Positions 1 to 64,000 of a stretch of DNA of 64,000 bases are shown piece after piece. The stretch covers positions 416,001 through 480,000 of the forward strand of contig CAVTRY010000011.1 of NCBI GenBank assembly GCA_963737265.1. The letters are read 5' to 3'. Both the position numbers and the translations under genes were made by a program. The notes beneath the pieces are model-generated. The model saw nothing but the letters and a program-made list of their open reading frames with translations. It was not told the DNA's origin and did not search any database. This DNA is from an uncultured delta proteobacterium (GTDB lineage: Bacteria > Myxococcota_A > Polyangia > Fen-1088). Each line of letters opens with the position of its first letter. Position 1 is the first letter of the stretch.

Positions 1-154
1 GCAAATTTTCCACCCCGCAGCGCTGGCCGTCAAGCTCCAGGCGGGCTGCGATTGTGCGAAGGATTTCGGCCTTGCAGGCATGGGTGAAGGCGTGGCGCAC
101 ACCGTCAACCATTGGCGTGGCTTTGCAGGGCGCGGCATGGCCCGCCGAGGATCG

Positions 155-949
155 TCAATGTCGAGCTTTCCGTTTCGCCACTTTCGGCTTTTTCGTCACT
201 GCCCTCGATGGCTTCTTGGCTCTCGGTTTCTTGGCCTCGCCCGCGCCAAGATCCAGGCCGAAGATATCGGACAATTCGTCGTCGGCCAGAACCTTGGCGG
301 CCGTCGGGTCTTTCTTCGAAAGCGGCATCCCCTTCCCCGCCTTGGCAATGAGATCCTTCTCGTCGACCTTGCGCAACTTAAATAGCAGCTCCGGACGCTC
401 GTCGAGGCGAGCGCCGATGCCGTAGAGCACGGCGGCGACGTGCTTGCACATCGACGCCCAGTCGGGGCAGCTGCACGTGAGGTGGATCTCGGCGGGCGCG
501 GGGAACAGCCCGGTCTTCTGCCGGCAAATGCGTTCCATGACCCCTTTCGAGAAGCGCCCTTGCAAGAGTTCAACCAGCGAGTCGATGGCGCCGGCACAGT
601 CGGCGCAAATGGCATTCCAACGCGCCTTCGGCACGGCCGATACGTTCACCGCGACGTCGTAGATTTCCGACCCGCTGACGCGCGCCTTGATCTGGCCGGG
701 CGCGATTTGCAGGTCGACCACGGAGCCGTTGCGCACGTAGGTGCGCCCGCGCGGCAGCCGGTTGGAATAGTCGCTGTAGCCTTCGAGGTTGTCGCACCAC
801 GATTTTCCCCAGAAGGTCTTGGCGATGGTCCGGCCTTCGATCGCCACCGGCGACACCGGGTGGCCCTTCTTCGCGAGCTTCGCCATTTCGCGAGCTGCCT
901 TGCGCCGCCGCTCGGCCACGGAAACATAGGGACGCCATTCGTAGAACAT
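155..949 (-). CDS. SWIM zinc finger domain protein (SNF2-associated)
   Basis: CSCPD...CKH SWIM motif; RLPRGRTYVRNG segment typical of the family; starts 3 bp after the helicase stop. Confidence 0.9.
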   Translation of the reverse strand: MFYEWRPYVSVAERRRKAAREMAKLAKKGHPVSPVAIEGRTIAKTFWGKSWCDNLEGYSDYSNRLPRGRTYVRNGSVVDLQIAPGQIKARVSGSEIYDVAVNVSAVPKARWNAICADCAGAIDSLVELLQGRFSKGVMERICRQKTGLFPAPAEIHLTCSCPDWASMCKHVAAVLYGIGARLDERPELLFKLRKVDEKDLIAKAGKGMPLSKKDPTAAKVLADDELSDIFGLDLGAGEAKKPRAKKPSRAVTKKPKVAKRKARH

Positions 950-952
950 GCA

Positions 953-3775
953 TCACTCCTTCATCGCGGCTTTCAGATCCAGGGCCACGAGCCGCAGTAG
1001 CTCGTCGTCTTTCAGCTCGGTCAGGTTCAGCTCGCCACCGCCTTCGAGCAGTTCCTTCGAGAGCTGTTTCTTCGATTCGATGAGCTCGTCGATCTTCTCT
1101 TCGACGGTTCCCCGACACACGAACTTGTGAACCAGCACGTTCTTGGTTTGGCCGATGCGAAAGGCCCGGTCGGTGGCTTGGTTCTCAACGGCTGGGTTCC
1201 ACCAGCGATCGAAGTGCACGACGTGTGACGCCGCGGTGAGGTTCAGCCCCGATCCGCCGGCCTTGAGCGACAGCACGAAGAACGGAACCGATTCGTCCTC
1301 TTGAAAGCGCCGGACCAGATCCTTGCGCTTCTTCACTTCGGTCTCGCCGTGCAAGACCAATCCGGGACGACCGAACACACCGCCCAGGAACGAGGCCAGC
1401 GGCGCCGTCACTTCACGGAATTGGGTGAACACCAGCGCCTTCTCTTGCTTGGCGGCAATGACCTCGGCGAGATCGCGCAACCGCGCCCACTTGCCGCTGT
1501 CGTCCTCGGCCCAAGCTCCGTCGCCCAGCCATTGCGACGGATGATTGCAAATCTGCTTGAAGCGCATGAGGAAGGAGAGGACCAGTCCCTTGCGACGAAT
1601 GCCCTCGGCGTCGTCCAGTTGTTCAGCCAGATCGGTGACTGCCTGCTGATAGAGCGCGGCCTGCTTGCGACTAAGCTGGCAGAAGGCCTTCACCTCGGTC
1701 TTTTCCGGCAGATCCGAGATGACCGTCCGGTCGGTCTTGAGCCGCCGCAAGACGTACGGCCGGACCAGCTCACGCAGGGGACCGTATGGGTTGTGAGGCT
1801 TGTCCGCCAGACTCTTGGTGTAGCTTCCAAACTCCTTGGCCGAGCCGAGCAGCCCGGGATTGCAGAAGTCGAAGATCGACCACAGATCGCCGAGCCGGTT
1901 CTCAATGGGCGTGCCGGTGAGCGCGATACGCGCGTGCGCCACCAGCTTCTTGACCGCCTTGGTTTGCTTGGCGCCGGGATTCTTGATGGCTTGGGCTTCG
2001 TCGAGAATGGCTAGGTTCCACTTGGTCGTCGCAAGCCATGGGATGTGCAAGAGCGATCCATAGCTCGTAATCACCAGATCGACTTCCGCGACTCGCTCGG
2101 GCGACAGCGACGCCAACTCGTCCGCGGACACGGCGGACGTGTGCGCGACGAGCGCCATGAGACCGGGCGCAAAACGAGCGAGCTCATCGGCCCAGTTGGC
2201 GAGCAGCGAGGCCGGCGCCACCAGCAGGCTCGGCCGCGGCTTGCTCTTCGCCGAACCACGCAACACCAACAACAGCGACAAGACCTGGATGGTCTTGCCA
2301 AGCCCCATGTCGTCCGCAAGGCAAGCGCCGAGCCCCAGTCGCGAAAGCAGGTGCAGCCAGCGCACGCCAACCTCTTGGTAGGGGCGGAGCGTGCCGCGTA
2401 GATCGCGGCCCGGATCGATTTTGGCAAGCTCTTCTGGCGAACGCAGCCCCTTGAGCGTCTCGGCGAGCCACGGCCCCGCGACCACGCGCGACCAATCGGG
2501 ATCCGTGCCGGTCGCCGCCCCATCCTTGGTGACGTCCGCGCCCGCAAGCATGCGCATGGCCTCGGCAAACGTAAGCCCATCCTTGGCCGCGAGCCGCTCC
2601 GCCTCCTGGAAATGGGCCATCGTCCGCCGCAGGCGCTCGCTGTCGACTTCAACCCATTGCCCGCGAATGAGTGCGAGCCCGTTGGCGCTGGCCAGAATGT
2701 CCCTCACCTCGCGGGCGCTCAGGCTCTCGCCGTCGAGCGAGACCTCCATGCGAAAATCCAGCAAGGCGTCCTGCCCAAACGAAGCTGCCGCCTTTGTCCC
2801 GACGGTGGCCGTCACCTGTGGGCGGGACGGGCGCCCGGTCCGCCACGTCGCAGGCATGCGCACGACGACACCGGCACGCTCCAGTTGTGGCACGTCACCG
2901 AGAAATTGAAATGCCTCTCGCGGCGACCAGCGCAGCGGGTGGAAGATCTCGCCTGCGTCGACCATCTGTTTCAGCCAGGCACAAGATTCCGCCGCGCGCT
3001 GAACCGGCAGCAAGAGCGAGAGCAGCTTTTCCTTGTTGGCCGCGCCAGCGTAGTCGCGCAACGCCTGCCCGAGCGGCAGGTGCTGGGCTTTGCCGTGCGC
3101 CGACAGCCGGTGCGTGTAGGTCGCAAGAAATGCGAAGGGGGCAGTCTCGTCCTTGCGGTTCTCGGCGAGGTTGAAATGCACCTTGCCCACGACGTTCCAC
3201 GCCGGATGAAGGCGCTTGAGAAACTCCTGGACGGTAGTCTTTGCCTCGGCCAGCTCGACGAAACACGCCGTGCCAATAGCCGCCCAAAGTGAAATCAGGA
3301 CATCGGTCGTCAGGTATTCGGCGCCCGGCATCGCCGGAGCCGCGGCGGCCAGAGAATTGATGTCCTCGGGCGGCGACGGCGGTTCTAGCCGTCGTTGGTC
3401 TGGAAACCCTGGGAGGGTTTCCATGCCCGAGGCCCCTGCCTGCCCCTTTCCCCGCCGCTCGCTTCGCTCGGCCTCGCGCGATGGTTCGCGCCGAGCAAAG
3501 CTCGGCGGCTCCCCACGCGACTCGTCGACGTTAGGTCGGGCACAAAGCGCGGTGACAAATCGGCTGGCGAATTCCCGCCAGTAGGCGAAGACCGGAGGAA
3601 CCACCTCCTCCACCTCGGCCGCGCCAAGCCTCAAGAGTCCATGTCCCGCACCACGAGCAAACGCCCGCTCCATGCGTTCGCCGAATTCGGGAGCGAGCAT
3701 GGGCGCATCCTCCGACGGAGAAAGCAAGAGCCGGCCGTGGGGTGTCAGGCATGTGGTCAGGCGCGGTTCGTTCAA
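953..3775 (-). CDS. SNF2-family (SF2) helicase/ATPase
   Basis: LADDMGLGKT, DEAQ, TGTPIEN, SLKAGGSGLNL and QATDRAFRIGQ motifs. Start moved to TTG at 3775 because the upstream ATG (3898) lies inside a tRNA fragment; start uncertain. Confidence 0.93.
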   Translation of the reverse strand: MNEPRLTTCLTPHGRLLLSPSEDAPMLAPEFGERMERAFARGAGHGLLRLGAAEVEEVVPPVFAYWREFASRFVTALCARPNVDESRGEPPSFARREPSREAERSERRGKGQAGASGMETLPGFPDQRRLEPPSPPEDINSLAAAAPAMPGAEYLTTDVLISLWAAIGTACFVELAEAKTTVQEFLKRLHPAWNVVGKVHFNLAENRKDETAPFAFLATYTHRLSAHGKAQHLPLGQALRDYAGAANKEKLLSLLLPVQRAAESCAWLKQMVDAGEIFHPLRWSPREAFQFLGDVPQLERAGVVVRMPATWRTGRPSRPQVTATVGTKAAASFGQDALLDFRMEVSLDGESLSAREVRDILASANGLALIRGQWVEVDSERLRRTMAHFQEAERLAAKDGLTFAEAMRMLAGADVTKDGAATGTDPDWSRVVAGPWLAETLKGLRSPEELAKIDPGRDLRGTLRPYQEVGVRWLHLLSRLGLGACLADDMGLGKTIQVLSLLLVLRGSAKSKPRPSLLVAPASLLANWADELARFAPGLMALVAHTSAVSADELASLSPERVAEVDLVITSYGSLLHIPWLATTKWNLAILDEAQAIKNPGAKQTKAVKKLVAHARIALTGTPIENRLGDLWSIFDFCNPGLLGSAKEFGSYTKSLADKPHNPYGPLRELVRPYVLRRLKTDRTVISDLPEKTEVKAFCQLSRKQAALYQQAVTDLAEQLDDAEGIRRKGLVLSFLMRFKQICNHPSQWLGDGAWAEDDSGKWARLRDLAEVIAAKQEKALVFTQFREVTAPLASFLGGVFGRPGLVLHGETEVKKRKDLVRRFQEDESVPFFVLSLKAGGSGLNLTAASHVVHFDRWWNPAVENQATDRAFRIGQTKNVLVHKFVCRGTVEEKIDELIESKKQLSKELLEGGGELNLTELKDDELLRLVALDLKAAMKE
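3374..3516. repeat. Multi-hairpin palindromic (REP/RPE-like) element inside the helicase CDS
   Basis: Three perfect stems: CGACGGC/GCCGTCG (3374-3394), TGGAAACCCT-GGG-AGGGTTTCCA (3401-3423), CGCCGAGC-AAA-GCTCGGCG (3489-3507); encodes a low-complexity peptide; ends approximate. Confidence 0.6.
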
Positions 3776-3826
3776 GGCGACAGCTTCTCTCCGGATCTCC
3801 GCAGATCTTTCATACTGCTTCTCGGT

Positions 3827-3861
3827 ACCAAGTTCATACTTCCCGCCTCTCCGAACTTGGT
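3827..3861. repeat. 9-bp inverted repeat with 17-bp spacer beside the tRNA fragment
   Basis: ACCAAGTTC (3827-3835) / GAACTTGGT (3853-3861). Confidence 0.6.
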
Positions 3862-3870
3862 GAACACAGT

Positions 3871-3904
3871 AGTCTGGCGCGTCTACCAGTTCCGCCATCC
3901 CCGC
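3871..3904 (-). tRNA. 5' half of tRNA-Leu (fragment; probable att site)
   Basis: GCGGGGA-TG-GCGGAACTGGTAGACGC-G-CCAGA-CT: acceptor 5' strand, Leu-type D arm and anticodon stem 5' strand, then non-tRNA sequence; no 3' half seen in the window. Confidence 0.8.
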
Positions 3905-3973
3905 GCAATCATTTCAGCAGGTCAACCGCATGAACCGGTATCGGCATGAAGGACTCGTCCCGAGCACGTCACC

Positions 3974-4270
3974 ATGATCAGCACTCTGGCGGGACGGCGA
4001 ACGCTGCCGATTTCCGCGGAGCTTTTGGCGGAGCACGCGCTGGCCCTGCCGGGAGGCTGGGACTGGCCCGTCAGGCGGGCGGCGTTCGAGGCGATCTTGC
4101 GTCGGCTCTCCTCGGCACGCGCGCAGGAGTTGACAGTCGTGAAATCGCCGCGGGTCGGGCCATTCGGCGACTACACCTTGCGCAGCCGCCAGACCGGGGG
4201 CGATCTTCGCTACGCCATTCGCCTGTATTCGGTGGCCCCCCTGCAAGCACGCTGCAACTGTCCGGACTTC
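3974..4270 (+). pseudogene. N-terminal fragment of a SWIM zinc finger protein
   Basis: Protein-like sequence up to ...LQARCNCPDF, then no C-x-H ligands and an Arg-rich, non-protein-like read-through to 4654. Confidence 0.6.
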
Positions 4271-4681
4271 CCCGGGCTACTCGACAGGGGCCATTCGCGT
4301 CGTCACCGGCGGTGGCGTCGGCTCCAGCAGCGGGAATCCCTGCCAGGCAAGCTGCGTCTGCACCGGCGCCGGTGGCGCTGGCGCCGCCTTCGCTTCTTCG
4401 TCCCCGCGCTCACCTTTTCCAGCCTCCGGCTCCGTGCCCTCCCGTGCCCGCCGTGTTTGCTTTCCGCCGCTCCCCTCGTCGCGCGGGCTCCCCTCCGAGC
4501 CATCTTCCGCCCCAACAGGCTCGTCGGCGGTCGATACGGATCCGGCACGAGCAGGGACGCAAGCCCGGTGTTTCCCGTACTGAGAAACCAGCGCAGCGGC
4601 GCGTCCAAGTACGGCGTATGGTTTGGACTGGCGCGATTTGCCGCTCGGCGATAGGGTGCCGGGCTCGGGGTGCGGAAGCCC

Positions 4682-6004
4682 ATGACGGCCGACAATACGC
4701 GAGCGGATCCGGATCGAGTGGGGACATCAAGCGATGCCACCAGGGAAGAGGTGCGCGGACGCCGTGCGAGGACAAGCAACCTCGCGTCCGGCGAGGCCCG
4801 TGCGCGCGATGGGGATGGAAGGATCGTTCCCGCGATTGACGATGCCGCGGCAATTCCCTGCGCCGTGCTTGCGCCTGGCACGAAGGTTGGACGCTACCAA
4901 GTCGTGAAGCTGGTCGGCCAGGGCGGGATGGGGACAGTCTACGAGGCGCACGATGCGCGGCTGAATCGCAAGGTTGCGCTGAAAATCCTGGCCGATAGTC
5001 TCAAGGGTAAACGCAAGGCGGCCAAGCGGTTTTCCATCGAAGCGCAGGCCGCCGCGCGGCTCGTGCATCCCAACGTGGTGGGCATTTTTGATTTCGACGT
5101 GGAATGCGAGACGCCCTACATGGCCATGGAATTCTTGCATGGAGAAACCCTGGCATCGGTCATCGCCTGCGGCGGGTTGGCGGTCGAGCGCTTGGCGGAC
5201 ATCATGCTGGCGGTGTGTGCAGGCGTTCACGCCGCGCACGGGGCGGGCATCGTTCATCGCGACCTCAAGCCCAGCAATATCTTCCTGTGCCCGGACTGGA
5301 AGGGCAACGAGACCGCCCGCGTGCTCGATTTCGGCATCTCGAAGGTGGGCGGCGTTTCCAGCAGTGGGCTGACCCAAACCGGAGACATCATCGGGACGTC
5401 CCAGTATCTTTCGCCCGAGCAGGCCGCAGGCGCTCGCAACGTCAGCCCGTTTAGCGACCAGTATTCCCTCGGCGTCGTGATGTACGAATGCGTGACTCAG
5501 CGAACACCGCAACAGGGTCAGCCGCTCTACCGACTCCTTCGCAATGTCTCGAACGGGGAGCACACCCTGCCGCACTTGCTTCGTGCTGACTTGCCCGCCG
5601 GGTTCGAGACCATCATCGAAACCGCCATGCGTGTACGGCCGAAGGAGCGCTTTCCCTCGGTGTACGAAATGGGACAGGCGTTGTGTCCGTTCGCCTCGAT
5701 CGAGGGACGCCGCCAATTCGGCGACTTTTACCATCGCACGGACTCCTCGCCGATGGATTCGGCAGCGCTTGGCGAGATGGGCGGTTCGCGTCTTGCCCCG
5801 AGCACTACCGCGACCCGGCGCCTGCCGACCGAGCCACCACACACCTGGCAGCATCGCACGACGCGGACGTCTGCTCGCCCGGCTGGGCGAACGCGTTCCG
5901 TGCCGCTCGGGATCCGGTTGCGCAAGCCTCTTTTCGTGCTTTCCATTTTCGTCCTTGCGGCGATCGCCGCCTTGCTCACGGTGGGGCTTTCTCGCTCACC
6001 CTGA
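4682..6004 (+). CDS. Hanks-type Ser/Thr protein kinase with C-terminal TM segment
   Basis: GQGGMGTV, VALK, HRDLKPSN, DFG and SPE motifs; hydrophobic C-terminus. Confidence 0.93.
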   Translation: MTADNTRADPDRVGTSSDATREEVRGRRARTSNLASGEARARDGDGRIVPAIDDAAAIPCAVLAPGTKVGRYQVVKLVGQGGMGTVYEAHDARLNRKVALKILADSLKGKRKAAKRFSIEAQAAARLVHPNVVGIFDFDVECETPYMAMEFLHGETLASVIACGGLAVERLADIMLAVCAGVHAAHGAGIVHRDLKPSNIFLCPDWKGNETARVLDFGISKVGGVSSSGLTQTGDIIGTSQYLSPEQAAGARNVSPFSDQYSLGVVMYECVTQRTPQQGQPLYRLLRNVSNGEHTLPHLLRADLPAGFETIIETAMRVRPKERFPSVYEMGQALCPFASIEGRRQFGDFYHRTDSSPMDSAALGEMGGSRLAPSTTATRRLPTEPPHTWQHRTTRTSARPAGRTRSVPLGIRLRKPLFVLSIFVLAAIAALLTVGLSRSP

Positions 6005-6071
6005 TTCGACGGCGGGACAGTCAGTCGATTGTCCCTTGCATTCTCGGCAGGCCAACGGCAGCTTAGGGGCC

Positions 6072-6767
6072 GTGAAACCGACCGTCCTGTTGTTCGATGT
6101 CGACGGAACTTTGGTGACAACCTGTGGTGCCGGCCGGCGCGCCATCGAGCGTGCCTTCGAGCGGCGCCACGGCACGAAGGAGGTGTTGACCTTTTCCTTC
6201 GCCGGCATGACCGACAAGGCCATCGTTCGCAATGCGCTGCTTGCCCTGGGCGGCAAGTTCGCCACCGAAAGCGATCTTCAGACCGAGATGGAAGCCACGC
6301 TGTTGTTCTATCTCGACGTGCTGGCGGACGAAGTGGCCCGTACTCGCATTCGCATGCACGACGGAATGGAGCGCGCCATGGACATGGCGGACGCGCGTAA
6401 GGACGTCGCGCTCGGCTTGGGGACGGGCAACATTCGCAGGGGCGCCGCGATCAAACTCGGCTGCGTCGGCATTTTCGATCGGTTCAGCTTCGGCGGCTTC
6501 GGCGACGATTCAATCGAGCGGCCAGCCATTTTGATGGCGGGTGCGCGCCGGGGCGCGGACAAGCTGGGCGCAGAGATTGAGGACTGTCGGATCGTGGTCA
6601 TCGGCGACACGCCCAAGGACGTCGCTGCCGCCAAGGCCATCGGGGCGGACTCCATCGCGGTGGCCACCGGTGTGCACGACGTTGCCGATCTCAAGCAGTG
6701 CGACCCGACGGCTACGTTCGAAACCCTGGCGGACGCACGGGCCGCCGCGGCTCTGTTCGGGAAGTAG
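6072..6767 (+). CDS. HAD-superfamily hydrolase
   Basis: LFDVDGTL motif I, TGN, GDTPKD motif IV; GTG start inferred. Confidence 0.9.
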   Translation: MKPTVLLFDVDGTLVTTCGAGRRAIERAFERRHGTKEVLTFSFAGMTDKAIVRNALLALGGKFATESDLQTEMEATLLFYLDVLADEVARTRIRMHDGMERAMDMADARKDVALGLGTGNIRRGAAIKLGCVGIFDRFSFGGFGDDSIERPAILMAGARRGADKLGAEIEDCRIVVIGDTPKDVAAAKAIGADSIAVATGVHDVADLKQCDPTATFETLADARAAAALFGK

Positions 6768-6784
6768 AACGCCGAAGCGCCAGT

Positions 6785-7249
6785 TTAGGGCTCGGGTACG
6801 CTAAGCAGGATCCGGTCGCCGTCGACGACGGTTAGATAGGTCTCAAGAGCACGCGGCGGAGGCCCTTCCAGCACCTTGCCCGTGAGATCGAACAGTCCGG
6901 CGTGGCACGGACACTCGATCTTCTTCGAATCCGGGGCGTAGTTGAGGTCGCACTGTTCGTGGGGGCATTTGGCCTCGAAGGCGTGCGCGACCGTTTCGCT
7001 TTCGCGCACGAGCAGGAGCTCCTTGCCCCGGATCCGCGTGACCATCGATCCGCCGACCTTTTGCAGCTTGGGCGCCTTCGCCAACGGCACTGCCACCCAC
7101 TTTTTCCCGCCCAGAGCCATCTTGGGCCAGGCCACCAGGGCCAAGGCGATGCCGGCAAGGGTCGCGAAGAATCCACGCCGTGACGGCCGCGCCAAGGATT
7201 CATCCTTTTTCGACGCTGACTTGGTGTGGGAACAGCGGCAGTCTGACAT
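6785..7249 (-). CDS. Tat-exported Rieske (2Fe-2S) protein
   Basis: SRRGFF twin-arginine signal; CPHEQC and CPCHAGLF Rieske boxes; GPPPRAL. Confidence 0.92.
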   Translation of the reverse strand: MSDCRCSHTKSASKKDESLARPSRRGFFATLAGIALALVAWPKMALGGKKWVAVPLAKAPKLQKVGGSMVTRIRGKELLLVRESETVAHAFEAKCPHEQCDLNYAPDSKKIECPCHAGLFDLTGKVLEGPPPRALETYLTVVDGDRILLSVPEP

Positions 7250-7251
7250 AG

Positions 7252-8337
7252 CTAGTACTCCCTCGTGATGTTGAAGCCGATGACGAGCTTGCTCCATTGC
7301 GTGTCGGTGTTGGTGATGTACCCATCCGCGGTGAGGTACTGCGTGTTGCCGCAAACCAGGGCGAAGGTGTGACGGTTGGTAAAGAACTTCACACCGCCCG
7401 AAAAGGCCGGGTTCTTGGCGCAGAAGCCCGAGGCGCAGGAAACCATTTCGGCATCGAGCGAAACCGAGGCTGCCACGCGGTATTCAAGCCCCGCGGCTCC
7501 GGCTACCGACCATTTGTGCTTTTCATCGCTGTACTTGCGTCCGCTCATCGTGCTTGGACTAGAATTCGAATGATACATGGCCCCAGCCGTGGCGAGGAGA
7601 CGGTTGAAAAACAGGCGGCTGGCGAACGCCTGAGCGAACGGCCACAGCGCGTCCGGGTGCTCCGGCACCACGAACCACGACAGACCGCCGCGCACCATCA
7701 AGTCCACGCCCGAGTCCTCCTGATGAAGCGCACTCCAGCGCGCGTCGAGTTCGTAGGTGTCGAATACGGTACCGTTTACGCGGTAGAGCCCCACATCGAG
7801 AACGTCGAGAATGCCGTAGCGAAGCCCGAGGCCGACGGCAAGCGGCGCGTCGAATCCAAGAAAATTGTTCCACATGTCGGCGAAGGGGTGAGGGCTGTCC
7901 TTGTTGTAGATGGGCGAGGAAGAGCGGTGGTCGATGACGAAGTCAAAGCCACCCTTGCGAACCGTACGCCCCGTCGGCAAAGCCAGGATGCGGATGCGCT
8001 CTGGATATCCCTTGCCGTACCAGGCAGCGGACGGATCCGCCGCCGCCTGCTGCTCGAGGTCGACCACTTCATCCAAAACTTCGATGTCGTCCTCGGAAAT
8101 CTTGGCCGGCGCCTTGGGCGCGGGTGCCGGCACCACCGGCTCGGCGTCCTGGCTCGGTTTGGGCGTCGAGGCAGCGGCGGTGTCGGCTGCGGCGGGAGTG
8201 CCGGCGGCGGGATTGTCGGCGGCGGGAGTTTCCGCGGCGGGAGTTTCCGCGGCGGGAGTTTCCGCGGCGGGAGTTTCCGCGGCGGAAGTTTCCGCGGCAA
8301 GAGTCAGCGCTAGAACAATGAGAGCGATATTCGTCAT
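7252..8337 (-). CDS. Outer-membrane beta-barrel protein, DUF5777-like
   Basis: Signal peptide, low-complexity linker, KGGFDFVIDHR, amphipathic strands, terminal GFNITREY. Confidence 0.7.
   Translation of the reverse strand: MTNIALIVLALTLAAETSAAETPAAETPAAETPAAETPAADNPAAGTPAAADTAAASTPKPSQDAEPVVPAPAPKAPAKISEDDIEVLDEVVDLEQQAAADPSAAWYGKGYPERIRILALPTGRTVRKGGFDFVIDHRSSSPIYNKDSPHPFADMWNNFLGFDAPLAVGLGLRYGILDVLDVGLYRVNGTVFDTYELDARWSALHQEDSGVDLMVRGGLSWFVVPEHPDALWPFAQAFASRLFFNRLLATAGAMYHSNSSPSTMSGRKYSDEKHKWSVAGAAGLEYRVAASVSLDAEMVSCASGFCAKNPAFSGGVKFFTNRHTFALVCGNTQYLTADGYITNTDTQWSKLVIGFNITREY
8191..8295. repeat. 15-bp coding tandem repeat (AAETP)
   Basis: GGCGGGAGTTTCCGC x4 exact (8221-8280), plus one variant after and two degenerate copies before. 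Confidence 0.95.
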
Positions 8338-8408
8338 GGGTACCCCAATAAATCCGACTGGCGGCGGATTGTATACACGGCACAAGGTGGAATGGGAATT
8401 GTTTCGTC

Positions 8409-8948
8409 CTAGTTGTTGGGTGCGCCCGCGCTGACCCACGCGTGGAAGTTCTTCTTGTCGGTGGCGGTCAGGGCGGCCCCATTTCCGGTCGGCATGGTGC
8501 CGGCTTGAATCGCGCCGTCGGCAGCGGTCGCGTTGGCTTTCACGTTGGCGTAGGAGTCGAGTCCAATCCCAAGCACCGGGCTTGAGCCGCTGTGGCAGCC
8601 GGAGAGAGCGCAACTGGCGGCCATCAACGGCGCGATGGTCTTCGAATAGGTGACGGTTGCGGTCGTGGTTCCTCCCGCGGCGCCACCGCTTCCGCTGGCC
8701 GTTCCGCCGGCGCTGGTCGTGCCTCCCAGGTCGCCGCTGCCGCTATCAAGGCTGCCCGTATCCGTGCTGCCGCCCGCGCCGACCGTGCCTCCGGTGCTGC
8801 CTCCCGTCCCACTGGCCCCGCCAACCCCGGACGCCGTCGCGCCGCCGCTGATGGCGTAGGGAGACGGTTGTGCGTTCTTGTCGCCGCACGCAAAAAACAG
8901 ACAGGCGGAAAGGGATGCGGCGATCAGCGCGCTTGCAATACGTACCAT
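8409..8948 (-). CDS. Lipoprotein with Gly/Thr linker and cytochrome c-like C-terminal domain (CX4CH)
   Basis: Lipobox FFAC; CALSGCH; candidate distal Met in GTMP; W..AGAPNN end; AAAGGAG SD 5 nt before the ATG. Confidence 0.75.
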   Translation of the reverse strand: MVRIASALIAASLSACLFFACGDKNAQPSPYAISGGATASGVGGASGTGGSTGGTVGAGGSTDTGSLDSGSGDLGGTTSAGGTASGSGGAAGGTTTATVTYSKTIAPLMAASCALSGCHSGSSPVLGIGLDSYANVKANATAADGAIQAGTMPTGNGAALTATDKKNFHAWVSAGAPNN

Positions 8949-9085
8949 GAACACTCCTTTGGGCTACGACTTCTACGTGGACCTCGAAATCGACAGGCGA
9001 CCCGTCGTCGCGCCTAGTCTCCCCAAACAATGCGCAGGATGCAAGGGCCTGCCACGGTTTTCATCGAGGACAAACCGGGGGTGAT

Positions 9086-10528
9086 TTAGCTCGTGGGCTC
9101 GGTTCGGATCATCACGCGACCTAGGTTCGGTATCCGGCTGCGCAGCGATCGCTCGATCTTTTCGGTAAAGTCGTGGGCTTTTTTGACCGAGGTCGCACCG
9201 GGAAGCGAACAGCGAAACGACAGAGAATATTCAGACCCATAACGCCTGATTTCGATGTCTTGAGGTGCGATTTCTTGCTCCACCAGCCCCGCCGCGTCTT
9301 GCAGCGCCGCCAGGATGTGGGCGGTCTCCTCGGCCGTGGCCAGGGCGATGGCTCGTGCGTCTCCCGCCGGCTCGATGTGAGTGACGACCCGTACCAGGCG
9401 CGGAATCGTGCGACGGAGCTCTTCATCTATCTCGCCGGCTTTGCGATGGCCTTCGGACAAGGGCAGGTCCGCGTTCATTTCCAGATGAAGCTCGAGGACG
9501 AGATGCCCTTCTTCCTCGAAAAAGAGCAGGTTGTGCGCGGCGGCGTTGTGCGCCGCCGCCACCCGGCGGGCGGCGGTCAGGAGATCCTCACCGGATCCTT
9601 CCGCCGGCTCAACGTGAACGACGATGTCCGCGCGTGGAAACTCCTTCTTAATGGTCGCCTCCGCCAGACAGGCGATTTCATGACTGCGCTGCAAGGACTC
9701 GCCCCGATCTACCACCAGGATAAGATCCACGAAAATCTCGGGCCCGCTGCAGCGAACGCGGACCTGTCGGGCCGCGCAGACGCCCGACACCTGCTGGGCG
9801 GCGGCGGCGATGCGGGCGGGCATGTCGGCTGGCACGGTATCGAGCAGGTCAGCGATGGATTTCTTGCCGAGCCGCACGCTGACCAGAACTACGACGGCGG
9901 CAACGCCGAGAGCGGCAACCGCATCGGCCTTGGCCAGCCAAAGAATACCGAGCTCGTGCGCCACCAGGACGCCGACGAGGCCGAGCAGAACGACCACCGA
10001 GGACCAAATGTCGGTGGCAAAATGCAGGGCGTCCGCCTCCAAGGCCTGGCTTTCGTATTTCTTGGCCACGCGCATGAGTGCACGCGAGCGCGAGTAGTCA
10101 ACGGCGATGGAGAGGAGAACGACCAGGAATGACCAGAGATTGGCGTCGACGTGGATCTGGACGCGAAAGAAGAGCCGCACCGCGGCCTCTCGGATGATCC
10201 AGGCACAGGTGGCGAGCAATAGTAGGGTTTCGAAAAGCGCCGACAGATTCTCGATCTTGCCGTGGCCATACGAATGCTCGGAATCCGCGGGACGACTGCT
10301 GACCCTGACCGCCCAAAGAGTCACTAGAGCGGCCGCCAGGTCGAGACCGGAATGCATGGCTTCGGCCAAAATCCCAAGGCTGCCGGTCCACACGCCCACC
10401 GCGATCTTGGTTGCGGTGAGGAGCAAGGCCGCCAGAACCGAAACCAGCGCCACCTGGTTCTTTTCGGTCCCCGCGCCGCCCCGGCCGGCATGGCCGTGGT
10501 GCGCACTGTGATCGTGGTCGAACATCAT
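9086..10528 (-). CDS. Cation diffusion facilitator transporter with three C-terminal dimerisation domains
   Basis: HSGLD, HSYGHGKIE, ADALHFATD; three repeats ending VHVEP/THIEP/IRTEP; His-rich N-terminus. Confidence 0.92.
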   Translation of the reverse strand: MMFDHDHSAHHGHAGRGGAGTEKNQVALVSVLAALLLTATKIAVGVWTGSLGILAEAMHSGLDLAAALVTLWAVRVSSRPADSEHSYGHGKIENLSALFETLLLLATCAWIIREAAVRLFFRVQIHVDANLWSFLVVLLSIAVDYSRSRALMRVAKKYESQALEADALHFATDIWSSVVVLLGLVGVLVAHELGILWLAKADAVAALGVAAVVVLVSVRLGKKSIADLLDTVPADMPARIAAAAQQVSGVCAARQVRVRCSGPEIFVDLILVVDRGESLQRSHEIACLAEATIKKEFPRADIVVHVEPAEGSGEDLLTAARRVAAAHNAAAHNLLFFEEEGHLVLELHLEMNADLPLSEGHRKAGEIDEELRRTIPRLVRVVTHIEPAGDARAIALATAEETAHILAALQDAAGLVEQEIAPQDIEIRRYGSEYSLSFRCSLPGATSVKKAHDFTEKIERSLRSRIPNLGRVMIRTEPTS

Positions 10529-10720
10529 GGATCGGGGTCGAAGTGTATCGCAAAGAGGCACGAAGCGATCGGCATGTCTGCCTCGCGACGAATTAGGTTG
10601 CGCCCAAAGCTCCATGGATATACTGACGAGCGGGGTAGGAGCGGCGGCGGGAAGTTAGAGCCGAGGTTGTCACATATCTGTGAAACTTTGGTGCCGTATT
10701 CGCGCGTAACAAGGCGGCTC

Positions 10721-13357
10721 ATGCGAAATCCATTCTCCCTCCCATCTATTTTACCCAAGCGCTTCGTGCAGCCCGGCCGGGCCGCCGTGGCGGCGGGGAT
10801 TGCGACGCGCCTGCTGGAGGCGTCGGCGTCCGACAGCGAAAAGCTGTTTTCCACGCACCAGACGTCCGCGTCGGGGCTTTCCCAGGAGGAGGCGGATGCG
10901 CGACTGGAGAAGGTTGGCCAGAACGCCATCGCCCAAGAGGAAGGGCACAGCTGGCGCGACCTGCTCTTCATGGCGATCCTAAACCCGCTGGTCATCCTGC
11001 TGTCTCTGCTGGCCACCCTTTCGGCGGCAACCGGCGATCTGCGAGCGGCCATCGTCATGCTCCTGATGGTGATCCTGGGCGTGGCGCTGCGTTTCGTCCA
11101 GGAGGCGCGGGCCGACACCGCGGCAGCCAAGCTCAAGGCCATGATCCGCGTTACCGCGACCGCGATCCGCGACGGCAGCCCGCGCGAGATCCCGCTCGCC
11201 GAACTGGTGCCGGGGGACGTGGTCAGGCTGGCCGCCGGCGACATGATTCCCGCCGACGTGCGGCTGCTGTCGTGCAAGGATCTGTTCGTCATTCAAGCCA
11301 GCTTGACCGGCGAGTCCATGCCGGTCGAAAAGTTCGACGCCAGGGAAGCGACCGCCAGCGGTTCGCCGCTCGAGCTCAAGAACATTTGCTTTCTCGGCAC
11401 CAGCGTCGAGAGCGGAACCGCGACCGCAGTCGTGGTTGGCACCGGGGCCACCACCTATCTCGGCAGCATTGCCAAGTCCATCGTGGGGCAGCAGGTTCGC
11501 ACCAGTTTCGACAAAGGGGTCAGCCGCTTCACCTGGCTCATGATTCGTTTCATGATGGTGATGGTTCCGTTGGTGTTCTTCATCAACGGCTTCACCCGGC
11601 ACAACTGGAACGAAGCTTTCTTCTTCGCTCTGGCCGTGGCGGTGGGGATGACGCCGGAAATGTTGCCCATGATCGTGACGGTGTGCTTGTCCAAGGGCGC
11701 CATCGCGATGTCCAAGAAGAAGGTGATCGTCAAGCGCCTCAACTCCATCCAAAACATCGGCGCCATGGACGTTCTGTGCACGGACAAGACCGGAACGCTG
11801 ACCATGGACCGCGTGGTGTTGGAGAAACACTGCGATGTCCAGCTCGACGAGGACGACGAGGTCCTCATGCTGGCGTACCTCAACAGTCACTTTCAGACGG
11901 GTCTCAAGAACATCCTCGACCGCGCTGTGCTCGCGCACAAAGAAGAAATCCACGACAAGTTCAGGGTTCCCGAGCACCTCAAGCTCGACGAGATCCCGTT
12001 CGATTTCGCGCGGCGGCTGATGTCGGTCGTGGTGGAAACGCCGAGCAAGACAGTACGCCTCATTTGCAAAGGCGCCCCCGAAGAGATTTTCAAGCGCAGC
12101 TCGCACTTCGAATACGACGGCGAAGTCATGCCCATGGAGACCGTCCTCATCGAGGATCTGCGCGAGGAGTACCGCCGGTTGTCCGCCGATGGCTTTCGGG
12201 TTCTGGCCATCGCCTACCGCGACGTGGAGCGCAAAGCGGCCTACGCCAAGTCCGACGAGTGCAGCCTGGTCCTGCGCGGATACATCGCCTTCTTCGATCC
12301 GCCCAAGGAAACCACCGCGCCCGCGATCGCCGCGCTTCGTGAGCGCGGCGTGACCGTCAAGGTCTTGACGGGCGACAACGAGCTGGTCAGCAAGAAGATC
12401 TGCCATGAGGTGGGAATCCCAACCGATCACCTGCTTTTGGGCGCCCAGATAGAGGGCATGTCGGACGCCGAGCTCGCGACGGTCGTCGAGCAGACGACGC
12501 TGTTTGCTCGCCTGGCGCCGACACACAAACACCGTATTATTCTCGCACTGCAAAGCAAGGGCCACGTGGTCGGCTTTCTCGGCGACGGCATCAACGATGC
12601 CCCGGGCTTGCGCGCCGCCGATGTCGGTATTTCGGTGGATTCGGCGGTCGACATCGCCAAGGAGTCCGCGGATCTCGTGCTTCTGGAGAAGAGCCTCCTC
12701 GTCTTGGTCGATGGCGTTCTCGAGGGGCGCAAGGTCTTCACCAACATTCTCAAGTACATCCGCATGGGCGCCAGCTCCAGCTTCGGCAACATGCTTTCCG
12801 TGGTGGGCGCCAGCGCATTCCTGCCCTTCGTGCCCATGATCCCCATACAAATCCTGACCAACAACTTGCTCTACGATTTCTCGCAAGTGCCCATCCCCGC
12901 GGACAACGTCGATCCCGAACAGACCACGCGCCCGCGACCCTGGTCGATGAACGAGATCACCAAGTTCATTCTCCTCATCGGGCCGTGCAGCTCGGTGTTC
13001 GACTACACGACCTATTTCTTGATGTACTACGTGTTCGGCGCCAACAATCCCGCCCGCGCTTCGCTGTTTCAGACCGGCTGGTTTGTCGAGTCGCTCATCA
13101 CGCAGACCCTCATCATTCACGTCATTCGCACCAACAAACTTCCGCTCGTGCAGAGCCGCGCGAGCTGGCCGATGGGCATCACCACGCTTCTCGTCATGGC
13201 GGCCGGCTTGTATTTACCGTTTTCACCCGTGGCCGGCGCGCTCGGCTTCACACCGTTGCCGGCGCTCTACTGGCCCTTCCTGCTCGTCACCGTGGTCTGC
13301 TACGTCGCTCTCACTCAGGCCGTGAAGTCCTGGTTCCTCAAGAAGGCATGGAGTTAG
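10721..13357 (+). CDS. mgtA: Magnesium-translocating P-type ATPase
   Basis: TGES, TPEMLP, DKTGTLT, KGAPEE, GDGINDAP and SSSFGN motifs. Confidence 0.93.
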   Translation: MRNPFSLPSILPKRFVQPGRAAVAAGIATRLLEASASDSEKLFSTHQTSASGLSQEEADARLEKVGQNAIAQEEGHSWRDLLFMAILNPLVILLSLLATLSAATGDLRAAIVMLLMVILGVALRFVQEARADTAAAKLKAMIRVTATAIRDGSPREIPLAELVPGDVVRLAAGDMIPADVRLLSCKDLFVIQASLTGESMPVEKFDAREATASGSPLELKNICFLGTSVESGTATAVVVGTGATTYLGSIAKSIVGQQVRTSFDKGVSRFTWLMIRFMMVMVPLVFFINGFTRHNWNEAFFFALAVAVGMTPEMLPMIVTVCLSKGAIAMSKKKVIVKRLNSIQNIGAMDVLCTDKTGTLTMDRVVLEKHCDVQLDEDDEVLMLAYLNSHFQTGLKNILDRAVLAHKEEIHDKFRVPEHLKLDEIPFDFARRLMSVVVETPSKTVRLICKGAPEEIFKRSSHFEYDGEVMPMETVLIEDLREEYRRLSADGFRVLAIAYRDVERKAAYAKSDECSLVLRGYIAFFDPPKETTAPAIAALRERGVTVKVLTGDNELVSKKICHEVGIPTDHLLLGAQIEGMSDAELATVVEQTTLFARLAPTHKHRIILALQSKGHVVGFLGDGINDAPGLRAADVGISVDSAVDIAKESADLVLLEKSLLVLVDGVLEGRKVFTNILKYIRMGASSSFGNMLSVVGASAFLPFVPMIPIQILTNNLLYDFSQVPIPADNVDPEQTTRPRPWSMNEITKFILLIGPCSSVFDYTTYFLMYYVFGANNPARASLFQTGWFVESLITQTLIIHVIRTNKLPLVQSRASWPMGITTLLVMAAGLYLPFSPVAGALGFTPLPALYWPFLLVTVVCYVALTQAVKSWFLKKAWS

Positions 13358-13387
13358 GCCGGGCTTAGCCGGGGCTTGGGGACAGGG

Positions 13388-15625
13388 CTACGTGATGTGG
13401 CTCGTGATATCGAGCCGTCCGTCCTGGGCGCAACTGATGCAAAGGCGCGCTCCGCGATGCAAACGACCGGCGACGATCTCACCCGCCAGCGGACCTTCGA
13501 CCAAGCGCTCGAAGGCGCGGCGCAACGGCCGAGCGCCCAGGCTACGGTCGGTTTCCGTGCGCAAAACCTGGGCGATCACGGAATCGTCGATTGCGAAGGC
13601 AATGCCGCGTTCGGCTTGCAAGCGCTGGCACGAGTCGTTCGCGATGCGTGCGACGATGGCACCAAGCTCGGACTCGGTCAGGGGCGCGTAGCACAGCACC
13701 TCGTCGATGCGATTCCAAAGCTCCGCGGGCAGGCGGCTGCGCGCCAGCGCCACGATGGTGTTGGTCGAGGGCGCCCGCGCCCGTCGGTAGCACTCGCTGC
13801 CCAGGTTGGAGGTCATCACGACCGCCGCCGAGGAGAAATCCACGGTGCGGCCGCGCCCGTCGGTCAAGCGGCCATCTTCGAGGACTTGCAGGAGCACAAG
13901 CAGGACCTCGCGACTCGCCTTTTCCAATTCGTCGAGCAATACCACGGACGCAGGACGCCTGCGGATGGCCTCGGTCAGCTGGCCGCCGTCCTCATGTCCG
14001 ACGTAGCCGGGTGGCGAGCCGATGAGCCGTGCGATGGCATGGGATTCGTTGTACTCAGACAGATCGATGCGAACCAGGGCGGATTCGCCGTCGAAAAGAG
14101 CCGCCGCGACGGCGCGCGCGGTTTCGGTCTTGCCGACGCCGGTCGGGCCGAGCAAGAGAAAGGATGCCAGCGGTTTGTGGCCGCGAAATCCGGCGTAGCT
14201 TCGGCGAAGGACTGCCACGATTCTTGCGCGCGCATCGTCGTGACCGACCACGCGCTCGGCGAACCGTTCGTCGAGCGATCGGAAGCGCTCGTCGTCGTCG
14301 CGCAGGAGCTGGCTGGCAGGAACATCCGAAGCATCGCCCACGACGGCGGCTACGTCGTGCGCCGAGATCACAGCCCGTCCGAGGCGCTGCGCGCGGGCTA
14401 CCGCTACCTCTGCGATGGAAAGGGCCCGTCCAGGTTGGGCACGCTCGGAAGGATACCGGACGGATAGCCGGAGCAAGCAGGGTCCGACGTCGGGCGCGAA
14501 GGCCGTGCTGGTCGAGCCTGCCAGCGCTTCCAATCCGACTTCGATCATCTCGAGCAGCGCCGCCGGTTCTGGGGCTGAAAGCACGACCGTCTCCGAGCCG
14601 TTCGACAAATCAGGACTGGCAACCTCGATGCGGCGTAGATCGGCTGGCGTCAGAGCGAGAATCCACCGTCGGCCGGCGCTCGCCGTGGCGAGCAATTGGA
14701 GGCCGCCGTCGCCGCCCTCGGGGCCAAGCCAGGCGGTGCCGTCGAGGACGATCGGCGCGTCGGCCGGAGCGCGACGGTGAAAGGCATGCAAGAGCGCGCC
14801 CGCCGACGACGGGGCACCGAAATCGCCCGCCGGGAAAAGAGGCGGTTGTAGGCTGGCGGCTGAGAGTGCCGCCAGGATAGAGGATCGGCCAGAACCGGGA
14901 TCGCCGACGACAAACACGACACGCGCGGTCTTGGCCTGCAAAAGATCGAGCAGGCGGCCCAGTTCTCGCTCGCGGAAAAGCACAGGGACGCGCGGGGGAT
15001 CCACGGGGAGAAAATCCCACGCAGCGCATGCATCGGCTTCCGCTACACGCGCCTGCGAGCGGTCCCCGGGCACGGCTACCGTCGCGTCGTCACTCGGCTG
15101 GACCAAGGTTGCCGGCGGCCGACCGGCAGCAAGCCCGGCCGCCGTGCGTGAGGATCGTCGTTCAAGGTGGGCCCCTGGCCCGGTCAGGGCGCGCATCACC
15201 AGTCCGCGCAGCTTGGCTGGGTCGGTCCCAGCCAGCTTGAGAGTTTCGATGGCCGATCCGCCGCCGCGCAGAACAGCGAGGAGAAGATGGAGGGACGATG
15301 TCTGCGCAGCGGCGAGTGCCGTAGCAATCTCCTGGCTCGCCCGCTCGATGGCCGCGGGATCCACGCCGTGATCGAGGTGTACCTTTCCGACCAGGACTTC
15401 GATTGTGGCCGATGTGATGCCGCGCTCGGCGAGCAAACGAGCGGCACTTCCACCCGCGCGCAGCATGCCAAGGAGGATGTCCACTGTGCTTGGCCCGCGC
15501 CCAGCGAGCTCGGCCAGTCGACGCGCCTCGACCATGGCGGCCCGATGATCCGCGCTAATATGAACATGCGAGCCAGCCTCGAGACCCGCGATCGAGCTCA
15601 AGGTGGCCTTCAAAGCTCCCGACAT
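13388..15625 (-). CDS. Clp/Hsp100 AAA+ protein with degenerate first ATPase domain
   Basis: Clp_N repeats; D1 GDPGSGRS; intact D2 GPTGVGKT, GSPPGYVG, LLDELEKA, GARPLRR; start uncertain. Confidence 0.85.
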   Translation of the reverse strand: MSGALKATLSSIAGLEAGSHVHISADHRAAMVEARRLAELAGRGPSTVDILLGMLRAGGSAARLLAERGITSATIEVLVGKVHLDHGVDPAAIERASQEIATALAAAQTSSLHLLLAVLRGGGSAIETLKLAGTDPAKLRGLVMRALTGPGAHLERRSSRTAAGLAAGRPPATLVQPSDDATVAVPGDRSQARVAEADACAAWDFLPVDPPRVPVLFRERELGRLLDLLQAKTARVVFVVGDPGSGRSSILAALSAASLQPPLFPAGDFGAPSSAGALLHAFHRRAPADAPIVLDGTAWLGPEGGDGGLQLLATASAGRRWILALTPADLRRIEVASPDLSNGSETVVLSAPEPAALLEMIEVGLEALAGSTSTAFAPDVGPCLLRLSVRYPSERAQPGRALSIAEVAVARAQRLGRAVISAHDVAAVVGDASDVPASQLLRDDDERFRSLDERFAERVVGHDDARARIVAVLRRSYAGFRGHKPLASFLLLGPTGVGKTETARAVAAALFDGESALVRIDLSEYNESHAIARLIGSPPGYVGHEDGGQLTEAIRRRPASVVLLDELEKASREVLLVLLQVLEDGRLTDGRGRTVDFSSAAVVMTSNLGSECYRRARAPSTNTIVALARSRLPAELWNRIDEVLCYAPLTESELGAIVARIANDSCQRLQAERGIAFAIDDSVIAQVLRTETDRSLGARPLRRAFERLVEGPLAGEIVAGRLHRGARLCISCAQDGRLDITSHIT

Positions 15626-15733
15626 TCCACAACAAGCTAACAGGGCGGGCATATCCGTCAAAAAAGCCCTATTCTTCCCGCCCCCAAAGCGGCTAGATTC
15701 GAGGCCCTACCAAATCACCACACGAGGATTGCG

Positions 15734-16273
15734 ATGTTGAAGTTCAATCGTGTCGTAGCGTTCATTCTTGGAACGCTTCTGCTTTCATCGGTCGCCGAGG
15801 CGGCGAAGCCGGAGGATGTTTTCAAGGGCCGCATTGTCATTACGGACAGCCGACTGCCATCGCGCTTTCCGTCCGAAGGAGCGTTCGTGGCGGCCATCCA
15901 CCGCGCCTCCATCGACAAAGTCTGGCCCAAAGAAGAGAAGGGGAACGACCACGCGGTGTGGACCTTCGAGTACATCGCCTTCTTCGCCAGGCCGCTGAAC
16001 GATAACGAGATCACGGTCAAGTTCTGGGAGGTAGGCGGGGGTTCGCAGCGTTTCGTGGCCGGCGACGAGCAGTACACGCGTGAGCGGGGCAGCCGCATCT
16101 TCTCCGCCAGCATCACGGTGGCAAAGCCGGAATTCGACACCAACAAGCAGTACCTCATGACCATCGAGTCCGGCACCCGGGTGCTCGCCCAGACGAAGTT
16201 TTGGCTGCGCGGAAAGGGGCCGAAGTACAGTGGTAAGGTCGAGTTCTCGGACGAGGAAGCTAGACAAAGATAG
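15734..16273 (+). CDS. Secreted hypothetical protein
   Basis: Sec signal ending AEA; GAGG SD; coding-like codon usage. Confidence 0.8.
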   Translation: MLKFNRVVAFILGTLLLSSVAEAAKPEDVFKGRIVITDSRLPSRFPSEGAFVAAIHRASIDKVWPKEEKGNDHAVWTFEYIAFFARPLNDNEITVKFWEVGGGSQRFVAGDEQYTRERGSRIFSASITVAKPEFDTNKQYLMTIESGTRVLAQTKFWLRGKGPKYSGKVEFSDEEARQR

Positions 16274-16411
16274 CAGTTGCTGCGTTCGTCCTGGTAAACT
16301 TTAAGTGGGCGTCGCTATCTGTCGATGGCCGACATGTTCTCCAGACAGGTCACGGATCGCCGCGCGGCGCTTCAGGCATAATGACAGGGCTGGAGCTTGA
16401 GAGAGGACCAC

Positions 16412-17011
16412 GTGGAATCCTACAAAAGAACTCTGACAGCGGCTTTTCTTGGCATGGTGTCGATGCTTGGCTGCAAGGGTGGGGGAAGCGACGAATTGAC
16501 GAGCCGCTTGAACGAGGCGAACGACAAAGTCGTGGCGTGCAAGAAGGACGTCAACGACCTTAAGAATCAGAACGCGGAGCTCAGGCAGAAGTTGGCCCAG
16601 GCGATGGTCAGCCCCAGCCGCGTGCAGTTGACCGATCCAGATATCCTGAACCTGATTGCTGAAATTAAGAGCAAACGCGCGGGAGATGATGGCGACATCG
16701 TACTCGGCAAGGGCGACCTCAATCCCAAAGAGGCGAGCCGTGTGGTGCGGCAAGGCGCGCAGGCCTTGCAGAAGTGCTACGAGCGCGCGCTCAAGAAAAA
16801 TTCGGCTCTGCAGTTTCAGACGGGGCTGAGCGTGCTGCTCGAGCTCACCGTGAAGCCCACCGGGCTGGTGAAGGGCATGAACCTCGCGCCCCAGGTTGAC
16901 AACGAGATGACCGAGTGCATCCGCACGACGGTGTCGCGCTGGAAGTTCCCGCCGTTTTCGGGTGAAGCCGTCGTTGTCACGCAGAAGCTGACGCTCACAC
17001 CGAAGGGCTAA
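16412..17011 (+). CDS. Lipoprotein with coiled coil and AgmX/PglI (TonB-C-like) C-terminal domain
   Basis: MLGC lipobox; LQKCYERALKKN...ECIRTTVSRWKFP pattern. Confidence 0.8.
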   Translation: MESYKRTLTAAFLGMVSMLGCKGGGSDELTSRLNEANDKVVACKKDVNDLKNQNAELRQKLAQAMVSPSRVQLTDPDILNLIAEIKSKRAGDDGDIVLGKGDLNPKEASRVVRQGAQALQKCYERALKKNSALQFQTGLSVLLELTVKPTGLVKGMNLAPQVDNEMTECIRTTVSRWKFPPFSGEAVVVTQKLTLTPKG

Positions 17012-17035
17012 CCGGCGCACGGTCCGGCGAAAAGA

Positions 17036-17103
17036 GATAAACAAGCTCCTGTTTATCGGCGACCGGCGCGAACGAGAAGACGCGGGTGCGCCCGCCGTTC
17101 TCG
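17036..17103. terminator. Two hairpins between convergent genes
   Basis: GATAAACA-N6-TGTTTATC (17036-17057) and CGAGAA..GCGGG-TGCG-CCCGC..TTCTCG (17073-17103). Confidence 0.45.
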
Positions 17104-17184
17104 CCGTCGCTAGTTGGGGCGGTCGCGGGTGAGCTGGGCGGTGGTCGACAGCTCGCTGCAGCCTGGGCCGACATCGCGGATAGC

Positions 17185-18039
17185 TCAACAAAGTTTTTGG
17201 TAGCGCGCCTCCACCGGCTTGTCCGCAGTGCGGGGCCGCTTTCCCGGATCGTTCACCGTCAAGCGCATCGAGGTGAGCGACCTGGTGTCGACGTTCATGG
17301 TGCGCGAAAGCGCGTAGTAGAGCACGGCGATGCGGTGGGGATAGTGGCGTGCCGGACCCCGATCGATGTAGCGCGGACCGTGGTTGTAGTGCGCCCAATA
17401 TGCATGGGTCTTGTGGGCGCACGGTACCTGCTTGTGTATCGTTCGCAAGACCCCGTGGCTGTCGCGCATGCGAATCGTCACGTCGGTGATTCCGCCACCG
17501 TCGCGCCAGTAGGCGAGCTCGCGCGCGCCGATGTCGATGTTGGTCACCGGATCCATGACCTCTTGCCACGGCAACCCGCGCACGTTGCCGTTCACGCAGC
17601 GGCCGTGCCCATCGACGATGCAGCGGATTCCCATGAGCCCACCGTCCTTGGCGTAGATCCGGCCCGCCTTCACCGTCGTGCGGAACGCTTTTTCGTTCAT
17701 GTCGCTTTCGTTGATCATCACGGCGAGGATCAGCGACGGTGGAAGGGCATAGCGTTTCGAGGAATCGAGCACGGCGTGGGCGATGCGCTCGCAGAAGGCT
17801 GGCTTCCACGGGGACGTTCGCCACCGTACGCGATCTTTCACATCGCAGATGGTGGCGGTCAAACAAGATTCGCTAGGCATTTCGCTTCCGATGTTTCCGC
17901 TCCCCTTGCCGGGCGCCGTGCTCTTCACGCCGGCATCCGGCCGTGCGTCATTGGACGGCATCGCCAGCGGAAACGCCATCATGCCTGCAAATGCGGCGAT
18001 GGCCTGAGTTACGGAATTTTGACCGAAAGCGGGTAACAC
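17185..18039 (-). CDS. Lytic transglycosylase (SLT-like) domain protein
   Basis: LILAVMINES (catalytic Glu), GLMGI, DPVTNIDIGA, HYNHGP. Confidence 0.75.
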   Translation of the reverse strand: MLPAFGQNSVTQAIAAFAGMMAFPLAMPSNDARPDAGVKSTAPGKGSGNIGSEMPSESCLTATICDVKDRVRWRTSPWKPAFCERIAHAVLDSSKRYALPPSLILAVMINESDMNEKAFRTTVKAGRIYAKDGGLMGIRCIVDGHGRCVNGNVRGLPWQEVMDPVTNIDIGARELAYWRDGGGITDVTIRMRDSHGVLRTIHKQVPCAHKTHAYWAHYNHGPRYIDRGPARHYPHRIAVLYYALSRTMNVDTRSLTSMRLTVNDPGKRPRTADKPVEARYQKLC

Positions 18040-18277
18040 TCGGATTCCTTTGAACCACCTAGAGGCTGAAACTTACTTCGGCGTGGATGCCGGTATCTCA
18101 ACTCCGGTCCGCGTGTGGCGAAGCCCGGAGGGAAAACAGGTCGGTCGAAAAAACATCTTTACTTTGAGTTTGGCGGTCAGTCAACCAGAAAAGATCCCAG
18201 AAAAGATCCGAGAGGGATCTGCCGCGTGGCACGGCTGCCACGATTCCCGTAAGGTCTCGGGCGGATCTTTTCCCGCC

Positions 18278-19831
18278 ATGAGCAGAATAGCAGACGTATT
18301 TATTCCTCTCGATGCACGCGACGAGCCCGTAGAGCGCTCGGTTTCTCGCGCGCTTGGAATTCCACTCGGCTCCATACGCGCGGTCCGCGTGCTTCGCCGA
18401 TCTCTCGATGCTCGTAAGGCGCAGACGATCGGCTATCGCCTGCGTGTGGAGGTGGTTCGCGACGGAGAAAGCGATCCGGTGGTGACGCCTGCTATCGCGC
18501 CCACGTGGCCAAAATCGCTTCCCTGTCCGCGCGTGGTGATCGTCGGTTCAGGCCCCGCAGGATCGTGGGCCGCGCTTCGTCTCGCCGAGGCTGGTGTTCC
18601 GTCGACGATTCTCGAACGTGGCAAGCCCGTGCAACCGCGGCGGCACGATCTCGCAGGCGTGCAGCGCGGGCGCCTCGATGTGGATTCGAATTATTGCTTC
18701 GGCGAAGGCGGTGCTGGCACGTACTCCGACGGGAAGCTTTACACACGCACCAAGGATCGCGGCACCGTGGACGGCGTGCTCGCAGATCTGGTCAGGTTCG
18801 GAGCACCGCCGGACATCACCGTCGAATCGCGACCGCACGTCGGATCCAATCGCCTACCCAAGGTGCTTTCCGAGCTGCGGACATTCTTGGAGAGCCGAGG
18901 TGTGACGTACAAGTTCTCATCGGCGTTTGCCGCGATTGTCGCACGCGAAGGACGCGTGCGTGGCGTGCGCACGCGCGACGGCGAGGAGGTTTCCGCGGAT
19001 ATTGTGGTCTTGGCTTGCGGTCACTCCGCGCGGGATGTGTACCGCTGGGCCGCTGCCGCCGGTGTGGCCATCGAGCGCAAAGGCAGTGCCGTGGGTGTCC
19101 GCCTGGAACATCCCCAGCCGGTCATCAATCGCATCCAGTACGGCAAGGCCGCGGCCGACGAAAGGTTGCCCCCGGCTTTTTATGAGGTGAGCGCGATGGG
19201 CGCGCATCGCGGGGTTTACAGCTTCTGCATGTGTCCGGGCGGATTCATCGTGCCGGCGGCCACTGAGTCGGACGGCGTGGTGGTGAACGGCATGAGCCTG
19301 TCCCGGCGCGACTCGCCCTTCGCCAATGCCGCCATCGTCGTCGCGTTGCAGGCCGAAGACTTTGGCGAGCCATCCCGTGGTGTGCTGGCTGGAATCGATT
19401 TCCAGCGGCGAATCGAGCAAGCTGCGTTCGTCGCGGGCGGTGGAGCCTTTCGCGCGCCAGCGCAGCGGTTGGTGGATTTTCTCGCGCGTCGGCCAAGCAC
19501 GTCCCTGCCGGCAACGAGCTATCACCCTGGCGTGATGGCCATGGCGCTGGATGAGGTGCTGCCTCCCTTCGTAACAGCGTCGCTACGTGATGGGCTGGCC
19601 GCCATCGCCGCGCGCCTGCGAGGTTTCCTGCACGAGGAGGCTGTGCTGGTGGCCGCCGAGACGCGAACCAGCGCCCCGGTGCGAATCGTTCGCGACCCGA
19701 CCACGCTGGAATCACCGTCGCTGGCGGGACTCTACCCAGCCGGCGAGGGCGCGGGCTACGCCGGCGGGATTGTCAGCGCGGCCATCGACGGCACCCGCAT
19801 TGCCCAAGCCATCCTGGCGCGCGGCCGGTAG
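18278..19831 (+). CDS. FAD-dependent oxidoreductase (uncharacterised dehydrogenase family)
   Basis: GSGPAG, FGEGGAGTYSDGKL, SFCMCPGG, GEGAGYAGGIVSAA. Confidence 0.9.
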   Translation: MSRIADVFIPLDARDEPVERSVSRALGIPLGSIRAVRVLRRSLDARKAQTIGYRLRVEVVRDGESDPVVTPAIAPTWPKSLPCPRVVIVGSGPAGSWAALRLAEAGVPSTILERGKPVQPRRHDLAGVQRGRLDVDSNYCFGEGGAGTYSDGKLYTRTKDRGTVDGVLADLVRFGAPPDITVESRPHVGSNRLPKVLSELRTFLESRGVTYKFSSAFAAIVAREGRVRGVRTRDGEEVSADIVVLACGHSARDVYRWAAAAGVAIERKGSAVGVRLEHPQPVINRIQYGKAAADERLPPAFYEVSAMGAHRGVYSFCMCPGGFIVPAATESDGVVVNGMSLSRRDSPFANAAIVVALQAEDFGEPSRGVLAGIDFQRRIEQAAFVAGGGAFRAPAQRLVDFLARRPSTSLPATSYHPGVMAMALDEVLPPFVTASLRDGLAAIAARLRGFLHEEAVLVAAETRTSAPVRIVRDPTTLESPSLAGLYPAGEGAGYAGGIVSAAIDGTRIAQAILARGR

Positions 19832-19843
19832 CGGAACACCTGG

Positions 19844-20311
19844 TCAGGGGCGAAACGGATCGTCCTTCTCATCGGGCGAGAGTGGGGCCGGGCCGTCGTC
19901 GTCCTCGGCCGATCCTTGGTCGTCGTCGCCCAGGGCTTCCATTTCCGCTCCGGCGGGCAGAATCGAACCGTCGAGATAGCGCAGGAACATGTCGAGGAAG
20001 GAAGACTGCTTGGTCGAAAGACCGTCGAACATGGCGCCGACTTGAAAGGATTTGGCAATCGCCGTGCACCAAACCACGCGGGCTTGCAACGGCAAGGGTT
20101 CGGACGCGGAGCCGGGTCCGAGCAAGAGGATGAGGTCGATGAGGAGCTTTTCGCCCGATGCCAGGGGATCCGTCGTGATGACACAGATCCCTGAGCGCGA
20201 GAGATCGCGGGTGCGCGCAACCAATTTTCGCCCGTCCGCCGCGCAGACGTTGGCTTCAACATCGACGTGAACTCGGGGATAGCGACGAAGCTCTCTGGTT
20301 GATGCGGTCAT
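19844..20311 (-). CDS. PilZ domain protein
   Basis: RRYPR and DLSRSG motifs; acidic tail. Confidence 0.88.
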   Translation of the reverse strand: MTASTRELRRYPRVHVDVEANVCAADGRKLVARTRDLSRSGICVITTDPLASGEKLLIDLILLLGPGSASEPLPLQARVVWCTAIAKSFQVGAMFDGLSTKQSSFLDMFLRYLDGSILPAGAEMEALGDDDQGSAEDDDGPAPLSPDEKDDPFRP

Positions 20312-22182
20312 CGGACGCCCGTGGATTTGCCAGCTGTGCAGGTCGAGAAAGCGCCGGACGACATGGCGTCAAGCTCGGCCTCGATTTCGCCAACGCGAAG
20401 CTGACGGTGCAGTTGACCGTCTCGATCGGTCTTTCGATCGCTCACCATGTCAACCATCGTCCGGCGACGCTCGAAGTAAAGCCGGTTCATTGTCGTCTCG
20501 ATATCACGTCTTAGTTCCGCCATGTGCAACGCCTGCGTTTGTGCCGCGAGCTCTTCGGACGAGAAGACCAGTCTGGCCAGATCCCAGGTGGCTCGCGCCT
20601 CGTATCGTATGTCATTTACGGTATCGATCCCAACTGGAGAAGCCAGTGCCGTCGACGAACTATTCAAATCGAGCGACTCGCTGCGGCCGTAGCGCCGAGC
20701 CACGAGCACGCGCAGCTCTGGTAGCCAGGCAGCGCGGCCCGCGCGCACGACGTAGGAAAGGGCGCGTTCAGGCTCGGCCATGGCGAGCTCCACCGCCTTC
20801 CGTCTGGCGTCTGTGAGGCAGGCACGGTCGCTATCGCGCAGATCCACCGTTGGCTCAGCCGGTCGCGGCGCCGTGGGTGGAGATTCTGGGACGCCATCGT
20901 CGAGCACGGTCGTCGCGGAAATCGGGATTGTCAGTTGCGGTTTCACGTCGAGGGGAAAGCTGGCAAACGCCAAGGCCTGCCACTGATGTCCGTCGGGCGC
21001 GAAAGCAGCTTGTCCCTGCACCGCCACCTTCGGCATCCAAGATGTCCACAGACTAGGCTTGCGCTCGGCACGACTTCGGGGGGTGTGCGTGCTTCGCACG
21101 GGCGTCGTGTGCGTGCGTGTCTCGCCGTCGCTGGACGAGTAAAGACCATCGCTGGTCGCGAGCCAGACGTGGTGAGCACTGACGGCCACGTCCAGCGGGA
21201 TGGTCCCAGCTGGCAGCGCGATCGATTCCCAGTGGCGGCCCTCATCGGCCGAGGCAAACATCCCTTGGCCCAAGGATATCCAAGGCGCGCGGGCAGCGGC
21301 CGGGCATACGAGCTTTCGCGCCCGGTGAGAGTTGGCGCGCATTTCCGCATGGCCATCCGGCGACAGCACCAAGAGTCCCTCGGCCATCATCACGACCAGG
21401 GTTTCACCGCAATAGACCACGTCGATTGCGGTGGCGCTGTCGAGCGAATGCGCTTCGCCGTTTGCGTCGACCCAGCCGACGCTCGCGGAGGTTGTCCATG
21501 CCACGCGCTGGCCGCTCAACGAGATCGCAATATCTTTAGCGACAGACGACAGCTCGGTGGACCGCCGTGTGCCGTTCACGGTGGAGAGCAAGTCGAGGGT
21601 GTTCCCGTGATCGACGAGAAGCCACTGCGCGGCTGCCGCCAGGGCGGAACCCCAGGCCTCACGACCGAAGGCACGCAGCAGTCGACCGTCGGAGTCGAAG
21701 CGAAATGCCCCACGGTTGCCGGAGATCCAGATGTCGGTCGCGGTGGCGGCGAGCATCAGCGACGAATTGGGCGCAGCTTCCGCCCGCACTGGTTGCGACC
21801 GCTTCAACCGGCGCTGCGCCAGCGTACTTTCGCCATCGAGAATCTCTTCGGCATAATCGGTGCCGCGATCGGCTTCGGGCACGTCGAGAAAATCCAGAAT
21901 CTGCTCGGCTTCACGCTTGGTTGCGCCCGTGGCTGGAGCCCTGTCGACATCCTTGTCGACATCGGGCCTTGCCAAACGATGCAACGGGTGTCCATCTTCG
22001 CGCAGGATCCACGCTTCGCCGTGGCGAAGCACGGAAACATAGGCGTCGGAGGCGACGACCCGTTCTGTGGACCCTGAAAGAACCGGGACCCAACCTGCGT
22101 GCGCGGTACCTGGCAACGCAGCGGTCGTAATGAATGTGGTGAGATGGGCGGCGATGAGGACGACGACGTTCGATGGACGCAT
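20308..22182 (-). CDS. Secreted hypothetical protein, beta-propeller-like N-terminus and helical C-terminal domain
   Basis: Signal peptide ending AHA; Asp-box-like SADEGRHW; C-terminal WLPEL...LYFERRR; overlaps the PilZ start by 4 nt. Confidence 0.7.
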   Translation of the reverse strand: MRPSNVVVLIAAHLTTFITTAALPGTAHAGWVPVLSGSTERVVASDAYVSVLRHGEAWILREDGHPLHRLARPDVDKDVDRAPATGATKREAEQILDFLDVPEADRGTDYAEEILDGESTLAQRRLKRSQPVRAEAAPNSSLMLAATATDIWISGNRGAFRFDSDGRLLRAFGREAWGSALAAAAQWLLVDHGNTLDLLSTVNGTRRSTELSSVAKDIAISLSGQRVAWTTSASVGWVDANGEAHSLDSATAIDVVYCGETLVVMMAEGLLVLSPDGHAEMRANSHRARKLVCPAAARAPWISLGQGMFASADEGRHWESIALPAGTIPLDVAVSAHHVWLATSDGLYSSSDGETRTHTTPVRSTHTPRSRAERKPSLWTSWMPKVAVQGQAAFAPDGHQWQALAFASFPLDVKPQLTIPISATTVLDDGVPESPPTAPRPAEPTVDLRDSDRACLTDARRKAVELAMAEPERALSYVVRAGRAAWLPELRVLVARRYGRSESLDLNSSSTALASPVGIDTVNDIRYEARATWDLARLVFSSEELAAQTQALHMAELRRDIETTMNRLYFERRRTMVDMVSDRKTDRDGQLHRQLRVGEIEAELDAMSSGAFSTCTAGKSTGVR

Positions 22183-22194
22183 GCTTTCGCCTAA

Positions 22195-22210
22195 AGCAAC
22201 CGGCGTGCCG
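22195..22210 (-). promoter_or_regulatory. Putative sigma54 (-24/-12) promoter
   Basis: CGGCACG-CCGG-TTGCT with correct GG-N10-GC spacing, just upstream of ATG 22182. Confidence 0.6.
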
Positions 22211-22332
22211 TGCCTTCGCGATGAAGCAGTCGGCCTCGCACTACAGAAAGGCTCGCCAGGCCGGACGCATTCCAGCCGGGCGCCGTCCGGTGTTCGGTCA
22301 GCGCACGATGGCCGACCGGCGTGGGCGCTTCG

Positions 22333-23928
22333 TCATGTCGCTGCGATCCGCGTGTCTTGCTCGAAACCCTTGGACAGCAGCGGGACAAACGGATGCGCGC
22401 TCAAAACCAGGGCCGCCACCGTGGCGGACATCTCCCAGCGGAAGATCTCGGCGGCGAGGTCGTACTTGTCGCGCACACCGATTTGGATGAACGGGTGCCC
22501 GGCGAGGTGCAATGCCTCCTGCTGTTCGGTCGAAATGGCCGGTGGGTCATTCGCTGCCTGCAACTGGACGAAGACCCGGTCGGGTGGATAGCGATCGAGG
22601 AGCGGTTCGCCCGCCGCGGAAATGATGCCCCTCCCGTGGTCGCGCGTCGAAGCCGACAGCAGTTGCGAGATCCATGGCCCAAGCGAGAGCAAGGACGGCG
22701 AGGCAAGGATGGTCACCTTGTTTCGCCCGTGCTTGGCCATGGCACCCAGCAGAACCCCGAGGCTCGTGCCGGGATTACTCTCTAGCTGGTCGCCTCGACA
22801 GACCTCGGCCATCGCTCTGGCGCGCGCCAAGAGTCGAGCGAGATCGAGTCCGAGCAGCGCCGCCGGCACGAGTCCCGCAAATCCAAGGGCGCCGAAGCAT
22901 TCGCCGAGGTCGGCGGGATCGAGAAATGTGGCGCGATAGCGGTGGGCTCGGGCAATCTGTTCCAGACTGTTTCCAGGGGTCGTGATGGCCACGAAATGCT
23001 GACCGGCACGTTGGGCGTCGCCGTCGCACCGGTCGAGGAACTTCTGCCAAAGCTGACTTTCCGAAACCTCGACGGCGCCGCTCGTGTCCGAGGTTGAAAC
23101 CGTGAGCACCAAGGCGCTGTCAAGGTGAAGGGAATGTGCCAGGTCGTTGACAGTCGCAGGCGGGCTTCCGTCGAGAAAGTGCAGGCGAATGGCGCCCGCG
23201 CCCCAGACGCGATTCACCGTCGCGACCGCCGACTTGCGCTCGGTTCCGGCGAGAACAACCGCATCCTTGAAGCCTGCGATCCGCACTTCGTCGACGAACT
23301 TGGCGATATCAGGCAGCCTGGCTTCCATCTCGTCCGGCAGAGACAGCCACGCGGAAGAGCGTGCAGCGCCGACGGAAAGAACCGTGGGCTCCCTTTTCCA
23401 GATGCTTCCCGGAATCCCGCGCGCCACTAGATCCAGCCGTTCGCTCTCGGTAACGAATGCCACGGCCGAGGCGGTCTCGATGGCGGCGACCTTGGCAATG
23501 CGGCGGGCGTGGCGGCCTCCCGCGAATCCGGTCGCCAGCCAGGTATCGACGATGGCGAACGCTTCCTTTTCCGAAAGCAGGCGACCGCCCAGGCAGAGCA
23601 GGTTGGCATCGTTGTCGAAGCGCGAGAGGCGAGCCGCCTCGACCGTCGCTGGCACCACGGCGCGGATGCCGCGGACCTTGCCGGCGGCGATGGCCATGCC
23701 CTGTCCGGTGGCACACACCAGAATTCCCAGCGAGCCTGGATCGCCGCGTACCGCATTCGCCACGGCGCTGGCGATCTCGGGGTAGTCGCACGCCGCCTCC
23801 GAGTCGGTTCCAAGATCCACGATCTGTCGTCCTTGGGCGCGCAGGCGCGCGACCAAGTTGTTGCGTAGACTAAAGCCCGCATGATCGCAACCGACGTAGA
23901 CTCTCACGTAGACTCTCACGACGTCCAT
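22333..23928 (-). CDS. RpiB/LacAB sugar-phosphate isomerase fused to a degenerate PGI-like (SIS) domain
   Basis: GCDHAG, DYP, GILVCATGQG, FAGGRHARRI; then FVAITTPG, GLVPAALLG, NPGTSLG, EIFRWE. Confidence 0.85.
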   Translation of the reverse strand: MDVVRVYVRVYVGCDHAGFSLRNNLVARLRAQGRQIVDLGTDSEAACDYPEIASAVANAVRGDPGSLGILVCATGQGMAIAAGKVRGIRAVVPATVEAARLSRFDNDANLLCLGGRLLSEKEAFAIVDTWLATGFAGGRHARRIAKVAAIETASAVAFVTESERLDLVARGIPGSIWKREPTVLSVGAARSSAWLSLPDEMEARLPDIAKFVDEVRIAGFKDAVVLAGTERKSAVATVNRVWGAGAIRLHFLDGSPPATVNDLAHSLHLDSALVLTVSTSDTSGAVEVSESQLWQKFLDRCDGDAQRAGQHFVAITTPGNSLEQIARAHRYRATFLDPADLGECFGALGFAGLVPAALLGLDLARLLARARAMAEVCRGDQLESNPGTSLGVLLGAMAKHGRNKVTILASPSLLSLGPWISQLLSASTRDHGRGIISAAGEPLLDRYPPDRVFVQLQAANDPPAISTEQQEALHLAGHPFIQIGVRDKYDLAAEIFRWEMSATVAALVLSAHPFVPLLSKGFEQDTRIAAT

Positions 23929-23948
23929 GGCGCCCTCCCGGTGTCAGC

Positions 23949-24716
23949 ATGAAGATAGCAACCTGGAACGTCAATTCCATTCGCAAGCGGCTCGATCGCG
24001 TTATTCCGTGGCTCGCTGAGCATGGTCCGGATGTGCTGTGCCTGCAGGAAACCAAGGTCGACGACGATACATTCCCGCGCGCTGAAATCGAGGCCGCCGG
24101 CTACCACGTGCTCTGTCACGGCCAGAAGGCCTACAACGGGGTGGCGCTGCTGACGCGAGAACCAGCGCGCGATCCGGTGCGAGGATTCGGCGATGAGGTG
24201 CAAGATTCGCAGGCGCGGTTTCTCTTGGCGACGGTCGGCGACATGAGGGTGGGTACGTTGTATGTGCCAAACGGGCAGGAGGTTGGGTCGGAAAAGTTTC
24301 GTTACAAGTTGGACTGGCTGAAAAGGTGGCAACGATGGCTGCTGGCTCATGGCGATGCGGGCGCGCCGCTGGCGCTCTGCGGTGACATCAACATCGCCCC
24401 CGACGATCGAGATGTGTACGATCCGGTGGCGTGGAAGGATCACGTTCTTTGCCACCCCGACGAACGTGCCGCTCTGTCCGAGGTCTGCCGGTGGGGACTT
24501 GCCGACGTGTTTCGCCAGCACCACGCTGAAGCCGGACTTTACTCGTGGTGGGACTTTCGCCAGCTTTGCTTCCCCAAGAATATGGGGCTGCGCATCGACC
24601 TCATTCTGTGCTCGGCACCGCTGGCCGCTCGCTGTACGTCGGCCATCATCGACCGCAACGCCCGCAAGGGCGCGGCCCCGTCCGATCACGCACCTGTCAT
24701 TGCAGAGTTCAAGTAA
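23949..24716 (+). CDS. xth: Exodeoxyribonuclease III
   Basis: TWNVNS, LQETK, YNGVA, YVPNG, GDINIAP, RIDLIL, SDHAPV. Confidence 0.95.
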   Translation: MKIATWNVNSIRKRLDRVIPWLAEHGPDVLCLQETKVDDDTFPRAEIEAAGYHVLCHGQKAYNGVALLTREPARDPVRGFGDEVQDSQARFLLATVGDMRVGTLYVPNGQEVGSEKFRYKLDWLKRWQRWLLAHGDAGAPLALCGDINIAPDDRDVYDPVAWKDHVLCHPDERAALSEVCRWGLADVFRQHHAEAGLYSWWDFRQLCFPKNMGLRIDLILCSAPLAARCTSAIIDRNARKGAAPSDHAPVIAEFK

Positions 24717-24732
24717 AACTTGAAGTCGTATG

Positions 24733-25902
24733 CTAGAACCAGCGGCGAAAGCCGTACGCCAACCGTTCCAGCAGGCGAACCAGCAGCGACCGTCGCCGGA
24801 AGACGTCCCAGCGCACCTCTTCGCTGGCGGCCATGTCCGCCTCCAGCATGGCCGCGACTTTGGCGTTCAAGGTCCGGTCCAAGGCATTGACGACCAATTC
24901 CAGGTTGTAGACCAGGGAGCGGTGGTCGACGTTGTAGCTGCCCACCGAGACGAAGTCCTCATCCACCAGCAGGGCCTTGGTGTGCACCACAGGGCGATGT
25001 TGGAAGATGCGCACACCGGCCCGCAGGAGGCGGCCGTAGGTGAATCGGGACGCCAAGTCCACGGTGTGCGTGTCGCTCTGCCGGGGCACCAGGACGCGAA
25101 CGTCGACACCTCGACTGCGCGCGTACACCAGGCTGCGCACAAAACCGGGATCGGGAACGAAGTACGGGCTGGCGAGAAAAATGCGCTCGACACTGGCCCG
25201 GATCGCGTGTAGGGCGGCCCTGCGGATGGCGAAACGGTCGACAACCTCCCGGTTCGCGATGACTGAAACCGGCACATCGCCGACAGGTGCGGATGTGACG
25301 AGGTGCTTGGCCCCCAAGCCCAGGCGGCGCTTGGTGCGCCAGTTCCACGTGCGCAAGAAGACAGCCTCGATGGTCGCGACCGCCGGGCCGCGAATCTCCA
25401 CCGCGGCGTCGTGCCAACCACCACCGCCTTCGCCCGCGGGAGACCAGTTGTCGGAAATGTTGATACCGCCAGCGAACGCCAGGTTGCCGTCACAAACCAG
25501 CGTCTTGCGATGGTTTCGCCGGATGAGTGTCCAGAAGTGAGGCCGCCAGAAGCGGTAGGGATGGTACGGGATCGCCCAGACTCCCGCCTTGCGCATTCCC
25601 TCGAAGAAGGCGGGCGCGGCGTGGCGGCAGCCCACCGAATCGTAGAGCAGTCGCACCGTCACACCACGGCGAGCGGCGCGTGACAGGGCGTCCGCGAAGC
25701 GCCGGCCGATGCGGTCGTCGTTGAAAATGTACATTTCCATCGCGATTCTCTCGCGAGCGACCTCGATGGCGGCGAGCCAGGCGGGATAGGCCTCGGCGCC
25801 GTTGCGAAGAAGGCGCAGCGAGTTTCCACAGAGTAGGGACTCTGGTTCCTCGACGTAGCGAAGGGCTTGCGCGGGCAGGCCGCTGGGAGTCGGACGGGGC
25901 AA
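24733..25902 (-). CDS. clsB: Cardiolipin synthase B-like phospholipase D
   Basis: Two HKD motifs (HRKTLVCD, HTKALLVD), SPYFVP, no N-terminal TM. Confidence 0.85.
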   Translation of the reverse strand: MPRPTPSGLPAQALRYVEEPESLLCGNSLRLLRNGAEAYPAWLAAIEVARERIAMEMYIFNDDRIGRRFADALSRAARRGVTVRLLYDSVGCRHAAPAFFEGMRKAGVWAIPYHPYRFWRPHFWTLIRRNHRKTLVCDGNLAFAGGINISDNWSPAGEGGGGWHDAAVEIRGPAVATIEAVFLRTWNWRTKRRLGLGAKHLVTSAPVGDVPVSVIANREVVDRFAIRRAALHAIRASVERIFLASPYFVPDPGFVRSLVYARSRGVDVRVLVPRQSDTHTVDLASRFTYGRLLRAGVRIFQHRPVVHTKALLVDEDFVSVGSYNVDHRSLVYNLELVVNALDRTLNAKVAAMLEADMAASEEVRWDVFRRRSLLVRLLERLAYGFRRWF

Positions 25903-25946
25903 AGCGAAAGAAGTGTATCAGCACCCCAAAAGAGTCAATTCTCGAT

Positions 25947-25975
25947 TTGACCGGCGCTGAACGACCGAGTAGCCT
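25947..25975 (+). promoter_or_regulatory. sigma70-like promoter of infA
   Basis: TTGACC-17 bp-TAGCCT, 12 nt before the ATG. Confidence 0.55.
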
Positions 25976-25987
25976 CTGACTCCCCGA

Positions 25988-26203
25988 ATGGGACGAGAAG
26001 AACACATAGAATTTCAAGGTCGCGTGATTGAAGTCTTGCCCGCCGGTAACTTCAGGATCGAGCTCGAAAACGGACACCAGGTGCTGGCGCATCTTGGGGG
26101 CAAGCTACGTAAGCACCGCATCCGCATTGTTCTCGGGGACAAAGTGACGGTCGCGCTGACGCCTTACGATCCGACGCGCGGTATCGTGGTCTACCGAGGA
26201 TAG
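25988..26203 (+). CDS. infA: Translation initiation factor IF-1
   Basis: 71 aa; [31 protein letters not shown]. Confidence 0.97.
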
Positions 26204-26295
26204 TCAGGGGCGCCAGCCGGCAGCGGGTCGCCGGTTGGTCGCTGGTCAGTCGATAGGCTATTGATCTGCGCGGGGATTTCCCCGCAAATAGGGTC

Positions 26296-27636
<1,341 letters not shown>

Positions 27637-27641
27637 CTAGT

Positions 27642-28955
27642 TTAGTTCCTCTGAAAAAGTGCCGGGTGCGCCATGAAAAATGGAACGGCCTCGGCCATCA
27701 GGTCGAGATCCGGATCAAGCTGTCGGCCGATGCCTTCGGTGACCGCGATGGCGATGTTGACGATGGTGAAGGCGGGCGCCATGCGGACGCGGTGGCGACG
27801 GAGAATTCCCAGCATGTCGAGCAGGAGTTTTCCGGGATGAACCTCGGCCATGCGATGTCCCCAGGTGCGCGCCATGAACTCGACGATGGCGACGCGGAAT
27901 CGCTCGAATGGCTCCGCTCCCGCGATGGGATTCTCGGCCAGGGAATAGAGCAGGTGGGCCATGGTATCGGCGTCGCGCTGGGTCCACGCGGCGAAGAAAC
28001 GCGAGAAGGTCGCGCGATGAGGCGGATCGAGCTCGCCCACGAGCCCAAGATCGACGATGGCGATGCGGTTGTTATCGAGGACGAAGATATTCCCGGGATG
28101 TAAGTCGGCATGAACGAAGCCATCTTCGAAGATCATCTTCATCAAGGCGCGCAGGCCCAGGCGCGCGATTACCCTGGGATCGCTGTGGGTTCGCCGCATG
28201 TCGAGGATCTTCGCGCCCTCGATGTGGGTCATGCATAGGATGCGTTCGGAGGAAAATGTCTCGAAAACCTCGGGAAAAACCACGTCGGGTTCGTTGCGAA
28301 AGTTTTCGCGAAAGCGCCGATTGTTGCGCGCCTCGACGCGGAAATCGAGTTGGGCGTAGATGGCGCGCCCGAACTGTTCGACCGAGGATTCCGGCGCCAC
28401 CGACTCAAGCCAGGGCAGCTTGCCTATGAGGTGGGCCACGAAGCGCATGACCGCCAGGTCGAAGGTGCATATCTGCACCACGTCCGGCCGACGGACTTTG
28501 ACGGCGACCATGCGTCCGTCCGGCAAGCGCGCCTTGTGAACCTGGGCGACCGAGGCCGAGGCGATGGGGCGCGGCGAGAATTCGGCGAAGATCTTGTCGA
28601 TCGGACGGCCGAGATCCTCTTCGATGGTCCGCGCGACGGCATCGTAGGGAAAAGGTCCGACGTCGTCCTGCAGGTGGGCCAGGGCCGACGTGATGTGCTC
28701 CGGGACCAGATCCGGGCGCGTGCTCATGATCTGTCCGACCTTGATGAAGGTCGCGCCGAGATGGCGGAATAGGTCGAGCAAACACTGGGCAAACCAGGCC
28801 TGCCGCCGCGCTTTGCCGGCGAATACCAGCAACAGGACCAGCCATCCCAACCCCCAACGCAGACCTTGCCCGATGAAAAGCGCGCCGATGGCCAACGCCC
28901 GCTGCAACAGGCCCCGAGTGCTCAAACTGGCTCCGTCCATCGCTTGGGCTATCAT
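27642..28955 (-). CDS. ABC1/UbiB (AarF) family kinase
   Basis: FIKVGQ, ASASVAQVH, VAVKV, HADLHPGN, DLG; start may be 28940. Confidence 0.92.
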   Translation of the reverse strand: MIAQAMDGASLSTRGLLQRALAIGALFIGQGLRWGLGWLVLLLVFAGKARRQAWFAQCLLDLFRHLGATFIKVGQIMSTRPDLVPEHITSALAHLQDDVGPFPYDAVARTIEEDLGRPIDKIFAEFSPRPIASASVAQVHKARLPDGRMVAVKVRRPDVVQICTFDLAVMRFVAHLIGKLPWLESVAPESSVEQFGRAIYAQLDFRVEARNNRRFRENFRNEPDVVFPEVFETFSSERILCMTHIEGAKILDMRRTHSDPRVIARLGLRALMKMIFEDGFVHADLHPGNIFVLDNNRIAIVDLGLVGELDPPHRATFSRFFAAWTQRDADTMAHLLYSLAENPIAGAEPFERFRVAIVEFMARTWGHRMAEVHPGKLLLDMLGILRRHRVRMAPAFTIVNIAIAVTEGIGRQLDPDLDLMAEAVPFFMAHPALFQRN

Positions 28956-28972
28956 TGTTCCACTACGCCAAA

Positions 28973-29680
28973 ATGTCGTCCACTGAACAGCCATCACCTT
29001 ACGCGATTCTCGAAGAGAAACTTGGGTATACCTTTCGCCAGGCCTCCCTGTGCGAAGCCGCGCTTACCCACAGATCCTGGATGAACGAAACCCAGGAAAC
29101 CGCGCGCACGGACAACGAGCGCCTGGAATTCCTGGGCGATGCGGTGCTGGCGCTGGCGACCAGCGATCTCCTGATGAAGCGGCTCCCCGACCAACCCGAG
29201 GGCGAGTTGTCCAAGGCGCGCGCGGCCATCGTGAACGAAGCCGGACTGGCGCGTGTCGCCGACCTGCTGGTGTTGGGGCAATGGATTTTTCTCGGGCGTG
29301 GCGAGGCGCAGGCGGGCGGCCGGCAAAAGCGTTCGCTGCTGGCGAATGCCTTCGAGGCGTTGCTCGGCGCCATCTATCTCGACGGCGGTTTCACGGCGGC
29401 CTTCCAGGTTGTCGAACGTCTGTTCGCGCCCATCATCGCTGACGTGCCCTCGGCCACCAGCAAGGACTACAAGTCGCGTCTGCAGGAACTGGCTCAGGCC
29501 AAGCTTCAGATGGCGCCGACCTACGCCGTTCTTTCCGAGCAGGGCCCCGACCACGCCAAGACCTTCGAGGTCGCGATTCTGATCGGCGACAGGGAATACG
29601 GCCGCGCCTTCGGTCGCTCCAAGAAGGAAGCCCAGCAGAACGCCGCCGAGCTCGCGCTTGCCGTGGTGGAAGGGCAGTAG
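28973..29680 (+). CDS. rnc: Ribonuclease III
   Basis: NERLEFLGDAVL signature; C-terminal dsRBD (GPDH, SKKEAQQNAA). Confidence 0.97.
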   Translation: MSSTEQPSPYAILEEKLGYTFRQASLCEAALTHRSWMNETQETARTDNERLEFLGDAVLALATSDLLMKRLPDQPEGELSKARAAIVNEAGLARVADLLVLGQWIFLGRGEAQAGGRQKRSLLANAFEALLGAIYLDGGFTAAFQVVERLFAPIIADVPSATSKDYKSRLQELAQAKLQMAPTYAVLSEQGPDHAKTFEVAILIGDREYGRAFGRSKKEAQQNAAELALAVVEGQ

Positions 29681-29689
29681 TCGGCTCCG

Positions 29690-31054
29690 ATGTTCGAGCT
29701 GCACGCGATTCCCGACGACGTTCTAGCAATCCTTGGCCGCCTTCAGGGCGCAGGGCACGCCGCCTTCGTCGTGGGTGGCAGCGTGCGCGATCTGTTGCTG
29801 GGCCGGCCGCCGGGCGACTTCGACGTCGCCACCAGCGCGCACCCCGAGGTGGTTCTGGAAATTTTCGGTTCGCGCTTCGCCGTCCCAACCGGTCTTCAAC
29901 ATGGAACCGTGACGGTGCTGGCGGGTGAACCTCCCACCCAGCGCCACGTCGAAGTCACAACCTTTCGCGGCGAGGGCGCCTATCTCGACGGCCGCCGCCC
30001 GTCTACGGTTACCTTCAGCGCGACGCTGGACGAGGACTTGTCTCGTCGCGATTTCACCATGAACGCCATCGCCTACGATCCAACGACCGGCTTCCTCATC
30101 GACCCATTCGACGGCCAGGGCGATATCGGCCGCAAGATCGTCCGCACCGTCGGCGATCCCGTCTTGCGCTTCACCGACGATGGCTTGCGTCCCATGCGCG
30201 CCGTACGCCAGGCAACCCAGCTCTCCTTCACCATCGACGCGGCAACGCAAGCGGCGATCGGCGAGACGCTGGGCTCGTTTCGCAAGGTTTCCGCCGAGCG
30301 CATCCGCGACGAGCTGCGCAAGCTGCTTTTGGCGCCGCGCCCATCGCGAGGCATCGAAATCATGCGCCAGACCGGACTGCTGGCCGAGGTCCTACCCGAG
30401 CTTCTTCCCGCCGTCGGTTGCGTGCAGAACCGCTTCCACAAGCACGACGTTTATTCGCACATCCTGGCCACGGTGGACGCGGCGATTCCGGACTTTATCG
30501 TGCGCATGGCCGCGCTTCTGCACGACCTTGGCAAGCCACGGACGCAGGCCCCGCGCGAGGATTCGCCAGGCGAATTCACCTTCTATCGCCACGAACAGAT
30601 CGGCACGGAGATGGCGGAAGCGATTGGACTGCGCTTACGCCTGTCGACCGCCGAGCGCAACACCATCTGCTCGCTTGTCAGCGGCCATATGTTTTTCTAT
30701 CGGCCGGACTGGACCGATGGCACGGTTCGCCGCTTCGTGCGGCGGATAGGTCCCGACCTGGTTCCTCTGCTGTTCGCCCTGCGCGAGGCGGACATCGCCA
30801 GCCGCGGCCAGGGCGAAGACCCGCAATCCGAGACACGCCCGCTGCGCGAACGGATCGAACAGGTGATGGTCGCGGACGCGGCCCTGCGCGTGACCGATTT
30901 GGCCATCGACGGGAAGGATGTCATGCGCTGCTTGAATATTCCGCCCAGCCGCCGCGTGGGCGAGGTACTGGAACAACTGCTCGAACGGGTGCTGGACGAT
31001 CCCCGGCTCAACAACCGAGAAGCACTCGAACGCCTGGTGCGCACGCCGAGTTAG
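29690..31054 (+). CDS. cca: CCA tRNA nucleotidyltransferase / poly(A) polymerase family protein with HD domain
   Basis: VGGSVRD, DFDVAT, RRDFTMNA, LRPMRAVR, LLHDLGK. Confidence 0.88.
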   Translation: MFELHAIPDDVLAILGRLQGAGHAAFVVGGSVRDLLLGRPPGDFDVATSAHPEVVLEIFGSRFAVPTGLQHGTVTVLAGEPPTQRHVEVTTFRGEGAYLDGRRPSTVTFSATLDEDLSRRDFTMNAIAYDPTTGFLIDPFDGQGDIGRKIVRTVGDPVLRFTDDGLRPMRAVRQATQLSFTIDAATQAAIGETLGSFRKVSAERIRDELRKLLLAPRPSRGIEIMRQTGLLAEVLPELLPAVGCVQNRFHKHDVYSHILATVDAAIPDFIVRMAALLHDLGKPRTQAPREDSPGEFTFYRHEQIGTEMAEAIGLRLRLSTAERNTICSLVSGHMFFYRPDWTDGTVRRFVRRIGPDLVPLLFALREADIASRGQGEDPQSETRPLRERIEQVMVADAALRVTDLAIDGKDVMRCLNIPPSRRVGEVLEQLLERVLDDPRLNNREALERLVRTPS

Positions 31055-31059
31055 CGTCC

Positions 31060-31725
31060 TTAGCGGCGCAGCAGGATCTGGGCTACTTCCTCGAACGACT
31101 TGTACTGGATGGGCGGTGCCGACAACGGCACGCGCGTGCCCAAGAGATCGGGACGAGGCACCACGCGACTGTGATCGAGGCCAAGCTGCGCGAACGTGAT
31201 GGTCTCGACGCCCGGACGGGAGGAGTGGCTGGCGACGGGCGCCGCGTAGGGCGCGATGGAGGTCGAGAGCACGAGGGGCAGGGCCATTTCGATCCGATTC
31301 ATTCGCCCACCCGCGCGAACCGTCAGCACCACGGCATCGTCCACGGCCGTCGACTGTTCGACATTTTGAACGCGCGTCACGATAGGGGATCCAAGGTGGT
31401 GGGCAAGCGCCGCGGGCACCAATCCCTGACCTTCATGGTCCGAATGTTCCCCGGCGATGATCAGGGTCGCCTCGATGTGACGAGCGGCTTCGGCGAGGAC
31501 CATTCCCAGGGTGAAGAAATCGGCGCGATCGAGCGCCGGCTCATCGAACTGAATCACCCGGTGCACACCACCTTGGCGGGCCAGTTCGAGCGAGGCGCTC
31601 GCCACCGGACCGCCGGCGGAGAGAGCCACGATTTGGGCATTTGCTGCCAGCTGCCTGGCCAGGCTCAGCGCCGCGTGGCTGGCCCGACTCGGTTCGGGCG
31701 ATTCCAGGCAAACCAGGACGATCAC
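31060..31725 (-). CDS. Electron transfer flavoprotein beta-like protein (divergent)
   Basis: GEHSDHEGQGLVPAALAHHLG resembles the EtfB AMP-binding segment; LPLVLS. Confidence 0.7.
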   Translation of the reverse strand: MIVLVCLESPEPSRASHAALSLARQLAANAQIVALSAGGPVASASLELARQGGVHRVIQFDEPALDRADFFTLGMVLAEAARHIEATLIIAGEHSDHEGQGLVPAALAHHLGSPIVTRVQNVEQSTAVDDAVVLTVRAGGRMNRIEMALPLVLSTSIAPYAAPVASHSSRPGVETITFAQLGLDHSRVVPRPDLLGTRVPLSAPPIQYKSFEEVAQILLRR

Positions 31726-32696
31726 GAGGTCACCTTGGTGCGCGCGCGCCGAGCGCGCCGTGCACGATCGATCGCCGCGGCCAAATCCTCAATCGCCGCC
31801 GCTGACCCGCGGCCAGGCAGTCCCGCGCGCGTGACTTCCGCCCCCGGTGCCTGGGAAGGAAGGTAAACGTCGCCCGCCCTGGCGGCGGAAGCGACGATGA
31901 CTATCGCGCTCGGGCTTGCCGCATGCAACGAGACTGGCGTCGCTTCCCCATCAACAACCAGGACCGTCTCGGGCGGGAGATCGGCGCGCAGCGCGGATTG
32001 CACCGCCGTGCTCACTGGCTCCGCCGACCAAACCATGGTCGAGCACAGCTCCACATCGTTGTCGTCGGCGGTGATTTCCGACGCCAGATTGCGCGGGCGC
32101 GCGACCTTGGGTTCTGGACACTGCAGCATCTCGACCTCCACGCAGGCTTCGCCAAGCGGGCGAGAGACCGTCGCGGCGGCGAGGCTGGCAACCACGGGAC
32201 GCTCCAAATCGGCGATGTCGATGCGGCGTTGGCCGTCGCGCGCAGCTCGCAACCGGTGGAGGACGATGCGCTGAGAGGCGGCCTCGGGCGTGCGGTCCTC
32301 GGCGCGCACCTCCACGCTGGCGCTGGGGAAATAGGCGGCGCCGATCCGCACAGCCAACGCTGGACCAAGCTCGATACCGACGCCGCCCGCGGGAAAGAGA
32401 AACAGCAGCGGCCGCAATCGTTCGGCGAGCTCGGCCAGCAGCATCCCGTGGGTGACGTCGAGAGGCACACCCGCAAGGATCTCGTCCGAGGAACAAAGGA
32501 TGCGATCTGCACCGGCGGAGCTGACTTGGGCTGCCAGCCGGTCGATTTCGACGTGCGAACAGGGACCCAGCGTCAGCAGGGCGTAGACCGTCGCCCCGGC
32601 CGCGTCCGCAATGCGGCGCGCCTCCGCGACGACAAAGCGCGATGGGCTTGTCATTGCGCCTTCCCGCACTTCGATGTAGGCGACGATGCTGGCCAT
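31722..32696 (-). CDS. Electron transfer flavoprotein alpha-like protein (divergent)
   Basis: EtfA domain I pattern (YIEVREG, GADRIL, GIELGPALAVRIG); FAD-domain motifs not recognisable. Confidence 0.7.
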   Translation of the reverse strand: MASIVAYIEVREGAMTSPSRFVVAEARRIADAAGATVYALLTLGPCSHVEIDRLAAQVSSAGADRILCSSDEILAGVPLDVTHGMLLAELAERLRPLLFLFPAGGVGIELGPALAVRIGAAYFPSASVEVRAEDRTPEAASQRIVLHRLRAARDGQRRIDIADLERPVVASLAAATVSRPLGEACVEVEMLQCPEPKVARPRNLASEITADDNDVELCSTMVWSAEPVSTAVQSALRADLPPETVLVVDGEATPVSLHAASPSAIVIVASAARAGDVYLPSQAPGAEVTRAGLPGRGSAAAIEDLAAAIDRARRARRARTKVTS

Positions 32697-32743
32697 GCTA
32701 GACGCAAGTCATTGTAGCGGCGTCCGTGGTAAAGTGCAGAAGA

Positions 32744-34234
32744 ATGAGTGTTGGTGACAGTCCTCCACTAAGGCCCGATCCCCTTATCGAGCAGCTTGTC
32801 GCAGATCGTTATCGGATCGTCCGCAAACTTGGCGAAGGCGGGATGGGGTCGGTGTATCTGGCCGAGCACGTCGTCATCGAGAAAAAGATGGCGCTCAAGG
32901 TGCTGGCGCCCGAGCTGGCGCGGCGGTCGGACCTTGTCGCGCGTTTTCTGCAAGAGGCGCGCAGCGCATCCCGCATCGGTCACGAAAACGTCATCGACAT
33001 CTCGGATTTTGGCCAATCCATCGACGGGCTGGTCTACATCGCGATGGAGTTCTTGGACGGCAAGGATCTCGGCGAAATCGTGCGCACGCAGGGGGCGATG
33101 ACGTGGACTGAGGCGCGCGACATCGTACTGCAAATCTGCCGCGCGCTGCGGGCGGCGCACGACAAGGGCATCGTTCACCGGGACATGAAGCCCGAGAATA
33201 TTTTCCTGGTTCAGCGCGAAGGCCAGCCACATTTCGTGAAGATCCTGGATTTCGGCATCGCCAAAGTCATGGGCCTCGATCCAAACGGCCCGCGCCTCAC
33301 CCGAACCGGCATGATTTTCGGAACCCCCGAATACATGGCGCCCGAGCAGGCCGAAGGCAAGGACACCGACCGCCGCGCCGACATCTATGCCGTTGGCTGC
33401 ATCATCTACCACCTCATCACCGGCCAAACTCCCTTCGTCGCCGAATCCTTCATGACGATGCTGACCAAGCATCTGATGGAGGATCCGGTCCCGCCCAGCT
33501 CGCGGCGGCCCGATCTGGCCATCACGCCCGAGATGGACACCCTGGTTCTCAAGGCGTTGGAGAAGGATCGCGACAAGCGCTGGCAGTCGATGGCCGAGCT
33601 ACTCGATGCGGTCGCCGTCTGTCCCGGCCCGGAAAGCTCCGCGCCCAAGCTGCCGGGCGGACAAACCGTGGAAATGGGCGGCGCGCATGCTGCCGCGGCC
33701 CTGCGAGTCTTGCGTTCCAAGGGCAGCGAGCCCGCGACCGCGAGGGTCTCGCGCGAGATCGTGGATGCCGAGCTGCCCGATATCGACACCGACGTGCGGC
33801 CAAGGCCCAAGGTCCGAAACAATACCCATGCCGTCCTCATTGCCGTCGGCGTGGCGCTGGGCGTCGCCGTCGCGGCTTGGTTCGCCCTCTCGCACGGTAA
33901 GTCCGCGCCCCAAGACCCCCAAGCTCCAAGCGTCCGGCAAGCCGAACCGGCGCAGCCGGCGCCGCCACCATTCGCGCCAGCGCCTGCCGCCGCACCGACT
34001 CCGCCCGCGGCGCCCGCCAATGAGCCGCTACCGCGCGCACCAGCCGCGGAAGAGGAGGCCGCGCCAGGTGCCACGCCACGTCGCGCGGTCCATGGACACC
34101 GCATCCGAACGGCAAGCCCGCCCCCCACGACCAATCCAGCCGTCTTTTCGCCGTCGCCAGTCACGCCGATCCCACCGCCCAGGCCCTTGCCACCACCGGT
34201 TCCGGGCGAGCTCAAACCGTTCCCGAAACTCTAG
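32744..34234 (+). CDS. Hanks-type Ser/Thr protein kinase with TM segment and Pro-rich tail
   Basis: GEGGMGSV, ALK, HRDMKPEN, DFG, GTPEYMAPE. Confidence 0.95.
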   Translation: MSVGDSPPLRPDPLIEQLVADRYRIVRKLGEGGMGSVYLAEHVVIEKKMALKVLAPELARRSDLVARFLQEARSASRIGHENVIDISDFGQSIDGLVYIAMEFLDGKDLGEIVRTQGAMTWTEARDIVLQICRALRAAHDKGIVHRDMKPENIFLVQREGQPHFVKILDFGIAKVMGLDPNGPRLTRTGMIFGTPEYMAPEQAEGKDTDRRADIYAVGCIIYHLITGQTPFVAESFMTMLTKHLMEDPVPPSSRRPDLAITPEMDTLVLKALEKDRDKRWQSMAELLDAVAVCPGPESSAPKLPGGQTVEMGGAHAAAALRVLRSKGSEPATARVSREIVDAELPDIDTDVRPRPKVRNNTHAVLIAVGVALGVAVAAWFALSHGKSAPQDPQAPSVRQAEPAQPAPPPFAPAPAAAPTPPAAPANEPLPRAPAAEEEAAPGATPRRAVHGHRIRTASPPPTTNPAVFSPSPVTPIPPPRPLPPPVPGELKPFPKL

Positions 34235-34273
34235 TAAACTCAGGGCCCAACCAGCGACGCAGCCCAAGCGCTA

Positions 34274-34477
34274 CTACTTGCCGATCATGACATCGGTCGC
34301 CTTGATGACGACGAGGACATCGTCCCCTTTCTTGAGCGCCAATCGGTCTATCGACGCCAGCGTGATGGACGAAGTCACCGTTTGGCCGCCCACATCCACG
34401 CTAACCTCGCCGTTGACGGATCCACGAACGACGTCCTTGATCTTGCCCCTGAGCTGGTTTCTCGCGCTGATTTCCAT
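34274..34477 (-). CDS. Molybdate/tungstate-binding Mop (TOBE) protein
   Basis: ISARNQLRG...SITLAS...L...VIKATDV; 67 aa; AAGGA SD. Confidence 0.92.
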   Translation of the reverse strand: MEISARNQLRGKIKDVVRGSVNGEVSVDVGGQTVTSSITLASIDRLALKKGDDVLVVIKATDVMIGK

Positions 34478-34549
34478 GGTTCCATCCTTTTGATGTGGTG
34501 TCGCACCGCCAGCTTCAGGCTGTCGATATCGCACCACTTGGCACCAGGA

Positions 34550-34578
34550 ATGTTTTGTGGCAAGCGCGCGGGTGTCAA
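34550..34578 (-). promoter_or_regulatory. Possible sigma70 promoter of the mop gene
   Basis: TTGACA-17 bp-AAACAT. Confidence 0.4.
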
Positions 34579-34650
34579 GCCGACTCAGCGATCGCCGAAA
34601 GTTTTTACAGGGTGGAAACCTAGCCAGATGAAGACTGATGCCCAGCTCAG

Positions 34651-35301
34651 CTAATTGGTCTTTGTCTGCATTACGGTCAAGAACTGCGCCGCCACTTGAG
34701 CTGCGGACGTATCATCAGCGTATCCGGTCAACTGTACCTCGAAATAGGACGCCTTGAAATGGGCATAGGCAGTGATACCGGAAAGGACCGAATATCCAAT
34801 CGCAGTCGACGCGTCAAAGCCCGGGATTGGCGTAGTCGCGTTCCTAAGTTGCTGCTCATACGTAAACATCGAAGTAGCGTTGGCAGCCGTGCCGAAATCC
34901 ATGGCCACCAACCTGCAGAGTTGCGGATCCGGGCCCACTAGATTTTGGTACATGTACAGCAAACACCCGTTATCCAAATAGGGTTTATTGCCGCCGTCGA
35001 TGACGTTGACTAGTGTCGTAGCGCTTCCAGTCAGGAGCGCCGTGGCTGCGGTGGCTGGATTGGTATCTTGCGTCCAGCCAGGCATCTGCGTGGTACCGGA
35101 AATCTTGTAGAGATTGCCGAACGCAGTCGGATCGAGAGCGCCTCCGGTGCCACTGATACCGCCGCTGCCAGTGGCACCGCCGGTGGCAGTGGTCCCGCCG
35201 GTGCCGCCAGCTGGGGTGGCGTTACTGCCACATCCCGGAACGCCGTAAACCAGAAACAGAGCTACGAAGGACAGACGGATACTCACAGCATGAATTCTCA
35301 C
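34651..35301 (-). CDS. Lipoprotein, DUF6599-like
   Basis: VPGC lipobox-like site, Gly/Thr linker, IDGG..PY...G and MDFGTAANA pattern; GTG start with AAAGGAG SD. Confidence 0.6.
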   Translation of the reverse strand: MRIHAVSIRLSFVALFLVYGVPGCGSNATPAGGTGGTTATGGATGSGGISGTGGALDPTAFGNLYKISGTTQMPGWTQDTNPATAATALLTGSATTLVNVIDGGNKPYLDNGCLLYMYQNLVGPDPQLCRLVAMDFGTAANATSMFTYEQQLRNATTPIPGFDASTAIGYSVLSGITAYAHFKASYFEVQLTGYADDTSAAQVAAQFLTVMQTKTN

Positions 35302-35371
35302 GAAAATCTCCTTTGAAAGTTCTCTCTTGAAGCGTCGGGGATCGGGCGCGGCTGCCACGCGTCACCACTGC

Positions 35372-37047
35372 TCAAGGCAATGGCTTATCGGTGACATCCT
35401 TTTTCTGATCGGTTCCGGCCGGGGCCGTCCGCTCTCCAGACTCAACTTGCGCGGCACGACGCCAAAGCTTGCCGACCACCACCGCTCCAACCGCTAGCAG
35501 CGCGCCGAGCGGGCTGGTTCTCCGCCCGAGTCCTACTGCGTCACAGCCTCCGCTCGAGCTTGATGTCACGCCGCTTCCGCCCGTCGCAGCCGAACCTCCC
35601 GCTGCTGACACAGTGCTTGTCGCAGCACCACCAGCAGCTCCTCTGCCGCCAGCGCCCGCCGAGGCCCCGCCATTGCCGGATGTTCCACCGGCCAGACTCG
35701 AACCGCCGCCGCCCGAGCCTCCTTTACCACTGGCGCCGCCGCTGCCCGAGCCTCCGTTGCCGTTGGCGCCGCCGCTGCCCGAGCCTCCATTGCCGCTGCT
35801 GGCGCCGCCGCTGCCCGAGCCTCCATTGCCGCTGCTGGCGCCGCCGCTGCCCGAGCCTCCGTTACCACTGGCGCCGCCGCTGGCTCGGCTGCCGCCGCTA
35901 GCGGAACCTCCGCTTCCACTGGCGCCGCCGCTGCCGGAGCCTCCGCTTCCACTGCTACCGCCGCTCCCGGAGCCTCCGCTCCCACTGCTGCCGCCAGCGC
36001 CAGAGCTGGCCGTAGCGGGAGGAACGACGACCCACACTGGGTCGGTCGCGGCGTATCCGAAAGTAGTGAGGTACGACGTGATAACGTTTTCATCGTGGCT
36101 GCATCCCATGACCGCCTCGCGGACCTTCTTTACGGTCAAGTAGTCGACGATGGGACCGAACACACCCATGATCAGATAGCACGGCATGACCTCTGGCGTT
36201 CCCGTGTTGGACACTTCGTTAGCGAACAACGAATCGATGAAACAGAGCTGCTGCCGAACGGGAGTTCCGCCGAGAATCGCATCGCTCTTGTTGATGTTGA
36301 ATATGTATGCGTTGCCGCCGTCGTGGTTAGGGGCAAAGGTGCCAAAGTGGTTCTTCATGCTGAGCGTGGCCCCGCCCAGCGCCCAGTGGCCCTTGTTATT
36401 CGCGATATTGATGAGAATATCGACCGTGCCGTTGGCGATATTCGCCGAGCAGGATGCGGATCCACCAGGATAGGGGGCGTTTACCGTGCCGCCCATGGCG
36501 GAATTGTAGCTGCTAACTACCCCCGGAATCTTGGTCGTGTCGGTGGTGCTGAAGTAACTACTGTAGTTCGAGATCCCGCTGCCGAACGTGCCGTTGCCAT
36601 CGTAGATAACGATGTTGGCCGCCGGCACGCCAAACCCGGTCATGATGTTGCAGAATTTCTGAATCACCGCAACGCGGGCCATGTTCATGGGTTCGATGAC
36701 GTTGACCTTGATGGCGACTTTCGTGGAGGCTTGCTGGATCGAAAGATGGCTTTCCACGCCGCGTCCGCCGTCGGTTGATTGGCAAGCTGCATGGCCATCG
36801 CATCCATATTGGCCTGAACCTGGGCGGTGTTGACGGCGGCGTTTTCCGCGGCGAACGACGCCGCCGGAGTGCTTTTCATCATGCTCTTGTCGTAGCACGA
36901 CACGACGCGCGTATTGCTGATGTTCGGATTGACCGCCATCGTTCCCGTGGCTGGCCAGGCAGCAAAGGCATTGTCCGTCCGCAAAAGCGCAAATCCCGCG
37001 GCGCCCGCGGCCGTCATCTTGAGGAAATCCCGTCTCTGATTCTCCAT
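35372..37047 (-). pseudogene. Tat-signal DUF362 protein with Gly/Ser linker and MYXO-CTERM-like tail; frameshift near 36730
   Basis: QRRDFLK signal in one frame; KVAIKVN, IVIYD, KGH..GATLSMKNHFG in another frame; GGC-TM-RR tail; may be a sequencing error. Confidence 0.75.
35731..35880. repeat. 33-36 bp coding tandem repeat (Gly/Ser linker)
   Basis: Core TGGCGCCGCCGCTGCCCGAGCCTCC at 35731, 35764, 35800 and 35836. Confidence 0.9.
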
Positions 37048-37260
37048 GAACAGCTCCTTCTCTCAGAGAAGTCAAAACAGATTTGCGGTATCTGAATGTG
37101 CTCAAGAGATTACTCTAAATCCAATGAGACGGGTCAGTTTTTCTTTAACCCCGAAGGCCGCCTGCACACGTCGGCGCGGGTCTTTGGTGATGCCGCGGGG
37201 CGGGCCGAAAGCCACGATCTGCCCCTTCTCGAAAGGGAAAACGGGCAGAGCGACGCGTCG

Positions 37261-39329
37261 CTACCGGCGCTTGGGCGGCCGAGCGGGTTCGCACAACACC
37301 GCTCGTCCGCTGTGAGTCCGGCCATTCATCGCCATGCACAACCTCTCGGCCGCGTCTGCGGCCACATTGACATAGCTGTGCGTGTTCATGAGCTCGACGT
37401 GCCCGGCCGGCACAGCCACGCCACTTGAGGACAGGAGCTCGGCAATACCCTCTGGCGTCGCATTGTCCTTGCGACCAAGGTTCACGTACAGGCGGGTTTG
37501 CCCCGTGGGAGCCAGCCGTCCATCAGGCGTCGCGACGGCGGCCGGAGCGGGCGGGTTGGCGGCTGGCGGCGGCGCGAGGGTGTTGCTTGGCTCCGAAACT
37601 CGTGCGGCTTCCGCTGGCGGAGGCGGCGTACGCCCGACCTCTTCACTCCAGACTTCCCAGAATTCCCGAGTATCTTCCTTGCGCGGCGCCTGGCTCGTGG
37701 ACGCCGGGCTCGGGGGCGCCGGCGTCGGCTTTGCCGACGGTCCATTTCGCCTCTGGTCTCCTCGATCTTGGCGATCTGGAACGTCGATCGACTGCGCTCG
37801 CGCGCGGGTCTTTCCCGCTCGCCAAAGCCACGCGGGCGCCGCTCGCCGTGCATGGTTCTTTCCCGGCGCTCGGGTTCCTTGATTTCGACTGGCGTTTTGA
37901 GTGGCGAAATCGGTCGCGTCTCCGCGCCGGTGCTGGCGGCGGGAGCGGCGGCCGGGCGCACGCTCGACTTCGGTTCGGCGAAGGCACCCCGTAACATGGC
38001 ACCGACCAGTCGCTCGGCGTCGATCGCGTTCATCAGGCGGCGGGCCAGGGAGTGCCATTCTGGGCCCGGATCGCCCGGCAACAGCGTGCGCAGGTGGGCC
38101 AGCCGCTCGCCCTCGTGGCGCGAGCGCACCTCGGCCTCGGAAGGCAACGATTGCTCTTCCGGCTTAATCTTGTAGAGCAACTTGAGATAGTAAAACGAGC
38201 CCACCTCGGTGGGCCCGATGAGCGAAATGGCGTGGCCAGAGCGTCCGGCCCGTCCCGTGCGGCCGGTGCGGTGGATGTAGATCTCGGGGGATTCCGGGAA
38301 CGTGTAGTTGATCACGCACGGCAAGTTCTCGATGTCGATGCCGCGCGCCGCGACGTCGGTGGCGACGAGGAAACGGATGCCGCCCGCGCGCATTCGTTGC
38401 ATGACGTCCTCGCGTTCGGACTGCGAGAGATCCGACGAGATGGGTTCGGCGTTGAGTCCTTGGCGGCGCAGGTGTTCGGCCACTCGGCCGGTTTCGTCGC
38501 GCGTGTTGCAGAAGATGACTGCCCGGTCCGGCTCTTCGAACGCGAGAATGCGCGACAACTCGGCCTCGCGCTGACCGCCGGGGATGGAATAGTAGGTGTG
38601 ACGAATTTCGTGTACGCCGACGAAGTCGGCCGACAATTTCAGGATCTCGGGGTCGCGCATGAAGCGGCGGGACAACCGTTGAATGCCTTCGGGAATGGTG
38701 GCCGAAAAAAGCAGGGTCTGCCGCGTGGTCGGGGTCTCGCTGAGGATCGACTCGATGTCCTCTTGGAAGCCCATCGAGAGCATCTCATCGCATTCATCGA
38801 GCACCACGCACTTGATCTTGTCGAGTTGCAGCGTGCCGCGACGGATATGGTCGAGAATTCTGCCGGGGGTACCGCACACGACCTGGGCGCCAGCGCGCAG
38901 TTGCTCGATCTGACGGCCCATGGGCGAACCGCCGTAGACCGGAACCACCGCCAGCGACGTCGCCGCGCAGATGCGCGCTGTCTCGGCGGCGACTTGCAGG
39001 GCTAGCTCGCGCGTGGGCAGCAACACCAAGGCTTGGGGAAACTTCTCGGCCGGATCGGCAATCCAGTCGGCGAACGGCATGGCGAAGGCAGCCGTCTTTC
39101 CCGATCCGGTGCGCGACTGCACCAGGATATCGCGTCCGGAGCGGACCTTCGGGATGGTCTCGCGTTGGACATCCATGGGCTCGACGAAACCCATGTCCGC
39201 CACGGCCTTGAGCACCTCGGGGCCGAGGCCGAGATCGGCAAAGGTAGCCTTGGGCGGACTATCGGGCGCAGGTTCGGCTGGTTCGACGGATGCTAGGTTG
39301 GTAGCGGACTCATGGTCTAGATCGTTCAC
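37261..39329 (-). CDS. DEAD-box RNA helicase (DeaD-like) with DbpA RNA-binding domain; frameshift near 37770-37800
   Basis: TGSGKT, PTRELA, TPGR, DECD, SAT, ARGID, HRTGRTGR; DbpA-like domain (RLYVNLGRKD...HSYVNV) in another frame; GTG start with AGGAG SD. Confidence 0.88.
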
Positions 39330-39892
39330 GGTTTTTCTCCTGCGGGCACGCTGGACTCGGCCAGGTGATCGCCAATTTGGTCGACGCGCTTGTTGATGCG
39401 ATCCAGGCGCGGCGCCAGTTCGCTGCCGAAGCGCAAGAGCTCTCTCGAGTAGGTCGTTTGAATGCTGCCCAGCTCTTCGAAGGCAGCAGCCATGGCATCG
39501 AAATCCTTGTGGGGCGGACCCGGCCGGCTCTCGACGAGGCGGCAGCGTTCGCCGAAAACGCGCCAGCGCTTGCGCCAAACTTCGCCTTCGCCGGACCAGC
39601 GCATAGCCTCGGCCGAGTCGTAGCCGCCGAGCAGGTGGTAGGCGTTTTCCAGGTGCTTCGCCAGCGCCACGGACACGTCACGCAGCTCGTCGAAGCAGCT
39701 GGTCACTTCAGTCGCAGTGAATTGCGTGCTGATGCGATCCCCAAGCACCACGTTGCGCTGGCGCTGTAGCGCGACCGCGACCGACGCCAGAAGATACAAG
39801 GTACCGCCCGCGACCAGCACCAACGTCGTCCAAGCCACCAACGTTCGGTAGCGGCGAAATTCTTGTGGGGAAGGATTCGAGGACGATGACAA
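39326..39892 (-). CDS. Membrane-anchored hypothetical protein
   Basis: One TM segment and a helical domain with two Cys; stop overlaps the helicase GTG. Confidence 0.75.
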   Translation of the reverse strand: MSSSSNPSPQEFRRYRTLVAWTTLVLVAGGTLYLLASVAVALQRQRNVVLGDRISTQFTATEVTSCFDELRDVSVALAKHLENAYHLLGGYDSAEAMRWSGEGEVWRKRWRVFGERCRLVESRPGPPHKDFDAMAAAFEELGSIQTTYSRELLRFGSELAPRLDRINKRVDQIGDHLAESSVPAGEKP

Positions 39893-39982
39893 GGGCGGCG
39901 ATACGGCAAGTCCATTGAGGACCCACCTGCGAAGGGCTCCCAGCGAGGAGCGCGCGCTGTCGGAGCGCCGACAGGTGAGGTG

Positions 39983-40011
39983 AGTCTACGTGGTCGCCCG
40001 CAGGTTGTCAA
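39983..40011 (-). promoter_or_regulatory. sigma70 promoter of the hypothetical + DEAD helicase unit
   Basis: TTGACA-17 bp-TAGACT. Confidence 0.7.
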
Positions 40012-40056
40012 ACCTTCCCCTGGGTCCCGCTGGGTCTTTCGCCGTGTGGCCCGGAG

Positions 40057-40566
40057 CTACGGGCAAGCGAGATTGAACTGCCAAGCACCTTCGACCAGGA
40101 AGCCCGAGCCGACGGCATCCAGATTGCCCTGGCTGGGATCTTCGCTGAGAAAGGGCCCGTCCGTGGCCGCCAACAATAGACGGTGGTCGGAAAAGCCGTG
40201 CGCGATGTCGTTGCAGTTGGGAGCGAAATAGATCGCGTCTCGGCCCAGCTTATTACCTCCCGGCTGGACGCCCTCCAGGGTCAACCGTGAAATTCCCGCT
40301 GAGTAGGGTGGGTAGTCGACAATCCAGCGATAGTAGAGGTTATCTTGCGTGTTGGGATCCAGCAGCTCGACTTCGACCGTGAGCGGCGCGCCCCCGTCGG
40401 CGTCCAGTCCCAAGATCGACCCCACCGGCGGATTGGCGTAGGCAATGGCGGGCGGGTAGTTGTTCTGTGGCGTCGACCATTCTGGACCAATCGGAACGAC
40501 GCAGCTCGTGGCCGAGAACAGCACGGCGAGCCCTGGCAGCAGGCGGCGTGGCTGATGTGAGCTCAC
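40057..40566 (-). CDS. Hypothetical lipoprotein
   Basis: ATSC lipobox-like site; Ig-like NYPPAI...YRWIVD; 4-nt overlap with the upstream gene. Confidence 0.75.
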
Positions 40567-42383
40567 GGCTCGTCCAACGACGGTAGGCCGCCGGTCGCGT
40601 CGCCGGCTTCTTCTTTTTCGAGATGGCGAAAAATCGTGCGCGGGTCGACGCCGAGATCGCGGGCCGTCTTGGTGCGGTTGCCGCCGTTGAGGCCCAAAAC
40701 CTCGTTGATGTACGTCCGCTGCCAGCGCTCGCGGGCCTCGGCCAAGGGAAGAATGGCTGGGATTTCGTCGGGGTTGATGCCGAGGTCGTCCGGCCCGAGC
40801 ATCGCCTTGTCCGCAAGCACCACGGCCTTCTTGATTCGGTTTTCGAGCTCTCGAATGTTGCCCGGCCAGCGATAGCGCTTGATAGCGACGATTGCGCCCG
40901 GCGTGAACCCGCGCACCTTGCTGCCGTACTCGGGGGCGTAGCGCGACAGCATGTAGCGCGCGAGCACGACGATATCGTCACCCCGTTCGCGCAGTGGCGG
41001 CAGATGAAGCTGGACGACGTTGAGTCGGTAGTAAAGGTCTTCGCGGAAACGTCCGTTGCGGGTTTCGGCTTCGAGATCGCGATTGGTGGCGGCGACGATT
41101 CGAATGTCCACGTTTTCCGACGCCGTGTCGCCCACCCTGGTTACGTTGTGTTCCTGCAGGGCGCGCAATATCTTGACCTGCAAGGCGAGCGGCATATCGC
41201 CAATCTCGTCGAGGAACAGCGTTCCCTTGTCCGCGGTTTGAAAGCGCCCAGCCTTGTTGACGACCGCGCCGGTGAAGGCTCCGCGCACGTGGCCGAAGAG
41301 CTCCGACTCGAGCAGGTTTTCAGGAATGGCGCCGCAGTTTACACTGACGAACGGTCCTTTGGCGCGTGGCGAGCGGTTGTGGACTTCGCGCGCGATGAGC
41401 TCCTTGCCGGTGCCGGTTTCGCCGGTTACGAGAACCGTAATGTCGGTTCCGGCGACCCGCTGGACCTTGCGAAAAACCTCCTGCATCGCGGGTGAGGAGC
41501 CCAGAATTTCACCAAAACGAATGCGCTCGATGCGATCCTGCAGCGATTGGTTGTCGAGCTGGAGCTCGTTGACGAGCAGGGCGTTGCGAATGACCAGCGA
41601 GGCTTGGGCCGCAAAGATGGTGAGGATTTCGAGGGCGGCCTGGTCAAAGAGCTGGGCCACGTTGTCGTTGCCCACGTAGATGAGACCGATGAGATTGCCA
41701 CGCTCGAGCATGGGCACGCACATCACGGACGTCAGACGAAGATTCATCACCGACAAGGAATTCTTGAAACTGGCGTCGTTGAGCGCGTCCGAGATGATGA
41801 GCGGTTCGCGGCTTTCGACCACGCGCTTGACGATGGAATCGGACAGGTGGCGAACCGCATCGGAAATCGTTTCGTGGCGCAAGTTGCGCGCCACCTTGAC
41901 CACGGGTTCGCCCGATTCGATGAGAACGATGAAGCCCTTGTCGGCATTGGTAACCTGAATCACCACGTCCAGCAGGGCATCGAGCAGGTTGGGAATCTCG
42001 TAGTTGTTCATCAGTCGCCGGGCGAAATCGAACAGCCGCTTGTACGAGGTGAGCTCGGCCATGGTCTTGGCCGCCACCTCGTCAGTCACCGGTTCGTCGT
42101 AAAGCGAGAACTCAAGCTCGACGCTGCCCATGCGGACGCGGTCGTCTTGCGACAGCCGGTGCTTGGTCCGACGGCGCCCGTTGACGTTCAGATCGGCATC
42201 GCGATCGGTGACCGAAATGTTGAAGTCGCGCCCGTCGAAATGGATGTGCGCGTGGGTATCGGCGAGCAACGGGTCGAGAAGAAGGACATCTACCCCTTCG
42301 CCTTTTCCAAGCGACGTGAGCTTCTTGTAGATGTGGTACACCTTCACGCTAGTTCCTGGGCTGTGGATTCGAAGGGTAGCCAT
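40563..42383 (-). CDS. sigma54-dependent activator (FHA-GAF-AAA+-Fis HTH)
   Basis: [37 protein letters not shown]-terminal HTH. Confidence 0.95.
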
Positions 42384-42406
42384 GGCGCCAGTTTGGCTTC
42401 TTCCGC

Positions 42407-43315
42407 TTAGAAACGGAAGTAAAGACCGGGCCCGATTGCACGATCCATCACGGCCGGCGAAAGGCGCAGGCTTGCCAGACCGCTGGCTTGCTTGGGCGCG
42501 TCTGAAAATGTGAGCTGCGTCTCAGGCTGGTAGTAGTAGATGGCGTCGATAAGGCCCCAGACAACCGCGCCGAAAAACATCGCGCCGCTGGCGACCTGGA
42601 CGCGCGTAAGCAAGCGCGATCGATCCTCGCCGGTGTGGTCGACATATTGGGTCGGGCAGCCGCTATCGCCCACGTCGACGAGACAGCCGCGCTGCGGACG
42701 AAAACCGTAGGCCGCCAGATTGGTCGCAAACGCTCCGACGGAAACCGCCGCCAACAGCGATTCCGCCGAGAGGAACGCCCACGCCTTCTTGCGATGGCCA
42801 TTTTGAAACTGACCGGCGCCAAAAGGGAAGAAGTTGACCACGAACGAATTGCGGCCCACGCGTTTCTCGACGACCCTGGGACCAGCCCGCACCTTTTCGC
42901 ATTGCTCTTGGTCGCGCTGGCGCGCGCGTTCGGCTTCCTTGCGCTTGGCTTCGAGCTGGCCAAGCTCGGTTTCGTATGCCTGGAGAACCTTGTTGAAGAA
43001 GTCGACGACCTCCGGTGGATCGAGCAAGGGGTCGAAGCGGTAGTCCGGCGCTATCTGCAACAGCCTGCGGAATTCTTCGGCCGCTTCGTCTTGATGTTTT
43101 TCGAACAAGCAGGCGACGCCGAGAATGCGGTGCGCCTGCACCATCTGATTATCGGATTGCAGGCGTATTTCAGGGTAGAGCAGGGGGCGGATGATTTCCA
43201 CCGCGCGCGCGAATTCGCCCCGGTCGTACGCATTCTTTCCGCGCTGAAGCTCGTCGGTGGGCGCGGGCGTCGCTGCTTGGAAAAGAATTGCGACGAAAAG
43301 AAGTCCAGCGCCCAA
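42407..43315 (-). CDS. TPR-containing membrane protein
   Basis: Signal peptide, TPR-like helices, [10 protein letters not shown] followed by TM segments. Confidence 0.75.
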
Positions 43316-43316
43316 G

Positions 43317-45227
43317 CTACTTGTCCAGGTGGATCGTGATAGGGCGAGTCTCTCCTGCCGCGATGGTGACCTGGTTGGTTATGGTTTTATCGCCCTTGAA
43401 AATCACCACTTCCAGACTCTTGCGCATCTCATCGCCCGCGTCAAAGGGAACTGGAATTTTTTCGCCCGGCTGGGCCGGGGCACGCCACAGTTTCGTCTTG
43501 GCATCGTTGATTTCGCGAATCAGCAGCGTCGCGCCCGGGATGGGCGGATCGAGCGTCACCACCAGGCGGGCCGGTTTCGGGTCGAGATTGACGAACAGGT
43601 GATCACCCGGGGGACGATAGACTTGCGGCCCGACCGTGACTTCCTTGCGATTGCAGCAGCTGTCGTTGCGGAATTCGAGCCGATGCGCCTTGTTCCACGG
43701 GATCTCGATGCGATTCTGCTGTGGACCGAAGTCGAAAGCCTTCGTCCCGTCCATCCACACTTCGACCCGCGCGGGAGAAAAACCCAGCGAAAGGGTTATG
43801 GTCGGGATGGCGTCCGAATCGCCGACGCGGGCGGCGCCGTTATTCTTCGTACTTTCTTCCTTCGCACTCTCTTCCGTGTCTTCCACCCGATCCCCAGCGC
43901 GGCCGGCCGCCCTTTCAGCGGCGGCGGTTTCGCGGCGGTGCGACGGACGCCCCCCTTGGCCGTGCGGCGGGGCATTGGCAGCGTGCCCCGCCTGGTGGGT
44001 AGATTCGGGCGAACGCACCTTGGCGGAAGGCGCGGCTTTCGCGACGGCACCTCTGGCCGTCGCGGCGGCAAGGATGGCCTTCTTTTCGCTGACCGCCTTG
44101 CGCGCGATAAGCAGCGCTCCCATCGCCATACCAAGCAGCAGGACGAGGGCCGCGCCGCCGATGCCCCAGCGGCGCAGGTGTTCGCCACGTTCGAGACGTC
44201 GCAGCTCGGCGAGCACCGCCACGTTGTGGGGATCGAAAGCGAGCGCACGGTTCCACAGCTCGAGCGCCCGTGCCCGATGTTTGCTCTCTTGCTCGCGCAC
44301 ACCGGAAGCGACCAGCGCCAAAACCATGCGCGGGACGAGTGCCTTCTCGTACCCTTCGGCGTCCGTGAGGTATTGCCCAAGCTCGTCTCTAGGCCCTCCC
44401 AGGCCGGCGTCGGCGACGTAGCTCCGCAATTCCTCCACCATGGCGGCCACGGTGGGAATGCGATCCTCGGGTTTGCGGGCGAGCGCTCGCGCGATCACAC
44501 GGGCGAGTTGATCGGATACAAGACGATTCACGGTGCGCGGGTCGGCGAACTTTCCCTCCGATACGCGCCGCAGGACCTCGTGCGGGTTTTTTCCCGTAAA
44601 GGGTAGCACGCCCGTGGCCATCTGGTAGAGCATCACGCCCACGGAGAAGACGTCGCTGCGAAAGTCGAGCGTGCGACCATCGAGGACTTCCGGCGCCATG
44701 TAGGCCGGCGAGCCGAGGATCTGTCCGGTCACCGTCATGCGTTCGAGATCGACGACCTGGGCGACGCCGAAGTCCATCAACTTGAGAACGCCATCCTTGC
44801 GGACCATGACGTTTTCGGGTTTGACGTCGCGATGAAGGATGCCGAGCGAATGGGCGTGGCTCAGCGCCTCGCCCAATTCGATGACGATGAGAGCCGCCAG
44901 CTCGGGTACGGGAAGCTTGCGGTTGGCCAGAAATTGCTTGAGCGTCTGGCCATCGATGAACTCGGTGACGATGTACGAAGAAGCCGCTTCTTCGCTCGAA
45001 TAGTCGAAGATCTGCAGAATGCCGTCGTGGTTCAGCTTGGCGACGGCGCGCGCTTCTCGCTCCAACCGGGCTTTCGATTCGGGCTCGGCGAGCAGGTGGG
45101 CGTGGAGAACCTTGACCGCGACCTCGCGGCGCAACTTCTCGTCGCGGGCACGGTAAACCACGGCCATGCCGCCCTGGCCGACTTCTTCGATGATTCGATA
45201 GCGCGATGGCAGGGGTGTGGAAAGCAT
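43317..45227 (-). CDS. Hanks-type Ser/Thr protein kinase with TM segment and extracytoplasmic domain
   Basis: GQGGMAVV, VAVK, HRDVKPEN, DFG, GSPAYMAPE. Confidence 0.95.
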   Translation of the reverse strand: MLSTPLPSRYRIIEEVGQGGMAVVYRARDEKLRREVAVKVLHAHLLAEPESKARLEREARAVAKLNHDGILQIFDYSSEEAASSYIVTEFIDGQTLKQFLANRKLPVPELAALIVIELGEALSHAHSLGILHRDVKPENVMVRKDGVLKLMDFGVAQVVDLERMTVTGQILGSPAYMAPEVLDGRTLDFRSDVFSVGVMLYQMATGVLPFTGKNPHEVLRRVSEGKFADPRTVNRLVSDQLARVIARALARKPEDRIPTVAAMVEELRSYVADAGLGGPRDELGQYLTDAEGYEKALVPRMVLALVASGVREQESKHRARALELWNRALAFDPHNVAVLAELRRLERGEHLRRWGIGGAALVLLLGMAMGALLIARKAVSEKKAILAAATARGAVAKAAPSAKVRSPESTHQAGHAANAPPHGQGGRPSHRRETAAAERAAGRAGDRVEDTEESAKEESTKNNGAARVGDSDAIPTITLSLGFSPARVEVWMDGTKAFDFGPQQNRIEIPWNKAHRLEFRNDSCCNRKEVTVGPQVYRPPGDHLFVNLDPKPARLVVTLDPPIPGATLLIREINDAKTKLWRAPAQPGEKIPVPFDAGDEMRKSLEVVIFKGDKTITNQVTIAAGETRPITIHLDK

Positions 45228-45470
45228 AGTCCCTGGAACGAAGAACCCGGAAGACCAAGCTAGGGTCCCGGATACTACGAGAGTAATGTCCCAGACACAA
45301 CTGGAGACGCATCGCGCGCAAAAAAGTTCGCGTCACGCCCAATGGGCGCGTGGAATGGCGATGGGTGACTTGGCTGGTCCTTTCTTTGTCGCCTAATCAG
45401 CGTAATCACCGTGTAAATCACCGGGTCGGACTTGATCGGGAACGCGGCGGAGATCACTATAGGCCTCCCC

Positions 45471-47294
45471 ATGCCGGCGCGCGAAAGCGGTATTTTCCTA
45501 CCGCCAGCACGAAGTGCGAACGTGATTTGGCGCACGCGCGCGCAGAAGTTTGCCGAGCGATCCGCTTTTCGATTCCGGCGCGACGACGCGTGGAACAGCT
45601 TCACCTGGAGCCAGGCCGACCGCGCCGCGCGCGAGATCGCCGCGGGGCTCTGTGCGCTGGGGCTCCAGCGCGGGGATCGGGTGGCCCTTTTATGCCAGAC
45701 GCGACTCGAGTGGGTGCTGTGCGACGTCGCCATCGCCATGGCCGGCCTGGTTTCGGTCCCCGTCTATCCGTCGAGCACGTCCGAGCAGTGCGCTTTCGTC
45801 ATCACCGACAGTGGCGCCAGCGCGGTCATCGCCGAGAACGCCGTGCAAGTCGCCAAACTGGCGCCGCTCGTGGCCAAGAATCCCGAGCTGTGGGTTGTTC
45901 GCGTCGACGACGACCTGCAAGCCGGGGATCCGAAATCGGCGGGCGCGAGCGCCACGCTGACCCTCGCAACTTTGCGCGCGGCGGGCGTGACCTGGCTTGA
46001 AACGAATCCCGGCGAAATCGATCGGCGCGCGGGCAGCGTTCATCCGGAAGACGTCTTCACCATCATCTACACCTCGGGCACGACCGGCCAGCCCAAGGGC
46101 GTCGTGCTCACGCATGCCAACCTGGTGGCTTCCTGCGAGAGTGCGGTGCGTGCCTTCAACCTAAGGCCAGACGACGTCCAGTACATGTTCCTGCCTCTGG
46201 CCCACGTGCTCGGTCGCGAGATCGAGTGGGCGCCCATCATCATCGGTTCCGAGGTTGCGTTCGCGGAGAACCTCGGGCGCATCAAATACGATCTGGTCGA
46301 AGTACGGCCGACCTTTATGGCGGGAGTACCACGCATCTTCGAAAAGCTCTATTCCGCGGTGCTGGCCGGCGCGCAGCAGGGCAGCCTCGCCATGCGGCGG
46401 CTGGTGGGCTGGGCGTTCGGCGTCGCAGCCCGCTATTCCACCGCGGTTTGCGCCGGAACCTCGCCTCCGGTCGGCCTGCGGCTGGCGCACGCGCTGGCCG
46501 ACAAGCTCGTGCTGGCGAAACTGCGCAAGCGTCTCGGGCTGGACCGCTGTCGCTTCTTGATTTCAGGTGGCGCGCCCCTGGCGGCGGAAATCGCACAATT
46601 TTTCCACGGCGCCGGCCTGCTCATTCTCGAAGGCTACGGCCTCACCGAAACCACGGCCGCGGCTTTTGTCAACCGCTGGAACCGCTATCGCTTCGGCACC
46701 GTCGGCACGGCCATCGACATCATGGAGTACAAATTTGCCCGCGACGGTGAAATCCTTCTCCGTGGACCATCGGTGTTCGCGTCGTACCACGGAAATCCGG
46801 AAGCCACGGCGGAGGCCATCGACGGCGAGGGCTGGTTTCACACCGGCGACATCGGCGTGGTCGAGGACGATTTTCTGCGCATCGTCGACCGCAAGAAGGA
46901 TTTGATCATTACGGCGGGCGGCAAGAACGTTGCCCCGCAGAAGCTGGAGAATGCCCTCAAGGCCCATTCCCCTCTCGTCAGCCAGGCGGTGGTATTCGGA
47001 GATAGGCGCTCGCATTGCGTCGCCCTCATCACGCCTTCGGAACCGGCGACGCGACAATTCGGAGCAGGCGAGGTTGCCCAGGCGGCGGCATCGGCCGAGC
47101 TGCACAGGGCCGTCGAGAAAGCCGTGGCGGAGGTGAATGCCACGTTGGCCAGCTACGAAACGATCAAGGCGTTTGCCATCCTGCCTTGCAACTTCAGCGA
47201 AGAGAGCGGCGAGCTGACGCCGAGCCTCAAGGTCAAACGCGACGTGGTCGCGGCAAAATTCGCCCGCGTGATTTCCGGACTCTACGGCAAGTAG
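45471..47294 (+). CDS. Long-chain fatty acid-CoA ligase (AMP-binding)
   Basis: YTSGTTGQPKG, EGYGLTET, FHTGDIG, DRKKD, LTPSLKVKR; start uncertain. Confidence 0.93.
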   Translation: MPARESGIFLPPARSANVIWRTRAQKFAERSAFRFRRDDAWNSFTWSQADRAAREIAAGLCALGLQRGDRVALLCQTRLEWVLCDVAIAMAGLVSVPVYPSSTSEQCAFVITDSGASAVIAENAVQVAKLAPLVAKNPELWVVRVDDDLQAGDPKSAGASATLTLATLRAAGVTWLETNPGEIDRRAGSVHPEDVFTIIYTSGTTGQPKGVVLTHANLVASCESAVRAFNLRPDDVQYMFLPLAHVLGREIEWAPIIIGSEVAFAENLGRIKYDLVEVRPTFMAGVPRIFEKLYSAVLAGAQQGSLAMRRLVGWAFGVAARYSTAVCAGTSPPVGLRLAHALADKLVLAKLRKRLGLDRCRFLISGGAPLAAEIAQFFHGAGLLILEGYGLTETTAAAFVNRWNRYRFGTVGTAIDIMEYKFARDGEILLRGPSVFASYHGNPEATAEAIDGEGWFHTGDIGVVEDDFLRIVDRKKDLIITAGGKNVAPQKLENALKAHSPLVSQAVVFGDRRSHCVALITPSEPATRQFGAGEVAQAAASAELHRAVEKAVAEVNATLASYETIKAFAILPCNFSEESGELTPSLKVKRDVVAAKFARVISGLYGK

Positions 47295-47330
47295 GCGGAT
47301 GAACGACGGCGGAGTAGGGTAGGGCTCGCC

Positions 47331-50060
47331 ATGCAAGGAACACTCTTTCTCATCGACGCGCTGAACTACTTGTTTCGGGCCTTCCACGCGCTGCCGAGCC
47401 TGACCACCAAGTCGGGCCTGCCGACCGGCGCGGTCTATGGTTTTTGTCAGATGCTGCTGCGAATCGATCGGGAACATCAGCCGACCCATTTGGCCGTGGT
47501 ATTCGATGCGCCCGGCCCGACCTTTCGCGATGGTCTATTCAAGGACTACAAGGCCAACCGTCCCGCCACGCCACCCGAGCTGATAGAGCAGATCGATCTC
47601 GCCCACCAGGTCGCGGCCGCGTTTGGCTACACCGTGTTTTCAGTCCCAGGGGTCGAGGCCGACGACGTGATTGCCACCCTCGTTCGCAACGCGAGCGCCG
47701 AAGGTTTGGCGGTCGTGATCGGCTCGTCGGACAAGGATCTGATGCAGCTGTGCGGGCCGGGCGTTCAACTCCTCGATGCCATGAAGAATCGGCTGATGGG
47801 AGCGGCGGACGTACACGAAAAATGGGGCGTGCTGCCCGACAAGCTCGGCGATGTTCTGGCGCTGATGGGCGACACCGTCGACAACGTACCCGGCGTTCCC
47901 GGCATCGGACCCAAAACCGCCGCCGAGCTCGTCAACGCCTGGGGTTCGCTCGACGGGGTTTTGGCGAATGCGGACAAGATCAAGGGCAAGAAGGGGCAAG
48001 CCATCGCCGAAGCCAGGGCGACGCTGGCGCTGTCACGCGAGCTCGTCCGGCTGCGCGACGACGTGACACTTCCCGAGACCATCGCAAAACTTCGCCGAGA
48101 ACCGGCATCGACAGAGAAACTACGTGGCCTGTTTCAACAACTGGAATTCGGCCGCCTTCTTGCCCAGTACTCGCCAGTGGTCGAGGCCGCTGCCGCCGAC
48201 GAAATTCAAACCAACGAATTGGCCTCCGCGGCCCCGACCCCGCCGGCCCCGCTGCCCGCGAGCCCCGCCGTTCAAATCGTGACGGATCCATCGGGCCTAG
48301 CGGATCTGGTCAGCGCCATGCGCACGTCTGGGGAATGCTCGGTATCGTTTTTGTGCGACAGCGACGTGGTCGTGCGATCCGATTTGGTGGGGCTGGCCGT
48401 TGCCCTGCCCGACGGTCGGTCATTTTACGTCCCCATCGGGCAGCGATCGCTCGGCAGCGCGGCCACACTGCGCGAGAAGGATGTCCTCGTCGCGCTGACG
48501 GAGGTCTTGGCGACACGAGACGTGCGCAAGCAGCTCTACAATGCCAAGTCCCTCGACGTGCTTTTGCGAGTCCGTGGCCAGACGCTTGGCGGAGTGGCGA
48601 ACGACGTGATGTTGGCGGCGTATGTCCTCGATTCCGCGAGCGCGGACTATGAGCTGCCGGTATTGGCCGATGCGGAGCAGCTTCCGGACGTGTCGCCGCG
48701 CACGGCGTGGCTTGGGAGCGGGCGCAACACGCACATTGCCGCCGACATTCCGACCGAGGATGCGGCCATGCACCTCGGCGCGGAAGCAAGAGCCATTCTG
48801 CACTTGTCCCATCGGCAGAGCGACCGCTTGGCGGCCTCGGGTCAGGAACATCTGTATCGCGATGTCGAGCTGGCGCTATCGCCCGTGCTAGCGGCGATGG
48901 AGTGGCGGGGCATCCGCCTCGACTGCGACTACCTGCGCAGTCTAGGAAACGACGTTGCCCGCGGTGCGCAGGCTCTGCAAGCCGAGATCCACGCGATGGC
49001 TGGGACGGAATTCAACATCGCATCGCCCAAGCAGCTTGCCGAGGTGCTCTTCGGCAAACTGGCCCTGCCCGTGCTCCGCAAGACCAAGACCGGGGCGTCA
49101 ACCGACGCGGACGTGCTCGAAGAATTGGCGGCCATGCACCCCGTTCCGGCCAAGATCCTCGAGTACCGCACCCTCACCAAGCTGAAAGGGACGTACATCG
49201 ACGCGCTGCCGGCTCTGGTCAACCCACGCACCGGGCGCTTGCACACGACCTTCGGCCAGGCGGTTGCCGCCACCGGGCGCCTGTCCTCGAGCGATCCCAA
49301 CCTGCAGAACATCCCGATTCGATCGGAAGTCGGCAAAAAGATCCGCCATGCCTTCGTCACCGATCCGGGATTTTCCCTGGTTTCTGCCGACTACTCGCAA
49401 ATCGAGCTGCGGGTGCTGGCGCATTTCTCCGAGGATCCGGCTTTCCTGGAGGCGTTCCGCTCGGGCGCCGACATCCATCGCCGGACCGCTGCGGAGGTCT
49501 TCGGTGTCGGCGAAGGCGACGTCAGCGCCGAACAGCGGAGGGTCGCGAAGGCCATCAACTTCGGACTGGTATTCGGGCAGACGGATTTCGGTTTGGGTCA
49601 GGTCCTGCACATCCCGCGTGCCGAGGCGCACAAGTACATCGAAAGCTACTTCCAGCGCTACGCTCGCGTGCGCGGACATATGGACGAGATGATCGCGAAC
49701 GCCCGTCGTACCGGCTCCGTGTCGACCCTTCTCGGCCGGACGCGGGCGCTGCCCGAGATCAATTCCAAGCGACCGCAGGAGCGCAACTACGCCGAGCGAA
49801 TCGCGCGCAACACGCCCATTCAAGGTTCGGCAGCCGATATCCTGAAGCTGGCCATGTTGCGCGTCGCCGGTGGACTCGCGCGCTTTCCCGAGGTCCACCT
49901 CCTGCTCACGGTCCACGACGAATTGGTCTTCGAGGTGCCCCAGGCGGAAGTCGACGACTTCTCGCGCTGGGTGAAGGGCGAAATGCAATCGGCGTACGAG
50001 CTACGCGTGCCGCTGGTCGTGGACGTGCACGCCGGGCGTTCGTGGGGTGACGCCCACTGA
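47331..50060 (+). CDS. polA: DNA polymerase I
   Basis: 5'-3' exonuclease (EADD, GDTVDNVPGV); TGRLSSSDPNLQNIP, DYSQIELR, KAINFG, VHDEL. Confidence 0.97.
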   Translation: MQGTLFLIDALNYLFRAFHALPSLTTKSGLPTGAVYGFCQMLLRIDREHQPTHLAVVFDAPGPTFRDGLFKDYKANRPATPPELIEQIDLAHQVAAAFGYTVFSVPGVEADDVIATLVRNASAEGLAVVIGSSDKDLMQLCGPGVQLLDAMKNRLMGAADVHEKWGVLPDKLGDVLALMGDTVDNVPGVPGIGPKTAAELVNAWGSLDGVLANADKIKGKKGQAIAEARATLALSRELVRLRDDVTLPETIAKLRREPASTEKLRGLFQQLEFGRLLAQYSPVVEAAAADEIQTNELASAAPTPPAPLPASPAVQIVTDPSGLADLVSAMRTSGECSVSFLCDSDVVVRSDLVGLAVALPDGRSFYVPIGQRSLGSAATLREKDVLVALTEVLATRDVRKQLYNAKSLDVLLRVRGQTLGGVANDVMLAAYVLDSASADYELPVLADAEQLPDVSPRTAWLGSGRNTHIAADIPTEDAAMHLGAEARAILHLSHRQSDRLAASGQEHLYRDVELALSPVLAAMEWRGIRLDCDYLRSLGNDVARGAQALQAEIHAMAGTEFNIASPKQLAEVLFGKLALPVLRKTKTGASTDADVLEELAAMHPVPAKILEYRTLTKLKGTYIDALPALVNPRTGRLHTTFGQAVAATGRLSSSDPNLQNIPIRSEVGKKIRHAFVTDPGFSLVSADYSQIELRVLAHFSEDPAFLEAFRSGADIHRRTAAEVFGVGEGDVSAEQRRVAKAINFGLVFGQTDFGLGQVLHIPRAEAHKYIESYFQRYARVRGHMDEMIANARRTGSVSTLLGRTRALPEINSKRPQERNYAERIARNTPIQGSAADILKLAMLRVAGGLARFPEVHLLLTVHDELVFEVPQAEVDDFSRWVKGEMQSAYELRVPLVVDVHAGRSWGDAH

Positions 50061-50062
50061 AG

Positions 50063-50824
50063 CTACTTCTTCTTGCCGCCTGGGACGGACTTGTCGCCCT
50101 TGGGGCCGCCGCCCTTTTGGTGCGCGGCCCAGCCGACGGTCTCGGCGGACTTGCCTTCAAGCTGGATGGTCTGCGCCTCGGGCGGAAGAACGGCGTTGCC
50201 CTCGGCCAGCACCTTGCCCTGCAGATCCTCGAACTTCTTGTGGATGATAAGGCCGTTCGACGCCGCAAACCCCGTCATCGAGTTGATGGAGAAGGTTCCG
50301 GTGACGATGTACTGCTCGCCGGCCTTGGCTTCGAGGGGCTTGGGATCGCCGGTGTCCCAGTCTTTGATGGGGTAGTCCGCGATGAGCAGGGCGCGCTCTT
50401 TCTTGGTGGTCGGTGTGTCAGCCATGAAGAAGTGGGGCTGATCGCACGGACGGCAGCCGCCGCGGTCCACCTGGACGTTGCTGGTAAGGGCGTCGCCGCC
50501 CTTCTTCATCGCCTTCTTCTTTTCCTTCTTGGTCTTTTCCGACAATTCGTCGTTGCACTTGCGCAGCTCGGCGGGACATTCGTAGATCTCCACCAGATAG
50601 GCTTTGACCCGAACGTCCTTGTCCATGTACTTGTCTTTCATCTTGCGCAGCCCCATCACGGAAAATTCCCCGGTTGGGTACTGCGTGGGTACATTGGATG
50701 CGGCAAAGCTGGGCGAGGGCGGCAAGTTAACCTTGATTGGAGTCACCTCTTGACCCTGAGCCAAGGCCACGCCCGACATCAGGGAAGCCAACGCGAACAC
50801 CGAGAGCAGACAGATTCGGATCAT
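50063..50824 (-). CDS. Secreted hypothetical protein (Lys-rich, four Cys)
   Basis: Signal peptide ending ALA; GAGGGG SD; coding-like codon usage. Confidence 0.8.
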   Translation of the reverse strand: MIRICLLSVFALASLMSGVALAQGQEVTPIKVNLPPSPSFAASNVPTQYPTGEFSVMGLRKMKDKYMDKDVRVKAYLVEIYECPAELRKCNDELSEKTKKEKKKAMKKGGDALTSNVQVDRGGCRPCDQPHFFMADTPTTKKERALLIADYPIKDWDTGDPKPLEAKAGEQYIVTGTFSINSMTGFAASNGLIIHKKFEDLQGKVLAEGNAVLPPEAQTIQLEGKSAETVGWAAHQKGGGPKGDKSVPGGKKK

Positions 50825-50891
50825 GTGTTTCCCCTCTTCGAAAGATCGCGGCCGACAACCATGCGGCTCGCTCATTTCGTCCCTGAATAAC

Positions 50892-52583
50892 ATGGTCAAA
50901 TCCCGGCTACAAGACCCGCGCGTCTGGTTCTGTCTCTTTGCCGTCCTGTCGGTGACGGCTGCCTGCACCCGGCGAATGCGTGACAAGGCTTCCCAACGAG
51001 GCGCCGGTGCAAGGGCAGACGGCGGGGTGGGGGGCCGATCTGGAGAAGCCGCAGGTGTCCTCCGTCCGCCCGTTGCGTTCCTGCCGGAATTTTCCGGTTT
51101 CGACGAGAAAAGGGCACAGCGAGGCGGCATTTTGAAGGTGCACTTGGAGGGCGAGCCACCCCACCTCAATCCCTTGCAAGATTCGCTGCAGGTGATCGAT
51201 CGCGTGGTCGTCGGCCTGGTCTACGAAACCCTCGTCGAATGTCGCGCGGATCGCTACCTGCCGGGCCTGGCCGAAAGCTGGGATGTGTCAAGTGACGGTC
51301 TTCGGCTGACCCTTCGCCTCAAAACGGGTGTGCGCTGGCACGACGACAAGGTTTTCTCGGGCATCGACGTACAGGCGACTCTGGAACATCTCATGCGCTC
51401 GCAGGCCGCGGCTCCCCTGCTGCACGCCATGATCTCGGATCTGGAAGGGGTCGACGTGCTCCCGGAGCGCATGGTCCGCCTGCGGCTGACCCGACCGTCG
51501 GATCTGACGCTGCGGGCTTTATGCGAGATCCCGATCCTTCCTGCAGAACCGCTGCGTACCGGTGGAACCAAGCTTGCCCAACTCGGGCGCGCACCCGTTG
51601 GCACCGGGCCCTTCCGAGTGGCGGCGTGGGAACATGGCAAGCGGATCAAGCTCGTTCGCAGTCGCTCCGCCGATGCGCCTGGCGCTCCCAGGGTGGACGA
51701 AATCCTATTCGAGATCGACTCCGATGCCGCCCGTGCGCTGATTCGCCTGCGCCGGGGCGAGATAGACGTCTTGCCGCGCGTGCTCGACATCCACTATCCG
51801 GAACAAGTTTCGCAGGCAACCCTGCGCGATTCGCTCACGCTCTACCTTCTGGCGCCGCATCGCTACTCTCTTGTCGCCCTCAACACGCGCCGGGGAGTGC
51901 TGGCGAACCCGGTCTTTCGCCACGCCCTGAGCCTGCTTTGGGATCGGAGTCGGTTTGCAACCGAGTTTCACCATGGGCTGGTGCGCGCCATCGGTGCGCC
52001 GACCTTCGGCGACGCGCCTCCCGATGCCTTCAATCCCGCCCTGGCCGCGCGTCTACTCGACGAGGCGGGTTTCAAGGATAGCGACGGCGATGGCGTCAGG
52101 GAGGTCGGCGGAGAGCCGATTCGCCTGACTTTTCTCGTGCCTGCCTCCGCGCACACACTGAGCATGGAAATCCGTGCGTACGCGCTCGATCTCCGGCGTG
52201 CTGGTATTCTGCTCGACACCACCAACGTCGACGGTGCGGCGGTCGTCGCACGCGTGCAGCACGGGGATTTTGACTTGGCGGCGCTGACCTGGGACGGCCG
52301 CCAGGATGAGGACGCGCGCCTCCTTACGAGCCCGCAGGGCGATTATCAGTACACTGGCTATCGTTCCGACCGATTCACCCAGCTCCTCGATCAGGTGCGT
52401 TCCGCCCCGTCGCCGGCAGCCCGGGTGCCGGTGCAGCGGCAGTTGGCCAACCTGCTCGCGACCGACCGTCCGGCGCTGTTTCTCTACCGCCACGACGTCC
52501 CTGTATTGTCTTCGAAGCGCGTCCACGGCCTTGCGGCCGTCGGCGACCGTCTCGATCTGCGCTCGGTGTGGCTTGATCCATGA
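50892..52583 (+). CDS. ABC transporter substrate-binding lipoprotein (family 5)
   Basis: TAAC lipobox; PGLAESWDVS...LKTGVRWHD; PVGTGPF. Confidence 0.9.
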   Translation: MVKSRLQDPRVWFCLFAVLSVTAACTRRMRDKASQRGAGARADGGVGGRSGEAAGVLRPPVAFLPEFSGFDEKRAQRGGILKVHLEGEPPHLNPLQDSLQVIDRVVVGLVYETLVECRADRYLPGLAESWDVSSDGLRLTLRLKTGVRWHDDKVFSGIDVQATLEHLMRSQAAAPLLHAMISDLEGVDVLPERMVRLRLTRPSDLTLRALCEIPILPAEPLRTGGTKLAQLGRAPVGTGPFRVAAWEHGKRIKLVRSRSADAPGAPRVDEILFEIDSDAARALIRLRRGEIDVLPRVLDIHYPEQVSQATLRDSLTLYLLAPHRYSLVALNTRRGVLANPVFRHALSLLWDRSRFATEFHHGLVRAIGAPTFGDAPPDAFNPALAARLLDEAGFKDSDGDGVREVGGEPIRLTFLVPASAHTLSMEIRAYALDLRRAGILLDTTNVDGAAVVARVQHGDFDLAALTWDGRQDEDARLLTSPQGDYQYTGYRSDRFTQLLDQVRSAPSPAARVPVQRQLANLLATDRPALFLYRHDVPVLSSKRVHGLAAVGDRLDLRSVWLDP

Positions 52584-53701
52584 ACCTGGTTTTTCTCCTG
52601 CAGGTGTTCGCGGCGGTATGTCCGGCGAGCCTCGCGGCGCCCGACGCGCCCGGCCTGACCGCGGTAGCACGACTGCCGACTGCCGAGGCCATGCGACTCA
52701 ACGGAGAAGGCAAGCGCCTCTACCGGCTCGAACGCTGGGTCGAGGCGCAAGAAAAGTATCGGGCTTCGCTCGCCGCGGATCCTGACTTTATCGACGCTCG
52801 GCTCAACCTGGCGTGCGCTCTGTCGCGCCAGAGCCACTACACCGAAGCTGCTGACGAAGCGGCGAGGCTGATCCGGCGGGCCTACGTACCATGGAGTCGC
52901 GAGGTGGTCGAGGCCGCGGATCTAGGCGTCCTTCAAGATCGCGGCGACTGGAAGAAGATTGAGGCGGCGCGCACGGAGTCAGCGGAGGCATGGGGCAAGC
53001 GCGTTCGCGAGGGCGTGCTCTTCGTGGCCAGAACCAAGCCGCCCGTCAACGTCGACCGCGAGGGTGTTCTCGTGCTCGGCCTCGCACAGGAGATTTTTGC
53101 CTGGATCCCCGAGACTGGACGGTATTTTCAGCTTACCGCCGAAGACGGTCGCGTGCTGGCCTTCGCCCGTTCCGCCGACGGAACGCGAGTGGCGTACCTG
53201 CTGGCCGGAAAACTGGTCCGGCTGCCTGGCCAGGACGCATGCTTGCGTGGCCTTTCCGTGCGCGTGCTGGACATCCCGACCATGTCCCAAAGCAAGTCAG
53301 TCGCAATCCCAGGCGACATCAGGCAAGTGCGGCTGTGGTTCGCGGCGCGGCCCGAGCTTAGCGTGACCGATTCCCTCGGAAGAATCAGCGGATTTCGCGT
53401 GGCCAGCGACACGCTAGAACCGGCCACCGCCAGCAACCCTCCGGCGCGCACGGATTCTGTTGCCCTCTCCGGTCTCGGCGTGGAAGCGAAGAGTCGCCGA
53501 GGCGGGCGGACCGCCTGCCGTTTCGATCTGAGCGCGCGCAAGGGCGCGGACGGAATCTGGCGCATTCAGGTTTCGCGGCCCGGAATGACTTCCTTCCCGC
53601 TCGATGCAAAGTATGGCGCCGGGCTTTCCGGCTTGCCCTTTTCCCGCGACACCTCCTGGCATCCCGGAGCGGCGCAAGGGGCGGGCAAAGACCGGCCTTG
53701 A
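52580..53701 (+). CDS. TPR-containing hypothetical protein
   Basis: NGEGKRLY...ARLNLACAL TPR-like segment; 4-nt overlap with the upstream gene. Confidence 0.7.
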   Translation: MNLVFLLQVFAAVCPASLAAPDAPGLTAVARLPTAEAMRLNGEGKRLYRLERWVEAQEKYRASLAADPDFIDARLNLACALSRQSHYTEAADEAARLIRRAYVPWSREVVEAADLGVLQDRGDWKKIEAARTESAEAWGKRVREGVLFVARTKPPVNVDREGVLVLGLAQEIFAWIPETGRYFQLTAEDGRVLAFARSADGTRVAYLLAGKLVRLPGQDACLRGLSVRVLDIPTMSQSKSVAIPGDIRQVRLWFAARPELSVTDSLGRISGFRVASDTLEPATASNPPARTDSVALSGLGVEAKSRRGGRTACRFDLSARKGADGIWRIQVSRPGMTSFPLDAKYGAGLSGLPFSRDTSWHPGAAQGAGKDRP

Positions 53702-53771
53702 CGCCGAGAATCGCTGTTGCCACTGGCGGGGCCGGATTCTCGCGTGGTATTGCGTTCGACGAGAACCTGAC

Positions 53772-54668
53772 GTGAACAAAGAAGTTGTCAGCATGACGGG
53801 ATTCGGCAGAGCAAGCGCCACGCTTGGGCTGCGCACCGTCGGGGTGGAGATTCGTTCGCTCAACCATCGCGGCCTGGACGTGAAATTGCGTGCGTATGAT
53901 GTTCAGCTGGCACCTGAAATCGAAGCCGAAATCGTGCATATGACCCGCCAGCGCATGACCCGTGGCTCTATCGCCATCAGCCTGCGCGGCGATGTGGTTT
54001 CCGGAAACGACGATCCTTTTGCCATCGCTCGCGTGCGCCAGATGCACGCGGCGCTCGACGGTTTACGCCAGGAGCTTGGTCAAACGCAGCCACTCGATTT
54101 GGCGGCGGTGGGCCCGTTTCTGAGCGCGGCCAATCTCGGTACCGCGTTTGAAATTCCGGCCTCGAGTTGGGACGCAATTGCCCCGGCGATCGAAACCGCG
54201 CTAGCGCATTTGTGCGCCATGCGGGCGCGCGAGGGTGGGGCAATCCGCGCCGATCTCGAACAACGTCTGACCGCCTTGCGCGGTCTGGTGGAGCGGATCT
54301 CCGGGCTCGCGGCCGGCATTCCCGGTCGCGCCGCCCGCCGTCTCGAGGAACGATTGACGGCGCTGCTCGGTGCGACGCCGGCGGTGGACCCTGGGCGCCT
54401 GGCGCAGGAGGTGGCGATTCTGGCCGAGCGCTTCGACGTCAGCGAGGAGCTCGTGCGCTTGCGGTCGCACTTCGATCATCTCGGCGCGCTGTTGGCAGGA
54501 CAGGCGAAGGACGCGCCGGGGCGGCGCATCGACTTTCTGGCCCAGGAAATCGGGCGCGAAATCAACACGCTCGGCGCGAAGGTCCAAGACGCCGCCATCC
54601 TGTCGCTGGTCGTCGACGCCAAGGCCGAGCTGGAGAAGCTGCGCGAACAGGCGCAGAATATTGAGTGA
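53772..54668 (+). CDS. yicC: YicC/YloC family endoribonuclease
   Basis: SMTGFG, SLNHR, DVSEELVRL, GRRIDFLAQE..REINT, REQAQNIE. Confidence 0.93.
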   Translation: MNKEVVSMTGFGRASATLGLRTVGVEIRSLNHRGLDVKLRAYDVQLAPEIEAEIVHMTRQRMTRGSIAISLRGDVVSGNDDPFAIARVRQMHAALDGLRQELGQTQPLDLAAVGPFLSAANLGTAFEIPASSWDAIAPAIETALAHLCAMRAREGGAIRADLEQRLTALRGLVERISGLAAGIPGRAARRLEERLTALLGATPAVDPGRLAQEVAILAERFDVSEELVRLRSHFDHLGALLAGQAKDAPGRRIDFLAQEIGREINTLGAKVQDAAILSLVVDAKAELEKLREQAQNIE

Positions 54669-54697
54669 AGGTTGCCAATCTCGGATTAAGTGAAGCG

Positions 54698-55342
54698 ATG
54701 TCCAGGGAAGTTCCGCGCGGCCTGCTGTTAGTCATTTCGTCACCGTCGGGCGCGGGCAAGACCACACTAGCGCGCCGATTGGCCGCGGAGTTCGATATCC
54801 GCTTCTCGGTGTCCTTCACCACGCGCAGCCCGCGCGCCGGCGAAGTCGAGGGCAAGGACTACTGCTTCGTCAGCAACGAGCGCTTTGACCAGATGATCGC
54901 GGCCAAGGAATTCGCGGAATGGGCGGTCGTGCACGGCAACCGCTACGGCACCAGTATCGCCGCGGTCAAGCAATCCATCGACGGCGGGCTCGACTGCCTG
55001 TTCGACGTCGACTACCAAGGCGGGCAACAGATCCGCAAGCTGTGGCCCGACGACAGCGTGCTGTGCTTCATCCTGCCCCCGTCCATGGAAGAGCTTGAAC
55101 GGCGGCTGCGCCGGCGCGCCACCGACGCGCCCGACGTCATCGAGCGTCGGCTTGCCATGGCGTGCAAGGAACTCCAGCACTACCACGAGTACGATTATCT
55201 GGTGGTGAACGACGATCTTTCTCGGGCCTACGATCAGCTGCGCGCGATCTACCTCGCGGCCCGTTGCACGCGCGCGCGGAAGGAACCGGTGGCGCAGGCA
55301 CTGCTGGCCGAGGCGGCAGCGCGCAGGTCCCAGAGCGCGTGA
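54698..55342 (+). CDS. gmk: Guanylate kinase
   Basis: SPSGAGKTT, TTRSPRAGEVEGKDY, HGNRYGT. Confidence 0.96.
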   Translation: MSREVPRGLLLVISSPSGAGKTTLARRLAAEFDIRFSVSFTTRSPRAGEVEGKDYCFVSNERFDQMIAAKEFAEWAVVHGNRYGTSIAAVKQSIDGGLDCLFDVDYQGGQQIRKLWPDDSVLCFILPPSMEELERRLRRRATDAPDVIERRLAMACKELQHYHEYDYLVVNDDLSRAYDQLRAIYLAARCTRARKEPVAQALLAEAAARRSQSA

Positions 55343-57495
55343 TGGTGAGCATCGACGCCATCTGTGAATCGGTTCTGCAACGTCACCCGGCCGCGGACAT
55401 CGATCTGATTCGACGGAGCTACGCCTTCGCCGAGTCTGGGCACGCGGGACAGTTCCGCCGTTCGGGCGATCCGTACTTGGTTCATCCCATGGGCGTGGCC
55501 AAGATCATCTCCGATCTCAATCTCGACGTCGCGTCGATCTGCGCCGGCATGCTGCACGACTGCGTCGAGGACACCACGGCCACGTCGGAAAATATCGGCG
55601 AGAAATTCGGCTCCGAGATCCAGAAAATCGTCGATGGGGTTACCAAGCTTGGACAAATCCCGTGGACGACGCGCGAAGAGCGCCAAGCCGAGAATTTTCG
55701 CAAGATGCTCATGGCCATGGCGCGCGACATCCGCGTGATTCTGGTCAAGCTCGCCGACCGCGTGGACAACATGCGCACGCTCGAGTTCATGTCGCGCGAC
55801 AAACGCGAGCGCATCGCGCGCGAAACGCGCGAGATCTACGCGCCGATTGCCAACCGGCTTGGTATCCAGTGGATGAAGGTCGAGCTGGAAGATCTCGCGT
55901 TCAAATTCTTGGAACCGCAGGACTGGAACGACTTGCACGCCAAGATGGAAGGGACCGAGTCGCAGCGTGGCGCGTACATCAGCGACGTGTGCACCAAGCT
56001 CGGCGAGGTGTTGGCGGAGAATGAAGTCGACGGGCAGGTGAGTGGCCGCGCCAAGGGTTATTGGTCCATCTACCAGAAGATGAAGCGCACCGGCCGCGAC
56101 CTCGAACAGGTATTCGACATCATCGCCTTCCGTATCATCACCGACAGCGTACGCGACTGCTACGCCACGCTCGGCATCATTCATTCGAACTGGACGCCGG
56201 TTCCCGGCCGATTCAAGGACTACATCGCGCTGCCCAAGCCAAACCTTTATCAGTCGCTGCACACTACGGTGATCGGGCCGCGGTCCGAGCGCATGGAGGT
56301 CCAGATTCGCACGCACGAAATGCACCGCACGGCCGAGCAGGGCATCGCGGCGCACTGGCAGTACAAGGAGCAAGCGCCTCTGGGCGCGGGCGATCGGAAG
56401 GCGTTCGCCTGGCTACACCAGCTGATGGAATGGCAGCGCGACCTCAAGGATCCGGCGGAATTCATCCAGACCGTGAAGATCGATCTCTTCGAGGAAGAAG
56501 TCTTTGTCTTCACGCCGAAGGGCGATGTCAAAGCCCTGCCCAAGGGCTCCACGCCCATCGATTTTTCCTACGCGGTGCACTCGAAGATCGGCGACCACTG
56601 CTCGGGCGCGCGGGTGAACGGAATGATGGTTCCCTTGCGCTATCTGCTGCGCAACGGGGACATCGTCGACATCATCACGTCGCCCACGCAGCGGCCATCC
56701 AAAGACTGGTTGAAGTTCGTCGTCACCAGCCGAGCGCAAACCAAAATTCGCCATCATCTGCGCAACGAACAGCGCGAGCGAAGCCGACGCCTTGGGCGCG
56801 ATCTCCTGACCAAAGCCCTGCGCAACCAGCACCGATCTTTGGCCTCGGCCGAGCGGGACAAGCTGTTGGAAAAGGCCGCAGAATCCCTACATCTTGGCAG
56901 TGTCGACGAGATTCTGGTTCACGTTGGCTACGGAAAGCTGAATCCCGAGGCGGCGGCGCTGGCCATCTATCCCCAGGCATCATCCGACTTGACCTCGGAT
57001 AGCCCGCCGGCCGTCGGCACGGAGATCCGCTCGCAACCAAGACGCGATCCCCGTCGGTCGGTCGGCGGCGTCCGGGTTCAAGGCGAGGCGGATATCGTCG
57101 TTCGCTTCGCCAAGTGCTGCAGCCCGGTGCCTGGCGACGCGATCGTCGCCTTCATCAGCCGCGGTAGGGGGGTCATCGTTCACACCCGCCAGTGTCCCAA
57201 GGCCTTCAATCTCGATCCTGCTCGCAGCGTCGAGGTGAGCTGGGACGAAGAGACTCGACTTTTGCACCCCGTCGCCGTGGAAGTCATTTCAGAGGACAAA
57301 CCGGGGATTCTGGCCGCCATTTCCAAATGTTTCATGGAACACAGCGTGAACATCGCACAGGCCAAGTGCAGAGCTACCGACGACCATCGCGGACAAAACA
57401 CATTTCAGGTCGCGGTCAACCACGTCGACCAGCTAAAAAAGGTCCTGCGGGCCATCCAAGGGATCGAAGGCGTCATCTCAGCCGTCCGACTTTGA
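55342..57495 (+). CDS. rel: Bifunctional (p)ppGpp synthetase/hydrolase (RelA/SpoT homolog)
   Basis: HD domain (LHDCVED), RFKDY, YQSLHT, EVQIRT, TGS, AKCC and ACT domains. Confidence 0.95.
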   Translation: MVSIDAICESVLQRHPAADIDLIRRSYAFAESGHAGQFRRSGDPYLVHPMGVAKIISDLNLDVASICAGMLHDCVEDTTATSENIGEKFGSEIQKIVDGVTKLGQIPWTTREERQAENFRKMLMAMARDIRVILVKLADRVDNMRTLEFMSRDKRERIARETREIYAPIANRLGIQWMKVELEDLAFKFLEPQDWNDLHAKMEGTESQRGAYISDVCTKLGEVLAENEVDGQVSGRAKGYWSIYQKMKRTGRDLEQVFDIIAFRIITDSVRDCYATLGIIHSNWTPVPGRFKDYIALPKPNLYQSLHTTVIGPRSERMEVQIRTHEMHRTAEQGIAAHWQYKEQAPLGAGDRKAFAWLHQLMEWQRDLKDPAEFIQTVKIDLFEEEVFVFTPKGDVKALPKGSTPIDFSYAVHSKIGDHCSGARVNGMMVPLRYLLRNGDIVDIITSPTQRPSKDWLKFVVTSRAQTKIRHHLRNEQRERSRRLGRDLLTKALRNQHRSLASAERDKLLEKAAESLHLGSVDEILVHVGYGKLNPEAAALAIYPQASSDLTSDSPPAVGTEIRSQPRRDPRRSVGGVRVQGEADIVVRFAKCCSPVPGDAIVAFISRGRGVIVHTRQCPKAFNLDPARSVEVSWDEETRLLHPVAVEVISEDKPGILAAISKCFMEHSVNIAQAKCRATDDHRGQNTFQVAVNHVDQLKKVLRAIQGIEGVISAVRL

Positions 57496-57557
57496 ACAGA
57501 AGTTGGCGGTCTTCTTCATTTGACCTACTGGTCCGCCTCTGCTAGTTGAAGCCGACC

Positions 57558-57725
57558 ATGGCATCGAACTCCCGCCAGACCTGGAAGCGACGAACGCGCC
57601 GGCACGCAAACGCCGGACGCAAGCGCAAGAACAAGGAAAGCCGTCACTCGACTCCGTCGGAGGCCGAGCTTTTCGCTGGACTGGGCGAGCCCGGCCAGCC
57701 CGCGGCCAAAACCGCGACGAAGTAG
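57558..57725 (+). CDS. Small basic protein (55 aa), not in the ORF track
   Basis: MASNSRQTWKRRTRRHANAGRKRKNKESRHSTPSEAELFAGLGEPGQPAAKTATK; TTGACC-17-TAGTTG with extended TG upstream (57520-57548). Confidence 0.7.
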   Translation: MASNSRQTWKRRTRRHANAGRKRKNKESRHSTPSEAELFAGLGEPGQPAAKTATK

Positions 57726-57881
57726 CCGGTCGAGAACGCCCGGCGTCATTGACTGATAGCTTTCTCGCACCTCGACGGGACGAATGTTGATTTTGGGGGG
57801 TGCTCTGCCCTAAAATCCCCCAACTTCGCTCCCGCTTCCGGGTATTCCGCGCGGTCGGAGTGGCCTCACCTCTAGGTACAG

Positions 57882-59930
57882 ATGAAACTCTGCCCAACTT
57901 GCAAAACGCAGTACCCCGAGGACGCGAACTTCTGCCCGCTCGAGAGCTGCGCGACTCCCGACGGACCGCAGCGTCTTCAGCCCATCCAGACACGGCCCGC
58001 GTCCCGCTTTCAACCGATCGAAAAGCTTGGTGGCGGAAGAACGGGCGAGGTTTGGCGCGCGCGCGATAGCCAAACCGGAATCGAGGTGGCCTACAAGGCG
58101 GTGCCGGCCAATGTTCTCGCAACGCCGGCGATCGTCGCCAGGACGGAACGAGAATTCAGGCAGCTGATGCGGGTCAGCAGTCCCAAGATTGCGACGATCG
58201 TCGACTGCGAAAAGACCCCAGCGGGCGGGATTGTGGTAGCGATGGAGCTCTGGCAGAGCGATTCCCTCGAGCGCATCCTCGAAGCGGGGCCTGTCGCTTT
58301 TGCGCAAGCCAAGTCCATCGTGTTGCAAGTGGGGCAGGCACTTCTCGAAGCCCAGAAGGCCGGCTTGGTTCACCGCGACGTCTCCCCCAAGAATATTTTG
58401 GTCTCATCCTCCGGCGATGTGAAGGTTATCAACTTTCCCTTGCCCGTTCCTATCAACGACAAGGTGGCCGGGGTCGCGGCCTACCTGTCGCCCGAGCAGG
58501 TTCAGGGGAAACCCGTCGACCAGCGCTCGAATACCTACAGCCTCGCCGCGATTCTGTACCATTTGTTTACCGGAGAAACGCCCTTCCAGGGCGCCACGGT
58601 TCAGGCGGTGCTCGACATGCACGTGTCGTCGCCGATCCTGCCTCCGACGCAGCGACGTCCCAGCGCCAACCTTCCGGTGGACGCAGACAAGCTGATTCTG
58701 AAGGCTCTGGACAAGAGCTCCAGCCGCCGACATTTGACCCTTCGTTTGTTCTTGAACGAGCTCGAGGCCCTGAAAGCGCAGGCTGCCGGAGCCGCGAAGG
58801 TGGATCGCGGAGCCGGTCTAGCCAAGACCATGATGTTCGGGGGAAACCAAGCTGAAATCGCCAAGATGGTGGCCGAAGCGCGGGCCGCCAAGGCTGCCGC
58901 AAGCGGCATGACCCCCGCCACCGGCGTGGCGGCTACCAGTGGCCCGGCAGCGCCTCCGCCAATTGCGATAGGCCAAACCATTGCGGCGGGCATGATGTCG
59001 CCACACGCGGCGACGCAAGTTGAAGGGCTTTCTCGACCTGCCGCACCCGCGCAGCCTCGGCCGACCGGTCTCGCCGCGCACGCTCCGACCCCTGCGCCCT
59101 TTGTGAAGACGCCGCCACCGGTTCCGGTTCCATCCGCGCAAGCGACGGCACACGCGACACCCGCGGCTCCTCCGCCCGCTCAATCGCCGGCGATGCGGCC
59201 AGCCGAGGCGGGCAAGGCGCCGGCCCCAAAGGCGGGCTCCGCCTTTCGCGAAACCCTGTGGTTCAAGAAAGGCGATGTCGAGCAGATGGTGGCCGATGCT
59301 AAATCGAAACTGCAGGCCGCCGGCAAGGTTCCCGTCGAATCGGCCGAGCTGACGGATGACGCCAGACCGCTCGAGGATCGTTACCTCGATGATGGTTCGG
59401 TCACGGTTGAGGACCGGAAGAAGTTCTCATTGCGAACGGGAGGAACGGCGACCGCGATGCCGACCGCCGCCCCTTCTGTCGCGGGCGAAAAAATGGACGA
59501 GCGCGAGATCGTTGGCGAGATTGGCGGGGGTCGGCGCACCCTGATTCTCGTGATCGCGGCCGTGGTCATTCTTGCCCTCGTGGTGGTGATCGTCATGATG
59601 GCCAAGGGAAAAGGGAAGGGGACGTCGACTTTGCCGACTACCTCGTCCGCGGCGACTCTGGCTCTAGCCAATCAGGCGCCAAGGCCAGGCAGCGGTGCGG
59701 AGGGACACCTGGGGCCGCCGGATGCCGAGGTCGTGGCCGCGCCACGCGTAGCGACTCCGCCAGGAGTACCGGGAGCCCAAGCCGCGGTTCCCGGGCTTGG
59801 CACCTCCGACGGCAGCACCAAACCCAATGTTGGTGCTGCCGCCAGAGGTGCCAAGCCCGCGGTGGCCCAGGCGAAGAAGCCGGCGGCAAAGAAGAAGCCA
59901 GTGGTCAAGCGCGCCAAGCGCAAGCGCTGA
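57882..59930 (+). CDS. Ser/Thr kinase-like protein (probable pseudokinase) with N-terminal zinc ribbon and TM segment
   Basis: CPTC..CPLESC; VAYK and HRDVSPKN present, but DFG is replaced by NFP; Pro/Ala linker, TM, basic tail. Confidence 0.85.
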   Translation: MKLCPTCKTQYPEDANFCPLESCATPDGPQRLQPIQTRPASRFQPIEKLGGGRTGEVWRARDSQTGIEVAYKAVPANVLATPAIVARTEREFRQLMRVSSPKIATIVDCEKTPAGGIVVAMELWQSDSLERILEAGPVAFAQAKSIVLQVGQALLEAQKAGLVHRDVSPKNILVSSSGDVKVINFPLPVPINDKVAGVAAYLSPEQVQGKPVDQRSNTYSLAAILYHLFTGETPFQGATVQAVLDMHVSSPILPPTQRRPSANLPVDADKLILKALDKSSSRRHLTLRLFLNELEALKAQAAGAAKVDRGAGLAKTMMFGGNQAEIAKMVAEARAAKAAASGMTPATGVAATSGPAAPPPIAIGQTIAAGMMSPHAATQVEGLSRPAAPAQPRPTGLAAHAPTPAPFVKTPPPVPVPSAQATAHATPAAPPPAQSPAMRPAEAGKAPAPKAGSAFRETLWFKKGDVEQMVADAKSKLQAAGKVPVESAELTDDARPLEDRYLDDGSVTVEDRKKFSLRTGGTATAMPTAAPSVAGEKMDEREIVGEIGGGRRTLILVIAAVVILALVVVIVMMAKGKGKGTSTLPTTSSAATLALANQAPRPGSGAEGHLGPPDAEVVAAPRVATPPGVPGAQAAVPGLGTSDGSTKPNVGAAARGAKPAVAQAKKPAAKKKPVVKRAKRKR

Positions 59931-59972
59931 AGACTGCAATCTGCAAGCTGCAAGGCGCAGGCTGCAGGCGGC
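59931..59972. repeat. Degenerate 7-bp tandem repeat, six copies
   Basis: AGACTGC AATCTGC AAGCTGC AAGGCGC AGGCTGC AGGCGGC directly after the stop codon. Confidence 0.75.
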
Positions 59973-60098
59973 AGAACCGGCACTGCCGGGAAATCCCGAC
60001 GTGCCCACGAGTGGGGCGGATGGGGCCTGGGGCCGATTAAGTGATGATGGACCGGGACAGAACAACCCGGACCGGAGCGAGTGCCCCTCCGCGCCATG

Positions 60099-60662
60099 CT
60101 ACTCGTCGGCTATCGACAGGGTCATCCGTTGCGCCTTGCCGTCTCGCAAGTAGTCGACGACGATCGTGGGCGCGGCTCTGAGGGATTGGGCGACGTCGAA
60201 CGCTTGTTCGGGCTTCTCGATAGACTTTCCGTTTACCTTCTGGACGATGTCGCCGCTGCGCAGCTCGATGGCCTGGTAGCAAGGGTTGCCGGTATACATG
60301 GTCTTGATCACCCAGCCTTGAAAGCGGTGATTCGCGAGCACGCGATCGCCCTGCACACCCTGCAGCCACAACGGCAAGCCGGCGTCGATTAGGCGCACGA
60401 GCGCCGGCCGGCGCAAGACGCCCGGTTTGGAAAACATTTGGCATACCCGCGGCGGCGGAGTTGGTTCGACCGTTGGGGCGGGCGGAGGCGCCCGGTCGGG
60501 AGACAGCTCTGGCAAATCGAGCGGGGTGGGGGCGATTCCGAGCGCTGGCGGCGATGGCATCTCCTGCGAAGTGGCAGCGCAGGACGACAGCAACAGGGTG
60601 AGCATCGCCAGGGACGGTTCGAGGCGGAAGCGCAAGTGCTCCATCGAGGTGTATTGTCGCAT
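60099..60662 (-). CDS. PDZ domain (GspC-like) lipoprotein
   Basis: LSSC lipobox; LRSGDIVQKVNG...VDYLRDG; start uncertain. Confidence 0.75.
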   Translation of the reverse strand: MRQYTSMEHLRFRLEPSLAMLTLLLSSCAATSQEMPSPPALGIAPTPLDLPELSPDRAPPPAPTVEPTPPPRVCQMFSKPGVLRRPALVRLIDAGLPLWLQGVQGDRVLANHRFQGWVIKTMYTGNPCYQAIELRSGDIVQKVNGKSIEKPEQAFDVAQSLRAAPTIVVDYLRDGKAQRMTLSIADE

Positions 60663-60664
60663 GC

Positions 60665-61312
60665 TTAACCGGCGGGCGCGAACAGGGCGTCGATCTCCCG
60701 GCACAGGGCAGCAGTGACCGCGTCCTTGGTGGCGCCGCCATCAAGAATGACCGTGGACCAATCTTGCCCCGCCAATGCCCGGTAGTTGGCGGCGACCTTG
60801 GCGAGGAACGAGTCCGCGTCGTAGCGCTCGACTGGACGGCCCGCGGCCTCCCGCCGACGGGCCGCGATTTCAATCGGCAAATCGAGGAGAATCGTCAAAT
60901 CCGGGTGGCGAATGCCACGGGCCAGGCCGGCCACCCATTCGCGATCCGCTTCCTCGGCCTGGTAAGCGAGCGAGGAAAAGAGATAGCGGTCGGAGATTAC
61001 CGTCGCGCCCGCCGCCAATTGAGGCTCGATCTCCCGTTGCAAGTGATCGATTCTGTCGGCCGCGAACAACAAGGCCATGGTACGGCCGGCCATCGCGGCG
61101 CCATTCGGCATGGTCAGCCGTCCCACAAGCGCCTCACGCAAGAGGCGCCCGATCGGGCCGTCGCTGGGCTCCCGGGTGGCGACGGCGAAGTGCCCCAGAC
61201 CTCGTACATATGAGACCGCCCGGTCGAGCTGCGTGGTGGTGCCCGATCCGTCGATTCCTTCGAGAACAATGAACTTACCGCGGGCGCTGGTCACGATGGT
61301 CTCCTTGGACAA
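60665..61312 (-). CDS. tmk: Thymidylate kinase
   Basis: FIVLEGIDGSGTTT, TREP, LLFAADR, DRYLFSSLAYQ. Confidence 0.95.
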   Translation of the reverse strand: MSKETIVTSARGKFIVLEGIDGSGTTTQLDRAVSYVRGLGHFAVATREPSDGPIGRLLREALVGRLTMPNGAAMAGRTMALLFAADRIDHLQREIEPQLAAGATVISDRYLFSSLAYQAEEADREWVAGLARGIRHPDLTILLDLPIEIAARRREAAGRPVERYDADSFLAKVAANYRALAGQDWSTVILDGGATKDAVTAALCREIDALFAPAG

Positions 61313-61315
61313 CTA

Positions 61316-61347
61316 TTACAACCAATCGATTGTTACAACCAATCGAT
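61316..61347. repeat. 15-bp direct repeat (17-bp period) in a divergent intergenic region
   Basis: TTACAACCAATCGAT at 61316 and 61333; internal palindrome CAATCGATTG (61323-61332). Confidence 0.85.
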
Positions 61348-61418
61348 GCCGCTGCCGAGCTCGCTTGTCCTATACTCGATGGCGTTCCACTTACCACCTG
61401 TCACCACCCGGAATCCTC

Positions 61419-62912
61419 GTGCGCCGACCAACAACGCTCTTACTGACACCGCTGCTCCTCACGGCGATATGTGGTTGCAAACGTTCGCCTGGCGCCAAGA
61501 GCAGCCAGCCCCCGGGCGGCGCCGCGCCGGTGCTGCGCGACGCCCTTTGCCTGGAACAGCCGGACGGATGCATCTATTGCACCGGCCGTGACAGCGTGGC
61601 GGCACCGTTCCTGGAAGCCGACCAGTCGCGCCCGACGGTCTGCGATCCCAAGGACGAAGACAACTGCATCGAATTCTGCACCGCGCTTGCACCCGAATGC
61701 GCGCTGCCGTGGTCGTCCAGGCCACGCTGTATTTTTGATTCGGAATTGGAGTTTCAACGGGCCGCCTTCAACCGCGACACGTCAGACCGACCTGAGGTGA
61801 CCGTCACGGGCCGATTGGTCGACGACAGTGGACACCGAATAGAAGGTGCGCACATCGACGTTTGGGTCGCTCGTGGGGCGCAACAAACCGCGCTTGCGCA
61901 AGAGGTTTCCGCCAAGGATGGAACCTTTCGAATCCGCCTGCGCAGTGGACCGTGGACATACTCGTTGCGTTTCAGCAAGCCCGGTTTTGCCAGCGAGATC
62001 ATCGAACGTTTGCCGGCGGAGAAGGTGTCTCCGCCGGTCGGCAACCAGCCCAGAGTCATCCGACTTGGACCGGAAAATTCCATCAAAGGCAGAATTGTCG
62101 ACAGTTCGCCAGCAGCGATACCCGTGAACGACGCCGAAGTATCAGCCGCGCGCGCCTCGGAGGGTGGCGTCGAAAGCAGCAGCGCGCGCACGGGATCCGA
62201 TGGAAGCTTCACCCTCGGCGGCCTGGAAGCGCGCCGCTACTTCCTGCGCATAACGCGATTCGGCTGGCGACCGCTGCTCGTGAAAGGCGTCCAGGCGGGC
62301 CCGGGCGCGCGCGTCTCCATCAAACTCGCGCGAGCCACCGTGATCCGGGGCGTCGTGCGGGACAAGGACGGCGATCCTGAACCCAACGCCACGGTTGCCG
62401 CCGTGTTGTCCGAAATTCCCGGAATTCCGACGACGCCGATCTTCTGGACCACCGACAACACCGGAGCCTTCGCCCAGGATCGCTTCGCGCCAGGAACCTA
62501 CTACCTCTGGGCACGCCGCGGAGACATGCTGGCCTATCCGCCGGAGAAGATCGAATTGATGGATGGTGCCGATGTCGAGGTTTCCATCGTTCTCAAACAA
62601 AAGGGCGCGCGAGTCACGGGCACGGTTGTGCCTCAAGTCGGCTTTCCCATTTCACCCGACGCGCGGGCGCTCCTCATCAGTCGGTCCTCGCCGCTCGCTT
62701 TTCCCCGGCCGGCTGTGGCGGATCTGGACGACAACGATGGCCGCTTCGCCTTTACCGGACTTCTCCCCGGACGCTATGAGCTAAGCGTCCGCGATGGGAC
62801 CAAACCGCTGGCCATCGTTGCTGGACCACGCGAGGTGGAGATTCCCATCGATGCGGATGTGACCGTGCCCCTCAAGGACTCGATCGTGGTTCGGCCACGC
62901 GTATCGGAGTGA
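61419..62912 (+). CDS. Lipoprotein with Cys-rich N-terminus and carboxypeptidase regulatory-like repeats
   Basis: ICGC lipobox; repeated G.V.D..G.P..A.V / DG.F...L.PG.Y modules; GTG start inferred. Confidence 0.8.
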   Translation: MRRPTTLLLTPLLLTAICGCKRSPGAKSSQPPGGAAPVLRDALCLEQPDGCIYCTGRDSVAAPFLEADQSRPTVCDPKDEDNCIEFCTALAPECALPWSSRPRCIFDSELEFQRAAFNRDTSDRPEVTVTGRLVDDSGHRIEGAHIDVWVARGAQQTALAQEVSAKDGTFRIRLRSGPWTYSLRFSKPGFASEIIERLPAEKVSPPVGNQPRVIRLGPENSIKGRIVDSSPAAIPVNDAEVSAARASEGGVESSSARTGSDGSFTLGGLEARRYFLRITRFGWRPLLVKGVQAGPGARVSIKLARATVIRGVVRDKDGDPEPNATVAAVLSEIPGIPTTPIFWTTDNTGAFAQDRFAPGTYYLWARRGDMLAYPPEKIELMDGADVEVSIVLKQKGARVTGTVVPQVGFPISPDARALLISRSSPLAFPRPAVADLDDNDGRFAFTGLLPGRYELSVRDGTKPLAIVAGPREVEIPIDADVTVPLKDSIVVRPRVSE

Positions 62913-62920
62913 GACGCTAG

Positions 62921-63313
62921 CTAGTTTAGGACGCGGAAGCGGTTGAGGCAGTCGTCGAGGACGCGCTGGCTCTCGTTCTCGAAGCCTTCGAAGCGGACTG
63001 CCATTCCAGAAACCGATCGCGTGGCGCCGTTTTGAACGTAGTTGACGAAGTAATGGTTCTTAACTTCGCCCACTGCCACGATTTCGGCTGTCTCCTCCGG
63101 GTTCATGAAGGAAATTCGAACGCGTGCGCCGAGGGGTAGGGGATCGCGCATTTCAAGGAAGATTCCACCGGCCGATACGTTTCGCGCGACGGCGGCCAAC
63201 TCCCCGAAAAGCACGGACTCCACCCGCACCGGGAATACCTTGTCGAAACGAAGGTGCTGGCGCTTCTCACCGCAAGCGTCTTGTCGATTTGACTGTGAAA
63301 TGCCGTGTCTCAT
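62921..63313 (-). CDS. PilZ domain protein
   Basis: KRQHLR and NVSAGG motifs; GMAVRF. Confidence 0.88.
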   Translation of the reverse strand: MRHGISQSNRQDACGEKRQHLRFDKVFPVRVESVLFGELAAVARNVSAGGIFLEMRDPLPLGARVRISFMNPEETAEIVAVGEVKNHYFVNYVQNGATRSVSGMAVRFEGFENESQRVLDDCLNRFRVLN

Positions 63314-63476
63314 ACGTACACGGTACGACATATGGGCAGATGAAGTCAAATTACCTACATAAACCTTCATCAGTTTGGGTCTTCGTCGGGAACGCCATTG
63401 TTGCTTTCAATTAGCGGTTTCATTGAAAAATTGAGGTGGCTCTGTTACGGTGGACGTGCGAGGTTCTGCGCGGCGA

Positions 63477-64000
63477 ATGCTTCCCAACGAACGTACGACG
63501 CGAAATGAAGTCGCTGCGACGCCGGGTGAAGTTGAAGGACTGGTCGTCGCCCCGGATCGCAATTCTGCGCGCCCTCTGGTCGAGTTTCTCCGCTCGGAGG
63601 GAGTCAACGTTCAGGTTGTCAACTCTGCCGACCATGCATTTGAAGAAGCGCTGCTTCACCGGCCCAACGTCGTGCTCATCGACGAGAGCATCACCGGCGC
63701 CGGGGGTGTAGACCTGTGCGAGCGCATCAAGGCCAACTCCCGGACGCACTTTCTGCCTACCATTCTGTTCTCGCGCAGCAAGCAGAGTCCTCTTTTACGC
63801 CTCGACGCCCTGGCCGCGGGCGCGGATGCGATGTTCAGTCCGTCCACGAGCAAGGAAGAACGGCGAGCGCGACTTTGGGCACTGCTCCGCTCGCAGGCAA
63901 TCTTTCGCAAGATCGAGAACAAGCAGCAGGCTCAAGGCACCGCGATCCGTAACAAACGACGTTGGGTGCGCGGCCTGGTTCACGACGTGCAGAATTCCCT
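63477..64000 (+). CDS. Hybrid receiver-histidine kinase, N-terminal part (runs off the window)
   Basis: Open frame: RPNVVLIDE..GVDLCERIK..LAAGAD receiver, then H-box LVHDVQNS. Confidence 0.85.
   Translation, partial: MLPNERTTRNEVAATPGEVEGLVVAPDRNSARPLVEFLRSEGVNVQVVNSADHAFEEALLHRPNVVLIDESITGAGGVDLCERIKANSRTHFLPTILFSRSKQSPLLRLDALAAGADAMFSPSTSKEERRARLWALLRSQAIFRKIENKQQAQGTAIRNKRRWVRGLVHDVQNS

Follow-up and report, generated by a model that had tools for sequence, protein, structure and literature searches.

What left the front half of a leucine tRNA gene standing without its rear half, and was a mobile element responsible? The question arises in the window analysed here, a stretch of 64,000 nucleotides (G000:C11:416001-480000), in which a displaced 5' fragment of tRNA-Leu(UAG), recognised by sequence match, occupies 3871..3904 on the minus strand. 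The fragment comprises nt 1-34 and ends after CT, the first two bases of an anticodon loop that in this tRNA runs from nt 33 to nt 39, so that the last five of the seven loop bases are absent. We consider it reasonably probable that the window holds the decayed junction of a tyrosine-integrase element, one that would have recombined within the anticodon loop in reversed orientation and supplied the tRNA gene with a new front half.

The fragment and its genomic setting

The first-pass annotation, made from the letters of the window alone, had described a minus-strand tRNA-Leu 5' half ending after the loop CT, and comparison with other copies confirms it as nt 1-34 at positions 3904-3871. ARAGORN predicts no tRNA gene in the window, and an Rfam scan of 3000-5000 returned nothing meaningful (a single chance match, E 0.6). 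The cognate tRNA-Leu that the annotation presupposed does exist: when the fragment was compared with the genome, it matched the one intact tRNA-Leu(UAG) of G000 (C23:61471-61553) at 33/34 positions (E 2.4e-9), the difference being G vs A at nt 6. Most relatives have G at nt 6 as the fragment does, the resident copy has A6, and the copy in relative G010 matches the fragment at 34/34. The annotation had also pointed to the left of the window for a partner and an integrase, and there it failed: no tRNA piece, 3' half or integrase lies on that side, C11 carries no match to PF00589 (tyrosine integrase) below 884,536, which puts the nearest one ~465 kb off, and the intact tRNA is on C23. No 3' exon or partner beginning at nt 35 was found in G000. 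The only other piece of tRNA-Leu(UAG) in this genome is a 3' fragment far from the gene (C22:352915-352953, L007), in which nt 21-32 are apparently joined to nt 61-83.

On C23, a type IIG restriction-modification gene is followed by a PF00589 remnant of 86-90 aa that points into the intact tRNA on the same strand and ends 23 nt upstream of it, and the 371 nt upstream of the tRNA are 95% identical to the end of a complete 7-kb element in G010. A two-gene block that follows tRNA-Leu(UAG) in G003, G004, G007 and G009, and which we take to be pgeF-rluD, lies 48.7 kb downstream of the C23 tRNA in the expected orientation, while the block that precedes this tRNA in relatives, presumably pyrG-like, is on C12 in G000. 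Three separate pieces of a G010-like stack occur in G000 at 93-95% identity, namely a helicase stump on C11, the toxin-antitoxin flank downstream of that helicase on C12 and the integrase tail on C23; no shared repeat able to explain the split between C11 and C23 was found. Two repeats were seen near these pieces. One, dispersed over many other G000 contigs in dozens of near-identical copies, is at least 160 bp long, contains inverted repeats and starts exactly at the 3' end of the intact tRNA-Leu (C23:61553); the other, a 171-bp sequence, occurs in three copies at 100% identity (C12:360609, 365428, 368499) beside the start of the helicase's downstream flank.

Within the window, the fragment is bordered by an SNF2-family helicase gene (953..3775, minus strand; PF00176, PF12419, PF00271) and its partner, a SWIM zinc-finger gene (155..949, minus strand), both likely island cargo. 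The first-pass view that the open reading frame beginning 'MAELVDAPD' reads through the tRNA as a shadow is borne out: SNF2 homologues at five relative loci align from residue 37-42 onwards (one weakly also from residue 23), so that the TTG at 3775, which stands behind GGAG, is the likely start. Junctions with tRNA fragments can thus create false starts, the SNF2 gene here beginning 41 codons later. On the other side, at 3974..4271 (plus strand), a 5' stump, homologous over ~285 bp, remains of an SNF2-like helicase gene (885 aa) which in G001, G002, G008, G010 and the metagenome locus L123 stands upstream of tRNA-Leu(UAG). Counterparts of the SNF2 and SWIM genes with 94% and 92% amino-acid identity are found in G005, in the same relative orientation and 3 kb upstream of a restored tRNA with an integrase remnant. 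Both the 885-aa helicase and the SNF2-SWIM pair also occur at several unrelated places in relatives, and on C11 the pair belongs to a region (C11:406,700-419,775) in which there are also an HTH-peptidase M78 gene and a type II methylase, together with broken type III restriction-modification pieces. Beside the break of the helicase stump, window positions 4301-4387 (87 bp) are a copy, at 91%, of C11:413672-413758, a segment of the broken type III methylase gene. Positions 3400-3525 are a hairpin-rich, repeat-like insert within the SNF2 reading frame; some 120-140 bp have no counterpart in relatives at this place, where contigs from metagenomes have loose ends and skips.

Front-replacing elements at tRNA-Leu(UAG) in relatives

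The suggestion that the fragment marks an integration junction, left by an element carrying the 5' portion of the tRNA, gains support from relatives in which the whole layout can be seen. At least 12 of 88 family genomes hold 5' fragments of tRNA-Leu(UAG) (G004, G010, G013, G044, G063, G065, G069, G077, G082, G092, G097 and G101, among the matches listed), and in six of them (G004, G010, G044, G069, G077, G097) an intact copy follows 3.8-19 kb downstream on the same contig. All 12 fragments run to nt 39-44 (that of G077 to nt 42, with one loop change). A whole 7-kb element is seen in G010: it starts with a 1-40 fragment and cargo, continues with an HTH_17 (excisionase-like) gene and a full-length integrase (377 aa; PF00589, E 1.6e-16), and ends with the intact tRNA. 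Fragments of the 3' type account for 15 rows among the matches listed, and the three that were inspected (G002, G043, G092) start at nt 31-33; because 5' fragments end at nt 39-44 and 3' fragments start at nt 31-33, both orientations use the same 7-nt loop. The tally at tRNA-Leu(UAG) is 13 rows for 5' events vs 15 for 3' events at the anticodon site among the matches listed, a count from which G068 and G046 (contig ends), G102:C9 (another leucine tRNA) and four 3'-type rows at contig starts were left out. An integrase or integrase tail on the same strand ends within 170 nt upstream of 12 of 25 intact copies, which were chosen loci rather than a random sample and included, among the 12, three that had supplied the queries. 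G008 and G002 were considered as pristine empty sites and rejected, as their upstream DNA matches the integrase tail.

These elements fall into two kinds, which we label type A and type B for the purposes of this analysis. Type B is represented in G000 (C23), G001, G010, G044, G097 and G101, its full-length integrases being 52-63% identical to that of G010, and type A integrases (PF00589) are found in G005 (a remnant), G043 and G092; BLASTP detects no similarity between the two types at E 0.01. Full-length genes are available for type A in G092 (L101:8390-9577) and for type B in G010 (L020:13387-14520). Compared with viral and genome collections, the G010 integrase has relatives that are distant (25-36% over long matches). 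In one type A subgroup, tandem TGGTRCCAA motifs precede the restored tRNA and the same motif recurs 64-66 nt after the stranded fragment. A scan of metagenomes with a pattern requiring the full loop and the motif recovered 19 type A junctions, with the restored tRNA 3.8-5.8 kb further on in five of the 19, and the pattern had no match in viral contigs. The two annotated genome elements of the type A motif kind (G004, G069) carry AbiE and TOTE genes, and no integrase was detected inside them; this tRNA hosts stacked relics as well as elements of 4-6 kb that have arms only and no integrase. Stacking is visible in G010, G069, L123 and L124. Collapsed modules of ~120-170 nt, in which a degenerate front half of the tRNA is followed by the two arms, fused at the tandem motif, and then by a new front half, were seen at L020:7430-7600 (G010), L104:8350-8521 (G069) and L123. 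The type A integrases of G078 (L115:12763-13928; with an internal stop) and G092 (L101:8390-9660) are 44% identical, lie on opposite sides of the same tRNA and have mirror-image arm motifs, which likely reflects an orientation switch within one clade.

The metagenome locus L123 comes closest to the window. Its helicase is 91% identical at the amino-acid level, and besides a type A flank and a fragment of nt 1-40 the locus retains a type A arm that is intact; judged from its sequence, it is an undamaged version of the window's layout.

The codons for the C-terminus of the type B integrase contain a motif shaped like a -35 box and a -10 box with 17 nt between them (TTGTTT ... CACTAT). It lies 113 nt before tRNA-Leu in G000, G001 and G010, and 9-26 nt before it in G002, G003, G004, G007, G008 and G009, which have lost the remainder of the integrase (in G009 a tblastn match to the integrase tail persists). 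The motif is thus within 113 nt of the tRNA in nine of ten genus genomes whose locus was inspected and absent in G005; the loci upstream of tRNA-Leu are L003:17300-17470 and L018, L019, L021, L022, L024, L025 and L026. We offer only tentatively, and with more doubt than confidence, the suggestion that tRNA-Leu(UAG) of this genus may now run on a putative promoter within the tail of an invading integrase gene. If that were true, repeated front-replacing invasions and subsequent damage to the loop, of the kind seen in the window, would lock elements in and make an essential gene dependent on domesticated mobile DNA.

Five tRNAs of G000 have an integrase tail upstream: the leucine tRNA, tRNA-Lys(CUU), tRNA-Arg(UCG), tRNA-Arg(UCU) and tRNA-Arg(CCU). 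At tRNA-Lys(CUU) on C7 (L005), a 1-41 fragment (169080-169120) lies 10 kb upstream of the intact gene (179227-179300), an integrase remnant points into the gene, and both copies have element-type upstream flanks. At tRNA-Arg(UCG) (C2:54867-54820, 53035-52961, 45107-45065; L006), a 5' fragment damaged right after the loop CT lies 1.8 kb upstream, accompanied by a frameshifted integrase remnant and with a 3' island behind. Integrase tails likewise point into the 5' ends of tRNA-Arg(UCU) (C22:9422-9874, L036) and tRNA-Arg(CCU) (C17:18353-18025).

A probable decayed arm and the possible origin of the junction

DNA resembling that of type A elements lies on both sides of the fragment. Upstream of the fragment, at 3905..3925 (minus strand), alignment and a position weight matrix (PWM) point to a flank of the kind that type A elements supply, with the core TGAAATnATT; its alignment with the flank in G005, G010, G069 and metagenome loci marks it as a decayed form. 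A PWM built from six flanks scores 590 of the genome's 13.1 million positions as high as this one (P 4.5e-5), and the motif itself is found 14 times in the genome. Beyond the fragment, 3821..3870 (minus strand) resembles the outer part of a type A attachment arm. A 50-column PWM from 10 non-redundant arms gives 15 of 13.1 million positions a score as high as the window's (P 1.1e-6), although the arm set was partly gathered using the arm motif itself, the 39 columns outside the motif yield only P = 0.0035, and the window's 8.4 bits compare with 25-65 for true arms left out in turn. In local alignment to the arms the window does better than 3,997 of 4,000 random 75-mers, a test that takes in ~20 nt also aligning with the SNF2 upstream region of G005. 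By contrast, nhmmer with two arm profiles (one from 16 arms) did not detect the downstream flank of the window, and BLAST of 3790-3880 against the 88 relatives gave no match. The conserved arm motif TTGGTRCCAAG is present with one mismatch at 3821..3831 (minus strand), its only match in the window, where 0.07 would be expected; it is also found in G004, G063, G065, G069 and 19 metagenome loci, and by analogy with lambda integrase it may be an arm-type integrase binding site. We read the stretch beside the fragment as a decayed arm, putatively derived from an element.

The spacing of this motif bears on where the fragment ends. In 13 arms the distance from loop to site is 64-66 nt, so that the motif would be expected 69-71 nt past nt 34; in the window it stands at 39 nt, and ~30-32 nt therefore appear to be missing. 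The loss appears to comprise the five loop bases and the inner arm. The first-pass annotation had placed the crossover right after the CT, which does not agree with relatives: all 12 of their fragments reach nt 39-44 and keep 7/7 loop bases, against 2/7 in the window, and the three inspected 3' fragments begin at nt 31-33. Because every relative's fragment retains the whole loop, the end at nt 34 is read as later damage, likely a secondary loss after the junction had formed.

The annotation had further reported an inverted repeat and a direct repeat as possible recombinase sites. Both are where it placed them: a perfect 9-bp inverted repeat with a 17-nt spacer at 3827-3835 / 3853-3861, and an 8-bp direct repeat at 3809-3816 / 3833-3840. 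Dinucleotide shuffles (5,000) of the 68-nt stretch 3803-3870 give an inverted repeat of at least 9 bp in 0.2% of cases, and real genomic 68-mers (20,000) in 0.9%; the figures are 1.0% and 5.9% for a direct repeat of at least 8 bp and 0% and 0.1% for the two jointly, in a test that was post hoc and concerns two repeats that overlap each other. Their proposed role finds no support, as none of 13 distinct intact arms has an inverted repeat longer than 6 bp. Of the two inverted-repeat copies, the one more distant from the tRNA (3827-3835) alone overlaps the near-palindromic arm motif; nothing in intact arms corresponds to the other (3853-3861). Some direct repeat of 8-9 bp is present in five of the 13 intact arms, so that the window's is unremarkable; one of its copies lies in the arm relic and the other, 3809-3816, in a segment alignable to the DNA upstream of SNF2 in G005, and a function for it is unsupported. 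No terminator or promoter match was found in 3700-4100, which means that the inverted repeat is no terminator, and the folding of the repeat region is not unusual (z-scores -0.9 to -1.4). Nor was a second copy of 3803-3870, as might mark the end of an insertion sequence or repeat, found in G000 or in the 88 family genomes (E 0.01).

A history that would account for these observations begins with a circular element carrying its upstream flank and tRNA nt 1-39 beside the end of its integrase gene, the order found at the junctions of G010, G044, G097 and others. Crossover within the 7-nt loop, by the chemistry known from lambda-type integrases, would strand the old front half upstream and rebuild a whole tRNA downstream, the element likely supplying a promoter at the far end. 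Elements would then stack at the site, and the half stranded here may already have had an element-type upstream flank. A later deletion of ~30-32 nt would have taken the five loop bases and the inner arm and left the site unusable, and rearrangements may have split the stack over C11, C12 and C23. What speaks for this reading, by comparison of sequences, is the integrase remnant pointing into the cognate tRNA, the layouts in relatives, L123, the flank scores, the G005 gene pair and the three G010-like pieces; against it stand the location of fragment and intact tRNA on different contigs without an integrase between them, the nhmmer and BLAST negatives on the downstream flank, and the mismatch at nt 6. 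Because the flank of the intact copy is of type B and the arm in the window of type A, at least one intermediate junction is absent from the assembly.

An alternative history has a junction of this type arising in a related organism and reaching G000 within a mobile defence block made up of helicase stump, fragment, SNF2-SWIM pair and methylases, without ever having been at the resident tRNA-Leu locus. The G6 of the fragment, shared with most relatives and not with the resident A6, fits such an import, as do the placement of the ancestral upstream neighbours (the pyrG block) on C12 rather than beside the fragment, the scattered distribution of the helicase and the SNF2-SWIM pair in relatives, and the rating of G000 as 7.6% contaminated. 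Yet the C23 tail, the C12 toxin-antitoxin flank and the C11 stump match a single G010 locus at 93-95%, which break-up in place explains more simply, and we regard import as a serious but rather unlikely alternative. Far less likely again is that assembly or binning falsely connected the start of a tRNA with unrelated DNA. The region is full of broken genes, and in X1, the only sequencing run with most of the stretch and possibly the source sample, the junction of 3871 and 3870 is bridged by four letters only and 3808-3866 is uncovered; X1 nevertheless agrees without difference over 3867-4248 and 3556-3807, and a decayed homologue of the right arm would not be expected beside the fragment by chance joining. 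Neither an adequate bridge of the junction nor an excision or circle joint was found in contigs of X1, X2, X3 and X13, whose cover is sparse.

That the crossover took place right after the CT with the two repeats as recombinase sites, or that an unrelated transposon end cut the gene, is improbable. The repeats exceed chance, and the tRNA-Arg 5' fragment on C2 is damaged at the same point, but the whole loop in 12/12 relatives' fragments and the 0/13 intact arms with an inverted repeat above 6 bp leave the version with crossover at the CT and repeats as sites largely refuted, and the stretch is single-copy in G000 and absent from the 88 relatives, with no partner from nt 35 onward in G000. It is scarcely credible that the locus is a functional split or intron-containing tRNA gene, or encodes a small RNA made of half tRNA and hairpin: the 5' part does stop at the U preceding the anticodon, where some group I introns reside, but no 3' exon lies nearby, Rfam, folding z-scores (-0.9 to -1.4) and the search of 3700-4100 for promoter or terminator are all negative, and an intact gene exists.

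Comparison with known islands

The closest catalogued counterparts are the islands of Islander (Hudson, Lau and Williams) that have a displaced 5' fragment and an anticodon-centred site; 5' fragments are listed for 159 of 3,919 islands, and tandem arrays number 125 (PMC4383910). Recombination at the 5'-distal side is called considerably less frequent in another paper, which cites Zhao and Williams 2002 (PMC6563490). Like the Islander class as outlined there, the elements described here combine a 5' fragment upstream of a regenerated tRNA, a tyrosine integrase, crossover in the anticodon loop and tandem arrays (PMC4383910). The window differs in that its two ends are on different contigs, its integrase is a remnant and five loop bases are lost, and for these reasons the Islander filters would not call it. 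It has the tRNA end fragment from nt 1; it lacks an intact tRNA 2-200 kb downstream in the same orientation and on the same replicon, an integrase inside the island and a full loop, the first of which is present in G004, G010, G044, G069, G077 and G097. The window is a relic of the 5'-fragment island class, not a callable island. Programs that find tRNAs overlook junctions of this kind, as do island callers for which the two ends must lie on a single contig.

At tRNA-Leu(UAG) in this family, 5' events look about as common as anticodon-site 3' events among the matches listed, far above the ~4% share that the Islander figures give. Elements with two integrase types, in part stacked, integrase-less and defence-carrying, thus enter a single tRNA from its front with about the same frequency as from its rear, and the set offers a natural series in which to ask how an integrase comes to reverse the orientation of its target and whether mobile DNA provides an essential tRNA with its promoter. 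Ordinary 3'-replacing anticodon-site islands use the same 7-nt loop, their 3' fragments beginning at nt 31-33 (G002, G043, G092), but they have the integrase downstream of the tRNA, and the side displaced here is the opposite one. A group I intron or split tRNA would show a matching 3' exon and intron structure, neither of which is found in the window.

Zhao and Williams, in 2002 (J Bacteriol 184:859), reportedly described an element in reversed orientation that carries the front of the tRNA gene and its promoter, not the rear. The present elements likewise carry the front of the tRNA gene; they differ in belonging to another host group, in employing two dissimilar integrase types at one tRNA, and in including stacked relics and arm-only elements (4-6 kb) that lack an integrase. 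Literature searches turned up no paper on elements of this family, and none of the titles listed was evidently about front-replacing elements; the Islander and TIGER databases may already contain some elements of the family. The layout itself is rare but catalogued, and what the present loci add to it is the pair of integrase types, the stacking and the promoter-like motif in integrase tails.
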